Source of the DNA: a virus
Lineage: Duplodnaviria > Caudoviricetes
Virus record (IMG/VR): IMGVR_UViG_3300028888_000078
Coordinates: 1-64,000 of that record
Reading direction: 5' to 3' (one strand)
DNA length: 64,000 nt
In this document: piece by piece, positions 1 to 64,000 of the stretch
How the letters are laid out: every line of letters begins with the position of its first letter
Numbering within the stretch: position 1 is the stretch's first letter
The notes under the pieces: generated by a model
Seen by the model: the letters and a program-made list of their open reading frames with translations, nothing else
The model's database searches: none
What the model was told of the DNA's origin: nothing
Program-made: the position numbers and the translations under genes

Positions 1-87
1 TATCAACTTCGTATCAAAATGAGTTTATAAATTGTGAGGTTTTGCCATTCGATGTACGCCACCCCTGAAGCTTTTATTACGTAATTA

Positions 88-390
88 TTATGCTTCCTCA
101 ACGCTGTTTGATGCGTCGCCGCTGCCTTCTGTTGCGGGCTCAGAGTTTATAGGCTCGCCTTCTGTTTCCGGAAGACTCTGAGTAGCCGTCGGTGCGCTTG
201 TGTCTGTTTCATCTGTAGAACCGTAGCCGCCTTCGCCACGATCTGTTTCGCTAAGTATCTCTGATTCCTCAAACTGAACCTCTGGTACAGGAAGGATCAA
301 AAGTTGTGCAAATCGTTCACCCGGTTTATATACACTGGGCACAGAATCTGTTGTAACCTTAAACTTACCAATAATCTCTCCACGATAACC
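88..390 (-). CDS. dut: dUTPase, exon 2 (C-terminal part with acidic low-complexity tail)
   Basis: Reads GYRGEIIGKF...PGERFAQLLI...RGEGGYGST (dUTPase motifs 3-5); 303 nt, in frame with exon 1 after intron removal. Confidence 0.93.
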   Translation of the reverse strand, partial: GYRGEIIGKFKVTTDSVPSVYKPGERFAQLLILPVPEVQFEESEILSETDRGEGGYGSTDETDTSAPTATQSLPETEGEPINSEPATEGSGDASNSVEEA

Positions 391-536
391 CGTTTGTTAT
401 CTTACACGTTCTTTATCATGTAATTCTACAGCTTTTTTTGTTATACCTGTAGGTCGGACTATATCTTCACCGATTTAATCGGGCAGGGCACTCGTGTCAG
501 TATTATATTCTACGATATGTATTACACATCATAGTT

Positions 537-1253
537 TCAACTGTTAGTCTCTGAACCTTCCAACTTTTTTAAAGGTTGGCTTGGCTGCTGATTACCCACT
601 TCTGGGCTTTCCAGCAATTCACCCTGTTTAATGACGCCAGTTATTCTTCCATTTTTTGGATCACGAACAATCATAATCCCGAGATTATGTATCATTCGAT
701 GTTCCGATCTAGTTACTGGAATTAAGTTTTCTATTCTATTGTCGTTATGATCTTCGTTTAGATGATGTACTTGAGATTGTTTTTTCAACACTACTCTATT
801 GTCGATAACTTCAAAATATTTCTTATCAAATATTTTATAGTTTTCTTCAACAATTAATCTATGCTTTAATACACGTCCGTCCTTGTCACAATAAGGATGT
901 GTTGGATCGTATACACGTATTTCTATTAAATTGTTGTTTCGTTTTGATATTTCATCACCTTTAAACGAAGAATTTAATCTGCCTTTCAATCCATATTGAT
1001 GGTTTCCTTCTCCTGAATATAAAATAGATTTTAGTTTATTTAAACATTCTATAGAACAGCAATGATGTTTACTCTTTTTTAATTGAGAAGGTTTTAAATG
1101 AAATTTTTTACCGCAGATCTCACACGTACAATTTGGTTCTTTTTTGTTACTGTTATGTTGACATTCCGAACAACAGTACTTTGCAGTATCTTTCCTCCAA
1201 TGAGGAACCTCAAATTCTTTTCCGCAATTTAAACAGATTTTCTTTATTAACAT
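537..1253 (-). CDS. Intron-encoded HNH homing endonuclease with N-terminal Zn-binding repeats
   Basis: CxxC...CCSxEC repeats, then HRLIVE...VHHLNEDHNDNRIENL...EH HNH motif; the 3' end overlaps the intron core; start taken at MLIKK. Confidence 0.9.
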   Translation of the reverse strand: MLIKKICLNCGKEFEVPHWRKDTAKYCCSECQHNSNKKEPNCTCEICGKKFHLKPSQLKKSKHHCCSIECLNKLKSILYSGEGNHQYGLKGRLNSSFKGDEISKRNNNLIEIRVYDPTHPYCDKDGRVLKHRLIVEENYKIFDKKYFEVIDNRVVLKKQSQVHHLNEDHNDNRIENLIPVTRSEHRMIHNLGIMIVRDPKNGRITGVIKQGELLESPEVGNQQPSQPLKKLEGSETNS

Positions 1254-1280
1254 AATAATGTGTTTATCATTTCTGTTTAA

Positions 1281-1310
1281 ATAACGTAGCAACTAATGAA
1301 ACTGGTTGCA
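1281..1310 (-). promoter_or_regulatory. Putative ECF-sigma promoter TGCAAC-N18-CGTTAT upstream of the intron HNH
   Basis: Same bipartite motif as 3766-3795 and 3820-3848; matches the generic ECF AAC/CGT pattern. Confidence 0.65.
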
Positions 1311-1339
1311 TCGATAGGTTAAAATTCGATGCTTAGTTT

Positions 1340-1591
1340 AGCGTCAATAACACCAAATGCATTTGTCAGCAATAATGGCTTCTTTGCAATAGAAGATCTT
1401 GGAACAAGTGCTCCAAAATATCCTTCTGGTATTTCGAGTGACAGACCTGTGTGATATACTATAACAACCTGACCGTTCTCGTTAATCTCTGTTGTAACAT
1501 CAGTACAAGTCAAATCAAATCCAGCATCTGTGCTATGTGCTTTTACAGGTGCGATTGCATTTTCTGAAAGTCTTTTAAATTTAATCGTCAT
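1340..1591 (-). CDS. dut: dUTPase, exon 1
   Basis: MTIKFKRLSENAIAPVKAHSTDAGFDL...PRSS...GVIDA (motifs 1-3); 252 nt = 84 codons. Confidence 0.93.
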
Positions 1592-1613
1592 AATGTGTAT
1601 ATAAAGTGTGTAT

Positions 1614-1688
1614 TGGTCGCCCCACCATCGAGTCGAACCCGGACCTGGAGGGTTAGAGCCTCCCGTGCTACCGCTACACCATGGAGCA
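1614..1688 (-). tRNA. Amber suppressor tRNA, anticodon CUA (probably Gln-charged)
   Basis: Cloverleaf with GGAGG-CTCTAAC-CCTCC anticodon arm, TTCGA T-loop and encoded CCA; weak 1-72 pair and GGTGTA D-arm resemble tRNA-Gln; T-stem irregular. Confidence 0.9.
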
Positions 1689-1956
1689 GGACTTACCGAG
1701 AGTAACGCTCTCTCGCAAGGTCTAAACGTAAGTCTCACATTATTTCTCTCTTATTTTTCTTTCGTTCGATTGATTCGTTCAAATCTTTCATGCATGTTCA
1801 AACTCTTCACAGGGATTCGCAGGACCCTGTAGCCTGTATTGGGGCCTCTTTGTTATAGTCGGTATAGACTTTCAAGGCTTAACCTCCGACTGTATGGTAC
1901 CCAATCGCTGTTCAACGTTCCTTTCGTCACTATGGGAAGCGCATTGGGTTTATTTC

Positions 1957-2301
1957 TTACTTACGGAAAGTAATCCAACGCCAGAATCGCTTATACCAAG
2001 GCTGCTTCTTTGTCTGATACTTCTTAATAAGCTTCATCATATCATCAGCAAGCTTATCGTCTTCGATATATGTAGTATGCTGATCACACATATCTACCAG
2101 TTGTTCTATAGTATCTGCAGCGGTATAAAAACCTCTCCACTCGAGAGCATCTGCCTCGCTTACCGAAATGGGAAGTCCTGCGCGTACTTTGCCTCGTATG
2201 ACCTCACACGGAATATCGAGATTTGTCTCAATATCTGTCCAATCTACTACGAAATCAGGCTTCTTAATTACTTTCTTGGTTGTTTTCTTTGTAGTCTTCA
2301 T
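1957..2301 (-). CDS. hypothetical protein
   Basis: ORF track; sits in a co-directional operon; basic/aromatic C-terminus. Confidence 0.75.
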   Translation of the reverse strand: MKTTKKTTKKVIKKPDFVVDWTDIETNLDIPCEVIRGKVRAGLPISVSEADALEWRGFYTAADTIEQLVDMCDQHTTYIEDDKLADDMMKLIKKYQTKKQPWYKRFWRWITFRK

Positions 2302-2328
2302 AATTCTATATTTTATCTGATTATCTGT

Positions 2329-2700
2329 TTATGCAGGGTTACAAGTAGATACCGTGTTTCCACACTCTGCTTCTGCAAGATTCTTTGCGGCCCAAGCCTC
2401 TTTTTCAGCCTGTTCCATCTTGCGACGATTCTTAATGTTTGCCACCCACTGCTTTGTACGAATGGTATCCATAGCATACTTGTTGTATCGATTGTCGTAG
2501 AACAGAATCAAAAGATCGCCCTTTTTAGCATCAATCTCTTCCTTATCCTCACCACACTGATATACAACATGCATAGGCTCTTCAATATAGTAGATACTGC
2601 GGATTGCATAACGATCTTCTGTCTGAAGCTTTCCTACAAAATCAATCTCAGGATCCACTACGATGTTTTCAGAACTCTGTGTCAAATACAATGTTTTCAT
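2329..2700 (-). CDS. hypothetical protein
   Basis: ORF track; 4-nt overlap with the upstream gene. Confidence 0.75.
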   Translation of the reverse strand: MKTLYLTQSSENIVVDPEIDFVGKLQTEDRYAIRSIYYIEEPMHVVYQCGEDKEEIDAKKGDLLILFYDNRYNKYAMDTIRTKQWVANIKNRRKMEQAEKEAWAAKNLAEAECGNTVSTCNPA

Positions 2701-2912
2701 TTGGAACTATATTTTTGTGTTTTGTCTTCTTTATATCTGCGCTTTAGTTTAAACTTAAACAACTGATTGAATAGTATATCTCTGCAGTCGTCATCGGATT
2801 TCATAGTCTTAACTGTTTCTGTAAATACATGTTTGCATACAGCGTTAACTATTTCTTTATCTATGTTTAAACGTTTAGCAACTTCTTTAATCACTTTATC
2901 AAGATCAACCAT
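2697..2912 (-). CDS. HU/IHF-like DNA-binding protein
   Basis: 71 aa, DKVIKEVAKRLNIDKEIVNAVCKHVF...ILFNQLFKFKLK pattern. Confidence 0.7.
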   Translation of the reverse strand: MVDLDKVIKEVAKRLNIDKEIVNAVCKHVFTETVKTMKSDDDCRDILFNQLFKFKLKRRYKEDKTQKYSSK

Positions 2913-3319
2913 TACTCTTTACCAAGTATGTCATACATACGAAGCAGACGGCTATCTTTAAGTAGATCAAAGCGGAGTCCAGCCGGATCTCTGAATATTA
3001 CTACATCTCCAATCTTTAGTTCGGACTTTGTACCAATAAGATCGCTGTTTTCGTAATAAAGAGGACGTTTCAATACAATTCCTCTACGATAATCAGAATT
3101 AACTTCTTTAACCTCGGTCTCAACATTGTCGAAGTCTTGTGCTTCAACTCCATTTGCATCTTTTGCGGGTGTACCAGTTGCGACCGGTTTGCTAAACTCT
3201 TTTGTTACTTTGACCGGATCCAGCGGCTTTACGAGAAAGAAATCAAAGAAATCGTATTTGATATTCTCTGCTACACTCTCTGCAAGCGGCGATTGGTCTA
3301 TTAACTTCTCTTCTTCCAT
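2912..3319 (-). CDS. GroES-like co-chaperonin
   Basis: FLVKP...RGIVLK...LKIGDVVIF...LLRMYDILG resembles the Cpn10 pattern; start taken at MEEEK. Confidence 0.65.
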   Translation of the reverse strand: MEEEKLIDQSPLAESVAENIKYDFFDFFLVKPLDPVKVTKEFSKPVATGTPAKDANGVEAQDFDNVETEVKEVNSDYRRGIVLKRPLYYENSDLIGTKSELKIGDVVIFRDPAGLRFDLLKDSRLLRMYDILGKE

Positions 3320-3323
3320 ATTT

Positions 3324-3734
3324 TTATTTCTTAAGTCCTTTGAGGTGATCAAGTACAGACAGAAGGTTGTTGAGTACAGTAGTGCGTTCGACCTTCATAC
3401 ATTCCGGGAATTGTGCCATATCCTCATCGAGATTCTTAAGCTCGCTTTCATATCTTGAAGTAAGACTATCAATCTCATCGAAAACGTTAACGAAGCTTTT
3501 TGCATCATTATTTGCATCTTCCAGAACACCGTCTTGCATCAACTCTTTGGCATATCCTTCAGAAATAGCGAAACGAGAACTATAAATCGAACGAAGTTCA
3601 CTATCGGAATCATCAGAACGGTGAAATTCCTCGCTACGCTCAGCGACATACATCTTGGCGTTATCATCGTATTCAAATGTATCACCAGGATTCATGTCAA
3701 GAAAATCAGAAATTACACGTAATGTCTTTGCCAT
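3324..3734 (-). CDS. hypothetical protein, first gene of the leftward operon
   Basis: ORF track; directly downstream of the promoter motif at 3766-3795. Confidence 0.8.
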   Translation of the reverse strand: MAKTLRVISDFLDMNPGDTFEYDDNAKMYVAERSEEFHRSDDSDSELRSIYSSRFAISEGYAKELMQDGVLEDANNDAKSFVNVFDEIDSLTSRYESELKNLDEDMAQFPECMKVERTTVLNNLLSVLDHLKGLKK

Positions 3735-3765
3735 TTTGTTGTTTTAATTTTATCGTTTTGCCCAC

Positions 3766-3795
3766 ATAACGGGCAAATATGCAAAATTGGTTGCA
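3766..3795 (-). promoter_or_regulatory. Putative ECF-sigma promoter TGCAAC-N18-CGTTAT (leftward)
   Basis: Motif recurs three times; about 30 nt upstream of the ATG at 3734. Confidence 0.65.
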
Positions 3796-3819
3796 AAATA
3801 ATAAAAAATTTTTAGTTTT

Positions 3820-3848
3820 TGCAACTTTTTGATTGATTTTTACGTTAT
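3820..3848 (+). promoter_or_regulatory. Putative ECF-sigma promoter TGCAAC-N17-CGTTAT (rightward)
   Basis: Back-to-back with the leftward copy. Confidence 0.62.
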
Positions 3849-4001
3849 GTGGTTGTTCCAAGGGGAAAGAAGGGGGGACTATAGGGGGGGTTATTAGGGG
3901 CCTTATACTGTTCTAACTATATATAAATTTATATAATATATACTGGCCCTTTCTTTCTTTGGTACTTTCTTTCTTTCCCCAGTAAACTTAAACTAAATTT
4001 T

Positions 4002-4430
4002 ATGAAAAAAGAGAAAAAGAGTAGAATAGATATATACGAAACTCCATATGAGGTATATCTAGCTATTGCAAATAAGTATACTACATTAGAAGAGCTTCAG
4101 GAAATATTTACATATACTGACGGATCAGAGCTCGATAATAGTATGCTTGAAGATAAATACGGATATAAGTTCCAAGGGGTTACTGTTTCTGTAAAACGTA
4201 AATCTGATAATAGACCTTTTATACTTGTAAAGTATATAGATGATACTTCTGTAAAAGTAGAAGATAAGCTATTAGATTTAATAAATCTTGCGGACCATGA
4301 AGCCTGTCATGTTATACTAGACCTATACAAGACAATTGGTCAAGATGTAGATTTAGAACAGCAAGAGGAATTTGCGTACCAAAAGGCTTATATTACAGGA
4401 CTAATCCTTAAAAATTGGATGAACAGATGA
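4002..4430 (+). CDS. Putative zincin-like metallopeptidase-domain protein
   Basis: HEACH (HExxH) followed by EEFAY. Confidence 0.6.
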   Translation: MKKEKKSRIDIYETPYEVYLAIANKYTTLEELQEIFTYTDGSELDNSMLEDKYGYKFQGVTVSVKRKSDNRPFILVKYIDDTSVKVEDKLLDLINLADHEACHVILDLYKTIGQDVDLEQQEEFAYQKAYITGLILKNWMNR

Positions 4431-4954
4431 CAAACATAGAGTTAAATGCTGTACTATATTATGCAGATTTTCTAAGTTTGTAGTATGAAAGTCACCCTGT
4501 AACAGACAATTGTAAATATTTTTTTATACACGGTTGTCCAATAAACAGTGCTTTTATCCTAGATCTCGAGCCAGAATACGACCCTGATAACAAATATTTA
4601 GCGTAGGCGATGGCAGAATATTAGACTATCTAGGACAAATATGACGAAGAGGCTGCAATGAGTTTTATAGATGATATCTGCAGTATAAAGGCCTGCGGTA
4701 GTGTAGACGCAGAAGCAATGTTAAAGTGTATTCATAGATTTAGTAGTAAGTATGAACGAAAACAAGCTTTTAATGCTTATTATAAATGGAAAAAAGAACA
4801 AATATATTCTCACATAACATTCAATGAAAACGGAGACCCCCAAGAAACGTAGTGTACACGATATGTCAAACACTTTGAAACAAGCCTTAAACGACGAAAA
4901 CTACTTGAAAGCCTTAGCGCTAATGGAGAAAGCGCAAAGAACACGACTTATTAA
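4427..4954 (+). CDS. hypothetical protein, 175 aa, five in-frame TAG codons
   Basis: ATG overlaps the upstream stop (ATGA); open to TAA at 4952-4954 when TAG is read as sense; includes ORF 4658-4852. Confidence 0.8.
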
Positions 4955-5057
4955 TGGACTTTATCCGACAGATTATGAGTAAACAGCATGATATAGATCC
5001 TTGTGACTGGGATGATATTAATATCCCTACTGAAAATCACGATAATGTACTTAAAAA

Positions 5058-5564
5058 ATGAAAGAAAGTAATATTTATGACATAGATGGCGAGTTAATTC
5101 GTCGTGGGGACCAAGGAGCATTTACCCTTGAGGAAACCGAAGAGTTAGTAGACAAATTGACTAAAAAAGTACAGGAAAACCCTGATAATCAGGTATATAA
5201 GGTCTACTTAAACAACGCTCAAAAGTGGCTTTTTAACCTCTATAATAACATGTCTAGAGAGGATTTGATGAAACGCATGTCATTCCTTCAAACAAGTGTT
5301 GATGAGGCTAAAAATACTGCAAACGAAGCCGAGCAAAAACAGTTAGAAGAGATAAATAAAGCAATAGAACAGCTTAAAAATGAGTATGATAACCTCCCCG
5401 AAGGTGCCCCCGTGCCAACCACCGAAGGAACCGGAGACGAACAGCTGGATAGACCGGTGGAATCGCCTATGGAAGAGCCTACACCAGTTGTGATGGATGA
5501 GTACGTTTCACCTATCGGTGAAGCCTCCGATGAATATGTAGAAGAAGTAAAAGATGAAGAATGA
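5058..5564 (+). CDS. hypothetical acidic coiled-coil protein
   Basis: ORF track. Confidence 0.8.
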   Translation: MKESNIYDIDGELIRRGDQGAFTLEETEELVDKLTKKVQENPDNQVYKVYLNNAQKWLFNLYNNMSREDLMKRMSFLQTSVDEAKNTANEAEQKQLEEINKAIEQLKNEYDNLPEGAPVPTTEGTGDEQLDRPVESPMEEPTPVVMDEYVSPIGEASDEYVEEVKDEE

Positions 5565-5763
5565 TATAAAATGGCTAGTATACGGTTCATTAATCTCTGC
5601 AGACAATGATAACTATACTGAAGAGCAGAAACAAGAGAGTATACATAGATATGAGTTATCTAAATCAGCAGTAAAAGAAGGGGAAGATTTAGATTGGAAT
5701 TTCATCTTAGAGCCATTTGAAGATACTGATAGTAAAAATAAGTTAGTAGACTTGTTTAAATGA
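5554..5763 (+). CDS. hypothetical protein
   Basis: ORF track; overlaps the upstream gene; followed by a terminator. Confidence 0.7.
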   Translation: MKNDIKWLVYGSLISADNDNYTEEQKQESIHRYELSKSAVKEGEDLDWNFILEPFEDTDSKNKLVDLFK

Positions 5764-5766
5764 TAT

Positions 5767-5810
5767 AAAATCCTGAGGAATCGAAAGATTTTTCAGGATT
5801 TTTTTTATTT
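5767..5810 (+). terminator. Rho-independent terminator
   Basis: AAAATCCTGA/TCAGGATTTT stem followed by a long T-run. Confidence 0.8.
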
Positions 5811-5935
5811 TTTTTTTGTTGTGCGAGTGTGGAAACGAGAAACAGCAATGAATCATACCCCCTTATCGGCAATCGGTATAGAGTACCCCGTGGGGTTCTC
5901 GCTTATTGTTTCACTGTTAAAAGATTTTTTGCACT

Positions 5936-6412
5936 ATGAGTACGAAAATTTCAAGGTTGGCCTCCTTAAAGGCTACAGAGGGATTTGGTAAGAAAGCGGA
6001 AGGCGCACAGGCCCGAAACTTAGTTGTTAGTTGCACGTTTGCGCAGTCCGATACAATGTTTTCAGTAACGGGCGAGAAGGCTGTTTTTACGGCTAACTTA
6101 AACGTTCCTGAAGCATTTTGGGAGAAGCACGAAAAAGACACAGACGAAACAATTAAGGCGTATAAGAAGAGCCTCGAAGAGGCTCTGAAAAACGGCGAAT
6201 TTGTTTTGTATGGTCACGTTGTGAGTGTTGCTGAGCTGACCGATAACAAACACGAAAGTGTTTGGAATAAGTCCACAAAACACACTATACAGCAATTTGC
6301 GCAAGCTCTCGAAACGGACAGCCGTGACGATGCAATTGCTTTCTTAAAGCGTCAGCTAACCCGACAGATAGAGCGGAAACGCTTCTTCTGGGAGGCACAG
6401 AGCGAGGAGTAA
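5936..6412 (+). CDS. hypothetical early protein
   Basis: ORF track. Confidence 0.8.
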   Translation: MSTKISRLASLKATEGFGKKAEGAQARNLVVSCTFAQSDTMFSVTGEKAVFTANLNVPEAFWEKHEKDTDETIKAYKKSLEEALKNGEFVLYGHVVSVAELTDNKHESVWNKSTKHTIQQFAQALETDSRDDAIAFLKRQLTRQIERKRFFWEAQSEE

Positions 6413-6430
6413 TCCTCGCTCGCTTTTTTT
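6400..6430 (+). terminator. Rho-independent terminator
   Basis: GAGCGAGGA-GTAA-TCCTCGCTC plus T-run. Confidence 0.8.
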
Positions 6431-6498
6431 GACTCTAACACTTATTCCTGAAACATAAGCAGTTTAATATATAGCGAAACATTCTAATCAATAGATAT

Positions 6499-6804
6499 AT
6501 GAAGATAGTATCGAATCGTGAGTATGCTCTTTCGAGCACAGATGTCCACGACATCAACAACAGAGAGATGCGACAGATGTATGAGTTGAAAAACAGAATC
6601 AATGATGTATTAGATTCTCATAAGCATGAAGCTAAGGAGAAGAAATACATCAACGATGATGATTTAAAACTCATGCATGCTATCCTTTCGGTGTTCACAA
6701 AGGAATATTCATCGACGCAAACTTCTGCATTCGATGATTTCCTTGCAGAACAGAAAAAGAAGCAGGCTGAAAAGCCTGTTATAGATGATGTTCCTTTTGA
6801 ATAA
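6499..6804 (+). CDS. hypothetical protein with DDVPF-like acidic tail
   Basis: ORF track. Confidence 0.75.
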   Translation: MKIVSNREYALSSTDVHDINNREMRQMYELKNRINDVLDSHKHEAKEKKYINDDDLKLMHAILSVFTKEYSSTQTSAFDDFLAEQKKKQAEKPVIDDVPFE

Positions 6805-6869
6805 GAACACTCAGCTATTTAACCTCTCACGTCCTGAGCATGACACTAAACTGCTCAAACTTTATTTAT

Positions 6870-6928
6870 ATACTGTCCCAGTGTAGACGCTGGCTGATGA
6901 GTCGTTGCAAATTACGACGAAACAGTAT
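6870..6928 (+). ncRNA. Type III hammerhead ribozyme
   Basis: AUACUGUC^ CCAGUG-UAGA-CGCUGG CUGAUGA GUCGU-UGCAAAUU-ACGAC GAAACAGUAU: complete core and three stems; cleavage predicted after C6877. Confidence 0.92.
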
Positions 6929-7679
6929 TAGTCTTGCGTACCTATATACGTAAGATTAAATTCTCTAGCTATAGAATTGGAAAGAATAGCAAGTTTGCGG
7001 TAAGATAAACTGAAACCGCTAATTTTGTCACTGATAAATAGGTGAATATCTGTTTAACTCTTTAAACTTAGACCTATGGACGTGTCCTAAGGTAATTTTT
7101 ATGTACATCAAATCATTATGGGCAGCCAATTGTCCGTACTGAATTGGCATCAAACATCATTTCAACATTTACATGAACGTTGATAGGGTGTATGATTTGA
7201 CCGTTGTACACCCTGGAGTTAACACAGCAACCCATTAGGGTTGTTAACACAAATTGCACACATGAACGACAGCTTTGATAGCTGTTTCCATTGTACACTT
7301 GTGACAATGGTTCATATAGGTTTTGTTATAAAATCTATATGCGCGTATGTTCACAAAGTGTATTGTGGGCTAAATACATCTTGGTCAACACTGAAAGACC
7401 GGTGTAGATATGTTGATGCCCGTGTGTGCTAGTCTCGCTTGCATGACGATAAAATGAACTTGGTTAGTCATTAGGAGCAAGCTAAATGCAAATGGGAGAG
7501 CGATGCTGGTCTGTACTCAGCAACTCTCCCGCTTTTGTTTGAATCAATCAAAACAACATAACTTGAACCATCTTCAGAGTAAAAACTCTGCACAGGCTCG
7601 CCCTTCGTATCCGATAATATATTCGGATTTGGCTACAGTAAGGTGGTTCTTTCTCTTGAAATCAATTCAACATCAACAT

Positions 7680-8015
7680 ATGGATTACAGTAAATTTCAA
7701 AAGATTGCACCTGCGTTAGGAAGATACATTATACAACATTATTCTGTAATGTGCTCACCAAAGAAAATACAAGAGCATCTTCTAGTCAATATAACGTACG
7801 AACAAGCACAAAACGTCACTCAACATTATCGCCTTTGGCTTAAAGACAGATATTCGTTAAACCGACTTATACTTATGATAATAATATACAAGTATGGTTG
7901 TAACGAAATATTTGAGAATGTTAGAGGTGATAGAGCAAGAATGACCTATCTAACAGAGTATAAAAATCTAAACGATAAAATAGGAGCATTGGATAAATTT
8001 ATGCAAAAGTACTAA
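7680..8015 (+). CDS. hypothetical protein
   Basis: ORF 7503-8015, start reassigned to MDYSK. Confidence 0.7.
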   Translation: MDYSKFQKIAPALGRYIIQHYSVMCSPKKIQEHLLVNITYEQAQNVTQHYRLWLKDRYSLNRLILMIIIYKYGCNEIFENVRGDRARMTYLTEYKNLNDKIGALDKFMQKY

Positions 8016-8017
8016 AT

Positions 8018-8212
8018 ATGAGAAGAAGATTTAATCCAAACAGTGTAGCATCCTCAGACGGTAGCCACATCATGATATCTCATGACCGTCAGGCAGGAAC
8101 AACAGGGAGAACAGAACGAACGGTGTATGCACGTTGTGGGTACATCAAGTTAGCGGTCACACCAATGCAGGCAGCAATGCTGGCAAGGTGTCAAAGAATA
8201 GAGAGATTATAA
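8018..8212 (+). CDS. small basic hypothetical protein
   Basis: ORF track; starts 2 nt after the upstream stop. Confidence 0.65.
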   Translation: MRRRFNPNSVASSDGSHIMISHDRQAGTTGRTERTVYARCGYIKLAVTPMQAAMLARCQRIERL

Positions 8213-8301
8213 ACATATCCATAAAGATTAAAACTTTTCATCATGTAACTGTGCGGTTCGTGAGAATAGCACAGTTATAAATTATAGTAGTATTTTAAAA
8301 A

Positions 8302-8354
8302 AATCCCCTGAAGAGTCTTTGAAAATTAAGACGAAACACATAAGTGTCGGGATT
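8302..8354 (+). ncRNA. Type I hammerhead ribozyme
   Basis: AAUCCC CUGAAGA GUCUU-UGAAAAUU-AAGAC GAAA CAC-AUAA-GUGUC^ GGGAUU; cleavage predicted after C8348. Confidence 0.9.
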
Positions 8355-8569
8355 AGAAGTACAATATTCCCCTGTTAGTGATAAAAATAGTATGTCAAAA
8401 CTATGGTTAGTAGGGCCAGTATACAAGGGACGACAACCCTTCTGGTATGGATTGTGCTGTAACTGCTCGGCTGGTACAACGGCAGTAACCAACTTTGAAA
8501 ACCTCACAACAATATGGCGCACACTCTAAGTGCGCCTTTTGTTTGAAAATCAATTTCAAATTATTATAT

Positions 8570-9142
8570 ATGGAACAAGTATTACATTTGTACATTACAA
8601 CACCATGTGGACATGAATGTCCATTATGTTGTAACAGGCTGTATGACATCGAGAAAATCCCTGTTGTAACAGTAGAATTATTGAATTCAGTTCAAACTAT
8701 ATGTTTGACTGGAGGCGATCCAATGATGATTCATCCAAAATTATTGGCGAATCTCATTATTCGAATAGAATCTCAAGCTGCAAATCTTGAAAATCTGTAC
8801 ATTTACACATCTGGTAAATATCTACGTTCTCTAACAAGACTTACTGATGAAATACAAGGTATTGGAATTAAAGGAGGATATGTTCACATAGATGGGATTA
8901 ATGTTGCTCCAAAAAATTGGGAAGATTGGAAAGGATTTATTGAGACAGTAAATTTAGAAACAGTATTCTTTAGAAATCATACTGCATCCAACCGATTGTA
9001 TCTTTTTAAAGAACAACGCCCAATATTTGAAGCATTGAATATTGAATTACCAAAGACATTTCAAGTAATTGACCGTCAATGGACACAAACATTCAATACT
9101 CCAGATAATGAACATTTTTGTAGATTACCAATTTTAATGTAA
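8570..9142 (+). CDS. Radical SAM superfamily protein
   Basis: CGHECPLC (CxxxCxxC) near the N-terminus and LTGGDP motif. Confidence 0.85.
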   Translation: MEQVLHLYITTPCGHECPLCCNRLYDIEKIPVVTVELLNSVQTICLTGGDPMMIHPKLLANLIIRIESQAANLENLYIYTSGKYLRSLTRLTDEIQGIGIKGGYVHIDGINVAPKNWEDWKGFIETVNLETVFFRNHTASNRLYLFKEQRPIFEALNIELPKTFQVIDRQWTQTFNTPDNEHFCRLPILM

Positions 9143-9192
9143 ATGAGGCGTAAACAACGTAAAGTGTAAACAATACCAAAAACATTATCAAA

Positions 9193-9462
9193 ATGAGTAA
9201 AAAGCTAGTAACAAAAGATGAGAAAATCATCAAACAAGTTGAAAATGCTTTAGGTGATGTGCCACACGTCACATTCAAAGCTAGTGATGGAAATATCGTT
9301 CTTACTGTAACAAACAAAAACGGTGACGCTCTTAAGAAAATCGTTTCAGAAATCGATTTCTCTGGAAGAATTGGTGTATTACGTAGACATCCGGAATATA
9401 CTGTACCACGCGATCTCATGACAGATCTTGCAGAACGTTCGTATAAGTATACGATAAAGTAA
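9193..9462 (+). CDS. hypothetical protein
   Basis: ORF track; TTATCAAA leader. Confidence 0.75.
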   Translation: MSKKLVTKDEKIIKQVENALGDVPHVTFKASDGNIVLTVTNKNGDALKKIVSEIDFSGRIGVLRRHPEYTVPRDLMTDLAERSYKYTIK

Positions 9463-9491
9463 GAAGTAGATGAAAATGAACGAAAAGTTGC

Positions 9492-9935
9492 ATGATTATG
9501 GAACAAAAACTCTATGCTCGTGTAGGAAGAAGCTTTAAGCCTATTCCTAATTATGTTGGTATGTATTGGGACGGTGAAGATTGGACAAAAGAACATACCA
9601 AACACTCTATCGCTAGATGTTACGACCAGAACGGTCTTACTTTACATATGTTTTTCCTACGGAAAGTACAAAATACTAATTGGTATAGTGCCGTAAGAGA
9701 AGCATCTTCGTGTGGAGGTTATCTTCCATCTCATGCTCAAGCAGCTCTTGCAGTAGAACGGTGTGAAGAACTCCGTGAAGACAATGGCGGGTACTGGACT
9801 AGAGATGAGTATAGCTCCGCCATCGCTTGGTATTGGCGCTGGGCTAGTTCCTATTCCTTCGCTCTCTTCTACGCCACCGTTATCAGCCAGCGCTACTGTG
9901 CTCGTATATTCTTTGATACTATAATCAAACTGTAA
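9492..9935 (+). CDS. C-type-lectin-fold (DUF1566/Lcl-like) protein, possible DGR target
   Basis: W..A...GGYLPS...YWTRDEYSSAIAW...CAR pattern; NNC/NNT-rich 3' end. Confidence 0.6.
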   Translation: MIMEQKLYARVGRSFKPIPNYVGMYWDGEDWTKEHTKHSIARCYDQNGLTLHMFFLRKVQNTNWYSAVREASSCGGYLPSHAQAALAVERCEELREDNGGYWTRDEYSSAIAWYWRWASSYSFALFYATVISQRYCARIFFDTIIKL

Positions 9936-10086
9936 AAACAACAAAAAGTAAATTACATATGGCAGGAGCATTTGTAACATTCATACTGGTAATAACAGTG
10001 TGTATTTTCTTCTACGAAGCGTTTCGTGGGTCGAGCAGAAGCGACAGGTCTTCTGCAAATGAATAACAATTAAAAACATTATCAAA

Positions 10087-10257
10087 ATGGAAAGAATAGA
10101 ATTCATAATCTGTATGGTACTCCTCGTGTGGGCTATTGTAGAACTCAGACGAGTAAACTCTAAGCTTAATGATTCCAAAAAGGAATCGGAGCGTCACAAT
10201 AATATCCAAAAGGTGATTCTTGAGCAAATTGATGAACTTAACCAAAAAATAGGATAA
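10087..10257 (+). CDS. small membrane protein (56 aa, below ORF-track cutoff)
   Basis: MERIEFIICMVLLVWAIVELRR...; TTATCAAA leader. Confidence 0.65.
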   Translation: MERIEFIICMVLLVWAIVELRRVNSKLNDSKKESERHNNIQKVILEQIDELNQKIG

Positions 10258-10258
10258 T

Positions 10259-10750
10259 ATGAATATAACAATTAAAGCCTGCAATAATTCCCTTAGATTT
10301 ACGTCTTCGGTTTCTGTTGGCAAGGACTGGGAAGAGAGGTTTTTATCCAAAGAAAATCAAGCTAAAATTCTAGCGTGGTGTAAAGATCATCACGTGCGAG
10401 CATATTGGAACAGTGTTGATAAAAAATCCGAATTGATACAGGACTTAACCGAAGCAAATGTTACCAGTTTTGGACTGTTAAATAAACTGCATACAGAATT
10501 TATGCTGTTTGTCGGAGAGTTACCATCCAATAAGCACTGTTCAGAAAAGTCTGAAGTTTCAGAAAAGAACAAAAAATTTGTACACAAACTGTTGAACGAA
10601 TGGGATGAAACAGAAACTCGTATGGGTACAGCTGGTGCGATTATCATGGGGAAAGATTCTGAACATAAATTTGTGGCGCCGTGTGGACATATTAGTAGTC
10701 AGTTATTAAAACAATTGTTAGAAGCATGGCTACAGGTGTACGACAAGTGA
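10259..10750 (+). CDS. hypothetical protein
   Basis: ORF track. Confidence 0.75.
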   Translation: MNITIKACNNSLRFTSSVSVGKDWEERFLSKENQAKILAWCKDHHVRAYWNSVDKKSELIQDLTEANVTSFGLLNKLHTEFMLFVGELPSNKHCSEKSEVSEKNKKFVHKLLNEWDETETRMGTAGAIIMGKDSEHKFVAPCGHISSQLLKQLLEAWLQVYDK

Positions 10751-10959
10751 ATCAGCAACATCCACCTCTTCCCAAGAAGAAGCGTATAGATGCTAATGGC
10801 AACGATGCTAGACGATTATTTGTCAAAAGCGGAACTGCCACTCTGTTGCTAGCAAAGCTGCCATCTGAGAACGCAGCAAAGATAGCTCAAGCTGATATCT
10901 CTAGAGTTATTAAAAACCTCGGAGGTGAAGAACAATGTAATTTTCTGATCACGAAATGA
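10726..10959 (+). CDS. hypothetical protein
   Basis: ORF track; start uncertain. Confidence 0.6.
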   Translation: MATGVRQVNQQHPPLPKKKRIDANGNDARRLFVKSGTATLLLAKLPSENAAKIAQADISRVIKNLGGEEQCNFLITK

Positions 10960-11173
10960 TAGAAGCTATATTGTACTCTGTAATATTCGCTTGCTTAACC
11001 ATACTAATATTAGAAGTATGGAAGCCAGAGGAATAAGAAACAACTTAGAACCAGGATTTTGGATTGGTGTGGCAATCATCATTCTAATCTTGGTTCTAAG
11101 AAACTGTACAAACCCAAGTGTCAGTGGGATATAATGTCTGCACAAGTTTAAAACGTTTTAAAATTTATCAAAA

Positions 11174-11596
11174 ATGTCAAAACAAAAAGTAAAACCAGGA
11201 GATTTTGTACGCAGGTGTCTAACATCAGGAACACCTGTTGGTGCTGTATGTGTAATAGATGATGTAGAAGATGCGGGCATTTACGCGCATCATATTCCCG
11301 AAAACACGATTGGATCATTCTACATCAAACACGGCGAATATAGTAAGATGAACTCTGTCCGTCTTGCAATCTCTAACAATGACGCCAAATTCTTGGCAGA
11401 GAAACGTCCATATGCATTCAGACGTAGTGCCACAAAAACGTGGGAACGTGCATGTGGGAAACAAGACATTGTCGTTTTGGTAGCTCCAAACGGAACGAAA
11501 TTTGTGCTCAGAAACTGTATCATATGGAAACAGTATTCAGGACACGAAATAGCAATCCGTTGGGAGACAATGCTCAAGGCGTATGAAAACGCCTAA
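11174..11596 (+). CDS. hypothetical protein
   Basis: ORF track; TTATCAAAA leader. Confidence 0.75.
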   Translation: MSKQKVKPGDFVRRCLTSGTPVGAVCVIDDVEDAGIYAHHIPENTIGSFYIKHGEYSKMNSVRLAISNNDAKFLAEKRPYAFRRSATKTWERACGKQDIVVLVAPNGTKFVLRNCIIWKQYSGHEIAIRWETMLKAYENA

Positions 11597-11771
11597 ACCA
11601 GGACAGCTATGCACAATAAACAATACTGTCTACAGAGCAAGAAAACGTACAAACGGTTGTTATGGGTGTGCACTTAACAACATTATCATGTGTCCGAATG
11701 TAGTAGATTCACGTAATGGGCATCCTCTATTAGAATGCCCATTGAACGATATTATACTCGTGAGAGTATAA
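11583..11771 (+). CDS. small Cys-rich protein
   Basis: CYGC...C...C pattern; overlaps the upstream gene. Confidence 0.65.
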   Translation: MKTPKPGQLCTINNTVYRARKRTNGCYGCALNNIIMCPNVVDSRNGHPLLECPLNDIILVRV

Positions 11772-12121
11772 GTTGTTCTGGTTTATTTTCGAACTCCTCT
11801 GTTGTGAAACACGGGAGTTCATTACAATATTGCATAGAACTCACCAGATTGCAGGAAACCTCAAGGCCTGCCAGTTGTTGAACTCTCTAACTAATTTAAG
11901 AGAGTGTAGTGTAAACTGTGAGAGTAATTAGTTCACAGGATCAACAATCAATGAGGAGAGGGTGCAACTGTAAATGAAGGCCGGTAGAGCTTGCACAAGC
12001 CGGTGTTGCAGGTATTTCAATTGCACGGACATATGTACACCTGTCCAACTAAGCAGAAACTTAGCACAAAATGTGCGACACTGAAACGAAAGCTTAGACT
12101 CAGTGGGTCAAACTGAGTACA

Positions 12122-12196
12122 GTGGGAGTAGCTTAATAACCATCAGAGCGACAGATTCTGCATCTGTAGGTGAGGGTTGGAGTCCCTCCTCCCACA
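12122..12196 (+). tRNA. Atypical tRNA, anticodon CUG (Gln)
   Basis: GTGGGAG/CTCCCAC acceptor, ACAGA-TTCTGCA-TCTGT anticodon arm, GAGGG-TTGGAGT-CCCTC T-arm; lacks D-loop GG and T-loop TTC. Confidence 0.65.
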
Positions 12197-12360
12197 CAAC
12201 GCTGTGAAGCGTATGACATTTCTTTAATTAATAAATTAATAATGTGTCAAGAGTTATTTTCATAGTACTTTATTTTTATTTAAGTTATTTGATGAAAGTG
12301 TTCATTACGCGTATACTCTGTCGTGAGACAGGGTATACTTTTCACAGCAAATAATATTTG

Positions 12361-12696
12361 ATGATGATAACATTAAATAATTTCTACCCGTTAACTAAAC
12401 GGCGAAGTAAAAGGTTAAAGCGTCTCTCTAAAAAGAAGAAATTAAAACTAAAAGAGAGAACATGGACTGCTGGGAGACTTATAACATTTGTATCAATTGA
12501 TATTTTTGGAGGAGAACATAGATTCTTAGTACAAATGAAAAAATGTTGTATGGATCTTAGGGAGCATCGATGTGCACAGTGTAGAATGATAAATCATTAT
12601 AGATTGTGCATGGATATTCGTGGAGAAATGTGTAAAAAATGTATGAGAAAATCAGATTTATCATGTTATCCACACAAGCTTAGAATATTGAAATAA
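12361..12696 (+). CDS. basic Cys-rich hypothetical protein
   Basis: ORF track; several CxxC motifs. Confidence 0.6.
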   Translation: MMITLNNFYPLTKRRSKRLKRLSKKKKLKLKERTWTAGRLITFVSIDIFGGEHRFLVQMKKCCMDLREHRCAQCRMINHYRLCMDIRGEMCKKCMRKSDLSCYPHKLRILK

Positions 12697-12991
12697 TTTC
12701 TAGGTTTACTAAACAAATACGTCTGAGGGTCTACGATGCAGTAGTATTAGCAGGAGGGTGGTACGTTGAGGTATGATATCTAACTCAACTAAGTAGGACG
12801 TTTTACAATAAAGGCTTAGAGAGTGTGCCTTACGCCGGGAATTCAAGGTTAAAATGCTTCACCGGTCATAGACGGCGAAAAACACTCTCACCCCATTGGA
12901 TAGTTATAATCATTACAGAGGTAATGTAGGGTGGCTTATTATCCTTATAAAGAACTCTGAAAAAAGCAATTCCCCGTGTAACTATCCATAT

Positions 12992-13063
12992 GGTCCCATC
13001 GTCTATCGGTTAGGACGAGAGATTTTCATTCTCTAAAGAGCAGTTCGACTCTGCTTGGGACTA
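12992..13063 (+). tRNA. tRNA-Glu(UUC)
   Basis: Canonical cloverleaf GGTCCCA/TGGGACT, anticodon loop TTTTCAT, GTTCGAC T-loop. Confidence 0.93.
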
Positions 13064-13146
13064 CAATTACAGGTCTTTTCCAAGTCTTCCTTAAAGACTG
13101 GATCAAAAAACTTATAAGTTTTAACAATTCTAAATTTTATCAAAAA

Positions 13147-13683
13147 ATGAAGAAGAAACTAATTTTCTTTCTGTGCAGCATGTTTATGCTTGCACTTGGC
13201 TTCTCGTCTTGTGGTGAGAAAATGCCAAAAGCCTGGACACAGGCTGAAATTGAAGAGATTGCAGACCAATCTGCTCGTACAGTCTACTATGAGCTGACTA
13301 ATCCGACGTTTGAAAACGTTGGAGATGTTGCTCACTATCGCGAAACGATAGAAGATGGTGAGTCTATTGATAGCGTATTCTCTATGCTATCGACAGCAAC
13401 ACTAAAACGAGTAGCAGACGTATGTATCAACAAATCGGGGATCACCGACAAGAAACAGATTGTTCAAGAATACTTAAAGAACAAATCTGTATATTCTAAT
13501 ATGTCACCAGATCCAGTTTCAGCAGATTCTAAAACAGACAAGCCTGCAACCGATAGCGGAGGATCGGACGTTACCAAAAAAGACGGTGTGTTCGAGACAA
13601 GCTATAACTACTACGCCGACACGATTGACGGTAAGCCGGTTAAGGTGCAGGTAAAAACAGAGAAGAGCTATGTCAAACAATAA
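13147..13683 (+). CDS. Putative lipoprotein
   Basis: MKKKLIFFLCSMFMLALGFSS-C signal peptide II/lipobox. Confidence 0.8.
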   Translation: MKKKLIFFLCSMFMLALGFSSCGEKMPKAWTQAEIEEIADQSARTVYYELTNPTFENVGDVAHYRETIEDGESIDSVFSMLSTATLKRVADVCINKSGITDKKQIVQEYLKNKSVYSNMSPDPVSADSKTDKPATDSGGSDVTKKDGVFETSYNYYADTIDGKPVKVQVKTEKSYVKQ

Positions 13684-14176
13684 CGAACCACGCGCTCTTG
13701 TCATTGTATGGCAAGGGAAAGAAGTGCCAGATGAAGTTGTTGCTGAAATGGTAGCAATGATGGCACAGTGTAATGCTACGATACCAGAATTGGTAACTGC
13801 AAAGCAATTTGACGCAGATGGTCTTGCCAAGTGTATTGGTAACACAATACACATTGAAGGTTCTAATATCCTCAACAACAAAGACCTCGATCCTATTTAT
13901 AACGCAATCGTTTTTATAGGAACTAAGTATAAGGAATGCCTAGGCAATACCGGTACGTTTTCTATCCATTTGTCATCTGACTTATCAGATGAGAAATATA
14001 AACGTGCAACAGGAAAGCCCGCAGATGAGGGTCTTATTACAGCAGTAGAAATACTTGCTACAAAGACCGTATCATCTAAATACGCCCCATTTCTTAACGA
14101 ATACGGCATAAAAAAGAGCATTCTGGAGGTTATTCACAACACCTATATGTATTACAACCATGTGTTCGTATCATAA
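13670..14176 (+). CDS. hypothetical protein
   Basis: ORF track. Confidence 0.75.
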   Translation: MSNNNEPRALVIVWQGKEVPDEVVAEMVAMMAQCNATIPELVTAKQFDADGLAKCIGNTIHIEGSNILNNKDLDPIYNAIVFIGTKYKECLGNTGTFSIHLSSDLSDEKYKRATGKPADEGLITAVEILATKTVSSKYAPFLNEYGIKKSILEVIHNTYMYYNHVFVS

Positions 14177-14323
14177 CGGTAACAAAAGGCGTGAAAAACC
14201 ACAATACGCCAAGGAGCAGCATAAAAATGCTGTTCCTTATGTAAGAAAAAAGTACACAAACGCTGATTATCGGCGTGAGTATGCATAAACTTTAAGTTAT
14301 TAACAATTAAACATTTATCAAAA

Positions 14324-14986
14324 ATGGCAAAAGACAACAAAACCCAGGAGCCGGTAATATTGACACCGGACAACATCGTTGAACAGCGTAAGGCTGGTAA
14401 CATTCTTACCCCCGAACTTCGCAAGAAGATGGAGGAAGACAACAAGAAGGAGAATGACGAGAAGATTATCCGCGAGACAAACCGCCGTATTTCGTACATC
14501 GGTTTCAAGCACGATTCAGGTCTGATCGAGCTGAAGAAGATGCGCGCCATGGATGATCTTGCACTGTACAACACCCGCCAGCAGGGCCGATTGATGAGAT
14601 TCATCACCGGATTCACACTGACCGACCAGGTGCTCCACGAGTATGCAGAGAAGACGGCAGATGACGTGCTGCAGCTCGAGAAGGTGGAGAAGGATACGCT
14701 GGTTCTTCTTGTTCCTGAGTCCGACAAGAACGGCAAGGTTACCCGCAAGGAGACCAAGTTCAAGGTGGGCGACGATGTTCCCGCCATCATAGACTACAAC
14801 GAGTTTGATGATGGCTTGGAGAAGCTGCAGAAGAATCTCCGCGAACGCCAGGAGAAGATCGAGAAGCAGTATAACGATGACATGCTCGTTATCAAGAAGG
14901 CTGCTGGAGAATACTGGCGAGACGATTGGATGTACAATGTCCGTGTTGTATCGGGCACTGGTGCATCGACAGATCGTCGCTGGTAA
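14324..14986 (+). CDS. hypothetical protein with GC3-rich codon bias (probably highly expressed)
   Basis: ORF track; dominated by AAG/GAG/AAC codons; TTATCAAAA leader. Confidence 0.85.
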   Translation: MAKDNKTQEPVILTPDNIVEQRKAGNILTPELRKKMEEDNKKENDEKIIRETNRRISYIGFKHDSGLIELKKMRAMDDLALYNTRQQGRLMRFITGFTLTDQVLHEYAEKTADDVLQLEKVEKDTLVLLVPESDKNGKVTRKETKFKVGDDVPAIIDYNEFDDGLEKLQKNLRERQEKIEKQYNDDMLVIKKAAGEYWRDDWMYNVRVVSGTGASTDRRW

Positions 14987-15024
14987 GCAACTATAGCTAG
15001 CGATAGCTAAGTGAGCACTCATCC

Positions 15025-15373
15025 GTAGAGTTCGAGCCTTGAGCCAATGCTCTACACCAAAAAGAAAGCAGACTACAGTATTTTTTGAAACCTCGCCAAG
15101 TAGGAGTAAAGCTTAAAAATATTTACAAATCTACAGTGCGATAAAAAAAGACACTCGCAATCTTACAACAGTAGAATAAACTACACATAATCCGAGCCTT
15201 GAGCCAGTATTATGGGATGATACCACCGTCCACACGGTGTAATAATATGTGGGCATTAGATCAAAAATCACGAATTGTAGCGAGCCTTGAGCCTGCTATT
15301 GCACTGCAATGATTTCAAGAATGCAGAATACGTCCTATTGAGAGCCTTGAGCCAGTGATAGACCAACGTATTC
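15025..15373 (+). repeat. Array of four stem-loops each displaying GAGCCTTGAGCC
   Basis: Exact 12-mer at 15034, 15194, 15282 and 15342, each flanked by a different complementary stem. Confidence 0.9.
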
Positions 15374-15487
15374 AACCTTTGTTAAGGTTTATTTAAAGCC
15401 TTTTGAGTTGTTTTTAAGATGCTTGCGGACCAGCTACCCACAAGAGTCTAGAAAACGCCTTAGAAAGCCTGAAAATGGCCTTAAATC

Positions 15488-15584
15488 GAACGTTTTGACC
15501 GATCATCATGACGTTCTGCAACAAGAATCTTAGCGTGTCCTAGAATAAGCTGTTGGACGAGGGGTTCGAGTCCCTCCAGGTCCA
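15488..15584 (+). ncRNA. ssrA: Permuted tmRNA, acceptor piece (3' half of the tRNA-like domain)
   Basis: GCTGTT-GGAC-GAGGGGTTCGAGTCCCTC-CAGGTCC-A; pairs with the downstream GGGCCTG including G3.U70; 5' boundary uncertain. Confidence 0.8.
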
Positions 15585-15781
15585 CTACATATTAGGATTT
15601 ACAGGTCAAAGAGAAGACGGATAATTGTGTAAATAATAGAGGTTTAATAGCTCTACAATACAAAACAAGGTTAAATAGCAAGTAACACCGTAAATGCGAA
15701 ATGGTTAGAGAGTAATCTCGGTAAGCCTTAAATATGGTAAGGTACCTTTGAGTGAAGAACACGATCCTAATATTTTTATAC

Positions 15782-15925
15782 GGGCCTGACTGGATTTGAC
15801 AGCAGTGGAAAGTAAGACATTAAGCGCTTTGATATAAATCTAAACGGCGATTATAATATCGTTGACTACACGGGCCTCAAGGAGGCAGCGTGAAGTCGGT
15901 GCGTACTACCTAAACGCGAACGTTT
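15782..15925 (+). ncRNA. ssrA: Permuted tmRNA, coding piece; predicted tag (A)GDYNIVDYTGLKEAA
   Basis: GGGCCTGACTGGATTTGACAGC tmRNA-type 5' end; tag ORF 15846-15893 ends in Ala-Ala-stop; 3' boundary uncertain. Confidence 0.82.
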
Positions 15926-15948
15926 GAGGGTGTTCCGATAACCCCAAA

Positions 15949-16021
15949 GAGTGAGTTAACTCAACTGGTAAGAGTTCAGATGCTGTCTGAAGACGTGGGT
16001 TCGACTCCCACACTCACTCCA
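15949..16021 (+). tRNA. Atypical tRNA or tRNA-like RNA, anticodon undetermined
   Basis: Good acceptor, D and T arms; anticodon arm TCAGA-TGCTG-TCTGA has a 5-nt loop (or GCU if the register shifts). Confidence 0.6.
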
Positions 16022-16043
16022 ATACAACCAAATTTGAATTAAC

Positions 16044-16922
16044 ATGTTAAACAAATACGATTTTACAAATAACGATGACGTTATCGATTAGCCAAGTATT
16101 CTAAAGATAACCAATAGTCAAGTATCCATCATACATGCTGATGGTATTGACATTAAGGAAATCCCAGAAGAAGGACTAACTATACAAATAGGAAACTTAG
16201 ATTCATTTATTCCTGATACACCTGATCCTATTGATCCTGATGATCCAGAACCAACTCCAAGTCCTGATCCAACACCAGATCCAGACCCAGATCCAGATCC
16301 TGATCCAACTCCTACGCCATCTGGAGATGATTATGCACCTGAAACTACAGTATATAGTACAGCTGAATATACAGGAGGCAATGGAATTAAGTTTATCATA
16401 ACAAATAATACTGGTTCTGAAGCAAGACTTTCGGGAGCAATAACTTTGAATCTATCAAGAAATCAAAACGATTGGACAAACTCAACGCAAGCATACGCAG
16501 ATATAGTTGATACTAATATAGGTATACCTGATCAAGATGGTGATTATCACAAAAATAATATAATTATACCAGTTGGTGAATCTTATACTTCGCCAGAAAT
16601 AACGACAATTACTGGTATATATATGCCTACTACTGATTTTACTGATGGTACTTGGTATTTAATGAATTCGATTTCTCCTACAAACGTTTACGGTTATCCG
16701 ATATTCCTTTATACAAGAGAATATTCAAGATCAAGAAATAAAGTAAGCGGATCTCAGAATATGTATGCAGCAGCTCCTACACAAAATATAAAACTTTTGA
16801 GAGGTTATACATATCATTTGAACCTGTATTGGAAAAATCCATATGCAAGTCTTGATCCAGATAAGAGTGGTACAAATTACATTATATTGGCAGAAAACCA
16901 AACTGATTTATTATCGAATTGA
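16044..16922 (+). CDS. hypothetical protein with Pro-Asp/Pro-Thr linker; one TAG at codon 16
   Basis: In frame with ORF 16446-16922 when TAG 16089-16091 is sense; PDPDPDPTP repeat. Confidence 0.8.
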
Positions 16923-16923
16923 T

Positions 16924-18516
16924 ATGAACAAAGAAGAAATAAAATTAATAGGTCCTGAGATAAAGGCAAAAGCAGGAGAAACAGTTACATTACACGCATA
17001 GTTTGATAAACCATGTTGGTCTTGTATACATGAAAGACGTGAGAAATCAGGTTATAGTCGCATAAATGATTAGCAAGGTAGTAATGAACATATATACAAT
17101 GCAATTGTTCATGAAGATACTACACACTTCATATTTTCAATAGGAGATGAAGGAAGACCTGATTTAGCTATGACAAACAATATTGGTCAATTGTGGTGTC
17201 CTGTAACAATAGAATCTTCACCTGAAGTAAAACCAAAAAATAAAGGTAAATTATTATATAAAATTGGTCTTATTTCTGATATTCACTTTGATGTAGAAGA
17301 TTCCAAAAACTCTGAATATAAGACTGATTTACAGAATGCTCTTGAATACTTCCGCAAAGAAAACGTAGAATGTATATGTTCTTGTGGTGATTTTACTCAG
17401 TATAACGATAAAGATTACGAAGCGTTTAGAGAATACTACAATGCACATGCATGGGCACCATCTGGAGGTAAATTACCCTTATTTACACCAATGGGAAATC
17501 ATGATTATCTAAGAATATATCATCAAAGAACTTCTACACCAACCGGATATGCTTCTACAGAGATGTTATGGCAAAATAATGTATCTGTATTTCATGAACC
17601 AGAAAGCACTATACATTTCTTTGAGTATGGAGCTAAATGGAATGATCCTAAAAAAACAGGAAAAAGAACCATTAAGAGCAAACTCAATTACTGGTTTGAG
17701 AAAAATGATTGTATCTTTGTATTTATGAGTATCGATTATGGAAATTCTACTGGTACTCCATGGGATGATGTATGCAGAGGATTTAATAAACTCGACTATA
17801 ACGATGAGTATGTTAAACAAATGACATCTTATGTAAGTAACACAGGATATAATCGAAGCAAAGAAACAAATTTTGATTATCAGTTCTATAATCCAGAAGT
17901 ATTGATGTGGTTAAAAGATATTATTGAGAATAATAAAGATAAACGAATATTTGTATTTTCTCATCATTTCTTACCACATAAAGCTGGTGACAGCGATGGT
18001 ATCTATTCTCATCTTAGAGTATGGCCATATACAGCATCAAACAGTATTAAAAATAAGTTCTATGCTGGTAGCAATACACTATGTGGATTAACATTCTGGT
18101 TTATCGATAAATTAAACAACGAATACAAAAATGTTGTTTGGTTTAGTGGGCATAGTCATAGATTGTGGAACGATAACACAAGTATATGTAATCATAACTA
18201 TGCTATAAAAACACCAACAGGTAATGAAGTTACTCCACTTGTAGATGACCTCAACTCTCTAAATAATACACCTTATGATTATCGTTTGTATACTAGACAA
18301 TCAAATCAACCATTATCTGAATGCGGATTTTGTATAGGCTTACCAAGTTTATCAAAACCAACAGATAATAATGGTTCTTCTATGTATCAGGCATCACAAG
18401 GTGGTATATTAGAAATATATGAAAACGGTACTACAATAAAAGAAATAAACTTTAAAGACAATAATTCAGCCACATATGTCAATAAAGTTATAAGAGATGT
18501 CGATTTAGACATTTAA
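16924..18516 (+). CDS. Calcineurin-like metallophosphoesterase; TAG at codons 26 and 50
   Basis: SDIH, GDF, GNHD, SHH and GHSH motifs; ATG 1 nt after the upstream stop and in frame with ORF 17170. Confidence 0.88.
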
Positions 18517-18520
18517 CAAG

Positions 18521-18544
18521 AAGCTCCTCGCAAGGGAGCTTTTT
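18521..18544 (+). terminator. Rho-independent terminator-like hairpin
   Basis: AAGCTCCT-CGCA-AGGGAGCTT plus T-run. Confidence 0.6.
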
Positions 18545-28620: not shown

Positions 28621-29361
28621 ATGACACTATCAAAGAGTAAGCTACGTGAGGTAAAATTACGTAAGAAAAAGCGTGCTATAATCGCATCCAGGAACGTCAA
28701 TAATGGCGTTAATAACTTGAAAAAAGGCATGGGAGGCGATAACGGTAATGAGTATTCAGACTTCAAATTGAAGAAGAATCCTCAGCCAAAACGTCTGCAC
28801 CACAGCTATAAGAAATGGAAGTGGGTATCAACGTTCTCAAAAGAGAAAGGTTGGTATACAGAGCGAAAGCTTATTCAGAAGAAATCTGAATATTTCCACG
28901 AAGATCCCAAGAAAATGACTCAACACGAGTATTGGGAGAAGCTTGTACAATACAAGTTGACTAAATGGGATAGTAAGCATCCTAAGCCTGTGTTAGATAA
29001 CGACCTGTTCAAACAGGAAGATCTGACAAAGTGGAATGCAGAACGCGATATAGCAGAAGAACGTATACGGGACTTTGTTGTCTCAGTGTATGACAAACTA
29101 CATCTTGTTGGTCGTTTTAAGACGGCTGATGGGAAGTTCGAAGAAAAAGAAGTGGCTGTTATAAAAGACATCAATGGAGAAGGACACAACGTCAACAATC
29201 TTCCCAAAGATTCTAAGCTACTAAAAAAGGTCCAGAAAATTACAGATACTATTCATGCAAAACATATGAATCTTGTGTCTACTAATTTAAAGGATCATAA
29301 ACAACAAAAAGGAAGGATATTTCTTCCAACAAATCTTATGATGATGCGTAAAGCAGCATAA
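28621..29361 (+). CDS. basic hypothetical protein ending RKAA
   Basis: ORF track; GAAAGGAGGT Shine-Dalgarno-like sequence upstream. Confidence 0.82.
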   Translation: MTLSKSKLREVKLRKKKRAIIASRNVNNGVNNLKKGMGGDNGNEYSDFKLKKNPQPKRLHHSYKKWKWVSTFSKEKGWYTERKLIQKKSEYFHEDPKKMTQHEYWEKLVQYKLTKWDSKHPKPVLDNDLFKQEDLTKWNAERDIAEERIRDFVVSVYDKLHLVGRFKTADGKFEEKEVAVIKDINGEGHNVNNLPKDSKLLKKVQKITDTIHAKHMNLVSTNLKDHKQQKGRIFLPTNLMMMRKAA

Positions 29362-29559
29362 ATAAGAAATACGCTACCAGAGTTAATAGAATAGAGCTGT
29401 CACGGCTGCTCACCTGATATAAAGTGAGTAACAAATGTGTAAAGACTTATTTATTTAAGACTATTCAGTGATATTAACGTTAGGATGGTTCTTTGTAAAT
29501 GAAACAAAGAGGAGTTCGATTCTCCGGCGTATACAATTAATCTTTAGAACCTTTGAGTC

Positions 29560-31446
29560 ATGATTATACGCAATGCTACAGTCGTTACATACGACATAGA
29601 AGTATTTCCCAACTGCTTCCATTGCGTTTGTAAGAACACAGAGACTAATGAATTATATAAGTTTGAAATTAGTGAAAGAGTCAACCAGCTAAAACAGCTG
29701 GTTGATTTCTTTTACTATGACACCAAAGACAAAATGTTCTGCGGATATAACAATCATCACTACGATGATGTTATTATAAACTATATAATAGATATGTTTT
29801 ATAAAATGGATCAACTTCCGTTTTGGAGAATATGTCTGTCTTTGTTTAACCTTTCACAAACTATTGTGAATGCAGAAGATGGGAATGTTGATAGGTTTAA
29901 GAAATGGAAGTATGCACATTATTTTCAATCTATGGACTTATTGACAATGATGTTCAGTCAAAAGCTACGAGTTGGTCTTAAAAGTATGCAGGTAACAATG
30001 CATTATCGTAATGTCTATGAATACGAAGGAAATTTCGAAGAGCCTATACCAGTAGACAAAATAGACAATATGATTGACTATAATATCAATGATGTAGAAT
30101 CAACCACAGAGTTATTAAACCGGTTGAAGAAAGACATAGAACTCAGACTCTTCATACAAGAAGAACACGGAATCGATTGTTTATCAATGGATTCTGTTAA
30201 GATGGCAGAAACCTTCTTGCTGGAGAAATACTCCGAAAGATCAGGTATTCCTAAAAATGTAATAAAGGAAATGCGTTCTCCAATGGATTATATTCCGTTG
30301 AAGGATGTTATAATGCCGTTTATATCATACAAAAATCCAAAGTTACAAAGCGTCTTAGAAGACATGAAGAAACAGGTAGTGTATTCTAAGGAGCGAAAAG
30401 GCTACGAGAAGAAGTTCGTTCTCTCGAATGTGGTATATTCTATTGGTGTTGGAGGTATTCATACTATTCATACACCAAAAATATTCCTCCCAAAAGATGA
30501 TGAGTTTATAGGGCACGCAGATGTGGCGTCAATGTACCCTAGCTTACTGATTGAACATCAATTAGGACCTCGTCATTTGGGAAAACTATTTTGCGATCTA
30601 TTTGCCGGATTGAAAACCGAAAGGTTAGAAGCAAAACGTACAGGTCAGACTATAAAGAATATGTTTCTGAAGATTGTGCTCAATTCTCCTACTGGTAAAA
30701 TGCAGCAGGAAGTAAGTTGGATGTACGATCCTTTCAATGTCTTTAAAATACGAATTAATGGTCAGTTAATACTTCTTTTACTCGTAGACAGGCTTTTAGC
30801 ACTCGGATGTGAAATTATTCAGTGCAACACAGATGGAGTCGTCTACAGGGCTAAAAAGGGCCTTAAACAGGCTATTTCAGACGCTATTGCCGAAGTTGAA
30901 AAACTTACGCGTCTAGAATTCGAGACTGATGAGTACGAAGCATTCTATCAATATGCTATCAATGACTACTTTGGTGTCAAGAGAGGATATTATGAATCGA
31001 AAGATTTTGAGCTGATAGAGCGAAAAGGTATGTTTATTACTGAAACAAAGTTAGGCAAAGGACTTTCGCCTGTGGTTATTCCAAAGGCTGTGATAAACTA
31101 CTTCGTTACAGGAGAATCTATTGAATCGTTTATTAAAAACGATAGAGATATACGAGATTTTCTTATGTCTCAAGCCGTTGATAAGAAGTTTGAAGTGTAT
31201 CATGGAGAACAGAAGATACAACGAATTAACAGATTCTATGCAAGTACAGATGGAAAATATTTATTTAAGTATGATCCAGAAGATACAAGAGAAAAAGCAA
31301 ATATGCTAACAAAATCAGGAGTAACGATCCTGAATAAATTTGATGATCGACCGATAGAAGATCGAAAGATTAACTATCGTTACTATATCAGTGAAGCAAA
31401 GAAAATAGTTGCAGACTTCACTGAACAGCAACTAGAGTTATTTTAG
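29560..31446 (+). CDS. polB: Family B DNA polymerase with 3'-5' exonuclease
   Basis: YDIE (ExoI), DVASMYPS, KIVLNSPTGK and NTDG motifs; C-terminal QLELF. Confidence 0.93.
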   Translation: MIIRNATVVTYDIEVFPNCFHCVCKNTETNELYKFEISERVNQLKQLVDFFYYDTKDKMFCGYNNHHYDDVIINYIIDMFYKMDQLPFWRICLSLFNLSQTIVNAEDGNVDRFKKWKYAHYFQSMDLLTMMFSQKLRVGLKSMQVTMHYRNVYEYEGNFEEPIPVDKIDNMIDYNINDVESTTELLNRLKKDIELRLFIQEEHGIDCLSMDSVKMAETFLLEKYSERSGIPKNVIKEMRSPMDYIPLKDVIMPFISYKNPKLQSVLEDMKKQVVYSKERKGYEKKFVLSNVVYSIGVGGIHTIHTPKIFLPKDDEFIGHADVASMYPSLLIEHQLGPRHLGKLFCDLFAGLKTERLEAKRTGQTIKNMFLKIVLNSPTGKMQQEVSWMYDPFNVFKIRINGQLILLLLVDRLLALGCEIIQCNTDGVVYRAKKGLKQAISDAIAEVEKLTRLEFETDEYEAFYQYAINDYFGVKRGYYESKDFELIERKGMFITETKLGKGLSPVVIPKAVINYFVTGESIESFIKNDRDIRDFLMSQAVDKKFEVYHGEQKIQRINRFYASTDGKYLFKYDPEDTREKANMLTKSGVTILNKFDDRPIEDRKINYRYYISEAKKIVADFTEQQLELF

Positions 31447-31479
31447 TAACCAACTTGAGAACCAAAGAGTCAGTAAGCT

Positions 31480-32043
31480 ATGATTATTGAAGTAAACACA
31501 AAACTCTTGGATGAATTTCCAGAGTTAAACTCAAGTCAGTTAATTTTCCTAAGTGTGATATTGGATAAGAATCAACCAAAATATCAAGACGTCCGCAAAG
31601 TTGTCAGCCTTATTAACGACGAAGATATATCACACTTAATTTCTCAAGAACTAGTAACCACGATAGAGAGCGGTGAGTCAATTACATATCAAGCTACAGA
31701 TAAGCTTAAGCAAGCTGTAGCTAACGAGAAGGATTATTTTGATCTATTCTATGATATGTACCCAGTGTATGTAATGCGTACAGATGGCAGTAAATGCTAT
31801 TTGCGAGCTAATGTAAACAAATGTCGTCATTTCTTTAACACTAAATGTGGAAGAAGTTCAGCTATGGCAGAACATATAATCAAATGTCTCGATTATGAGA
31901 TATCCAAGCGAATGCGCGAAGGAAGTTTGAGTTATATGATGACTATGTGGAATTGGTTAACGCGTTCACAATGGGAAGCGATTGAGGAAGAAATGCAAGA
32001 TACAGCAAAAACTGTAAATTCTTATGGAACAGAACTTATCTAA
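31480..32043 (+). CDS. Putative replication protein (initiator or loader-like; function uncertain)
   Basis: Between polymerase and helicase; FDLFYDMYP motif as in phage replisome-organizer-type proteins. Confidence 0.55.
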   Translation: MIIEVNTKLLDEFPELNSSQLIFLSVILDKNQPKYQDVRKVVSLINDEDISHLISQELVTTIESGESITYQATDKLKQAVANEKDYFDLFYDMYPVYVMRTDGSKCYLRANVNKCRHFFNTKCGRSSAMAEHIIKCLDYEISKRMREGSLSYMMTMWNWLTRSQWEAIEEEMQDTAKTVNSYGTELI

Positions 32044-32965
32044 TGTCATAAGACCTATACGAGTTGTAGCACAAGAGGCTATAAACTATATTGAAGGACG
32101 TAGAAGTCACGATATTCAGTCTTTAAAGACGAGATGGAGTAAGTTTAATAAGCAGTGTATGGGAGGTATTGAACCAAATACCGTTTATACCATAGCTGGC
32201 ATATCAGGAAGTGGAAAGTCGTCGTTTGTAAATTCTATGACTTTCGATTTAATTGACTTGAATCCAACTGAAGACATAATTATTCTAAACTTCTCACTAG
32301 AGATGGTTGGATTTAGGCAAGTCGGAAGAGCTCTTTCAAATAAGCTGAGAAAGACTACTTCTGCCTTGTATAGTTCGGAAACGGACCTAGATGATGAGAC
32401 CTTCAGAAAAGTCATCAGTGTTTCCAACAAGCTAAAGGAGTATCCTGTCTATTTTGTAGATAATCCATGTACTCCTATGCAGGTAGAACAAATTATATAT
32501 GCTTTCTATAACCAGTATGTAAAAGGTACTGGGAAACATTTTGTAATCACGTACGATCACGCATTATTAACAAAACAAGTTGGAAGTGTAATTGAGACAA
32601 CGAGTGAACTAGAAAGGGTGTTCATACAAGCAAAGAAACTCCCTCTTACTACAGTCATTCAGATTGCACAAATGAATAGAAACATAGAGTCTTCAGAACG
32701 TATCAACAATCCGTTGAGTCACTATCCTATGAGAAGTGACATATCGTCATCAGATGCAATTTTTCAAGCGAGCGACTATGTTCTCGTTATGCACAGACCT
32801 GAAATATTGAATATACAAGAGTATGGACCGAATCATCTGCCTACACAGAATAAGATCTATATGCATATGTTAAAGAATAGAGACGCAGGAAAGCCCTGCA
32901 TACTTGAGTTCGAGAATGACTTGATGTATAACAATATAAAGGAAAGTACAGCAGCTGGTGACTAA
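32024..32965 (+). CDS. DnaB-like SF4 replicative helicase
   Basis: GISGSGKS Walker A, FSLEM, YDH, AQMNR, KNRD motifs. Confidence 0.92.
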   Translation: MEQNLSNVIRPIRVVAQEAINYIEGRRSHDIQSLKTRWSKFNKQCMGGIEPNTVYTIAGISGSGKSSFVNSMTFDLIDLNPTEDIIILNFSLEMVGFRQVGRALSNKLRKTTSALYSSETDLDDETFRKVISVSNKLKEYPVYFVDNPCTPMQVEQIIYAFYNQYVKGTGKHFVITYDHALLTKQVGSVIETTSELERVFIQAKKLPLTTVIQIAQMNRNIESSERINNPLSHYPMRSDISSSDAIFQASDYVLVMHRPEILNIQEYGPNHLPTQNKIYMHMLKNRDAGKPCILEFENDLMYNNIKESTAAGD

Positions 32966-32991
32966 TATTAACGTTAAAATACAGGCTGAAT

Positions 32992-33477
32992 ATGATAAAG
33001 ACTTACAAGTTTACGACTAAGAAGAACAATACTACTACGTTTATTCCTTTTAATAATATTAGTTATGAGCCCAACTATTCTGAGATTATCGATAATATTA
33101 TTCTTTCTGATATAAAGAAGAAGAACAGTTATCTGTTTAATATCGATGACTCTGATAGTACAACGTATATTCCTCTTAGCAGCAGCTATCTGAAGGCTGA
33201 TGACAAGTTCATCAAGGCTGCAAACTTCCTTGCCAACTATAAGAAGAACAAGAAGATCTATAAGACTATTCCTTATATACTTGGCAAGATGTACACGCTT
33301 AGTGATGGTACTCCGATCGTGTTCTACGACGATGAGATTCAGATTGGTTTCGATACCTATAAGTATTCTGATTTCTCGAATTTGTCGTTCCTGAACGGTA
33401 TTACCGATAATACGAAGAAGATTATTATTAATATCTACACTACTGGTGCAGCTAATATTAACATTAATCTACTTTAA
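32992..33477 (+). CDS. hypothetical protein
   Basis: ORF track. Confidence 0.75.
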   Translation: MIKTYKFTTKKNNTTTFIPFNNISYEPNYSEIIDNIILSDIKKKNSYLFNIDDSDSTTYIPLSSSYLKADDKFIKAANFLANYKKNKKIYKTIPYILGKMYTLSDGTPIVFYDDEIQIGFDTYKYSDFSNLSFLNGITDNTKKIIINIYTTGAANININLL

Positions 33478-33494
33478 TAAAAACAATAGAACCT

Positions 33495-34241
33495 ATGAGT
33501 CTAACATTACCTACATCAAAGATTCCAGCAATCTCTACTAATCCTCAATATCTCGTATTGTACGGCTTGCCTAAAGCGGGTAAGACGAGTGCTCTTGCAC
33601 AACTTGACAATAACTTGATTATAGATCTTGAGGGTGGATCTCAGTTCATTGATGCTATGGCTGTACAAGCTAGAACTATCAATGATTTGGGAGAGATTGC
33701 TCAAGCCATTAGAGCTAAGAATGCTGAAGTAGGGCATAATTTCTATAAACACATTACAATAGATAATGCAACACGTCTTGAAGATATTTGTATGTCTTAT
33801 GCTTGCACCCTTTACAGAAAGACCGAATTGGGCAAAAACTGGAAAGGAGACGACGTTACTACGCTCGCTCGTGGAGCAGGTTACAAGTATTTAAGAGATG
33901 CCGTCAAGAAGGTAATTGATATGTTCAAGGACCTTTGTGACGAATTCATTCTAGTTGGTCATGTCAAAGATAGTCTCACCGATAAAGACGGGCAAGAAGT
34001 CAACGCAAAAGAGATCGACCTCGTCGGAAAACTTGGAAAAATCGTTTGCGGAATGGCTGATGCAGTCGGATACGTTTACAGAAAAGACAATGAAACTCAC
34101 ATTAGCTTCAAGTCTGGAGGAGACGGGACTATTATGGAAGCTCGTGCCAGACACATTGCAGGTAAAGATGTTGTTATCGCCACTGGAAATGAAGACGGAA
34201 GTATAACAACCTATTGGGATCGTATTTATAAGCCCGAATAA
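33495..34241 (+). CDS. Sak4-like/AAA_24 ATPase (ssDNA annealing)
   Basis: YGLPKAGKTS, IIDLEGG, ITIDN, LVGH motifs; adjacent to an SSB-like gene. Confidence 0.8.
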   Translation: MSLTLPTSKIPAISTNPQYLVLYGLPKAGKTSALAQLDNNLIIDLEGGSQFIDAMAVQARTINDLGEIAQAIRAKNAEVGHNFYKHITIDNATRLEDICMSYACTLYRKTELGKNWKGDDVTTLARGAGYKYLRDAVKKVIDMFKDLCDEFILVGHVKDSLTDKDGQEVNAKEIDLVGKLGKIVCGMADAVGYVYRKDNETHISFKSGGDGTIMEARARHIAGKDVVIATGNEDGSITTYWDRIYKPE

Positions 34242-34279
34242 TTCAGAATCGAAGAATCAGTAATTAAAAGGAAGAAATT

Positions 34280-34897
34280 ATGTATAGTACAAAAACAGCA
34301 ACAACAAATAATAGCGAATTTACAAGTTCGTATATGCCTGTAGGCATCAATGAGAATATCACTCTGAAAGAAGTAAATGTTAATAAATCACCTCAAGGTC
34401 TTGACTTCCTGGAAATTGTATTTCAGAATAGTGAAGGTCAGACAGTAACTATGACTGAGTGGAAGAATACTAAGAATATGTGGATTAAGACCGACGAGGA
34501 TTTGCAGCGTCGTGATAATCAGCAGTTTGGTCGTATTCTGCAAGTTATAGATGCAGTTAAGGGTAGTCATGGAGATTTTGAAGGTGCTTCGTTTATTGAA
34601 ATGATTACTTGGGCTAAGGCATGTCTTGCTGGTGACAGTAAGAATGTACGTCTTAAGGTGATTTACGATAAGAAGGGTTATACCACTGTCTCGAAGAATG
34701 GTATATTCATTGAGTCTATGGATGTTGCAAAAGAAGAGTCTCAGATTAAGCTTTGGAAGAATGATCTTCTGGAGCGCCCTGTACAGGCTGATGTCGAAAA
34801 GCCTGTTGATCCGCTTGTTGCAGCTGCAAATGAAGCAATTGCACTCAACACTCCGGTGACTGCAGACTCTACAGGTGCTGACGACCTGCCATTTTGA
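34280..34897 (+). CDS. Putative single-stranded DNA-binding protein
   Basis: C-terminal ADDLPF acidic tip; follows the Sak4-like gene. Confidence 0.72.
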   Translation: MYSTKTATTNNSEFTSSYMPVGINENITLKEVNVNKSPQGLDFLEIVFQNSEGQTVTMTEWKNTKNMWIKTDEDLQRRDNQQFGRILQVIDAVKGSHGDFEGASFIEMITWAKACLAGDSKNVRLKVIYDKKGYTTVSKNGIFIESMDVAKEESQIKLWKNDLLERPVQADVEKPVDPLVAAANEAIALNTPVTADSTGADDLPF

Positions 34898-35018
34898 TGT
34901 AATTAAAATAAACGTAGGAAAAAATACGTATTACTGGCATCGAGAAGAATGGGAAAAGGAACGAAAATGGTTTAAAGAACAAGAAGAAAGGTTTTTTAAA
35001 CGTGTTTTCCACTTTTAA

Positions 35019-35410
35019 TGGTTAGTGGTGCTGACAACCAAAAGTAAGAAACATCATGGTGTGAACCATGTGCTGTTTGTCAAAAACATGTGTGCTGGTT
35101 CAAGGCCAGCCTGTTTCATTGAAACTGTTGTATTCAGATGGAAAGAATACTTTCTTACGTAATGGTCAGTGGTGTTTGCGACCAGTCTTTCTAATAAATA
35201 AAACAGTTCAAGTAAAGTTCGCAGAGGGACGCTGCTTAGAAAGATAAATGGTCAATGGTGCTGACAACCATGATACACAGTCTTTGTTCCCGAAACCAAA
35301 GTCAAAAGCAATGGAGTGAACACAAAGGTACGTGAAAATCGTGAAAGGATCTCTCACTGGGAGATCCGGATTGCTGTGAAAGCTAAAAGGTCAGTGGTGG
35401 AGGTTGACTT
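35019..35410 (+). repeat. Four stem-loops with conserved loop ARTGGTG
   Basis: Copies at 35019, 35163, 35249 and 35388; TGGTT/AACCA versus TGGTC/GACCA covariation. Confidence 0.8.
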
Positions 35411-35505
35411 CTAGTCAACCCGATTCATATAGATTCGAGGAGAGTGGGTTGAGGAAAGGATGTTAGCCACATAAGTGGGAAAGCTAACGTGTAGAATCTA
35501 TATAT

Positions 35506-35621
35506 GGGTGGTTCAGTAAGAGGATTGCGCAAAGCCTTTAAACAGAACGAGAGAGTCGTCTACCTTTAGTAATTAAAGGAGGAGCTTATCGGCAACGCGG
35601 GTTCGAATCCCGCACTACCCA
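35506..35621 (+). ncRNA. tRNA-like element (acceptor stem plus T-arm, non-canonical interior)
   Basis: GGGTGGT/ACTACCC and GCGGG-TTCGAAT-CCCGC; 116 nt. Confidence 0.65.
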
Positions 35622-35645
35622 CAAATACAAAAGAGCTTATAAGCC

Positions 35646-36620
35646 ATGTATAGTACAAAAACAGCAATTACAATGAGTCTTAGAGACTTATTGGACAAAC
35701 TGGATGACTATACTATCTATTCTTACTATCTTGGTAGTTTTAAGCCAAAAGTCTTAATGAATAGTCCATTGAGACCAGACGATAAAATCCCCAGCTTTGC
35801 AATATTTCCAAGCAAAACCGGGGACTTGTTGTTTAAGGATCATGGTACTGGAGAAGCAGGTAATGCTCTCAAGTTTGTTAAGCTAATAAAAGGCTTAAAT
35901 ACCCGCGAAGAACTCGAGCGTGAGCTCTTAAAAATAGTTCGGTGGGTAAACCCTAACCAAGGTACCAAAAAGCCAGTCAGAATGGCTGAAAATGTGTCTG
36001 AGACGGACATTGGGATAGTAAGACAGCCATTTACAGAAGTAGATAAACAATATTGGAAACAATTTCATATATCTATTGATACATTGAAAAAATTCAATGT
36101 TTTTAGCATTAAATACTTTCTTTGTAATAGAGTCGTCAGAGGAACCTACAAAGAAGATAGTCCTATGTATGCATATAAGGTTTATGATCGATTTAAGATT
36201 TATAGACCTTTAGCCTCCAAGTATACTAAATGGCGTACCAATCTGACAAATCGGTATGTTCAGGGGCTAGCCGAGTTGCCACAGGAGGGTGGTAATCTCC
36301 TCATCATAACAAAATCCTTAAAGGATGTGATGTGTCTTTATGAGATGGGATTTAATGCTATAGCTGCTTCTAGTGAGACTACATTTATTCCTGAGGATAT
36401 ATTGCAGTCTTTACGAAGTAAATGGAAACATATTGTTATACTGTATGATAGAGATGTTGCAGGAATGCAGAATGCTCGTAAGTATAGTAGACAGTATAAG
36501 TTTGATGCTATATTCGTCCATAAGAAGTTTAAAGCGAAGGACGTGTCTGACGCTGTTAAGTTAAACGGGTTCTTCGTTGTAAAGGATTGGTTAACTAAAA
36601 CAGTAGAAAGATATGACTGA
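35646..36620 (+). CDS. DNA primase (TOPRIM)
   Basis: SPLRPDDKIPSF...FKDHG N-terminal domain; IITKSLKDVM and LYDRDVAG TOPRIM motifs. Confidence 0.88.
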   Translation: MYSTKTAITMSLRDLLDKLDDYTIYSYYLGSFKPKVLMNSPLRPDDKIPSFAIFPSKTGDLLFKDHGTGEAGNALKFVKLIKGLNTREELERELLKIVRWVNPNQGTKKPVRMAENVSETDIGIVRQPFTEVDKQYWKQFHISIDTLKKFNVFSIKYFLCNRVVRGTYKEDSPMYAYKVYDRFKIYRPLASKYTKWRTNLTNRYVQGLAELPQEGGNLLIITKSLKDVMCLYEMGFNAIAASSETTFIPEDILQSLRSKWKHIVILYDRDVAGMQNARKYSRQYKFDAIFVHKKFKAKDVSDAVKLNGFFVVKDWLTKTVERYD

Positions 36621-36792
36621 TTTTATAGGTTGTTTATATGGTTCCATAATAGGAACATTGATCGGTTTATGTGGTAGCATACTCTATGCTAACTACATGT
36701 TTAACTCTTGGAAGAGTAAAATATATAAACTGATTGAGGATGCTAATACTTTTAAGATAACACTTAAAAATGAAGTCTTCAGGGAGGGTTAA
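36613..36792 (+). CDS. small membrane protein (59 aa)
   Basis: Manual translation MTDFIGCLYGSIIGTLIGLCGSILYANY...; fills the gap between primase and the next gene. Confidence 0.55.
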   Translation: MTDFIGCLYGSIIGTLIGLCGSILYANYMFNSWKSKIYKLIEDANTFKITLKNEVFREG

Positions 36793-37159
36793 AAATGCGA
36801 CGAAGGTCGATGCGTATGGGCTACATTTCCGTAGCAAACTCGAACTCTATACGTATGAAGCTTTTATGAAAGCAGGAATACCTGTTAAGTATGAGCCAAA
36901 GCATTTTGTCCTCCTACCAAAGTTCGAATTCCTTGGAGAGAAAATACGTCCTATCACATATCTCCCTGATTTCATCGGGAGAGGTTTTGTGGTAGAATGC
37001 AAAGGTCTTATGGGAGATTCTTTCCCTTTAAGATTTAAACTCTTCAAATATTACCTCAAGAAACATAGATCTAAGATGAAGTGCTATTTAGTACGAAATC
37101 ATAAGCAGGTCGATGAAATGATTGAGGACATTATTAAGAACCAAAAGAGTCAAAAATAA
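36770..37159 (+). CDS. PD-(D/E)XK endonuclease (DUF1064/T7 endonuclease I-like, possible resolvase)
   Basis: FRSKLE...YLPDF...VECKG motif. Confidence 0.82.
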   Translation: MKSSGRVKNATKVDAYGLHFRSKLELYTYEAFMKAGIPVKYEPKHFVLLPKFEFLGEKIRPITYLPDFIGRGFVVECKGLMGDSFPLRFKLFKYYLKKHRSKMKCYLVRNHKQVDEMIEDIIKNQKSQK

Positions 37160-37950
37160 TGGAACAGAACAAAACATTTCTGAAAGTAGGAGAAAAAGTA
37201 GTATTCAAGCCTAAGACAGAAGGTCTTGATTATACATTGGAAGCCGGTAAGGTGTATACGGTAGAAATAGATCGTTATACTGACGAAATAACATTTAACG
37301 TAGCACCGAATATAACGCTTCCAGAAAAGCTTTACACTACTACTGAAGATGATAAGTTTGTCAACAAAATCATAAATCATTACAACAATTCTAAAGAAGG
37401 AATAACAGGTGTGATGTTGTCTGGTCTTAAGGGTAGTGGTAAAACGATTATGATGAAACGTTTAGCTTTGGAATCTAATCTTCCTATTCTTTTGATAGAT
37501 AAGAGTTTCTATCCTCGACATCTTATTACTTTGTTTAATAAGTTAGTAGATACACCTATCTGCATACTTATGGACGAGGTTGATAAGTTAGGAGATGATT
37601 ATTCTGATGATTATCTGTTGAAGGTACTTGACGGTATTAACTCGTCTGGTAAGAAGCTAATGGTCTTCACATGTAATGATGATGAAGATATTAGTGAATA
37701 TCTGAAGGACCGTTGTTCTCGTATTCGATATTGGAAAGATTACGGAGAGATGCCTGCATCTATGATACAGGCTGTGCTTGAAGATAAGTTGGATGATAAG
37801 ACTGAAATTAAGCCCTTGACTGACTTTATTCAGGAGAAATTTGAATGTGCTAGTTTTGATAACATTGCTTCATTTGCTGATGAGGTAAATGCTTGTCCTA
37901 ACGATACATATGAAGATTTGTTCAACGATATGAATTTGTCTAGCAAATGA
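37159..37950 (+). CDS. AAA+ ATPase
   Basis: GLKGSGKT, ILMDEVDK, FTCN, DRCSR motifs. Confidence 0.88.
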   Translation: MEQNKTFLKVGEKVVFKPKTEGLDYTLEAGKVYTVEIDRYTDEITFNVAPNITLPEKLYTTTEDDKFVNKIINHYNNSKEGITGVMLSGLKGSGKTIMMKRLALESNLPILLIDKSFYPRHLITLFNKLVDTPICILMDEVDKLGDDYSDDYLLKVLDGINSSGKKLMVFTCNDDEDISEYLKDRCSRIRYWKDYGEMPASMIQAVLEDKLDDKTEIKPLTDFIQEKFECASFDNIASFADEVNACPNDTYEDLFNDMNLSSK

Positions 37951-38189
37951 GTTTAGAAGAAGCTAATCATTATGTAAAATTCTTCATTGAATATAGCCCA
38001 AGCGGATGGTTCTTTACGGTCAACACATGTAGACCGTTTGGAACTATCGTTGGATATAATAAATTCCCTACTGCTGATGAAGCAGTAGAAGAACTTAAGC
38101 AGTTTTTACGTTATTTTACTGAGAACGTGCTTAAAGATGGAGATACGATACGTAAATTTGTTGAGAAACACAAACCAAAGAAAGAATGA
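37947..38189 (+). CDS. hypothetical protein
   Basis: ORF track; ATGA overlaps at both ends. Confidence 0.72.
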   Translation: MSLEEANHYVKFFIEYSPSGWFFTVNTCRPFGTIVGYNKFPTADEAVEELKQFLRYFTENVLKDGDTIRKFVEKHKPKKE

Positions 38190-39208
38190 TGGACACATCA
38201 ATCCCCTATTACTCAGATGTCTCGCGCATCAGTAATTCGAACATAGGCTGGTTTCTGCAGAAGGGACCAGCCTTTTTACATAAGATGCTTACTGATCCTC
38301 CACCAGAGGAAAAGAATAGTATCTTAGAACGTGGGACTATGATCCACATGTTCATTCTCCAGCCCGAAGAGTTCCAAAAGACATACGTAGTCTGGGACAA
38401 AAGTAGACCTTCTTCAGCACAGCAGGAGAAGTTCTGTCAGGAGCTGGCTAATACGTTAGAAATAGAGCCAAATAGAGCCATTCTAAGCGCATATCAGGCT
38501 GCCTATAGTATAAAAGGTAAGTCTGAAGAAACAATGCTGTCAGAAGGCATTAAAATAGCCTCTACGTTGAAGGATTACATAGACTTCCTGAAAGCAAATG
38601 ATGGAAGAACTATGATAACTCCTTGGGATGCTAAAATGCTTGAGAAAATTAAGCAAAACATCGAATCTCACAAACTTGCAAATATGATAATTAATCCATG
38701 TTTTGAATACAAAGATAAAACTTTATATTTAAATTATGTAAAAAATTATCATGAATTCCATATAAACTGGGAATTTCAAGTAAAGATGAGTGGTGGGTAT
38801 GTACATTGTAAATCATTACTTGATGGTCTTACTCTTGATTTTAAGAATAAGAAAGCTATCATATATGACTTAAAGACTACACAAAAGCTGTGGCACTTTG
38901 AGGATAGTATAAAGCAGTATGATTATTGCAGACAGTTAATGTATTACACAATGGCTGTACAATGGTATTTAAAGAATGAATGTAATGAATCTTTAAAAGA
39001 TTGGTCTTTTGAATGGTATATTATTGGAATTGATACAACAGGTTCCAATGAAATACGTACATTTAAATTTACAGAAGATCAAATATATTCTCATTCTGAT
39101 ACTATAGAATACGCAATACGAGATATATGGTGGCACCAAACTACTGGTAAGTGGGATCATAGTAGAGAATATTATGAAGGCGATGGTTCCGAGTCTTTGA
39201 ACCTGTAA
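38186..39208 (+). CDS. PD-(D/E)XK exonuclease (RecE/ExoVIII-like)
   Basis: ISNS, GTMIH, CKSLLD, YDLKTT, YCRQLMYY motifs. Confidence 0.85.
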   Translation: MMDTSIPYYSDVSRISNSNIGWFLQKGPAFLHKMLTDPPPEEKNSILERGTMIHMFILQPEEFQKTYVVWDKSRPSSAQQEKFCQELANTLEIEPNRAILSAYQAAYSIKGKSEETMLSEGIKIASTLKDYIDFLKANDGRTMITPWDAKMLEKIKQNIESHKLANMIINPCFEYKDKTLYLNYVKNYHEFHINWEFQVKMSGGYVHCKSLLDGLTLDFKNKKAIIYDLKTTQKLWHFEDSIKQYDYCRQLMYYTMAVQWYLKNECNESLKDWSFEWYIIGIDTTGSNEIRTFKFTEDQIYSHSDTIEYAIRDIWWHQTTGKWDHSREYYEGDGSESLNL

Positions 39209-39228
39209 TCATTAAAAAATATAAAATT

Positions 39229-39372
39229 ATGAATACAAAAGAAAAAATACTTGGAGTAGCTGCTCCAGAAGATGTTGTTGACTTTGATAGTAGTATTGAC
39301 TTTTTGCCGACAGAGGAAGAGGTTGATGAAAACGAATTCGAAGCATTCACTCCAAGTTTTATGCAAGAATAA
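39229..39372 (+). CDS. small acidic protein (47 aa)
   Basis: Manual translation MNTKEKILGVAAPEDVVDFDSSIDFLPTEEEVDENEFEAFTPSFMQE. Confidence 0.6.
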   Translation: MNTKEKILGVAAPEDVVDFDSSIDFLPTEEEVDENEFEAFTPSFMQE

Positions 39373-39706
39373 TTCTAAATGGGTTATTCCTTATTTTGTT
39401 ACGCAAATAGAAAACTGGATAAATTATATACTGTATATTGATCTGGAGGTAACTGATTTTGATACTAATTTAAATGTGTACTTGAAAAAGAATAGTAAAT
39501 ATTTAAAATCTGTATTAGAAACTGAACCTAATTTTAGCAGAATTTTGTTTAAAAACGGAAATCTGTGTGCTGTGTTCAATTCCCCTAAAAAATATAGGGG
39601 AATTGTTCATAGTATTGCGTTAACAGGATTTAACAGTGTAAACAAATATACCTTAGTTCGTATGTACGAACAGCAACAGAAAGCCCTGGCCGCTCGTGAT
39701 GAGTAG
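39326..39706 (+). CDS. hypothetical protein
   Basis: ORF 39272-39706, start taken at MKTNS. Confidence 0.55.
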   Translation: MKTNSKHSLQVLCKNNSKWVIPYFVTQIENWINYILYIDLEVTDFDTNLNVYLKKNSKYLKSVLETEPNFSRILFKNGNLCAVFNSPKKYRGIVHSIALTGFNSVNKYTLVRMYEQQQKALAARDE

Positions 39707-39718
39707 TCAGGGTTTTTA
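39681..39718 (+). terminator. Terminator at the end of the early/replication block
   Basis: AAGCCCTGGC...GTCAGGGTTTTT hairpin where the two transcription units converge. Confidence 0.65.
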
Positions 39719-39847
39719 TTGTTGTATTCTGTGCCATATTTTATATGGCCAATAATTTTAAAAATAAAGACGAATCCACATAGGATTTTCTAAAAAGTAT
39801 TCGATTTCAACAAACTCCTAAAGAGAAGACGAATCTCATAGGATTTA

Positions 39848-42800
39848 TCACAGAATATCGAAAATTGGTCTTCCTTCTCTAATTGCTTTAAGAGCTTCGT
39901 AGAACCAACTTCGCTTATCTTCGTCGCTCATTCGCATTATTTTGTTTTCTTGATATCTTCTTTTTGCTTCAGGATCTTTGTATTGCTCAACAGCATTGTG
40001 GAACGGCGTAAGTTTGAATATGTTTCTCTACCAACGTTTCCAACCTTTGTACGTTTTACTATTTTTTATTACGTCATCATCGCTACTGGAATTTTTCTCC
40101 TGTTGATAAACATCGTAAATATCATATACTATTGAACCAGCTTGCTGTTTTCCGTGTAAACTACTAAAAAATAAGTTGATGCCGGTTCCAGAAACAACAT
40201 CTGCCAAACCGTCTGATATAGAAGTTGCTCCAGAGAAACTCTAAATATTGTTTGACAAATCCAATAGATTGTATTTAGTATTTGCTTCAAACTGGAACGC
40301 TCTTGCGGCATAAGCCAACCACTGTAATATTTGACGTGTAAGTTTATCGTTCTTATCCCAGCCATCCGCTGCTGCAGCAAGGAAGTTTGCCAACGGAGCT
40401 ATAAAACAGTTGATAAGCGCTACTTCAAGAACAGTCTGCTTGACTTGATATTTATTTGCTACACTGTTAGCTCTAGCTTTAGTTGAACCGGATGCATTGA
40501 AAAACTCTTCATCCTTTATTGATTTCATGAAAGATTTTCTTTCAGTGTGTTGAGCGTATTTTTTATATAAACTATATGCCAGTGCTAATGGTCCACTAAC
40601 CAAAGGAACAATACCAAAACCACCAAAAGCAACTCCTACGAAACATCCGCCACCAAAAGCAGCAAGCGCATTAGAGGCGCACAATCTGTTCAAATATTTG
40701 AACATTGTACCAAACTAATGATTCTTATACTCTTGAGCATCGTAATCGTAAACACGAGAACCCCAAGTTTGTTGAATCATCAACGGGATATACTGTCTGT
40801 GTATTAATGCAAATGCACCAACAAAACTACGAGTCATCATGGCTTTTTGAAGTCTTGTTGCCATGCCGTCGGCCTGTTCTGCATTTTTTATTGATTTGTT
40901 TATGACAGTATGCTTTACTTTATCCCACGCAGCTTGATATTTTTCATCTATTTGCAACTTTTCGTCTCCGTCAATGAATATATCATAACATGTTATTTTT
41001 GAAGAGTCAAACTTCTTCAACATTTCTTGATATCTATCACCAAGTTGTTCTTTCGATTCTTCTATCATGTGGCGTGTTGTAAATTCACCATCCACAAGTC
41101 TATACGAAAGCATTGTAGAAACAGCAATAGTTGCTTTTGAAGCTATATCTGCTGCAGACATAAGTCCGTATGTGCTGTTTTTATATATAACCTAGAGCCA
41201 ACGATTTCTATTGGAATGTTCGGTCTTTCTATCTAACTAGTTTGACATATCCATCATTTCGAGGATAAGCATAACTCTGTTTTTGGTAAGACGCTGGCCT
41301 AAAAGTGTACCTCCAGTGAATAAACTTCTGCCAAATTCTTTAAGAACTATATTATTTGCTCTCCACATTTCCTTTTTCCCGTACTTGTAACCAACAAGTC
41401 CGTTTAACAAATGCGTAAAACTTGTAGTAAGAAATCCTACAAACGCTACTTTTGGATTCATACCCAAGTTTCTGGCAGTTGTCCACCGTTTCCAAAGACT
41501 CAATATCCTACTAATATCCCAAGTCTTGTCTCCAAATGTAATAGAAAATGGGGTTCTCTATATATCATACAAATCTCGTTCTATCAATCGTTTCGCATAC
41601 TGATATGTGTTAGATTCGTCATTATTTAATCCACCTATTCTTCGTATTGTTTTTACAACCGAATTATAATCTGGTGTTTTAAATTGCTGCATTTTTAACA
41701 TATCTAGAATAGCTTCACAATCATCTCTGACATCTGCTTTTTGCTTATATAACTGTGCCATTTTATAGTAAGACGCAGTTATATCGATAAGATCTCTCGA
41801 TATATATTGTGGATTTTTCATCCTTCGTGTAAAGTATTGCGGTATTATGTGGAATGCACGTCCATCTGGGTATGTTCCGCCGACTTCCCGATATAGCCCG
41901 TCAGTACTTTCCTGTAAGTTAGAACCTTTTTCCATATCGTTTGGATCATCATACTTGCCGACAAGTTTGTTGGCAGCAAATGTGCTCGTATCAGGATCTA
42001 TTTCACCTATAAGACCGCCAAACGTTTTTATATAGTTCCATATTCCAGACCAGAAAGGTTTCCTTCTTAATCTTCCTAAGAAAGTGCATTCTTTTTGTGG
42101 GAGCAAAAAGTTATCTGCATACTGTCGATTATACAGTTGATTTGACTCTGAAATGGTTTGCTGTACACCTTCGTATAAAGCTCTCAATGTTTCAGAACCA
42201 CCTCTTCCATTCTTTCCAAATATCTTTTCGTATTGTTTGGAGTTGTCGTATATACTTCTTTTAGGAACCCATTGTGTACCATACGATTCATCGAAATTTG
42301 GATTAGAAAGATCGCTATCAGCTTTATCTATCCATGCGTCGTTTGGTTCGTATTCCATATACTGTGGATCTCTTGCTTCTATCACAGTAAGCCAAGAATA
42401 TGGTCTAAATTCTCCAGGATCGTATCCAAATAGATCGTCAGACCCGCCAATATAATAACCATATGTATCTTGCAACATAGAATACATAAAATCCTCAGTA
42501 GAGAACGCGTCTAAGGCGTCTGCATCATCTTGCTCAGATGCTCTACGCTACGCTTCTTTTTTTATCTCTTCTATGATTTTTTTGAATTGACGAGTTTCAG
42601 TATATTTTATATACTTTTCTTGTATTTCTCTATACTTAGCTGTCTATTCGCTTGCTTTTGATCTTCTTATATCAGAACGCTTGTTATCTATTTTAATTAT
42701 TATATTCTTTATTACTTCCGGCAACGTATTTATATCAACTTCACCGCTAGCGAGTCTATAATTATTTAAAATATCCTGTTTTTCTTTACCGAGCTATTCG

Positions 42801-45800
42801 TATTCTTCTCCGTATTGAGGTTTAACACCACCAAACTCCTCTTCTATCTTTTTGAATACTAAAGCCTCCCCATAACTGTTTTTCTTCAGTTTTTTTCTTG
42901 TATTACGCTCATCCCATTCATCAAGCTCTTTTGAATCTAATCCAAATTTATTTATTACAGCCTAACGAGCTTGCTTCCATCCAGTAACATCGTATTTCTT
43001 TTCTTTTTCGTTACCGTTTTCATCATATTTGTACAGCTTCTCATAAAGAGTTTTCAACGCGATTGCATCCTCGTAATCTTGTCCTTTTTTAAGATTTCCA
43101 TATTCGTCACGTTCACTTCTAAGAGCCCTGCGCTGTTCCCATAAGCTATTAAGTTTCTCCCAATCCTATTGCGACAACTTCTCGTAGTGTGGATGACCAT
43201 TTTCGTCATAAAGATTTTCATAGTTATTAAGAATAGAATTGATCTGTATTCTTATTTCGCTCATACTATCTTTGACACGTTGCGGTAGTTTAGAATAAAA
43301 TTCGTAATATTTATCTTTGTACCTACGTTCTGCATTTTGATGCAGCCACTCTTCTTTTTTTCTGTCGAAATATTCTTTTGGAGTTGTCTTCACACCGTCT
43401 ATAATAGCAGTTTTATTTATTTCCGGAGCAACTTTGTTGTTTAATTGGAGATCTGGAATATTGAAAATATCTCGTATATCTTTATTTATTTGCTATATTG
43501 CTTTTTCGTAATTCTTATAGAATCTTCCGAAGTTAAGGTCTCGTACAAGATATCCTGTAAAATTACCATTTTCATCAACCTCGTACAAATGCCACTCTTT
43601 TTCTCCTTTTTTTAGATTACGTTTTAGTTTAAGAAGGTCTGTTGCTTTTCCTACAGAATTAAGAGTTGCTGAAGTTAATGCCTTGTTTATTATATAAGCG
43701 ATAGTCCTTACGGCTTCGTTAGAAGAAGCATCTGCAGCTCCTGCCCAAGAAGATAATGTACCGATATCATCTATAGCATCAGCTGCCATATCAGAATTTA
43801 ATGCGTTTATATAAGAATCCATTTCTGGATTTCCTACTTCATTGGCAGTTGTTTTTAGTTTATGAATAACATTCTCTTTAAGCATGTATTCAACTACGTT
43901 TATTCCTTCTTGCGTAAAATTTATCGCATTGTCAAGATGTCGTTCTACTTCTTTAAGATCTTCTACTGTTATTTTATCCGATTCTTTTGTGGCTTTTGCA
44001 TTAAATACATTTACCATATCGATTCTATTCTCATCGTCGTCAAGCATTTTTTTGATGCTGTTAAAAACAGAATTGTACATACCAAGATTTGCATGCATTT
44101 GGTACATGTAATCTCCATTTGTAAATTGCCCGCTTTCACGACGAATGGATCTTAAATTGTCAACATCTTTTATTATTTGTGGTATAGCAGTATCCAAAAG
44201 ATTCTATATTGCATAATATTTACCGGCCTCATCTACAGCGAACATTTCTAACTGGTTCTATGTTATTTGTAAGAATCTGCTTTTGGTAACAGAATCAAGA
44301 TTTGAAGCACGTAATGCATCTATTCTTGTAGCTAACGCGTCTTTTACTCTGTCCCAACTTGTTATTTGCACAGTTCCAGGTTTGTGCTTCTATCCTATCG
44401 TAACATTATATCTTTCTGTACCAAGCATTACAAAATTTTTCTGCGCAATGTTCATCTGTTCCAATCGCTTCATGCTGTCCAAGAATCGTTCATGATTCTA
44501 AACACCTAAATCTTGTTGATGATATACAGAATTTAAATACGACTTTGATGGAATGTTTCCTTTGATAATAGACTGTCTGTTGTATAAATAGTCTTCTATA
44601 GTTTTCTAATAGATATGAAGCTATTCTGAATTGTTTGGATCAAATATCGCTCTGTTTGCAATAGCTATTGATAACTTGTTAACCAATCTTTTTAAACGCT
44701 CAAATAAGCTAGTATTATTGGTTCTGTCTATTGCATCAGCCATTTCAAATATCGCATGTCTTATATCTGGATCAGAAGCAAAATAAGCAGCAAATTCTTT
44801 TTCGTTATCCAAACAGTGCATTCCGCTAAGAACATCAAATTTTATTGCAGAATCTTTCCCAAATAAATTAGACATCCTGTTAAAAACTTTTCTATTCTAC
44901 TCTACAAAAGCTTTGTCCTCAGCTGTTTTCGGATTATCTATAATATCTACAGTTATTGCGTGGATTATTTCATGCATCATTGTTGTGCCAAAATATCCCC
45001 TAGATATCTATTGCAATTCATTTGGATTAATAAGGATAACACTTCCGCCATTATCCGTAATAGTTTCAGCAAGCTCTCCTATACCCATTATTTGTCCAAT
45101 TCTTACAGGTATATCATGTTTTGATAATACATTCGCTAAGTCAGTATTTGTCTTATGAAATATACCATTGGACAACATCGCCGTCATAAGATCTCTACTG
45201 CTTACAGTTTCTCCATTCAAAAGTTTTGCTGCTAAGTTTTGGCCAAATGAATCTGCAATATTAGTAGAACTTACAAAATTAGCATCGTCTACATTTATAT
45301 TTTCTATTATAGAATGATATATATTGTTTTTGCTCGGGTTAAATTCTCCTAAGTTAGCAATACTTTTTATTTGATTTGGATTTTTTACAACCCATTGTTT
45401 TGTAGGTTCCATTCCACGGCGATCACCTTCTTTATCATATCTTTCGATAAAAACAGAATCGTATTTAGGGTCTCTAATTAGCTCATTTTCGTGTTTTGTG
45501 TATTCATCTAAAGTATTGAATTTTCCATCTTTTACAGAAGTTTCAGCAGGAGTTTTCATGTTAAGATAACACGCCATTGTAACAGAATGCCTATATTTAA
45601 ATGCTTTTGCCTAGCTGTCTGTAAAGAAGAAAGAATGCCTATCGTGTACTTTATGAGCACCTCGTTTTCCATCTTCATCATATTCAAATTCGTTGAAGAT
45701 GTCGTCAGTACCGTGCCATAATACAAGAGGTTCTCCGTTATCATCTACAGCTTTAGAGACCTATTCTTTTTCTTCTGATGTCCAGTCGCCAAACCAATTA

Positions 45801-46108
45801 AAAAACTAATCCGAATACACATTGGATTTCGCTATTAATGTTTTACGCCTATCCCCACCAAAATGATCCAATAACGTTTGAAATAAAACAGATGGTTTGC
45901 CCTGTGGGGTCATATCGAGCATATTGCCACCGTTTCTATCATATATCCTATAAGCGGCCTCCATGGCAGAATAGTTCCGTCCGGAGCGCTATTTTCGCAA
46001 CTCCGGATTCCGGAACTCATCTTCTGTCATAGGTTTGCCACCAAGTGCTTCAATTATTTCATTGAAGCCATTAAAAACTTCTTTGTTTTTATAATACGGG
46101 CAAATCAT
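39848..46108 (-). CDS. Giant virion cargo/polyvalent protein (about 2086 aa, TAG recoded)
   Basis: Eight ORF-track fragments share one frame; starts MICPYYK, ends TGA at 39848; ADP-ribosyltransferase-like segment (WFGDW...WHGT...PNQIKS) and zincin HEIIH motif. Confidence 0.85.
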
Positions 46109-46119
46109 GTGAATAATTT

Positions 46120-49100
46120 TTAATCATAATCTATATCTTCCGCTACAGAGAACATGCTACTACTTGCTTTTGGATTTGTGCCGCACTCTTGATTTTTAGA
46201 GTTGTCTTTATCCTATTCGCTCACTTCATCCATAACAACAGAAGATATTTCTTCTTGTTTAGTATCATTAGAATCTATATCTTGTGCAGATTTTGATTGT
46301 TCTACAAGACTTTCTGCGTATTTTGTACTAGTCTAATCAGCTATTAATTTAGCGATATCGTCAGCAATCTGTTCCACATCCTGTTTAACAAAATTTGATT
46401 CTGGAGCATTGTCTAGTGCATAATGTAGTCGTTTTGCCATTCCTTGCTTACCTACATAATTTACAGCGTCTACATGAACATTGGCACTTTTTACAATACC
46501 TTTTAAATTTGAAGCGGCGAGCTACATTACTTTTGTAGTATATGTATCACCGAATTTATCAAATAAAGTATGCAATATAATACCACTGTCTCCTGTAGAT
46601 TTTAATAAATCAATAAGTACTTTTGAAGCCTTAAATTGCTTAATATCTCTAGCTAATTTGTCATAATGCTTTCTATAATAAGCTTTATCTTTTTCTGACA
46701 GCTCACCAAACGATTGTAAATATTCTTCTATATCGTTTTTGGTTATCTAAACATCCATATTGCCACTAGACGTAATATATACCCACTTATATCCATTTGC
46801 AAGTAAATCTTTTATAAGATCTACGTTTTCTTTTGATATCGGTTTTGTTATATCTATGGTAACAACTTTATTCTCAGATTTTTCTGGGACGTTTGGTGTT
46901 TTAGCATCTTTAGAAGCAACAAGGTTTATAATAACACTTGCTTTATTGTTTACTGTAAACCATGCATTTTTACCTTGACCATACTAAACAATGCTAATAT
47001 TTCCGTGTTTAGGTTCAACAGAATCATCATACTTTTTGTAAACATCTGTATTAAGTATATCATATACTTCCGGAATTTCTTCTGTTTCCCAGTTTACTTT
47101 TAATTCAAATCTACGCTCGTCATCAAATCCGGTTCCTGGTTTAAGTTTGTTGTAGTCGTCCACTGTTTTCTGTACTCCATCACGAACTTTTTCCATAGAC
47201 AGGTTTGTACTTAATTTGTTGTCATTAAACAGAGACGCTGTCTAAAATCCAGCATAGAATTCGTACTGCTAGACATCGCTTGACCTATATCCTGCTTTAG
47301 GAACAGGAGCGTATATAGAAATTTTATCATCTAACGTCTATCCAGCCTTGTCTCCTGTAGCATAAGTTTTTTGAATATCTCCAATCTTTCTATACAAGAC
47401 ACTCTTTCCTTTTATTTTTATTTTAAAATACGGATTACCTTTGAGCTTATAATCGCTTTGCATGAGTACATATCTCGGGAATCCAAATTCTCCTTGACTC
47501 ATGCATTCAGGTCCGTATTTTCTATAATCATTTTTGTTGAAGTTATCTTGTATACTACTTGGATAATGCCTACTTACAATGTTATCGTCATACCAATAGT
47601 TTCTGCAAATAATATCTAGAATACCGGACACGTCAAACGCGTTTGTTTTTGCATTTAGATCCATATTTGTTATATCTCCAAGCATTCCTTCTTGATAAAT
47701 TTTTCTAGCAGTTCCACTAGCAAATGCAAGATGATTTAGAGTACTAGTTAACGCCCAGTCATACTACTCTCTATAAGCAGGAGGAACAAGGTCAAAGAAT
47801 GAATTTCTTACATCTTGATCATAATTCGAATAATATGCATAGAATACAAGATCTCTTGCTAATTCCGCAACTTCTTCATTCTGAGAATCAAGTAGTTGTG
47901 CAAAAGATGCAACACGTCTAGTCTTCTAATCTGTATCAGTATCCCTTGACTATAACTTGACAACTATTCTACCAATCTCAACATTCTTTGTTGGTGATAA
48001 CGGAGTAAGAGCATCTAACAAATCATTATGATATTCTCCATTTTCATCAACAAGATCGGGATATTTATTTATTGCATCCGAAGACTTTAAGGCGCGTTTG
48101 AATTCATCTAACCGTTTATACAACGGCTTAACCGTTTCTGATCCGTATAGCAAATCGTGCATCTTCTTGATAACGGCCGCTTTATCTCCGCCTAAAGTAA
48201 GATCTATAGCATTCTCGTTAAGATAACGCATATCTTTTCCGATATTAAACATTATATTAAACCTGAATATATTATCCAAAGCGTTTCCTATAGCGTCTAT
48301 TTTATCTTGCGAGAATTCTCTATCATACAATAATTTTGTACCGCCGTTGAGTTTACACATTATCGCTTTAAACACAAGATCATATTCGTCTGTAGCGGTA
48401 ACAAGTTGCGTTTTAAGCATTTCTTTTACATTAGACGTAGCAGATTCAAATTTATGACTTAAATAAGAATCGTTGAAATATCTGCGAACAGCTTCTTTTG
48501 ACGCCTTATTTTTATCAACTTTACCTTTTTCATCCTTAAACCGATCGTCAAATCCATCTTCATTTATTGTCCATATAGAACCGTCTTCAATAAAGTGCTA
48601 GATCTTGTTATCAAAGTTTATATGGTCCCTGATAGTATTACCAAACTTTTTAGTATCGATCTAAGAAACGCTCACAAGATCGGATATAGCTTGAGCATGT
48701 ACACTCAGCTCTTCAAATGCTCTAACACAAGCAAGCTAAAATTCTAAATGACTTAACAAGTCTGACTGTTTATTAGAACGCCTGTTCTTTATCTGTTTTA
48801 TAGCATAATCCTTATTAAACACGAGCTTTCTATCGAATTCAAGAGAAGGAATATCTTCGTTTTCTTTTCTAAATTTTCTCTTTTTCTATTCAGAAAGACA
48901 AACGTAGTCGACAAAATCAATAAGATGATCAAGTTTAACTGCTTCTGCAGCTGTAAGCTGTTTATTATCTGAATTTTCGTAATCTTTGCGTAAAGAATGA
49001 AGTCTTTCTTTCAACCTCCCGTATTCAGTTCTTATTGCCGCATTTTTGGATATGTTATTTAATTCTTCAGTAGGACTATCTCCAAGAAGATTTCCTCCGT

Positions 49101-52100
49101 ACATTCCTCCAGAGTTATTTATATCCGCTGCTATATTCTTGAGAGACTGTTGAGATAAGAATGTGAATGTTGAAAGTCCTTTACCCGCTCTTATCAAGAA
49201 GTTCGCATAATTATATGTTGCGTGATTTACATTAAGATCAAAAATATACGGGTCTTTTGCTACGTCGACATGAGCATTAACCATTGCTGATAACCACCCT
49301 GATATACGACGCCCGTCTTTGCCGTCTATTGCATCCAATGGACCAAAATCATATTCTGCAATGACGCCTTCGTACCTCATGGTGAGGTGGCTATATTGCG
49401 TGAGAGCTAGATTTGTCACATTAAGAGCGAATGGAGCAATACCAGCTTTACCTACAGAAAACTCAAGTTTTCTATTCATCTGGAAGAAAGGCATAAGTTC
49501 TGTAAAGCTTGGTATATATTTGTCTTGTGGGTCTCTAAGTACACCTTCTGCATCAATAAGCTCTTCTTTTAACATCTTTGTGAATGTATCAATAGACGCT
49601 CTAGATTCAGAATAGTTTTTATTATCGCACAACAACGTCATATAACTTTCAAGAAGTTTATTGGTAAGTCCGCCCTTTGTAGGATTTTCTTCACTAAATT
49701 GTTCGTACTCTCCGTTTATATACGATTTTGTAGCCAAGAATAATTTATCAACGTCGTAGTCAGATCCTGTTTGAGCAGTAAACTCTGGCGGAACGACAAT
49801 TAAATCTCCACATTGTGAAGGTAATACATCAGCTACAGTAAATCCAAATATAGATGAAAGTCCCTGTGTAGGAATACGATATCCGATACCAAACGGATCA
49901 GGATTTGACTCTGTTCCATCTTTTTTGGTTCCTTTTATTATATCGTGCTCTATAAGCCAATCTCTTTGATCTTCAAATGGTTTATTCTTCAAATCATTTG
50001 GAAGCACGTGTCTAAAGAAATTAATAGACAACATGACTTCCATAGAGTTATTTTCCGTATGCCATTTGAGCATCTATCCGTTATTAAAATTAATTTTAAA
50101 CGCACCGATTTGATCTGTAACATTACGTTTGCCATACCCAGCAAAACCAAATGAAGATTGCTGGATAGCTGTACCACCTGGAGTATTTATATCAATAACT
50201 TCTGAGTTAACTATAGATGTAGCACTGTTTTCAAATACTTCACGTCTAGAAAGACATGCGGCTACTCCATTTCTTGCAATTTGTTCGGCTGTATAACCAA
50301 GATTATTACTTCTTGCTATACTAAGAACAAAATCATGAACAGCGTCCATATCAATTCGATATCCGGTGTTCGGATCGTCTGTAAAGAATCTCTTATGCAA
50401 ATTCTAAATACCAAGATTCGTCAGATGCTTTACTGTCGACATGATTTCGGCCTTCACCTAGTAACCATATTTGCCACCGTTGCCGTTTTCATCAGCTCCG
50501 TATATCGCGTCGTCAATAATACTTGAAAACGCAAGTTTAAACATCTGGGTACCTATATTTCTGGTTTCAGAATCATGCGCTTCTGTATTTAACTGATATC
50601 GTAAATTCTGTAAATATTGTATTTCGACAGGAACAGAACCGGTAGAATTTGTCTTTGTTTTTCCATAATTTGTATTATCTGGATTATCATCGTAATCGAT
50701 ATACTGACTACTTTCTTTATTAAACAAATCCTCTATAGAACACAACTGATCTTCACCCGTAGCACCATCTTCTTTCATCTTAGCACCGCGTTGAGCCGCG
50801 CCTACTTTTACAGCAGATTTGAATGATATCATGTCAAGCTCATTGCCCTTTTTGTTCATTCTTTTATAAAGCTCAGCTCCAACTCCGTTTCCTGCCATAA
50901 ATCTAAACCACGGGAATATGGCCATCTTGTTTAATACGGGTTTATTGTACTCAAATGATGGATGATAGTCTATATTTCCTTTTTCGTCGATTGTAAATTT
51001 TCGTCCGCCATCGTCCGTAGGATCATTTTGGAAGTACGTCATTTTTAGAGGATATAATTGGAGTTGACGAACCGCTTTATACAATTCTGGATCACTAAGC
51101 CAAGAACCGTTTTTACTGTCAGACTTATGACCTTCCAATATCATATACGCCTGTTCATCATTATTAGACCATTGGCCTAATCCGATGCGTATACGTCGAT
51201 ACATCTCAGGCCTAATGAATACCTGCGCGTCAGATACATTTATTTTTGTATACGGCTCGACTTGAGTTTCAAGTTCTCTTTCAATCGCAGCGTGTCTGTT
51301 CTTAAACAAATCGTATACAGTCTTAAAATGTTCTTCGTCGTCATATATCTTCTGCAAGCCTTGCTCAAATGACATTCCGTGTTCATTACACCATCTTTGG
51401 AACTTATCCTTATCAAGATTTCTTATATTATCTACCAAAAGCTGCTTTTTAAACGATGTTTTTATAATATCCACAAACGTAGATCTCATTTTTATATCTT
51501 CCACGTTCATGTTTGTATATCTATCTATAGACAATATACGTCTTCCCTTTTTCTCAAGTTCCTCTTTACTGTAATATAGTCTTATTTCGTCTCCAGGAGA
51601 CAATGTACTTCCTAAACGCTTGATTTTGTCTGAAAAAGCATCATATACATTATCAACATTGACTTCAACGTTTGCAACACTTCCATCCTACAAAGAAATA
51701 GTTTCATTTATCTTTGTGGTAGGATTGTCTTTTGCTTTTTTTCTAGAATAAAAGGCAGGATCTCCAGAAAACACCTTTTCGAACTCTATGATAGATATCG
51801 CAGAATTTACTGCATAATTGGCAATAAGAGAAAACAAAGCATCGCTAAGTATAGTGCTGTTTTCAAGATCACTATAAGCGTCTTTTGTTTGCTTATTATT
51901 TATCTTTCCATGTATTGCATTTGCGTACTTATTAAGCAGACCAACAGGAATACCGGTTGGTTTGTAAGTACTGCCGTCTTTGTTTACCAAATGAACAGGT
52001 TTCTAAGGATCGGATAATTGGTCTAATTCTTCTATAGTACGCTTAATAAACAAATCATTTATTGCTGATTTTATTTGTTTCGATGCAAATCCACCAGCAA

Positions 52101-55100
52101 AATGCTGTTGTTTAATGCGCTCCAATTCCAATCTGACCAATTCAAATCCATCAAGCTACGATTTATCTTTATCACCAAGAGACATTCCTCCAACGTATCT
52201 AAACATTGGATCTGTTGACGCGATATTTTTTACAGTTCCTGCTTCTATCTACTTTTGCACTTCAAACAACATTTGAAGACGCTGATTGAGATTATAAGTG
52301 TTGCCGTTATTATCAACAAACGTTATTGCGTCATAAAAATACCTGAATTTTCCACCGTTTCCAGAGAAATCTAATCTTCCATCCTTAACATTTCCGTGAT
52401 AATTTTCTACTCTAAGATTAGAATTTTTTACAATTCGTTTTACGTTCTTGGGATCGTAATAAGCAATAACTGCTTCTAATTCATCTTGCATATAATCAGC
52501 AAGTTTTGTTAGAGTATCATCACTATATTTCCTAAGACCGATTCCTTGTTGATAATCATTATATAAATCTTTTGCAGCTTCATCGATAATTTTTTTGTAT
52601 TCAGAATTAGGATCAAGATGCTTGTACCAAGTTCTTGCATCATACTGCCAATCTGACAATTCTTTTTCTCCGTCTGGTTTAGAATGCTCTTTTGCGTATG
52701 CGTCATATATTACAGGATTTAATACTGTTCTATATGGCGTAAATAATATTGCATCATGACACAATTTAAGACTCTTATGTGATATAGAATACCACGTCTT
52801 TTTATCAGCCATTGTCGGAAGAACAATCTGATCTCTTTCTAGCATCTATAACTTTGCAAGATAGTCTTCGATAGGCGTTATTCCGAAATAATCAGCGCCA
52901 ATATTTCTATTTCCATCCTTTATACCAACGAACGCATTTAGTTTGAAGTGAGAGTTTAGATCAACCGGATCCGTATCGTTTTGAGCAATATCTAGCAGCA
53001 TACTATGTCCGCAATATTTAGACTTTTGCATTCTTGCACCAAACTTCTTACCGTCTATCGACAACTTTCTTACTCTATCCGATACAAAACTATTACTAGA
53101 TATAGGATATATAGTATTTCCGCTCGGATCCTTAACAGAGAATTGTCTTGCAGACGGATGGACTATATTCATAGATGCCGCAAATCTGTATATACTAGAA
53201 GATTCATCATCGGCAAATCCGTGGAACAGTTTGTCTAAACTATGTGCTCTAGTATCACCACCAAACTTAATAAAGTCTTCCTTATCGGCCTTACTTCCTG
53301 CTTCTATAATCGCATCTATTACACGAGGAATAGTATTCTATGGAAGCTCTTTATCTTTTTGTTTACCTTTTACAATAATCTTTTCAGTCTTTGCGAATTG
53401 AGAATTTATTACTTGGAGTTGTTCTTGAATGGACGGATTTTGTTTTTCTAATGTCTATTTTATAAACTCCTAGATAACATCTTCATCTGCTGTTATACCT
53501 ATTTCGCTATAAAGATCTACAATAAGAGGAATTATAGTACCTCGCATTGCCTTGTTCAGCTGTTTATTATCCAACAATGCGTTGTTTGTACATTCGGATA
53601 ACTTCTTTCTTATATTGTCAATTTTATCTTTTAGACGTTTTGCATAAACAGAAGACACTGTGTTTTTAGAACCTTTGATGTCTATCAAGCCTTGTCCTGT
53701 TATAGACTACGACCACTCTCGTATGGTGTTTTTATTGGCTTCTAGAGTATTATCATTAGACAGTTTCCAATCTCTCTACCGATCTGCGACAGACGTATTT
53801 GATACAATATCTCCGCCGACATCGTCCATACTATCAAGACCGACTCCGTAATCATCATAATCAACAGCGTTTCTTCCCTCGGGGTCATAAAGCGTTAGGA
53901 ACGATACTTGCGGTTTGTTGCTGTTTACAGTAGCAAATAATTGACTTTTTAAGATAGTGTTTTGGAATTTAGAAGAATCGATACCGTTTAACTTCTGTAG
54001 CAATGCGTAGAAGAAAACGTTTCCTTTAGAAAGTCTTTCTACCATTCCCATCATAGACGTATCAAGATACTTACCATCTTTATCAACAGCATCTATTGAT
54101 TCGCACAACCATAACTTATCTGTAATTTGATTCCATGCGTTGGAGTATGTCCACATCTCTTCGTTGCCGTAATCGTCATACTTCTAAGTATACGTTATGT
54201 TTCCATCATCATCGATCTCTCTTTGAAGAATTGGGATTTGCTTCATAAACAGCTTTGTTCTAATAGAAGCATTATCTTTTTTCGATACAGAAAGATCAAA
54301 TACGTCCCAAGTATTATCCGGCTTTTCTTCTTTTTCGTCTGCTTCCAGCTCTTTATTTGAGTCTAATTCCTCAAGAGAACTTGCATTATTGTCAATTAAG
54401 CGTTTTGCTTTATCAAGATCCTTTATTTTGCGTATTTTGAATGAAAGTCCTAACTCTTCAAAATACTCAGAAATTGATTGTTTTATTCTGTCTGGATTGT
54501 TCAAAACCTCTCTGAGTATATTTTTATTCTCTTCGAGTATATCGGTAGATGTTTCAACCCAGTCAGACAAATACTTCTATATATCACTAACAAGGGTTCC
54601 TGATATACGTTTAAGATCTTTTTCGGTATCCAGCTTCTAAGAATGTATAAAATGCTTTGCCAATGCTGCAGAGGCGTCCATTAACTACTGATGATCTACT
54701 ATATATTGGAAGTTTTCATCTTCTTCTTCAGATAGCGTAGGAACATAATATCCTATCTAGAAAACGCCACCTTTCTTGTGATATGCGTTGTGGAATTCTT
54801 TTATGGATTCTTTGCTAATAGGAGTTCCTTTGTATGCACCATTGCGAATTTGTTTGAATACATTTTTATACAAATGTTTGTTCCTAAATATAAAAATAGT
54901 ATCCATTACATTGTTGAACATTCGTAGAATAGATCCTTTTATAGATTTATCTTCCTCTAGTTCAATCCATTTACGGAAATCTTCTGCCAAAAGTTCTTCG
55001 ACTTCTCCGTATTTTGGATTTTTGTGCTTTAACCATGGATGACTATTTAAATAGGCTTTGTATATAGCAATACGAGTCTGTTCGTCGTGTATAAGAAGGT

Positions 55101-58100
55101 TTACATAGTGCCATGCTTCGTGATATTGCGAACCATGACCACCGCGCTTACTGAGCCCGATATATCCAAACAACTCTCCTGTAATAGTATTTACTGCGGC
55201 GTCAACGACACCGAATACTTCAACATCATCTACTGCAGATTTAATACCGTTCATTACCATCACGTTGGCTGGATCTATGCCTAACGTATCAGCAAGCCAC
55301 TTTCTAGCACGTTCTTCGTTAAATTTTCCTTTAGATTTATTCTTTTGAAATACACCAGTAACGCCTTTTATGAAATAATTTCTGTCTTGAACTGCCACCT
55401 TCCTAACATTCTTGTCATGCGCTTCGGAACTTTTTACCGAATCGATACGAATGTGTGTTTTTCCAGTATTCTTGTTCTTATAGAAAGTTGCTATTTCAAC
55501 CGCATCTTTTTGCATTTGCCTAGAAGAATACTTCAATGTATTATCTTCTACTATATCTGCTTTAGAAAGATTTGTTTTGTATTCTTTGTTGTATTTATCT
55601 ATTAAAGCCTGAACAGCGGCATCGTGCATTTGACTATCAATCTTATTCAGATCGTCGTCATTTTCTTCATCGATAAGCTCTCCTATTTCATTAGCATATT
55701 CCATAATGTCGTCCACTGTACGATCTTCTAACAGTATAGCCTCCAAGATGTCGTTTTCTTTAACGTCTACTCTATCTAAAAATTTACTATTACGAGCTTC
55801 TGTACTCAAAAGAAAATTAGTAAGCTTTTCTAATTTTTCTTTAATTGCCTGTTTGCTTTTTTCAAAGATTATACCAGATTCTCTTACAGCTATCGGCAAT
55901 TTAGAAATGATACGCTGTTGCTTCTTTTCATCATAAAACGTATTTTCGTCAGAAGGTGTCAAATCTGTACTTATCTCTGGTTTAGTGTCTACCGATATAC
56001 CAGTTTTCCTGGACGCTTTTTGCTCTGGTTTATTTTCCTTTGGCGTTTTTACACCGTTTGCAAACACAAATGGAGCTTTAAATACATCTTCGCCAACATT
56101 AGTCTTTATATGTCCGGCTTTTATCATCCATGCAAGAATAGATCCTTTTCTTGGTTTAAGACTAGCAAGATTCCTAGCAGATCCAGAATCCGGCATTGTG
56201 TAGAAATCTCCTATTCTGAATGATAATTGAGGGCATCCCATAATAGACACTTCACTGTTTAGATATTGTTCTGGCGTCATATCATTGAATCTGCCAGACT
56301 CGGCGTCTTTTGTAATAAGATGTCTGATTAATGCTCCCAACGGACTGGTTTGTATAGCAACTGACGCAGATTCTTGGAATGTAGCAGCGTCTGTATTCCA
56401 GTGCATTTGTTCTGATATGGCCTATACAATATACTGTCTCAAATCTTCGTTCTGCATGATTTGGTCTTTTGTAAACTGCATAAGTCTATAACTACCATCT
56501 TCAGCTACTACAAACCCATCGCTTATATTGTCACAAATGCGTTTTAATTCAGAAGTTTGTTTAAGTCCTATATTAAACATCCACGTATCATCTGATACAA
56601 CACGTCTTGTTTGTTTTGATCCGTTTTCAAGAGTTATCGTCTCTGTAGAAACAGAAGGTCCAAAATATAACTGTTTTGCAGCAAGATTATTTAAAAGTCC
56701 GTCTTTTGTTTGAGGCTATGTTTCGAGAAGAGTACCTGCATCTTCGTTTATAAATAAAGGAACGAGTGATTTGATATCTGCAAATCCAGGAAGAACATTT
56801 TCGCCAAGAATCATATAAAGCAAAACTTCAGCAGCACTTGGTCTATACTTATCGTCAGCTACTTCTAAATTTCCACCTATTTTGTTGATTAACAGCTTTA
56901 TTTTGTTTCCGCCTCCTCTAGAAGAAACAGTTTCTAATCCGCCTTTATCTGCCTGTCTGTGTTGTATATCAAATTTTTCTTCGCCGAGCATAATCGGAAC
57001 CTATCCTTTGCCCATAAGCGAATTTACTATCCAATACAATTTACCAGACATTCCTCCGTCTTCAAAGAACACGCGTTCCTCTTGTCCTAATACATGGCCA
57101 AAAGAAACAATAGACATTGCTCCTGAAAGTTTCGCCCGTTCACCTTTACCTACTCCTATTATAAGTTGTTCTTTGTCTAGTAATTCTTGTATATCGTCTA
57201 TAGAAGAATCCTCATCTTCTATTGTCCTGAATATTGGAATTCCTCCTTTAGTAAACTGGCTATTTATTTTACCGTTACTTTGCGTTACACTCGCAGGTGT
57301 CACAACACCTATTTTTGGACTGCTTGGAAATACATAATTGTCTCCATCCTTATCTAAGTATGCGTTTATTATAGCATCTCTGTTTGCCTTAAGTTTGCGT
57401 ATCTCGTCTTCTATTTGAGATTCTGTAAATATTGTTTTTGACTGTTTAGAGAAGTATTGCCTGGCCGCATCTTTAAAATAAGAATGTTCCTGATCCCATA
57501 TAGCTTTTCTGTTGTTATACGCTTCTTCAGATTCTCCACGTTCTCTTTGGATAGAATCCCATTCTTTTTCTGCGCGAGCCTTTGCTTTAGAATCGTCTCT
57601 ACGCAATGACTGTTTTTCAAGAGAATATCGTTCCTTGGCGTAATCGTTTATGGCTTTGTTGTATGCTTTTGTTACTTGTTCTCTATAATAGGCGAGTTTT
57701 GTCTCATAATCTTTATCAGAATCATCTGCTTTTCTTACAGGAATTTTTATATCCAATCCAGAATATGCGATAACTCTAGCAACGTCCATATTTTTGAGCA
57801 ACAGCCAATGTTTTAGTGCGTCTTTTCGACTTATGTGATACTGTTTTGGGTTACCGTCTCTTCCTTTATTCTTTGTATCGATCGACAAAATATCGCCCAA
57901 TGATCTAAATACAGTAGCGTATGACGCGTCTTTGTCTTCTATTATAAGAGCAACAGTAAATGCATCAGTATCATTTGGGTCTACATTCTTTGAAACCTCG
58001 GCCTATGTTACAACATAATAAGTAGAACAAGATTGAAGCCATGTAGGACTCAATAACTTTTTCGCAAGTTCTGCGCCAGGACGAAGAGGCTTTCCGTTGA

Positions 58101-61100
58101 ATTCTGTGATTTGCTTCCCGTTCACAGTGAGTTTTAGTGGCGTAGACTCTTCATCAAATTTGTAAAAACACGTCTACCACACAAGATTCACAGGAACATC
58201 TCCAACAATGTCGTCTATATTTTTATCAGACATATCCATAGTCTCATCTGGAGTAAGAGGCGTGTCTTCAGCTTTATTCATATTATCAAACTGTTGCCGT
58301 ACTTTTCGCTCTTCTTCTTCTCCGAGCACCTCACCATCGACGTCAAGTATGCCAGTTTCTTCGTCTTCATGTATTAAACCGTAAGTTATAGCATCTTCCT
58401 CAACATAAGTAGGATCTTCTGGGACTTCTACTTCATTTGGATCGATGTCAATTCTATCAGGCTCATCCTCTTCTCCTATAAATTCGGGCACATCTTCTTC
58501 GCCAATAGCGTCTTCTGCATCATCTATGTTTGAAGAATCAACGTCATCAGGCAGAGGGACAACCTCTTCTCCTTCGCCGACAATTGGTTCTGGATCAGTT
58601 ATTGGCTCTTCCGACGCATTTTTATCCTCTTCTTCATGGAGTTCTTCTACAGCAGTCTCTTTGGTTTTGTTCTCTATTACAGAAGCCTCGGATTCACCAT
58701 ATTCCTCTTTATCCTTTTGCTTCTACTGCTTTCGCTCGTCAAGAAGTTCTTTTTCAGTTTTCTTTTTTCTTCCGCTTTCGTGATAAAAATCCTTTCTAAG
58801 CTATTGTTCAGCCTGACTTGGGGTATCTGTTCCTTCTTGTGTAGTACGCTCAATCTTCTCTTCCTCTGCAACAGGCTCTTTTGCAGATTCTTCTTGCGTA
58901 ACTATAGGTCTACGAGATTCTTGTTCTGCTTGTCTGTGAGCTATTTTGCGTCTTTCTAGCTATTCATCAATTCGAGAATCAATAAGTTTCCATGCTGCAT
59001 CTTTAGACATTTGTTTTAAATCTTTATACAAAATTTCATCTGTATATTGATCTTTTTCAGCAGTACTTAACGCATTATATTCATCGAGCCTTTTCTTATA
59101 CGAAGCTGCATTTTCATCAAGTATTGTATTTTCTGCACCATATCCAAAGATGGCAGTTTTCAAACTTTCGGGATTTGCCTAAATTGTAGTATATGCGGCC
59201 ATAACGGTAGCCTAAGCGGCTCTTATTGCTTGGTTTAATGCATAGTCCGCATATAATTTTTGATACTCTGCGTCGTCATCAAATTTATAATCCTCTCCAA
59301 AAACCTCTTTATAGTTTGTATCATTCCCAACAAGATGTTTTTCTTGTTCTTTTAGATGTTCGAGCTGTGTTTGATAATGCTTTACCCAACCTTGCACTTT
59401 CGAAGGATCTACATCAAGACCTGTCATATAACGAACTTTTTCCAAAGCCGCAGCTTGATCTTCTGCCCACTTCATATTGTCCATTACAGCCTGCATCTTC
59501 TTATATTGATGCATAATCCTTATCCGGCGCTCTATAAATTCTTTCTTGGATATAGGTTTTAAAGATTCTTCATACGCACCCTTAAGAATTTCATCACGTT
59601 CTGTTTTATCTTCGGCGTTCCATATATTATCTAGATCGCCAAGCCATGGTTTTATATGCGGTTTATTTGAAGAAACCCAATCACGAACGTAACGATTGTT
59701 TCTAAAACTTCTTTCGTCTTTTATACTATCTGTAAACTTCTTTTCTTGATCGGGATATAACATATTGTAGAGATCTTTGAGCTTACCATTCTATACTATC
59801 CGATTGGCCATTACTCTAGCAGCAGATGGCTGCACTTTGCTTTCCCCTTTATGTTTGCTGCCGCGCTTCTTTTTCTTATAGTTGTGTTTGATATCCTCGT
59901 CGACACCAAACTTTTCTATTGCGGATTTACCGACTTTTTTATAAAGATCCTCTCCGTTTGTTATTCCTTTTGACCATTCGTCGAAAGAAACATTAGGCTA
60001 ATTACTGTGCTCTTTTAGATAGGTTCGATATGATTTGTTAAATCGATCAATCATGTCGGCAAAGTGCGGATTTGACATCATTATTTGCCTCTTATCGCCA
60101 ACAGAAAGATCTTCGTCGAATAAAGACGACAGTAACTCGAGATGTTTTTCTTGCATCTAATCGAGTTTTGTTTTTTGATCATCAAGAAGCTCAGAACTTT
60201 TATGATAATCCATGATAGCAGTAGCGCCATCTCTAAGATACTGTCTATATCGATCGCTATCTTTTTTAATGCCGCGCTTCTTCATTTCTTTGTTTATGTT
60301 TTCGTCATCAAACAAAGTCCACGTTGCGGTCATAAGTTTTATATCGTCTTCAATAAACTCTTTCTTTACAGTATCTGTTACCCTATCGTATTCGTCCTTT
60401 GTATATCCAGTTGCCGCCTTAAATTCATCATCGCTTAGAATATTCTTTGCGTATTGAACAGCTAACGTGCGTTTTTCTCCTGTACTTGGATCCGTTATTG
60501 TTATTGGTTGAGTATTATCGATAGCTTTTGCTAATGTGGACAACGATTCAACAAGGTTTGCATGAGTAGCACCTCCCATAAACCTATCATAGAACATATC
60601 AATATGGGTCTGATCTTGCAGTGTTTTTTGTTGATCCGCAAGAATTCTTACGGCGACGTTATCGCTTCTAAGTTGTCTAGCAAGGCCGCGTATATTATCA
60701 GAAGACGGTTGTATGATATTTCCAAATGAATGAAACAATTTGCTTTGAACTAACGAAGACCAGAATCCAATATTCATAGCTTTTGTTAAATTTTTGTCTC
60801 CGTTGTTGGCATCCCAAAAACCCAAACCAAAATAATCGGCAACGGCTGTAGCAGCAAGGCCATTATTCATAACAAACTCGTTGACGTCAAACATAGACGT
60901 CTCTTTGTTATAATCATCGTATTCTCCGCGATTAAAACGTTCTTGTAACAAATGCTGCTGTCCTTCTTCCACCGATTCTATCGCTCCTGTAGCTGCGATC
61001 TTTGTTGCTTGATTCTTTGCAAAGTTTGCAATATGTTTAGTATATAAAGCAGCTTTTGCTTTATTCTAATCAACAAATCTTTTTACAGCCTTGTTTACAG

Positions 61101-62844
61101 TAACATCAAATATTCCGTCAACACGATTAGTCATGTCTTCTGCATATTTGAAATTCATTACTTTAGAATCTGGAGCATATAACGTAGTTCTAAGTTTTTG
61201 TCCTAGCGTTTTTTCTCCAATATACAAATTGTCTCTAACAAACCTTCCAGGAACTTTTAACGCCTTTACAACATCTCCAAAATAACTCATATACGGAATC
61301 GATTCAGCCCAATCCATAATTCCAAGAGCGTTGTTGGCGTTTATAAGTTTATTGATACCAGCCCTTGCTGATTTCTTTGCATTTTCGAATTCTTCACCAG
61401 CATAAACATCTAATACAATACCAAGTTTCCAAAGCTGTCCTTCATCCAAAGATTCCACATCAATCCCAGCAGCAGAACCCTGCTGGCGTATCGTATCTAA
61501 TATCTGTTCAGGATCTCCGCCGAGCTACTAAGCCAATTTACCAGTGCGTTCACCTATAGCCTATATTGCCTCTAGGGCAGTTTCATCTTTTCTGCTAGCC
61601 AATGCCGCACCAACGCCTGCGGCAATGTCTGTAGCAGTAAGGGCTACACCTAGACCCGGTATCTTTTTTATAAAAGCCTCAGGCAAACGTCTTATTGCTG
61701 CATCTACTCCCATTGCGCCAATTTGATATTTCATCATATCAAGAGACGATGCTATGTCTGCGATCGCATAAAATGGATGAACGAATGCTCCAAAGATGCT
61801 TCCGTTTTGAAAATCTTCTCTCCCAAGCTTCCAATCTTGACTTATTGCATTCTTGTCATAAAGATTATTTATGCCAAAAATCCTACCTTGTTTTAAGTCA
61901 TCCTACTCTTCTTTTATATTTTCTATTCCGGAATTAATATCTCGCAACGTGTCGCTATATTTCTATTCTAAATCTTTATCAACGTTTCCTATTTTCGAAA
62001 GATCCTACCCTAGATATAACGCATCTATTGCGCTATCCCCGTCCTAAGCTATATTTTGAAGATAATCTCGAATTGCAGTAGCATTACTCCTTTCATCGTC
62101 AGTGGCTTTATGATATACATCTTTTAATTCTCCATAAGCGCCAGACATGATTTCTCCAAGGACGCCGGCTGGTTTTGCAAATAGATTTGCAGTACCTTCT
62201 ATAGCAGAACCAACAAGACCAGCAAGAGTTCCATGTTTATACCAATCTATTCCTACTCCACTATTGTTCCATCCGCGTTTAATCGCTTCCCACGGCAACC
62301 ATACATTAGCAGAATTAATGCGAGCACCGTCGTACATGTTTTCTGCTATTACTTTGTGAGTACGCCCTTCTCCTTTAAAATAATCATCTAGATCTTGAAT
62401 TTGAGAATTCAATATATCTAGTTGATTCTTCATGTTCATAGTATCTTCTCTAGACCATTCTGAAATAGACGGATCGTTGTTTATCTTATCCAGGAGGGCG
62501 TCTCTAGATCTTATTAGACTTAGATAACGTTGTATGTGTTCTAAATCTTCTTTATCTTGTTTTAGATCAAGTACGTTCGCTTCTGCCGCATCAATGTCCT
62601 GTTGGTCCATTTCTTGATTTATAGAATTCCATAAATCGGAAATATTCTATTTCGTAGAGTTCCACGCAGAAGAAAGGAACCCTTCATCATCTTGATGAAG
62701 AGATTCCGTTACAACTGGGTCATCTAGATTACTTACTATAGTAGATCTATCGTAGCTGCGAAACAAATCACGCCTGTTTTTATTCGCCTATATCTGCTAC
62801 TGTTCGTACTATTTTAACTATTTATCTAAGTCTTCGTATTTCAT
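46120..62844 (-). CDS. Giant virion RNA polymerase polyprotein (about 5574 aa, TAG recoded)
   Basis: 21 ORF-track fragments in one frame, those checked ending at TAG; RIPTQ and GSDYDVDKLF catalytic motif (49741-49761); zincin HEAWH...EELLAE; not every gap was checked for TAA/TGA. Confidence 0.87.
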
Positions 62845-62846
62845 AA

Positions 62847-64000
62847 TTAAATATCCATGTCGTCAATATCACTCTCTTCGTAGCCGCCCTAACGTTTTCC
62901 AGCAAGACTTTTTGTTAAAGAATGAGAGTCGTGATACATATCTATCTGAGAATCATTAAATGCTCTGGAATCAATTGTTCTAGACACTGGTATATATACC
63001 CATTTTTTAATAGCAAATACATTTTTATTATTTTCACTATCGTATGTCTTATCGTATTGATCCTTTATTGTTGCGCCAATTTGTTTTAAAACTGCGTCAA
63101 GATTTCCTTTAAATCCTTCAAGGTCACTATATTTAACCCTAACGGTAGTGTTAATATCCCACAATCCTTCATTTTGTCCGTATTGTAGATGATTTACACT
63201 GATATGATCTGTATTTACAAGATGTCCAGATACACCGTTGCGTTCCATATAATCCTACAACTTGGCAGATTGACTTCCTTTTGTATATTGTAATCCTGCG
63301 TATGTAACCTGTCTTGCCTTTGTAAAGTTAAGTGATCCATCTGGAGCAAAGCTAACTGGTCTACGTTTTACGGAATTAATATCGCCAATGGGTTCTGCAG
63401 GATTCAAACCAGCTGCTAGTGCTATTGCCGTATTCCTATCATCACCTTCAACAGCAGTCTAATGAGCCCTATAATTCATAGCAACTAAACTTCTGCTATC
63501 GTCTCCCATTCCGTAATTACCAAGAGCCTATTTATTTTTATCCATTCTTGCGGATATCTAAGCTTCTGTTGGATTTTTTATACCTTCTGCAATAAGCTGC
63601 TATTTTGCTCCAGATATCGTAGAACCTTTTCTAACAGTTTCTAACTTCTTAGAATAATCCTCGTAAGCTTTTCCGCTAGCCATTACTCCAACGCGTTGAC
63701 GATAAGTCCAACCTCTGCCTTGAGTCTTTTGCTTGTTTTCTTCTATTTGTTCTTTTATTGCAATCTCTCGTTCTTTTAAATCAAGCTACTTGCGTTTAAG
63801 TTCCAACGTTTGATCGTTATAATAATCCTTTCTATCTCTACTCAATGGTGTCATTATTTGGCTATCCGCAGCAACAGCATTCTATACAAATTGCTCATTT
63901 ATCTATGCTTCTGTTGGATTAGATATACCAGCTGCCTGTAATTGTTGTTTTGCAACTTCTTTATAATACTAATATCCAGGCATTCCGATGAGTCCTGGTA
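62847..64000 (-). CDS. Virion/cargo protein, 5'-truncated by the window (TAG recoded)
   Basis: Frame of ORF 62889-63248 continues through TAG to TAA at 62847, 2 nt before the next ATG. Confidence 0.75.

Follow-up and report, generated by a model that had tools for sequence, protein, structure and literature searches.

The window, by which we mean the whole 64,000-nucleotide stretch of DNA that was analysed, is part of a 103,414-bp virus record (IMG/VR record IMGVR_UViG_3300028888_000078) from a gut (crAss-like) phage. The region of interest is a tract located between an ORF and a circularly permuted, two-piece tmRNA gene that is followed by a tRNA-Ser gene (Table 1). The tmRNA gene was called by ARAGORN, with the tRNA-like 3' half upstream of the 5' half and a reading frame for the tag GDYNIVDYTGLKEAA, and the Rfam model tmRNA_permuted matched 15536-15893 at 40.9 bits, below its gathering score of 47. 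The nearest named phages are cr273_1 and cr272_1 (Crassvirales, Suoliviridae, Buhlduvirus), in which the homologous gene is annotated as tmRNA in RefSeq. Elsewhere in the window, a tRNA with the anticodon CUA, labelled Pyl by ARAGORN, is an amber suppressor and fits TAG reassignment in part of this phage's genes.

Table 1. Coordinates of the features discussed in the text, numbered from the first letter of the window.
Feature	Position	Strand	Details
tRNA, anticodon CUA	1614-1688
tRNA-Glu	12992-13064
Upstream ORF (candidate reader 1)	14324-14986
Hairpin 1	15025-15055	+	Stem GTAGAGT 15025-15031 with GCTCTAC 15049-15055 (7 bp); module GAGCCUUGAGCC 15034-15045
Hairpin 2	15186-15214	+	Stem CATAAT 15186-15191 with ATTATG 15209-15214 (6 bp); module 15194-15205
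H-type pseudoknot	15224-15253	+	Between hairpins 2 and 3; stem 1 pairs 15224-15228 with 15235-15239; stem 2 pairs loop bases 15229-15233 with 15249-15253
Hairpin 3	15277-15299	+	Stem GTAGC 15277-15281 with GCTAT 15295-15299 (5 bp); module 15282-15293
Hairpin 4	15326-15373	+	Outer 8-bp stem GAATACGT 15326-15333 with ACGTATTC 15366-15373; inner 5-bp stem CTATT 15335-15339 with GATAG 15357-15361; module 15342-15353
Structured linker	15397-15535	+	Between hairpin 4 and the tmRNA P2/T-arm; long irregular hairpin around the invariant AGCUACCCA loop and a second hairpin
Permuted tmRNA gene	15495-15984	+	T-arm and 3' acceptor end near 15584; 5' acceptor starts near 15782; tag ORF 15846-15893
tRNA-Ser	15950-16020
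ORF-poor tract	22924-25247		About 2.3 kb; ends at the fifth hairpin
Fifth hairpin	25118-25144	+	Stem CGTTC 25118-25122 with GAACG 25140-25144; GAGCCTTTGAGCC at 25126-25138; array type (GC core, 3-nt spacer); about 110 nt before the next ORF
222-aa ORF (candidate reader 2)	25248-25916
T-arm-like sequence	29500-29540		GGAGTTCGATTCTCC followed by GGCGTATACA; directly before the PolB hairpin
Module at PolB	29547-29559	+	GAACCUUUGAGUC, directly abutting the start codon (29560); flanking stem UAAUC/GAUUA covers the start codon
Module at 187-aa ORF	31459-31471	+	8 nt before the ATG of ORF 31480-32043
Module at Sak4-like ATPase gene	33489-33501	+	Contains the ATG (33495)
Module at ORF 34280-34897	34246-34258	+	GAAUCGAAGAAUC, 21 nt before the ATG
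Module at AAA ATPase / clamp-loader-like gene	37138-37151	+	4-nt spacer; 7 nt before the ATG (37159)
Sequence inside ORF 38186-39208	38465-38479		GAGCCAAATAGAGCC
Module at end of ORF 38186-39208	39191-39203	+	GAGUCUUUGAACC; in relatives 1 nt before the ATG of a gene of about 160 aa that this window lacks

An earlier note, made from the sequence alone, had described four hairpins in this tract that display one 12-mer on unrelated stems, with a fifth copy further downstream, and this observation was confirmed. The 12-mer GAGCCTTGAGCC occurs four times, starting at 15034, 15194, 15282 and 15342, on the + strand only. With one mismatch allowed there were still only these four matches, against 0.16 expected, and none of 100 shuffles reached four. 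The complete 103-kb genome contains no further copy and none on the minus strand. All stems named in the note are present, and a stem finder gave 7, 6, 5 and 6 consecutive pairs for the four hairpins. The folding energy of the whole tract was not significant (z = -1.41), and the support comes instead from comparison with relatives.

To identify relatives, we searched with the upstream ORF, with a conserved 18-mer and with an anchor pattern located between the array and the T-arm. This yielded about 20 distinct contigs, including cr273_1 and cr272_1, that carry three or four such hairpins at the same place upstream of the tmRNA. Five of the ten hits to the 18-mer were chance matches in coding DNA and were discarded. 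Other viral contigs with two copies of the 12-mer were also rejected as unrelated: in two of these, from unrelated phages, the 12-mer overlaps a terminator stem or a heptamer repeat, and a third is a tandem GAGCCTT repeat. A scan of bacterial genomes for paired 12-mers gave at least 120 hits, but those inspected were tandem heptamer repeats or leucine-rich-repeat coding DNA, and the scan gave no information about hosts.

Comparison of the arrays showed that the loop generalises to GA-NN-C-(2-5 nt)-GA-N'N'-C, in which NN and N'N' are reverse complements and covary. Among 61 array hairpins, the core was GC/GC in 44 instances, AC/GU in 10, GU/AC in 6 and GA/UC in 1, and the cores AU/AU and UA/UA were also seen in the full set of sites. 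The loop is accordingly not simply single-stranded but holds a covarying 2-bp helix flanked by invariant G, A and C, with two pseudo-twofold symmetric halves. Relatives keep the loop and change the stems, which nevertheless still pair: the outer stem is at least 5 bp in 41 of the 61 array hairpins, as compared to 19% at random positions. For example, the hairpin homologous to hairpin 1 in four of the contigs (L007, L015, L018 and L028) has a different stem and the same loop, L018 carrying the compensated variant GAGUC..GAACC. In several relatives hairpin 3 sits inside a longer outer helix with an inserted hairpin, and each pair of the outer stem of hairpin 4 has 2-7 sequences with compensatory changes. 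Mini-ORFs and ACCA tails that follow the hairpins in this window are present by chance and are not kept in relatives, and no conserved ORF follows the four array copies.

The array is embedded in a conserved structured RNA of roughly 500 nt. In an alignment of 15 loci, the sequences between the hairpins were better conserved than the hairpin stems, and the stretch between hairpin 4 and the T-arm was the best conserved of the locus. RNAalifold identified several helices with compensatory changes in this stretch, reaching as far as the T-arm. To examine the pseudoknot between hairpins 2 and 3, we compared its ten pairs with shuffles. In total, 84% of cells were paired against 61% in shuffles (0 of 500 shuffles reached this value), nine of the ten pairs showed compensatory changes, and sliding the partner lowered pairing to 31-44%. 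The conserved RNA runs directly into P2 and the T-arm of the tmRNA, which in a permuted gene is the place where the pseudoknot domain (PK2-PK4) of an ordinary tmRNA would lie. The upstream domain showed no BLAST similarity to the PK2-PK4 region of host tmRNAs, such that its equivalence to that domain rests on position only. The Rfam permuted model covers only the tRNA-like domain and leaves out the protruding 5' and 3' regions (PMC11915505). Thirty sampled Bacteroidales host tmRNAs carried no GA module and resembled the phage RNA only in the acceptor and T-arm parts; the module is therefore a phage invention and not an inherited tmRNA feature. In two relatives (L015:7085-7137 and L018:11676-11728), the tmRNA T-loop is interrupted right after GGTT/GGTC by unrelated sequence, possibly an insertion such as the T-loop group I introns reported for tmRNA genes (PMC11915505).

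The region appears to be transcribed. Rumen and gut metatranscriptome contigs cover it in one piece: in four runs from different studies (sheep gut and other gut samples), single contigs span 13077-15890 (run X1, no differences from the window), 13078-15902 (run X6), 13674-16010 (run X4) and 13278-16309 (run X3). In X1, X4 and X6 these contigs are 2-8 times deeper than their neighbours, which argues for RNA rather than carried-over DNA, although contigs cannot show strand, ends or level. The contigs of X1 and X6 begin at 13077/13078, just after tRNA-Glu, and end at 15890/15902, at the stop codon of the tmRNA tag, a weak hint of processing boundaries of one precursor that carries three ORFs, the array and the tmRNA; depth gaps and contig ends were otherwise not used as evidence. 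One low-depth contig in X1 (depth 2.1) joins 15585 to 15778 with 12 other letters in between, removing the intervening segment of the permuted tmRNA, which could reflect a strain with a shorter segment or a processing product.

The note had also claimed that related motifs lie at the starts of replication genes, and we therefore searched for the paired module outside the array. In this genome it occurs 23 times on the + strand and 9 times on the minus strand, whereas shuffles gave 5.4 and 7.0. In 80 PolB loci of relatives (996 kb), there were 327 paired matches on the + strand and 45 on the minus strand, while control motifs with GU, GC or GG in place of GA gave only 15-30 on the + strand. Of the + strand hits, 43% were located within 60 nt before an ORF start, as compared to 8.7% at random, with a peak at 0-8 nt. 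Near start codons, 78 of 80 distinct matches had both inner pairs, against 24% elsewhere and 14% by chance. The same genes carried the module each time: PolB, the 187-aa gene after it, the Sak4-like ATPase, a gene of about 200 aa, an AAA/clamp-loader-like ATPase and a gene of about 160 aa. At PolB it is conserved with compensated variants (GAGUC..GAACC, GAAUC..GAAUC) in most loci examined. An array-type hairpin corresponding to the fifth copy is also present in relatives, 99-110 nt before the homologous 207-224-aa ORF. The start-codon copies mostly have an AC/GU core and a 3-nt spacer, and their outer stems are weak: only 38% reach 5 bp, against 19% in controls, and in 37 of 94 cases the stem covers the ATG, the start codon lying in its 3' strand. 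The array copies, with a G-C core and longer stems, look like stronger versions of the same site. The sequence inside ORF 38186-39208 (Table 1) is kept in all relatives, including those without start-codon copies, and probably reflects conserved coding sequence rather than a functional site. Many relatives show a T-arm-like sequence at the same place as the tRNA-like T-arm and 3' acceptor in front of the PolB hairpin, where neither ARAGORN nor Rfam calls a tRNA.

The distribution of the two types of sites differs among relatives. Four genomes of one clade (G001-G004, of which G001 and G003 are complete) have the tmRNA and a three-hairpin array, but their PolB regions carry no start-codon copies and their genome-wide pattern counts are at the level of the control pattern. 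The array is thus more widely kept than the mRNA sites and always travels with the tmRNA, and titration of those sites cannot be its only or original role. Besides the lack of the module in the sampled host tmRNAs, two observations are suggestive of a shared, evolving reader. One genome (represented by contigs L029/L102) uses 4-5-nt spacers both in its array and at its start codons, and in G003 all three array modules (L123:1028-1431) read GUGCC-UU-GUGCC, a concerted change of an otherwise invariant A in both halves of every copy, although this could also be a purely structural compensation.

No candidate binding protein emerged from our searches, and no family-library match was found for the 25 window proteins scanned. 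The basic proteins at 27433-29361, suggested in the note, match no family. The syntenic upstream ORF has no Pfam or PHROG match, and its AF2 model (pLDDT 79) shows long helices plus a small sheet, for which Foldseek found no PDB match. The ORF that follows the fifth hairpin seemed by tblastn to be missing from the genomes without start-codon copies, but a profile search identified diverged homologues in all of them, which voids the correlation. Its AF2 model (pLDDT 77), an alpha/beta domain plus one long helix, gave no fold match by Foldseek or VIA-align, the best Z being 3.6 and from coiled-coil hits only. Neither of the two modelled proteins has a recognisable RNA-binding fold. No match to the Pfam SmpB model was detected in the phage genome.

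The note interpreted the array as a CsrB-like decoy RNA, and this interpretation is only partly supported. None of three outcomes named in advance as refuting it was observed, since the region appears transcribed, the motif is one-stranded and the stems are kept in relatives; the conserved loops on free stems support an RNA-level element shared with the replication-gene starts. The label CsrB-like is, however, only an analogy, because membership of the CsrB/RsmZ family fails on the motif and on the Rfam scan. The loops read GAGCCUNGAGCC, that is GA-NN-C twice, with no GGA (ANGGA) core, and an Rfam scan of 13500-18000 at E up to 10 found no Csr/Rsm family and no match at all in the array tract 15000-15465. 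Nor did Rfam match the region around the fifth hairpin, or the ORF-poor tract at E up to 1. Like the CsrB/RsmZ sponge RNAs of CsrA/RsmA, several hairpins display one short motif that is also found at the ribosome-binding regions of putative target mRNAs, and the logic would be the same if the array titrates a reader, but here the motif is a structured module with a 2-bp helix, the array is part of a tmRNA-linked structured RNA, and some relatives have the array but no target sites.

The start-codon copies resemble phage translational operators, such as the MS2/PP7 coat-protein operator on the replicase start and the T4 RegA and gp43 operators, in that a small hairpin with sequence-specific loop nucleotides overlaps or abuts the start codon of replication genes. 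They differ in the RNA module, in that a whole set of 6-7 genes carries it, and in that extra copies are clustered on a non-coding RNA; repression would be an inference by analogy, and an activating role is not excluded. The array domain shares with the PK2-PK4 domain of tmRNA, and with the two-piece tmRNAs of Alphaproteobacteria, one betaproteobacterial lineage and cyanobacteria (PMC11915505), the position just 5' of P2 and the T-arm in a permuted gene, a covarying H-type pseudoknot and helices, and contigs from RNA libraries that also cover tRNA-like and tag-coding parts, but it carries 3-4 copies of a module that the sampled host tmRNAs lack. K-turn and K-loop (L7Ae-type) motifs likewise have two conserved GA dinucleotides next to a short helix in a hairpin. 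By inspection of the 61 array instances only, the arrangement does not fit their consensus of a C-stem, a 3-nt bulge and tandem sheared G.A pairs, since both GA dinucleotides lie 5' of the two strands of the same 2-bp helix and no 3-nt bulge is followed by GA. Literature searches on tmRNA, stem-loops and translational control in Crassvirales and on two-piece or permuted tmRNA found no description of this motif.

Our preferred explanation, which we consider about as likely as not, is that the module is the recognition site of one trans-acting reader, for which we favour a phage-encoded, possibly dimeric, RNA-binding protein. In this view the module would act as a translational operator at the replication genes, and the 3-4 stronger copies on the tmRNA-linked RNA would form a multi-site platform for the same reader, which could compete with the mRNA sites as a decoy or timer, could load the reader onto the tmRNA, or both. 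A titrating role is plausible but unproven. The analysis itself establishes the structure and its covariation, the strand specificity and conservation, the linkage to the tmRNA, the presence in RNA libraries and the position at start codons. That a reader exists and binds, its identity, any effect on initiation and the direction of regulation are inferred, as is the retention of the 5' domain on the mature tmRNA.

Alternative explanations appear less likely but are not excluded. The array could be an independent decoy RNA, as proposed in the note, whose only job is to titrate the regulator of the start-codon sites and whose position next to the tmRNA is incidental, for example due to a shared promoter. 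The stronger array copies, the shared module and the spacer lengths that co-vary within one genome are compatible with this, but we consider it unlikely because the array is always fused to the same structured linker and the tmRNA, persists in genomes without mRNA sites, is covered by RNA contigs that run into the tmRNA, and is not followed by a conserved terminator before the T-arm, as judged by reading the sequence and alignment. Similarly unlikely is a factor-free structural cap, that is an unusually stable or nuclease-resistant loop fold that would build the scaffold of the tmRNA 5' domain in place of pseudoknots and close cis-acting hairpins that damp initiation at replication genes. The internal covarying pairs, the twofold symmetry, the arrays without operators and the GA-to-GU changes in both halves at once would fit, and UUCG-capped hairpins recur in T4 intercistronic regions. 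However, five invariant, non-Watson-Crick nucleotides kept across a family-level divergence are more than stability usually demands, all copies in a genome share the same spacer length and half-site type, and the restriction to one gene class argues for regulation.

It is also possible, though improbable, that the modules are cut by a phage or host RNase in a RegB-like or RNase III-site-like manner, which would release the tmRNA acceptor piece from its precursor and inactivate replication-gene mRNAs late in infection. The precursor has to be processed, since it holds tRNA-Glu, ORFs, the array, the two-piece tmRNA and tRNA-Ser, and the mRNA sites overlap the start codons, but the conserved structure between the hairpins suggests that a stable product is kept rather than a spacer to be discarded. 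The unbroken RNA contigs across all four hairpins are only weak evidence against cleavage, because contigs hide it. Very unlikely, finally, is a DNA-level element, such as iterons of a replication or packaging origin or hairpin promoters on single-stranded DNA, despite the repeated motif in an ORF-free tract and the existence of N4-type hairpin promoters. The cumulative GC skew has no extremum near 15 kb, its maximum being at 39 kb, the covarying stems, inner helix and pseudoknot fit a folded single strand, the mRNA copies abut the ATG too closely for a promoter with a leader, and transcripts read through the array.

A more far-reaching and doubtful possibility is that these phages have fused a translational-control device to their ribosome-rescue RNA, with high-affinity mimics of the start-codon operators on the 5' domain of the tmRNA. 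The amount of tmRNA-linked RNA would then set, through a new dimeric RNA-binding protein that reads the pseudo-symmetric GA-NN-C module, when the replication genes are translated, a regulatory role for a tmRNA domain that would have no precedent.

Crassvirales are among the most abundant phages of animal guts, and almost nothing is known about how they time gene expression. Their Bacteroidales hosts are reported to make little use of Shine-Dalgarno pairing and to lack Hfq, ProQ and CsrA. The occurrence of one module both at the start codons of the whole replication module and, multiplied, on a structured RNA joined to the phage's own tmRNA points to an undescribed translation-control circuit with an inferred binding factor, and gives a concrete, testable entry point into post-transcriptional control in these phages. 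The finding also bears on what phage-borne tmRNAs are for, and it would enlarge the phage 'minimal' two-piece tmRNA by a structured 5' domain of about 500 nt that current models do not cover.

Follow-up and report, generated by a model that had tools for sequence, protein, structure and literature searches.

The window, the 64,000-nt stretch of DNA analysed here, forms the beginning (64 kb) of a virus genome of 103,414 bp that CheckV rates as 99% complete; the closest named relatives of the phage are crAss-like phages of the family Suoliviridae (faeces of pig, macaque and human). On its plus strand the window carries the parts of a transfer-messenger RNA (tmRNA) in permuted order: an acceptor piece comes first, an intervening segment follows, and the coding piece with its tag reading frame lies downstream, succeeded by a tRNA-like element (Table 1). 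A sequence-only reading had proposed a circularly permuted, two-piece tmRNA at this place, and every element that it named was found where it had put it: the T-arm and the 3′ acceptor strand CAGGTCC-A ending at 15584, the 5′ acceptor strand GGGCCTG with the ACTGGATTTGAC motif starting at 15782, the 7-bp acceptor stem with a G3.U70 pair that these two strands form, and the frame from GGC to TGA at 15846-15893 that encodes GDYNIVDYTGLKEAA. An independent ARAGORN search also places a permuted tmRNA (tmRNA*) here, at 15495-15984, and gives it the identical tag.

Table 1. Features of the permuted tmRNA locus, in window coordinates.
Feature	Position	Strand	Content or basis
Upstream hairpin	15488..15516	+	loop CCGAUCA; RNAcofold recovers the hairpin
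Acceptor piece core	15527..15584	+	3′ strands of P2, GGAC, T-arm, acceptor strand, discriminator
3′ strands of P2	P2d 15527-29; P2c 15532-35; P2b 15536-39; P2a 15549-54	+	internal loop between P2b and P2a; GGAC follows P2a
T stem	15559-63 with 15572-76	+	extra G at 15564
3′ acceptor strand and discriminator	15577-83; A15584	+
Intervening segment (197 nt)	15585..15781	+	presumably removed during maturation
Coding piece, 5′ part	15782..15845	+	acceptor strand, D-loop analogue, P2a-d, leader
5′ acceptor strand	15782-88	+	followed by D-loop analogue ACUGGAUUUGAC
P2a and P2b, 5′ strands	P2a 15801-06; P2b 15816-19; bulge UUAAG 15820-24	+	internal loop GGAAAGUAA between P2a and P2b
P2c and P2d, 5′ strands	P2c 15825-28; P2d 15831-33	+	followed by a 12-nt single-stranded leader up to the resume codon
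Tag frame	15846..15893	+	resume codon GGC, 15 codons (GDYNIVDYTGLKEAA), stop TGA 15891-93; ARAGORN
Tag hairpin (first six codons)	15846-51 with 15858-63	+	covariation
H5-like helix	outer 15864-67 with 15894-97; inner 15874-78 with 15882-86	+	holds the 3′ half of the tag and the stop
H-type pseudoknot 3′ of the tag	15898..15916 (S1 15898-901 with 15907-10; S2 15902-04 with 15914-16)	+	S1 GGUG with UACC
Coding-piece 3′ tail	15917..15949	+	small window-specific hairpin, not conserved in relatives
tRNA-like element after the coding piece	15950..16020	+	ARAGORN; Rfam tRNA 48 bits

Covariance models recover the gene with varying success. Rfam at its gathering threshold finds no tmRNA within the window, and the E-value mode is required: RF04321 (tmRNA_permuted) then matches 15536-15893 with 40.9 bits (E 1.2e-6; gathering score 47). 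The long spacer and an extra G in the T-arm lower this score, and the same model gives 53.7-71.1 bits in seven relatives, above the gathering score, as well as 50.3 bits in cr53_1 (above) and 40.3 bits in cr60_1 (below). The best lineage-specific model, beta_tmRNA, reaches 19.8 bits against a gathering score of 84 and covers the tRNA-like domain only, while the alpha and cyano models (of RF01849, RF01850 and RF01851) were not among the E-value-mode matches listed for the window. Support for the identity of the gene as a permuted tmRNA comes from several sides: the alanine identity elements, the T-arm, the conserved tag frame and the 50-71 bits that relatives score with RF04321.

The tRNA-like domain has both a T-arm loop of the TTCRANY class and a 7-bp acceptor stem built from the two termini. 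In a 25-sequence alignment of related loci the T stem is 99% paired, with compensatory changes at four of its five pairs, and the acceptor stem is 94% paired, with four compensatory pairs. CCA is not encoded after A15584, where CTA stands instead, and must therefore be added. At 15559-15564 the window reads GAGGGG and all 24 relatives read GAGGG, leaving the window copy with either a bulge or a T loop of 8 nt. The extra G at 15564 could reflect a sequencing error in the homopolymer or be a mild defect. Upstream of the acceptor piece lies a hairpin that is probably its 5′ part or leader. Read from the sequences, the stem of this hairpin covaries in most relatives (GAACG/CGUUC, GGUAU/AUACC, UGUUCUGA/UCGGAACA) around an unchanged CYGAUCA loop, and a conserved GCCUUAAAU precedes the hairpin; in some relatives another hairpin takes this position.

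The spacer between the two pieces ranges from 16 to 197 nt across 25 loci, that of the window being the longest. The possibility that the window's spacer is itself a structured or conserved RNA was rejected: its folding z is only -1.62, nothing in the phage collection matches it, and it cannot be aligned to its counterpart in the nearest relative (L011). Its forward strand holds no ORF of at least 40 aa. One relative has a 59-codon ORF in its tmRNA spacer (L005:4444-4623, plus strand), with no Pfam or PHROG match.

The two pieces are also joined by the P2 helices, and here the sequence-only reading was right in part. Of the P2-like helix that it had drawn, the GACA/UGUC pairing and P2a hold; the TTAAG/CTTAG pairing finds no support in the relatives and was rejected, since three of them (L001 with CGUA/UACG, L030 with CACU/AGUG and L032 with UGCU/AGCA) favour a bulged UUAAG. 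This UUAAG is a conserved bulge among the relatives, and the pairing that replaces the rejected helix consists of CGCU/AGCG (P2c) and GAU/AUC (P2d). The further suggestion that pseudoknot 1 (PK1) is absent and the tmRNA minimal is borne out: only 12 nt separate P2d from the resume codon, which lies at nt 65 of the coding piece as against nt 94-97 in the sampled Bacteroidales host tmRNAs and so leaves no room for PK1, yet one pseudoknot is present 3′ of the tag. A substitute PK1 in which the UUAAG bulge would pair with UUAA of the leader was rejected on reading the alignment, as there are no compensating changes and the pairing is broken in the window itself. With neither PK1 nor a covarying substitute, the molecule has one pseudoknot rather than four and a total length of about 230-270 nt. 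PK1 is important in E. coli tmRNA and is typical of bacterial tmRNAs, though not universal among them.

The tag is conserved in more than 25 loci as [GD][NDK]x[NK](N)[IVL][AVI]DYT..., and the differences in its length are whole residues. ARAGORN calls tmRNA* in most relatives, with tags of the form G[ND]xN[IV][AV]DYTGL[KQ]EAA; in genera further removed the form is [GD]N(V)xN(N)[IV]VDYT[HN]VA. The hairpin formed by the first codons covaries through synonymous change, with the pairings GAT-ATC, AAT-ATT and AAC-GTT. The end of the tag is more variable (KEAA in the window; QEAA, HVA, NVA, RLAA and GIAA in relatives), such that the terminal A is kept and the Leu at -3 is not, compared with the canonical ...ALAA. 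With an end of ...KEAA rather than ...ALAA, degron behaviour is uncertain; the tag is unlike the ...YALAA of the host, and the fate of tagged proteins may therefore differ. In the pseudoknot downstream of the tag, pairing in S1 reaches 98%, and two loci (L029 and L032) show a compensatory AGUG/UACU; the S2 stems, read from the sequences, vary among loci and are complementary in every one.

The element that follows the coding piece is called by ARAGORN as a tRNA-Ser(GCU), without a long variable arm. Seventeen of the 25 loci have an element at the same position with a perfect, covarying 7-bp acceptor stem (AGUGAGU/ACUCACU, AAUGAGU/ACUCAUU, GGUGAGG/CCUCACC or GCGUCUU/AAGACGC, for example) and a T-arm. 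These elements have a central domain of just 14-49 nt, no conserved anticodon and a tail of CCAA or CCUA, and in three loci a true tRNA-Met takes their place. The tRNA-like element is probably an RNase P processing signal that would set the 3′ end of the coding piece.

The comparison behind these statements began from a 19-nt pattern taken from the tag end, which led to 26 IMG/VR contigs, and from BLAST, which led to six RefSeq crAss records; an anchoring script returned 25 loci with the tag-end motif, and manual addition brought in four more distant RefSeq loci. Viral contigs were also scanned with a looser 17-nt pattern, which gave mainly chance matches and gained a few new tags. All 25 anchored loci have the order acceptor piece, spacer, coding piece, and more than 25 independent Suoliviridae contigs share it. 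The sequence-only reading had named an assembly artefact as one way in which its proposal could fail; this is excluded because the order is conserved across many independent assemblies. The GGG.../...TCC-A arrangement with G3.U70 is intact in 25 of 25 anchored loci (the constancy of A73 is by construction, because the anchoring script required it), and the G.U column counts 24 of 25 on the MAFFT alignment because one locus (L029) is misaligned there.

Covariation was measured on that alignment (25 sequences, 464 columns), with 49 pairs in nine helices specified. These helices are 90.6% paired, versus 36-49% when the partners are slid by 1-3 columns; compensatory changes occur at 24 pairs, versus 12.3 +/- 2.0 in 500 shuffles (0 of 500 reach 24), and the covariation score is 0.282, versus 0.120. 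Misalignment of P2a and H5 by MAFFT in some rows makes these figures conservative. The acceptor, T, P2a-d, tag-hairpin and pseudoknot helices all covary. Unconstrained cofolding of the two presumed mature pieces (RNAcofold) recovered the acceptor stem, P2a-d, the tag hairpin, H5 and the 3′ hairpin, with the two-piece dimer favoured by 15.1 kcal/mol over the separate monomers. The permuted form is present in at least two subfamilies of Suoliviridae (Oafivirinae and Loutivirinae), so the rearrangement is old within the family. Taken with the evidence on descent given below, the locus is very probably a genuine ssrA gene, circularly permuted, conserved in Suoliviridae crAss-like phages and descended from the one-piece tmRNA of a Bacteroidales host.

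Some relatives have an additional interruption. In three loci a group I intron in the T-arm divides the permuted tmRNA gene further (L005:3540-4430 and L018:7040-7950 on the plus strand, L004:5900-7310 on the minus strand), with RF00028 scores of 86.8, 81.6 and 65.9 bits, respectively, and a fragment (L028:1-260, plus strand) holds only the split T-arm. The intron join in L005 reads GAGGGT-intron-TCGAATCCCTC, and L004 uses a different site, GAGGGTTCGAAT-intron-CCCTC. Inside the L005 intron is an antisense ORF of 209 aa with matches (2e-23) in PHROG to endonuclease, EndoVII and HNH families. The window has a group I intron of its own at 437-684 on the minus strand (RF00028, 72.5 bits), which is unrelated to the tmRNA gene. 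A class of permuted tmRNAs with introns does not appear in the tmRNA database paper (PMC11915505).

Where the gene came from can be asked of its tRNA-like and mRNA-like parts separately. An exact match to the first 22 nt of the coding piece (GGGCYTGACTGGATTTGACAGC, from 15782) is present in 100 of 185,579 scanned species genomes, nearly all of them Bacteroides, Phocaeicola, Prevotella, Mediterranea, Paludibacteraceae or other Bacteroidales, and the few matches in Firmicutes-labelled bins are ordinary Bacteroidales-type one-piece tmRNAs. Four contigs from bins labelled Lachnospiraceae, Coprobacillus, Roseburia or "bacterium" (L204, L208, L221 and L168) have such a Bacteroidales-type one-piece tmRNA, three of the four with the tag GENNYALAA or GETNYALAA; mis-binning is the probable explanation. 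The statement in the sequence-only reading that Bacteroidota tmRNAs are one-piece is true of all 19 Bacteroidales tmRNAs that ARAGORN called, including every sampled carrier of the 22-mer. The resume codon lies at nt 94-97 in 18 of these 19 one-piece tmRNAs (394-400 nt), with L221 given a different frame.

The phage gene resembles the Bacteroidales one-piece tmRNA closely in its 5′ tRNA-like domain (identical over the 22 nt) and in its 3′ tRNA-like domain (two positions differ from Bacteroides sp. GD17, L080). Both kinds of gene have UUUGAC rather than UUCGAC, a ..UUAACU GGC resume context and a Gly-first tag. The Bacteroidales compared were Bacteroides, Phocaeicola, Prevotella/Segatella and Parabacteroides; the phage's tRNA-like domain and resume context are near-identical to those of Bacteroides/Phocaeicola. 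The two differ in architecture: the host gene measures 394-400 nt, has the standard order and encodes a 9-residue tag, typically GENNYALAA or GETNYALAA, whereas the phage gene is permuted, lacks PK1, has a single pseudoknot and encodes a tag of 12-15 residues with a DYT core. Since the tRNA-like and the mRNA-like parts are both Bacteroidales-type, they point to a host-type one-piece tmRNA as the ancestor, rather than to any two-piece lineage (alpha, beta or cyanobacterial). The independent permutation that had been proposed from the sequence is supported by the exact match of the 22 nt to Bacteroidales-type tmRNA genes alone, by the close 3′ domain and resume context, and by the beta model's 19.8 bits against its gathering score of 84; it is likely that the Suoliviridae permuted tmRNA arose independently from a one-piece host gene.

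Two-piece tmRNAs are reportedly found in Alphaproteobacteria (Caulobacter; Keiler et al. 2000) and are said to occur also in a betaproteobacterial group and in some Cyanobacteria (Sharkady and Williams 2004). The alpha, beta and cyano forms (RF01849, RF01850 and RF01851, merged in RF04321) resemble the crAss form in having the acceptor piece upstream and in being joined by the acceptor stem and P2; so far as is known, these three lineages keep PK1. The crAss form differs from them: it fits none of the lineage models, its tRNA-like domain and resume context are Bacteroidales-type, and it is without PK1. Pseudoknots have been lost and the RNA is smaller in jakobid mitochondrial tmRNA (RF02544) and in the mycobacteriophage DS6A molecule too, but the crAss form keeps a full tag frame, the H5-like helix and one pseudoknot. 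Two-piece tmRNAs are also present in marine and aquatic phages (OM43 phage Melnitz, pelagimyophages and cyanophages), where a permuted ssrA lies near tRNA genes, its function is predicted, and the genes group in phylogeny with alpha, gamma/beta or cyanobacterial two-piece lineages (PMC9004378). The crAss host lineage is one-piece, and the permutation is therefore specific to the phage lineage, unlike that of the marine and aquatic phages.

The gene class itself had been annotated before, and its novelty was overstated in the sequence-only reading. RefSeq labels homologous crAss features "transfer-messenger RNA, SsrA" (the annotated relatives, all Suoliviridae, are cr273_1 (NC_055904), cr272_1, cr130_1, cr124_1, cr7_1, cr131_1, cr60_1 and cr53_1), and in Table S1 of Buchholz et al. 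(2022; PMC9004378) 13 CrAssphage records carry the ARAGORN label "Permuted", on which the text does not comment. A full-text literature search found no paper discussing the crAss tmRNA, its structure or its origin, and the window gene is best seen as a new member of an annotated but undescribed lineage. It shares with the annotated crAss tmRNAs the permuted order, the site upstream of a sigma-factor gene, the ...DYT... core and the helices, and it differs from them in its spacer (the longest, at 197 nt), its extra T-arm G and its full-size tRNA-like element. The 2025 tmRNA database paper included RefSeq viruses and recognises alpha, beta and cyano as the only permuted subtypes, with introns as a separate form; the Bacteroidota row of its Supplementary Table 2 counts 48 permuted tmRNAs (18 alpha, 23 beta, 7 cyano) (PMC11915505). 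Given that the best lineage model for the window is "beta", some of those 48 may be crAss-like phage contigs that were binned with their hosts and assigned to whichever model lay nearest.

A working tmRNA needs partner proteins, and these would have to come from the host. Six-frame searches of the 103-kb phage genome found no SmpB (PF01668; the Bacteroides thetaiotaomicron control genome was positive), no CCA-adding enzyme and no tyrosine integrase, and host factors are therefore needed. The host-like tRNA-like domain suggests that host SmpB would be the one used. Ten neighbouring ORFs searched against Pfam matched no family, save for a weak metallophosphoesterase match, and a scan for sigma-70 promoters and terminators was uninformative, as is expected with Bacteroidota-type or phage promoters.

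The arrangement of these parts suggests how processing, charging and tagging could proceed. A single precursor would run from the upstream leader through the acceptor and coding pieces, with the spacer between them, to the tRNA-like element. Host RNase P would cleave it before G15782 and probably also before the tRNA-like element at 15950, and the acceptor piece would be completed at A15584 by host 3′ trimming and the host CCA-adding enzyme. The acceptor stem (7 bp) and P2a-d (about 18 bp) would keep the two resulting RNAs together, and the joined RNA would be charged by host AlaRS through G3.U70 and A73. Host SmpB and EF-Tu would then bring the charged RNA to ribosomes stalled on broken messages, where translation would resume at GGC 15846, add (A)GDYNIVDYTGLKEAA and stop at UGA 15891. 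The likely benefit to the phage would be a ribosome pool kept free during takeover.

A more specific role, suggested by the sequence-only reading, is one in which the functional tmRNA has a job tied to TAG-to-Gln recoding: it would rescue ribosomes stalling or aborting at in-frame UAG codons while suppressor tRNA and release factor compete. This would refine the explanation preferred here and does not exclude it. A BLAST search with the window's suppressor tRNA against the genomes of five relatives gave one clear match only, and whole genomes were then run in ARAGORN. The tmRNA and a tRNA(CUA) were both present in four of four genomes (G000, cr273_1, cr130_1 and cr124_1), and in the same four, reading TAG as sense gives the most or nearly the most gain, with the summed length of long ORFs roughly doubled or tripled. 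Two further genomes (cr53_1 and cr60_1) have a tmRNA match together with a likely suppressor tRNA, annotated as tRNA-Gln and about 80% identical to the window's, and the four tags of relatives that were found by BLAST (and not by the stop-constrained pattern) end in TGA or TAA, not TAG. All six genomes belong to one family, however, so their co-occurrence may reflect shared ancestry and is no test of a link to UAG reassignment. Moreover, tmRNA acts on ribosomes at message ends and not directly at internal stop codons, and phage tmRNAs are common too in phages not reported as recoded (PMC9004378). The recoding role is accordingly rated as unlikely. Similarly improbable, taken as a whole, is the joint proposal of a separate, phage-born permuted tmRNA lineage that came from a one-piece Bacteroidales host gene, is without PK1, acquired a tag of its own as well as a tRNA-like signal for 3′ processing, and is coupled to the TAG-to-Gln switch, clearing ribosomes that stall or abort at UAG or on degraded host messages and labelling the products with a tag that differs from the host's.

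Alternatively, the RNA could act mainly as a decoy that soaks up host SmpB or AlaRS and so blocks host trans-translation, the tag frame being irrelevant. The tRNA-like domain is almost identical to that of the host and the phage has no SmpB, as such a role would have it, and there is a precedent in the mycobacteriophage DS6A molecule, which is little more than a tRNA-like domain and has been proposed to be a decoy (PMC4131195). But two subfamilies share the tag frame, the resume context, the H5-like helix and the pseudoknot downstream, with length differences in whole codons and synonymous or compensatory changes, and a pure decoy could do without these features; the conserved tag frame in particular argues against a pure SmpB decoy, which we consider very unlikely. 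Mobile elements often carry 3′ ssrA fragments and the window copy scores under the Rfam gathering score (40.9 versus 47), but a non-functional remnant, an attachment-site mimic made of captured host ssrA pieces (attP, for instance) or an ARAGORN false positive is scarcely credible, being effectively refuted by the covariation of the two halves, both present, with each other in 25 loci whose order is the same in many assemblies, and the attP or integration version was rejected for want of a tyrosine integrase in the phage genome.

The preferred reading, a genuine permuted ssrA gene of host-type descent, has consequences for how such genes are found and classified. The Rfam gathering threshold misses the window copy, and the current tmRNA classes (alpha, beta and cyano, with introns apart) have no place for the crAss lineage or for its intron-bearing relatives. 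The compact RNA would lend itself to Bacteroides genetics and offers a natural case of a tmRNA without PK1 and with a single pseudoknot. Because its tRNA-like domain matches the tmRNA of Bacteroides/Phocaeicola, the gene also gives a hint as to which host this uncultured phage group infects. If the reading is true, these phages would represent a further independent lineage of two-piece tmRNA, phage-born from a one-piece host gene, and would imply that permutation of tmRNA is evolutionarily easy.

Follow-up and report, generated by a model that had tools for sequence, protein, structure and literature searches.

A Recurrent Element at Start Codons

Why does the same short sequence recur at the start codons of replication genes in a crAss-like phage of the Oafivirinae? 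A preliminary description of the window (the whole 64,000-nucleotide stretch of IMGVR_UViG_3300028888_000078 analysed here) had quoted six such sequences, all of which are present where they had been placed, and had proposed that they mark a translational regulon of the replisome. The strict pattern GAACC-N3-4-GAGTC has four matches, on the + strand only, at the starts of PolB, g31480, the Sak4-like gene, and the ATPase gene. The mean in 100 dinucleotide shuffles was 0.11, and none of the 100 contained at least four matches. With the pairing rule described below added to the pattern, 16 matches were found on the + strand of 4-40 kb versus 1.2 in shuffles. Six of the 16 lie within -35..+21 of a start, where the background is 6.5% (binomial P = 3.5e-4). 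The element lies within -34..+21 at seven starts, is also present at the orthologous starts of relatives, and is kept in more than 50 related Oafivirinae phages.

All of the following copies are on the + strand. At the PolB gene, GAACC-TTT-GAGTC (29547..29559; 29.7 bits and E 1.5e-5 with the R1 model) abuts the ATG at 29560, and some 45 distinct relatives also have it against the ATG, with a spacer that varies. GAACC-AAA-GAGTC (31459..31471, 26.5 bits) lies 8 nt 5′ of the ATG at 31480, where g31480, a gene for a conserved 187-aa protein adjoining the helicase gene, begins; its orthologues have the element 3-8 nt before the ATG with a free spacer. The Sak4-like ATG at 33495 is contained in GAACC-TAT-GAGTC (33489..33501, found by the strict pattern and the model), and the same start in relatives has GAACTATAAGTC or GUAUC-AUU-GUAUC. 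The copies before the SSB-like and primase genes, which had been called degenerate, are true variants of the element. The former is GAATC-GAA-GAATC (34246..34258, 24.3 bits, E 5e-4), 21 nt before the ATG at 34280 of the SSB-like gene (205 aa); its inner AT/AT dinucleotides pair, and its counterparts in relatives are 13-21 nt upstream. The latter is GAGCTTATAAGCC (35633..35645, 15.5 bits), which abuts the primase ATG at 35646 and has an extended helix GCUU/AAGC, and about 35 relatives have GAGCTTATAAGCC or AAGCTTAAGCTT immediately 5′ of the primase ATG. At the ATPase gene, GAACC-AAAA-GAGTC (37138..37151, 20.1 bits) has a 4-nt spacer and lies within the 3′ end of the preceding ORF, 7 nt before the ATG at 37159, and relatives have GAACT-N4-AAGTC. 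The half-sites are swapped in GAGTC-TTT-GAACC at the end of the exonuclease gene (39191..39203, 18.2 bits). In relatives this site is GAGTCATTGAACC, 1 nt 5′ of the ATG of the next ORF, whose start is not evident within the window. The gene identities given earlier (PolB, Sak4-like, primase, and ATPase) stand, and so does that of a DnaB-like helicase.

The element-to-ATG distances peak at 0-9 nt upstream of the ATG, a nearness that is partly forced by intergenic regions that are mostly short. On the other hand, PolB and primase have intergenic regions of 198 and 398 nt, yet in both the element is set exactly against the ATG, and at the ATPase and sigma genes it overlaps coding sequence.

A Sigma Factor Gene and a Structured Leader

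The regulon extends beyond the replisome, to a sigma factor gene and to the leader that precedes gene 25248. GAATC-CTA-GAATC (20023..20035, + strand) occupies +9..+21 of an ECF-type sigma factor gene whose ATG is at 20015. Exactly the same 13-mer is found in G001, G002, and G004 although the upstream codons differ. In cr7_1 the site is GUAUC-AGC-GUAUC, created by an Arg codon swap from AGA to CGT, while other relatives encode N-P-R-I-T there and have no element.

The leader of gene 25248 (25118..25167, + strand) carries a copy about 110 nt upstream of the gene. Hairpin P1, formed by CGTTC (25118-25122) and GAACG (25140-25144), presents GAGCC-TTT-GAGCC (25126-25138). The P1 stems covary in relatives (CGTTC/GAACG, CATCC/GGATG, CGTCC/GGACG, CGCTC/GAGCG, and TCCAC/GTGGA), and a P1 stem of at least 5 bp was found in 76% of cases versus 16% of controls. 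An alternative 10-bp helix can form between 25127-25136 and 25158-25167. A pseudoknot universal to this leader was rejected, as the alternative helix is above chance only in the lineages with a TTT or TTG spacer and in L065.

The Element Is a Mini-Helix

What is conserved in the element? What looks like a direct repeat proves to be a mini-helix with pseudo-symmetry, G-A-[xy]-C-N2-5-G-A-[y'x']-C, in which xy is complementary to y'x'. Among 92 distinct instances, 98.2% of the cells pair, with nine Watson-Crick combinations, compared with 8-36% in slid controls. Cells changed on both sides number 58, versus 14.7 in shuffles (0/500). Among occurrences of the pattern, 135 of 276 on the + strand have Watson-Crick pairs at both inner positions, versus 7 of 118 on the other strand; near starts, 60 of 64 do. 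Variants (GAACUAUAAGUC) maintain the helix through a change of C5 to U plus the loss of G9, and in the form with a 3-nt spacer C5 and G9 are able to pair, A10 then being bulged. The core consists of two copies of G-[A/U]-xy-C and contains neither GGA nor GGAG nor a Shine-Dalgarno sequence. A helix of 2-3 bp is unstable alone.

The preliminary description had instead drawn hairpins around the start codons and missed this internal structure. Its flanking stems (TAATC/GATTA, CATTATT/AATAATG, and ATACA/TGTAT) do exist in the sequence, but they are at chance level: 29% of flanking stems reach at least 5 bp, versus 24% in shuffled flanks. Local folds at the start-site elements are not more stable than those of shuffles (z from -1.3 to +0.6).

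An Array Beside a Permuted tmRNA

A non-coding array (15025..15373, + strand) has the same core as the start-site elements, as had been noticed before. Its four hairpins (15025-15055, 15186-15214, 15277-15299, and 15326-15373) each present GAGCC-TT-GAGCC, with cores at 15034, 15194, 15282, and 15342. A homologous array of three or four hairpins was found in every related genome inspected, with stems that are unrelated in sequence yet pair, and the core type of the array matches that of the start sites in these genomes. Outer stems of at least 5 bp occur in 72% versus 31% of controls. The outer stems of array and leader covary, and they gain length more often when G.U is allowed than when A.C is (28 vs 17), which supports the sense strand only moderately, and the conserved hairpin 4 has three or four G.U pairs.

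The array sits within an RNA-gene cluster. Directly 3′ of it is a permuted tmRNA (15536..15893, + strand; Rfam RF04321, E 1.5e-5), whose 40.9 bits are below the gathering score of 47. The orthologous position gives 70.6 bits in L095 and 49.4 bits in L097 with RF04321, and in cr7_1 it has an annotated tmRNA.

Two relatives (G006 and G007) have the array while the start-site elements are absent. Thus, the array must also serve some independent function, and the role of a competitor that had been proposed for it is weakened.

Concerted Changes Point to One Reader

Is every copy read by the same factor? In cr7_1 and cr124_1, positions 2 and 10 have changed from A to U jointly at all seven sites, and the resulting GUAUC sites span the array, the sigma gene, the leader, and the Sak4-like gene. 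Near starts the two positions agree: both are A or, in certain genomes, both are U, with essentially no mixed cases. In G008 and G009, the spacer is 4-5 nt at array sites and start sites alike. Since the A-to-U switch is joint and the spacer growth matches, one common trans-acting reader is strongly implied by these genome comparisons. This part of the proposed replisome regulon stands, as does the shared sense-strand element at replication-gene starts. No RegA-like or other recognisable RNA-binding protein was found.

A Possible Mechanism

I consider it about an even bet (probability near 0.5) that the element is an operator at which an RNA-binding factor, probably a dimer, acts on the initiation of translation. 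It would be a cis-acting RNA element on the sense transcripts, in which the half-sites 5′-G-A-x-y-C-3′ fold back so that the inner dinucleotides make a helix of 2-3 bp and the invariant G, A, and C are displayed with two-fold pseudo-symmetry. Such a geometry would suit a homodimeric reader. A single trans-acting factor, probably a phage protein, may recognise every copy. Since the elements of PolB, g31480, the Sak4-like, SSB-like, primase, and ATPase genes, and the sigma factor gene are inside the region occupied by the 30S subunit (-34..+21), binding would control translation initiation. The element, its pairing, its positions, its conservation, and the joint change of its invariant bases are direct observations; I infer from them that its active form is RNA, that its reader is a protein, and, from position only, that the controlled step is translation. 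The simplest mode would be occlusion, as with T4 RegA, gp43, and gp32, and any direction assigned to the regulation is a guess. In the leader of gene 25248, the element would be offered in a hairpin loop that competes with the 10-bp alternative helix in this phage. The four-hairpin RNA beside the tmRNA would offer four well-presented copies, and it could store, buffer, or titrate the reader; a decoy role is plausible, as a guess.

A fuller version, in which a phage-encoded homodimeric regulator of an unrecognised family, with a re-tuned specificity (GA to GU; spacer from 2-3 to 4-5 nt), couples translation of the whole replisome, the late sigma factor, and a conserved early operon to the level of a four-hairpin sponge RNA made together with the tmRNA, is tentative and rather doubtful.

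Alternative Explanations

May the elements be cleavage sites instead? A site-specific, probably dimeric endoribonuclease could cut polycistronic and tRNA/tmRNA precursors, so that the outcome would be mRNA maturation or inactivation through RNA processing or decay rather than ribosome occlusion. The two-fold pseudo-symmetry fits dimeric nucleases, and the joint GA-to-GU switch is compatible with any protein reader. Moreover, the PolB and primase elements lie about 15-25 nt after tRNA or tRNA-like sequences, and the array is always 5′ of the permuted tmRNA, which requires processing. However, most sites (g31480, Sak4, SSB-like, ATPase, and sigma) are away from tRNA genes, and processing has no need of exact abutment on an ATG or of a place in start-proximal coding sequence. 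Homologues of RegB (PF10715) and of the splicing endonuclease/EndA (PF01974) gave no match. The element also differs from the GGAG target of T4 RegB, which it lacks, and from the bulge-helix-bulge (3-nt bulge, 4-bp helix, 3-nt bulge) in having 2-3 bp with single flanking mismatches. Cleavage thus appears unlikely. Complementarity of a half-site to the upstream tRNA T-arm was rejected, as the T-loops vary freely.

It is quite unlikely that the element works at the DNA level, either as a single-stranded DNA hairpin that signals priming or replication or serves the virion RNA polymerase as an N4-like promoter, or as an operator bound by a DNA-binding regulator of middle genes. Watson-Crick covariation is equal for RNA and single-stranded DNA, the direction of replication could underlie the strand bias, and the virion RNA polymerase of a crAss-like phage uses only single-stranded templates in vitro, its early promoters having no known motif (bioRxiv 10.1101/2020.03.07.982082). 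Double-stranded operators, however, do not evolve by free sequence with retained complementarity, and a stem of 2-3 bp is unable to extrude from duplex DNA. A promoter is impossible at or after its own ATG (+9 in the sigma gene, and over the ATG in the Sak4-like gene). N4-type promoters are template-strand hairpins, with a stem of 5-7 bp and a loop of 3 nt, that precede the point where transcription of early genes begins. Here the helix has 2-3 bp, the sites are found on or past the ATG, and the G.U pairs speak for the sense strand. An antisense reading breaks in GU-type phages, where A.C becomes G.A, and an antisense-strand hairpin with G.U closing pairs was rejected because these phages would likewise yield G.A. 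No elements were found at the starts of the 60-kb minus-strand late block. An ECF-sigma promoter with GAACC as the -35 box was also dropped, given its wrong spacing and the covariation against it.

An intrinsic initiation signal with no dedicated reader, that is, a standby or start-selection structure for the Shine-Dalgarno-independent ribosomes of Bacteroidota, or a signal read by a host factor, is very unlikely. Its appeal lies in the position within the initiation region and in the PolB context, GAGUC-AUG without the A-rich leader (TTATCAAAATG) found at many genes of the same block. But it leaves unexplained the four non-coding copies and the distant copy before gene 25248, the genome-wide GA-to-GU switch within a single subfamily calls for a partner that co-evolves and is most likely encoded by the phage, and close relatives translate the same genes with the element absent.

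Finally, spread of gene-boundary sequences by recombination or duplication with no regulatory role, like PeSLs, the module-shuffling sites of T4-type phages, would fit the location at gene boundaries, the exchange of PolB in Burzaovirus relatives, and the labile site membership, but it is hardly credible, as compensatory changes in a helix of free sequence, invariant flanking bases, and the concerted switch indicate selection on a read structure, not homology tracts.

Comparison with Known Systems

To return to an operator read by an RNA-binding factor, several known systems are similar in part. T4 RegA is likewise one factor with sites over the start codons of many early mRNAs, notably of replication genes, and it occludes the 30S subunit. 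However, RegA sites are unstructured and AU-rich, whereas here a covarying mini-helix carries an invariant G, A, and C; RegA is without a multi-site non-coding RNA partner; and no RegA-family protein is found here (PF01818, no match at E<=1 in six frames of the 103-kb genome). CsrA/RsmA with CsrB/RsmZ also relies on one short motif that is found in the hairpin loops of a non-coding RNA with several hairpins and again where mRNAs initiate translation, and the CsrA homodimer reads two sites. In contrast, there is no CsrA homologue (PF02599, no match at E<=1) and no GGA core here, the half-sites pair with each other, and the array is kept in genomes that lack start sites.

The coat operators of MS2, Qbeta, and PP7 are small hairpins with a bulged A and a loop of 3-4 nt at the replicase start codon, where a protein dimer binds and represses translation. 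The resemblance is in form only: those viruses are of an unrelated type, the helix has 2-3 bp here versus 7-8 bp, there are many sites per genome here, and no coat-like reader is known for the element. With T4 gp43 and gp32, too, structured RNA directly precedes the start of a gene for a family B DNA polymerase or an SSB, and gene 32 has a pseudoknot-like leader helix, as in the leader of gene 25248; those systems concern a single gene read by its own product, while here one element occurs at 10 or more sites including a non-coding array. Com of phage Mu, a small zinc-finger protein, binds an RNA hairpin adjacent to the start codon of mom, but it activates translation by melting structure at one gene. 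A 62-aa four-cysteine protein is encoded here as well.

Search for the Reader

No RNA-binding domain was found among about 50 early and middle proteins with Pfam and PHROGs. No Rfam family matches the element, the only matches being to tRNA, a group I intron, and the permuted tmRNA; RAGATH-22 (RF03098) had its best match elsewhere (E 3.1), and RAGATH-20 (RF03048) had none. Presence, absence, and similarity of proteins across relatives gave no clean candidate. Gene 25248, g32992, g10726, and g11583 were considered as readers by their absence, and were rejected since positional orthologues exist in the apparently lacking genomes. Only in the g4002 family are the GU-type G007 and cr7_1 the most similar pair (37% vs 25-32%), and this family was rejected as an acidic HExxH protein. 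The protein of gene 25248 has a beta domain and a long helix, and its relatives are crAss proteins only; the PDB gave coiled-coil matches only, and the language-model atlas nothing. The conserved, basic 62-aa four-cysteine protein (11583-11771; fold model pLDDT 59) has no PDB relatives by profile search and no PHROG relatives, and nothing ties it to the element. The literature searched contained nothing that connects crAss-like phages with translational repressors or start-codon stem-loops.

Implications

The crAss-like phages are the most abundant human gut viruses. Apart from the virion RNA polymerase and middle promoters of the host type, very little has been described of how their genes are regulated. 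The present results point to an undescribed post-transcriptional control circuit in a gut crAss-like phage, in which one short RNA element connects replisome genes, a sigma factor gene, a conserved structured leader, and a tmRNA-adjacent non-coding RNA. The 13-nt element or the 350-nt array is a defined bait for a new RNA-binding protein, and the GA, GU, and long-spacer forms are natural specificity variants with which controls are built in. In annotating these genomes, the element is a handy marker of true start codons. Shine-Dalgarno pairing is not used in Bacteroidota, and the element offers a route into translation control in this phylum. If the array does serve as a sponge in such a circuit, it would extend Csr-like sponge circuits for the first time to a virus, and for the first time to hosts whose lineage does not rely on Shine-Dalgarno pairing.

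The element and its pairing

The pattern GAACC-N3-4-GAGTC occurs exactly four times, always on the + strand (0.11 expected), and every sequence quoted in the preliminary description lies where it had been placed. It was found that the apparent direct repeat is G1-A2-x3-y4-C5-N(2-5)-G9-A10-y'11-x'12-C13, in which the inner dinucleotides are mutually complementary (AC/GT, GT/AC, GC/GC, AT/AT, CC/GG, TA/TA, GA/TC, AA/TT, and CT/AG). With this pairing rule added, the + strand from 4 to 40 kb has 16 matches, compared with 1.2 in shuffles. An association with the start codons of replication genes had been proposed, and enrichment was indeed found: six of the 16 paired matches lie at −35 to +21 of a start (background 6.5%; P = 3.5e-4). 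The best 16 window matches to a covariance model made from relatives all fall in the 15-39 kb region of the + strand.

The pairing was analyzed in 92 distinct instances from starts, leaders, and arrays, selected solely by the pattern GAnnC-nnn-GAnnC. In this set, 98.2% of the cells pair, and 58 cells are altered on both sides, compared with 14.7 in shuffles (none of 500 shuffles was as high). When the partner was shifted by 1-3 columns, just 8-36% paired. Both inner pairs are kept in 135 of 276 cases on the + strand, while the opposite-strand pattern stays at chance level (7 of 118); near starts, they are present in 60 of 64 cases. When the spacer is 3 nt, C5 and G9 are also able to pair, and A10 is then bulged. 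A frequent variant, GA-ACU-AUA-AGU-C, has lost G9 and has C5 changed to U, and its helix stays at 3 bp. The primase version has a longer helix, GAGCUUAUAAGCC or AAGCUUAAGCUU. Because both strands of the mini-helix are bordered by 5'-GA and 3'-C, the element is two-fold pseudo-symmetric.

Gene organization and positions of the element

The phage genome is crAss-like and 103,414 bp in length, of which the window covers the first 64 kb. Its nearest named relatives are cr272_1, cr7_1, cr124_1, Bohxovirus, and cr131_1 of the Oafivirinae (Suoliviridae, Crassvirales). The + strand carries the genes from about 4 to 40 kb, and the − strand those beyond. In the minus-strand block (40-103 kb), table 11 yields broken ORFs, as would be expected if TAG were reassigned in the late genes. 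A group I intron (437-684, − strand; Rfam 72.5 bits) and a tRNA with the anticodon CUA (1614-1688, − strand) are also present. The first + strand gene (4002-4430) encodes a small acidic protein, fast-evolving across relatives, whose conserved HExxH motif suggests a putative metallopeptidase.

The replication module on the + strand comprises PolB (29560-31446), a conserved 187-aa protein, a DnaB-like helicase, a Sak4-like ATPase, an SSB-like gene, a primase, a DUF1064/resolvase-like protein, an ATPase, and an exonuclease. The 187-aa protein gene (31480-32043), which follows PolB, is highly conserved, with C115, H132, and C136 invariant. Since it lies just 5' of the DnaB-like helicase gene, its product may act in helicase loading or in organising the replisome.

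All the sites described here are on the + strand. The element adjoins the ATG of PolB and that of the primase gene, overlaps the ATG of the Sak4-like gene, and lies 8 nt, 21 nt, and 7 nt 5' of the starts of the 187-aa protein gene, the SSB-like gene, and the ATPase gene, respectively. In the ECF-type sigma gene, it occupies +9 to +21 (20023-20035). Hairpin loops hold one copy in the leader of gene 25248, about 110 nt upstream (25126-25138), and four copies in a non-coding array (15025-15373). One copy is located at the end of the exonuclease gene (39191).

The array and leader hairpins have genuine outer stems, whose sequence differs between copies and between phages while pairing persists; stems of at least 5 bp occur in 72% of array copies (31% in controls) and 76% of leader copies (16% in controls). 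The preliminary description had also drawn hairpins flanking the start codons. These are unsupported, since outer stems at start codons were not found above chance (29% versus 24%) and local folding there shows no stability beyond that of shuffles.

Several other features of the start regions were observed. The SSB-like and primase genes have identical first 22 nt, ATGTATAGTACAAAAACAGCAA (34280-34301 and 35646-35667), encoding MYSTKTA. This start is almost invariant across relatives in both families, and it holds a mini-hairpin, UGUA-UAG-UACA, of which the UG of AUG is part. Many + strand genes (ATGs 9193, 10087, 11174, 13147, 14324, 21046, 22456, 27433, and 27834) share a leader box, (A/T)TTATCAAA(A), immediately 5' of the ATG and form a start-region class distinct from the mini-hairpin genes. 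A ATATTAAC(N)TTAA box, which may be a promoter element, recurs between genes (about 25090, 27800, 29470, 32960, and 33450). One copy is immediately 5' of a tRNA-like sequence upstream of PolB, and in relatives the box lies just 5' of the PolB element. The region from 22924 to 25110, about 2.2 kb, has no convincing ORF; within it, a box (GCTTCCCATTAGCACAGCAAC in relatives) is conserved 5' of the gene 25248 leader.

Conservation across relatives

In 80 loci retrieved by PolB similarity (58-97% identity), the element is present at orthologous starts, with the spacer and helix sequence free to vary. Distances of 0-9 nt to the ATG are the most frequent. The four-hairpin array was found in every related genome inspected, invariably 11-14 kb 5' of PolB and immediately 5' of a permuted tmRNA. 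The system extends to at least Buhlduvirus, Burzaovirus, Bohxovirus, Cacepaovirus, and the lineage of the window itself, and is absent from the more distant phage MT835473 (PolB identity 46%). The element and its conservation are firmly established.

Site membership is labile. The sigma site is confined to some genomes, and one clade has lost the PolB, 187-aa protein, Sak4, and SSB sites and kept the array. From this persistence of the array without start sites, it follows that the array must presumably have a role of its own.

In the window, the permuted (two-piece) tmRNA (15536-15893) matches Rfam RF04321 with 40.9 bits, below the gathering score. At the equivalent position, this family scores 70.6 and 49.4 bits in relatives, and cr7_1 has an annotated tmRNA. 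In the window, a tRNA-Ser comes next, at 15950. The early region of relatives has matches to RAGATH-15 (188.8 bits, just below the gathering score of 199.5) and RAGATH-12 (106.7 bits, above the gathering score), and weaker, sub-threshold matches to hammerhead and twister-P1 ribozymes (L095:5549-5837, L095:6388-6466, L098:1317-1375, and L097:2070-2142).

Concerted changes and the candidate reader

In most genomes, A occupies both position 2 and position 10 (A/A). In cr7_1 and cr124_1, each of the seven sites (four in the array, and those of sigma, leader, and Sak4) is GUAUC-NNN-GUAUC; in another locus, GUAUC-UUA-GUAUC adjoins the PolB ATG, and the array of one genome has GUGCC-UU-GUGCC. Among the 16 letter combinations possible at these positions near starts, only A/A (133) and U/U occur, and mixed ones are essentially absent. 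The sigma gene made the switch through an Arg codon swap, AGA to CGT, with R-I-T preserved; relatives without the sigma element encode the same peptide with different codons. Two genomes have a 4-5 nt spacer in the array (GAGCC-UAUUA-GAGCC) and in start sites alike. These concerted changes would be expected from a single co-evolving trans-acting factor, or reader.

The reader was not found; a Pfam and PHROGs scan of about 50 early and middle proteins detected no RNA-binding domain. The product of gene 25248 is fast-evolving and has a crAss-only fold. Two small basic proteins, of 77 aa (10726-10959) and of 62 aa with four invariant cysteines, are kept wherever the system occurs. The latter (11583-11771; C-x2-C ... 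C ... C) is present in phages of both the A/A and U/U types, including cr7_1 gp64, and had no family assignment; its structural model was of low confidence. Neither presence profiles nor type-linked similarity singled out a clear candidate.

Mechanism

I infer, as the best-supported reading, that the element is an RNA operator bound by a protein and that it acts on the initiation of translation. The start-associated sites all fall inside the 30S footprint. Even where there is plenty of room 5' (198 nt for PolB and 398 nt for primase), the element adjoins the ATG, and where there is no intergenic room (ATPase and sigma), it is written into coding sequence. The array may be a store or titrating pool for the reader.

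The main rival suggested is a site-specific endoribonuclease acting at the elements, which would suit the two-fold symmetry and the tRNA and tmRNA neighbours of some sites, although most sites have no such neighbours. The PolB and primase elements are closely preceded by pieces resembling tRNA (T-arm and 3' acceptor strand; 29480-29533 and 35590-35625), which neither ARAGORN nor Rfam called, and one relative has a true tRNA-Leu at the equivalent place.

It is less probable that the element acts as single-stranded DNA. A sequence that varies freely while its complementarity is kept speaks for a folded single strand and not for a double-stranded operator. The elements follow gene orientation and lie in initiation regions and in an RNA-gene cluster. 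Allowing G.U lengthened 28 outer stems, versus 17 for A.C, and three or four G.U pairs occur in array hairpin 4, which is conserved. The gene 25248 leader has a second, downstream hairpin (25185-25250), strongly covarying, in which CTTATC...GATAAG with compensatory changes surrounds CGTTAGTT..AATAACG and −5 to −12 of the gene are sequestered. It is retained even in MT835473, which is without the mini-hairpin system. Reading the element on the antisense strand, where A2.C13 and C5.A10 would be G.U pairs, fails in the U/U-type phages.

Relation to known systems

The regulatory logic is like that of T4 RegA, the array is like the CsrB/RsmZ sponges, the form of the element is like the ssRNA-phage operator with a bulged A, and the T4 gp43 operator likewise lies 5' of a family B polymerase gene. 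Membership in the RegA, CsrA, RegB, or EndA systems fails, since no homologues of these proteins were found, the element has no GGA core, and its site is structured, unlike the unstructured sites of RegA. No Rfam family matches the element, nor do RAGATH-22 and RAGATH-20. A study of phi14:2 described middle promoters of the host type, but gave no motif for the early transcripts (bioRxiv 10.1101/2020.03.07.982082), and nothing was found in the literature searched on such an element in crAss-like phages. The finding points to a regulon of translational operators in a phage, together with an RNA that has several sites, and this regulon would work by the mechanism proposed here.
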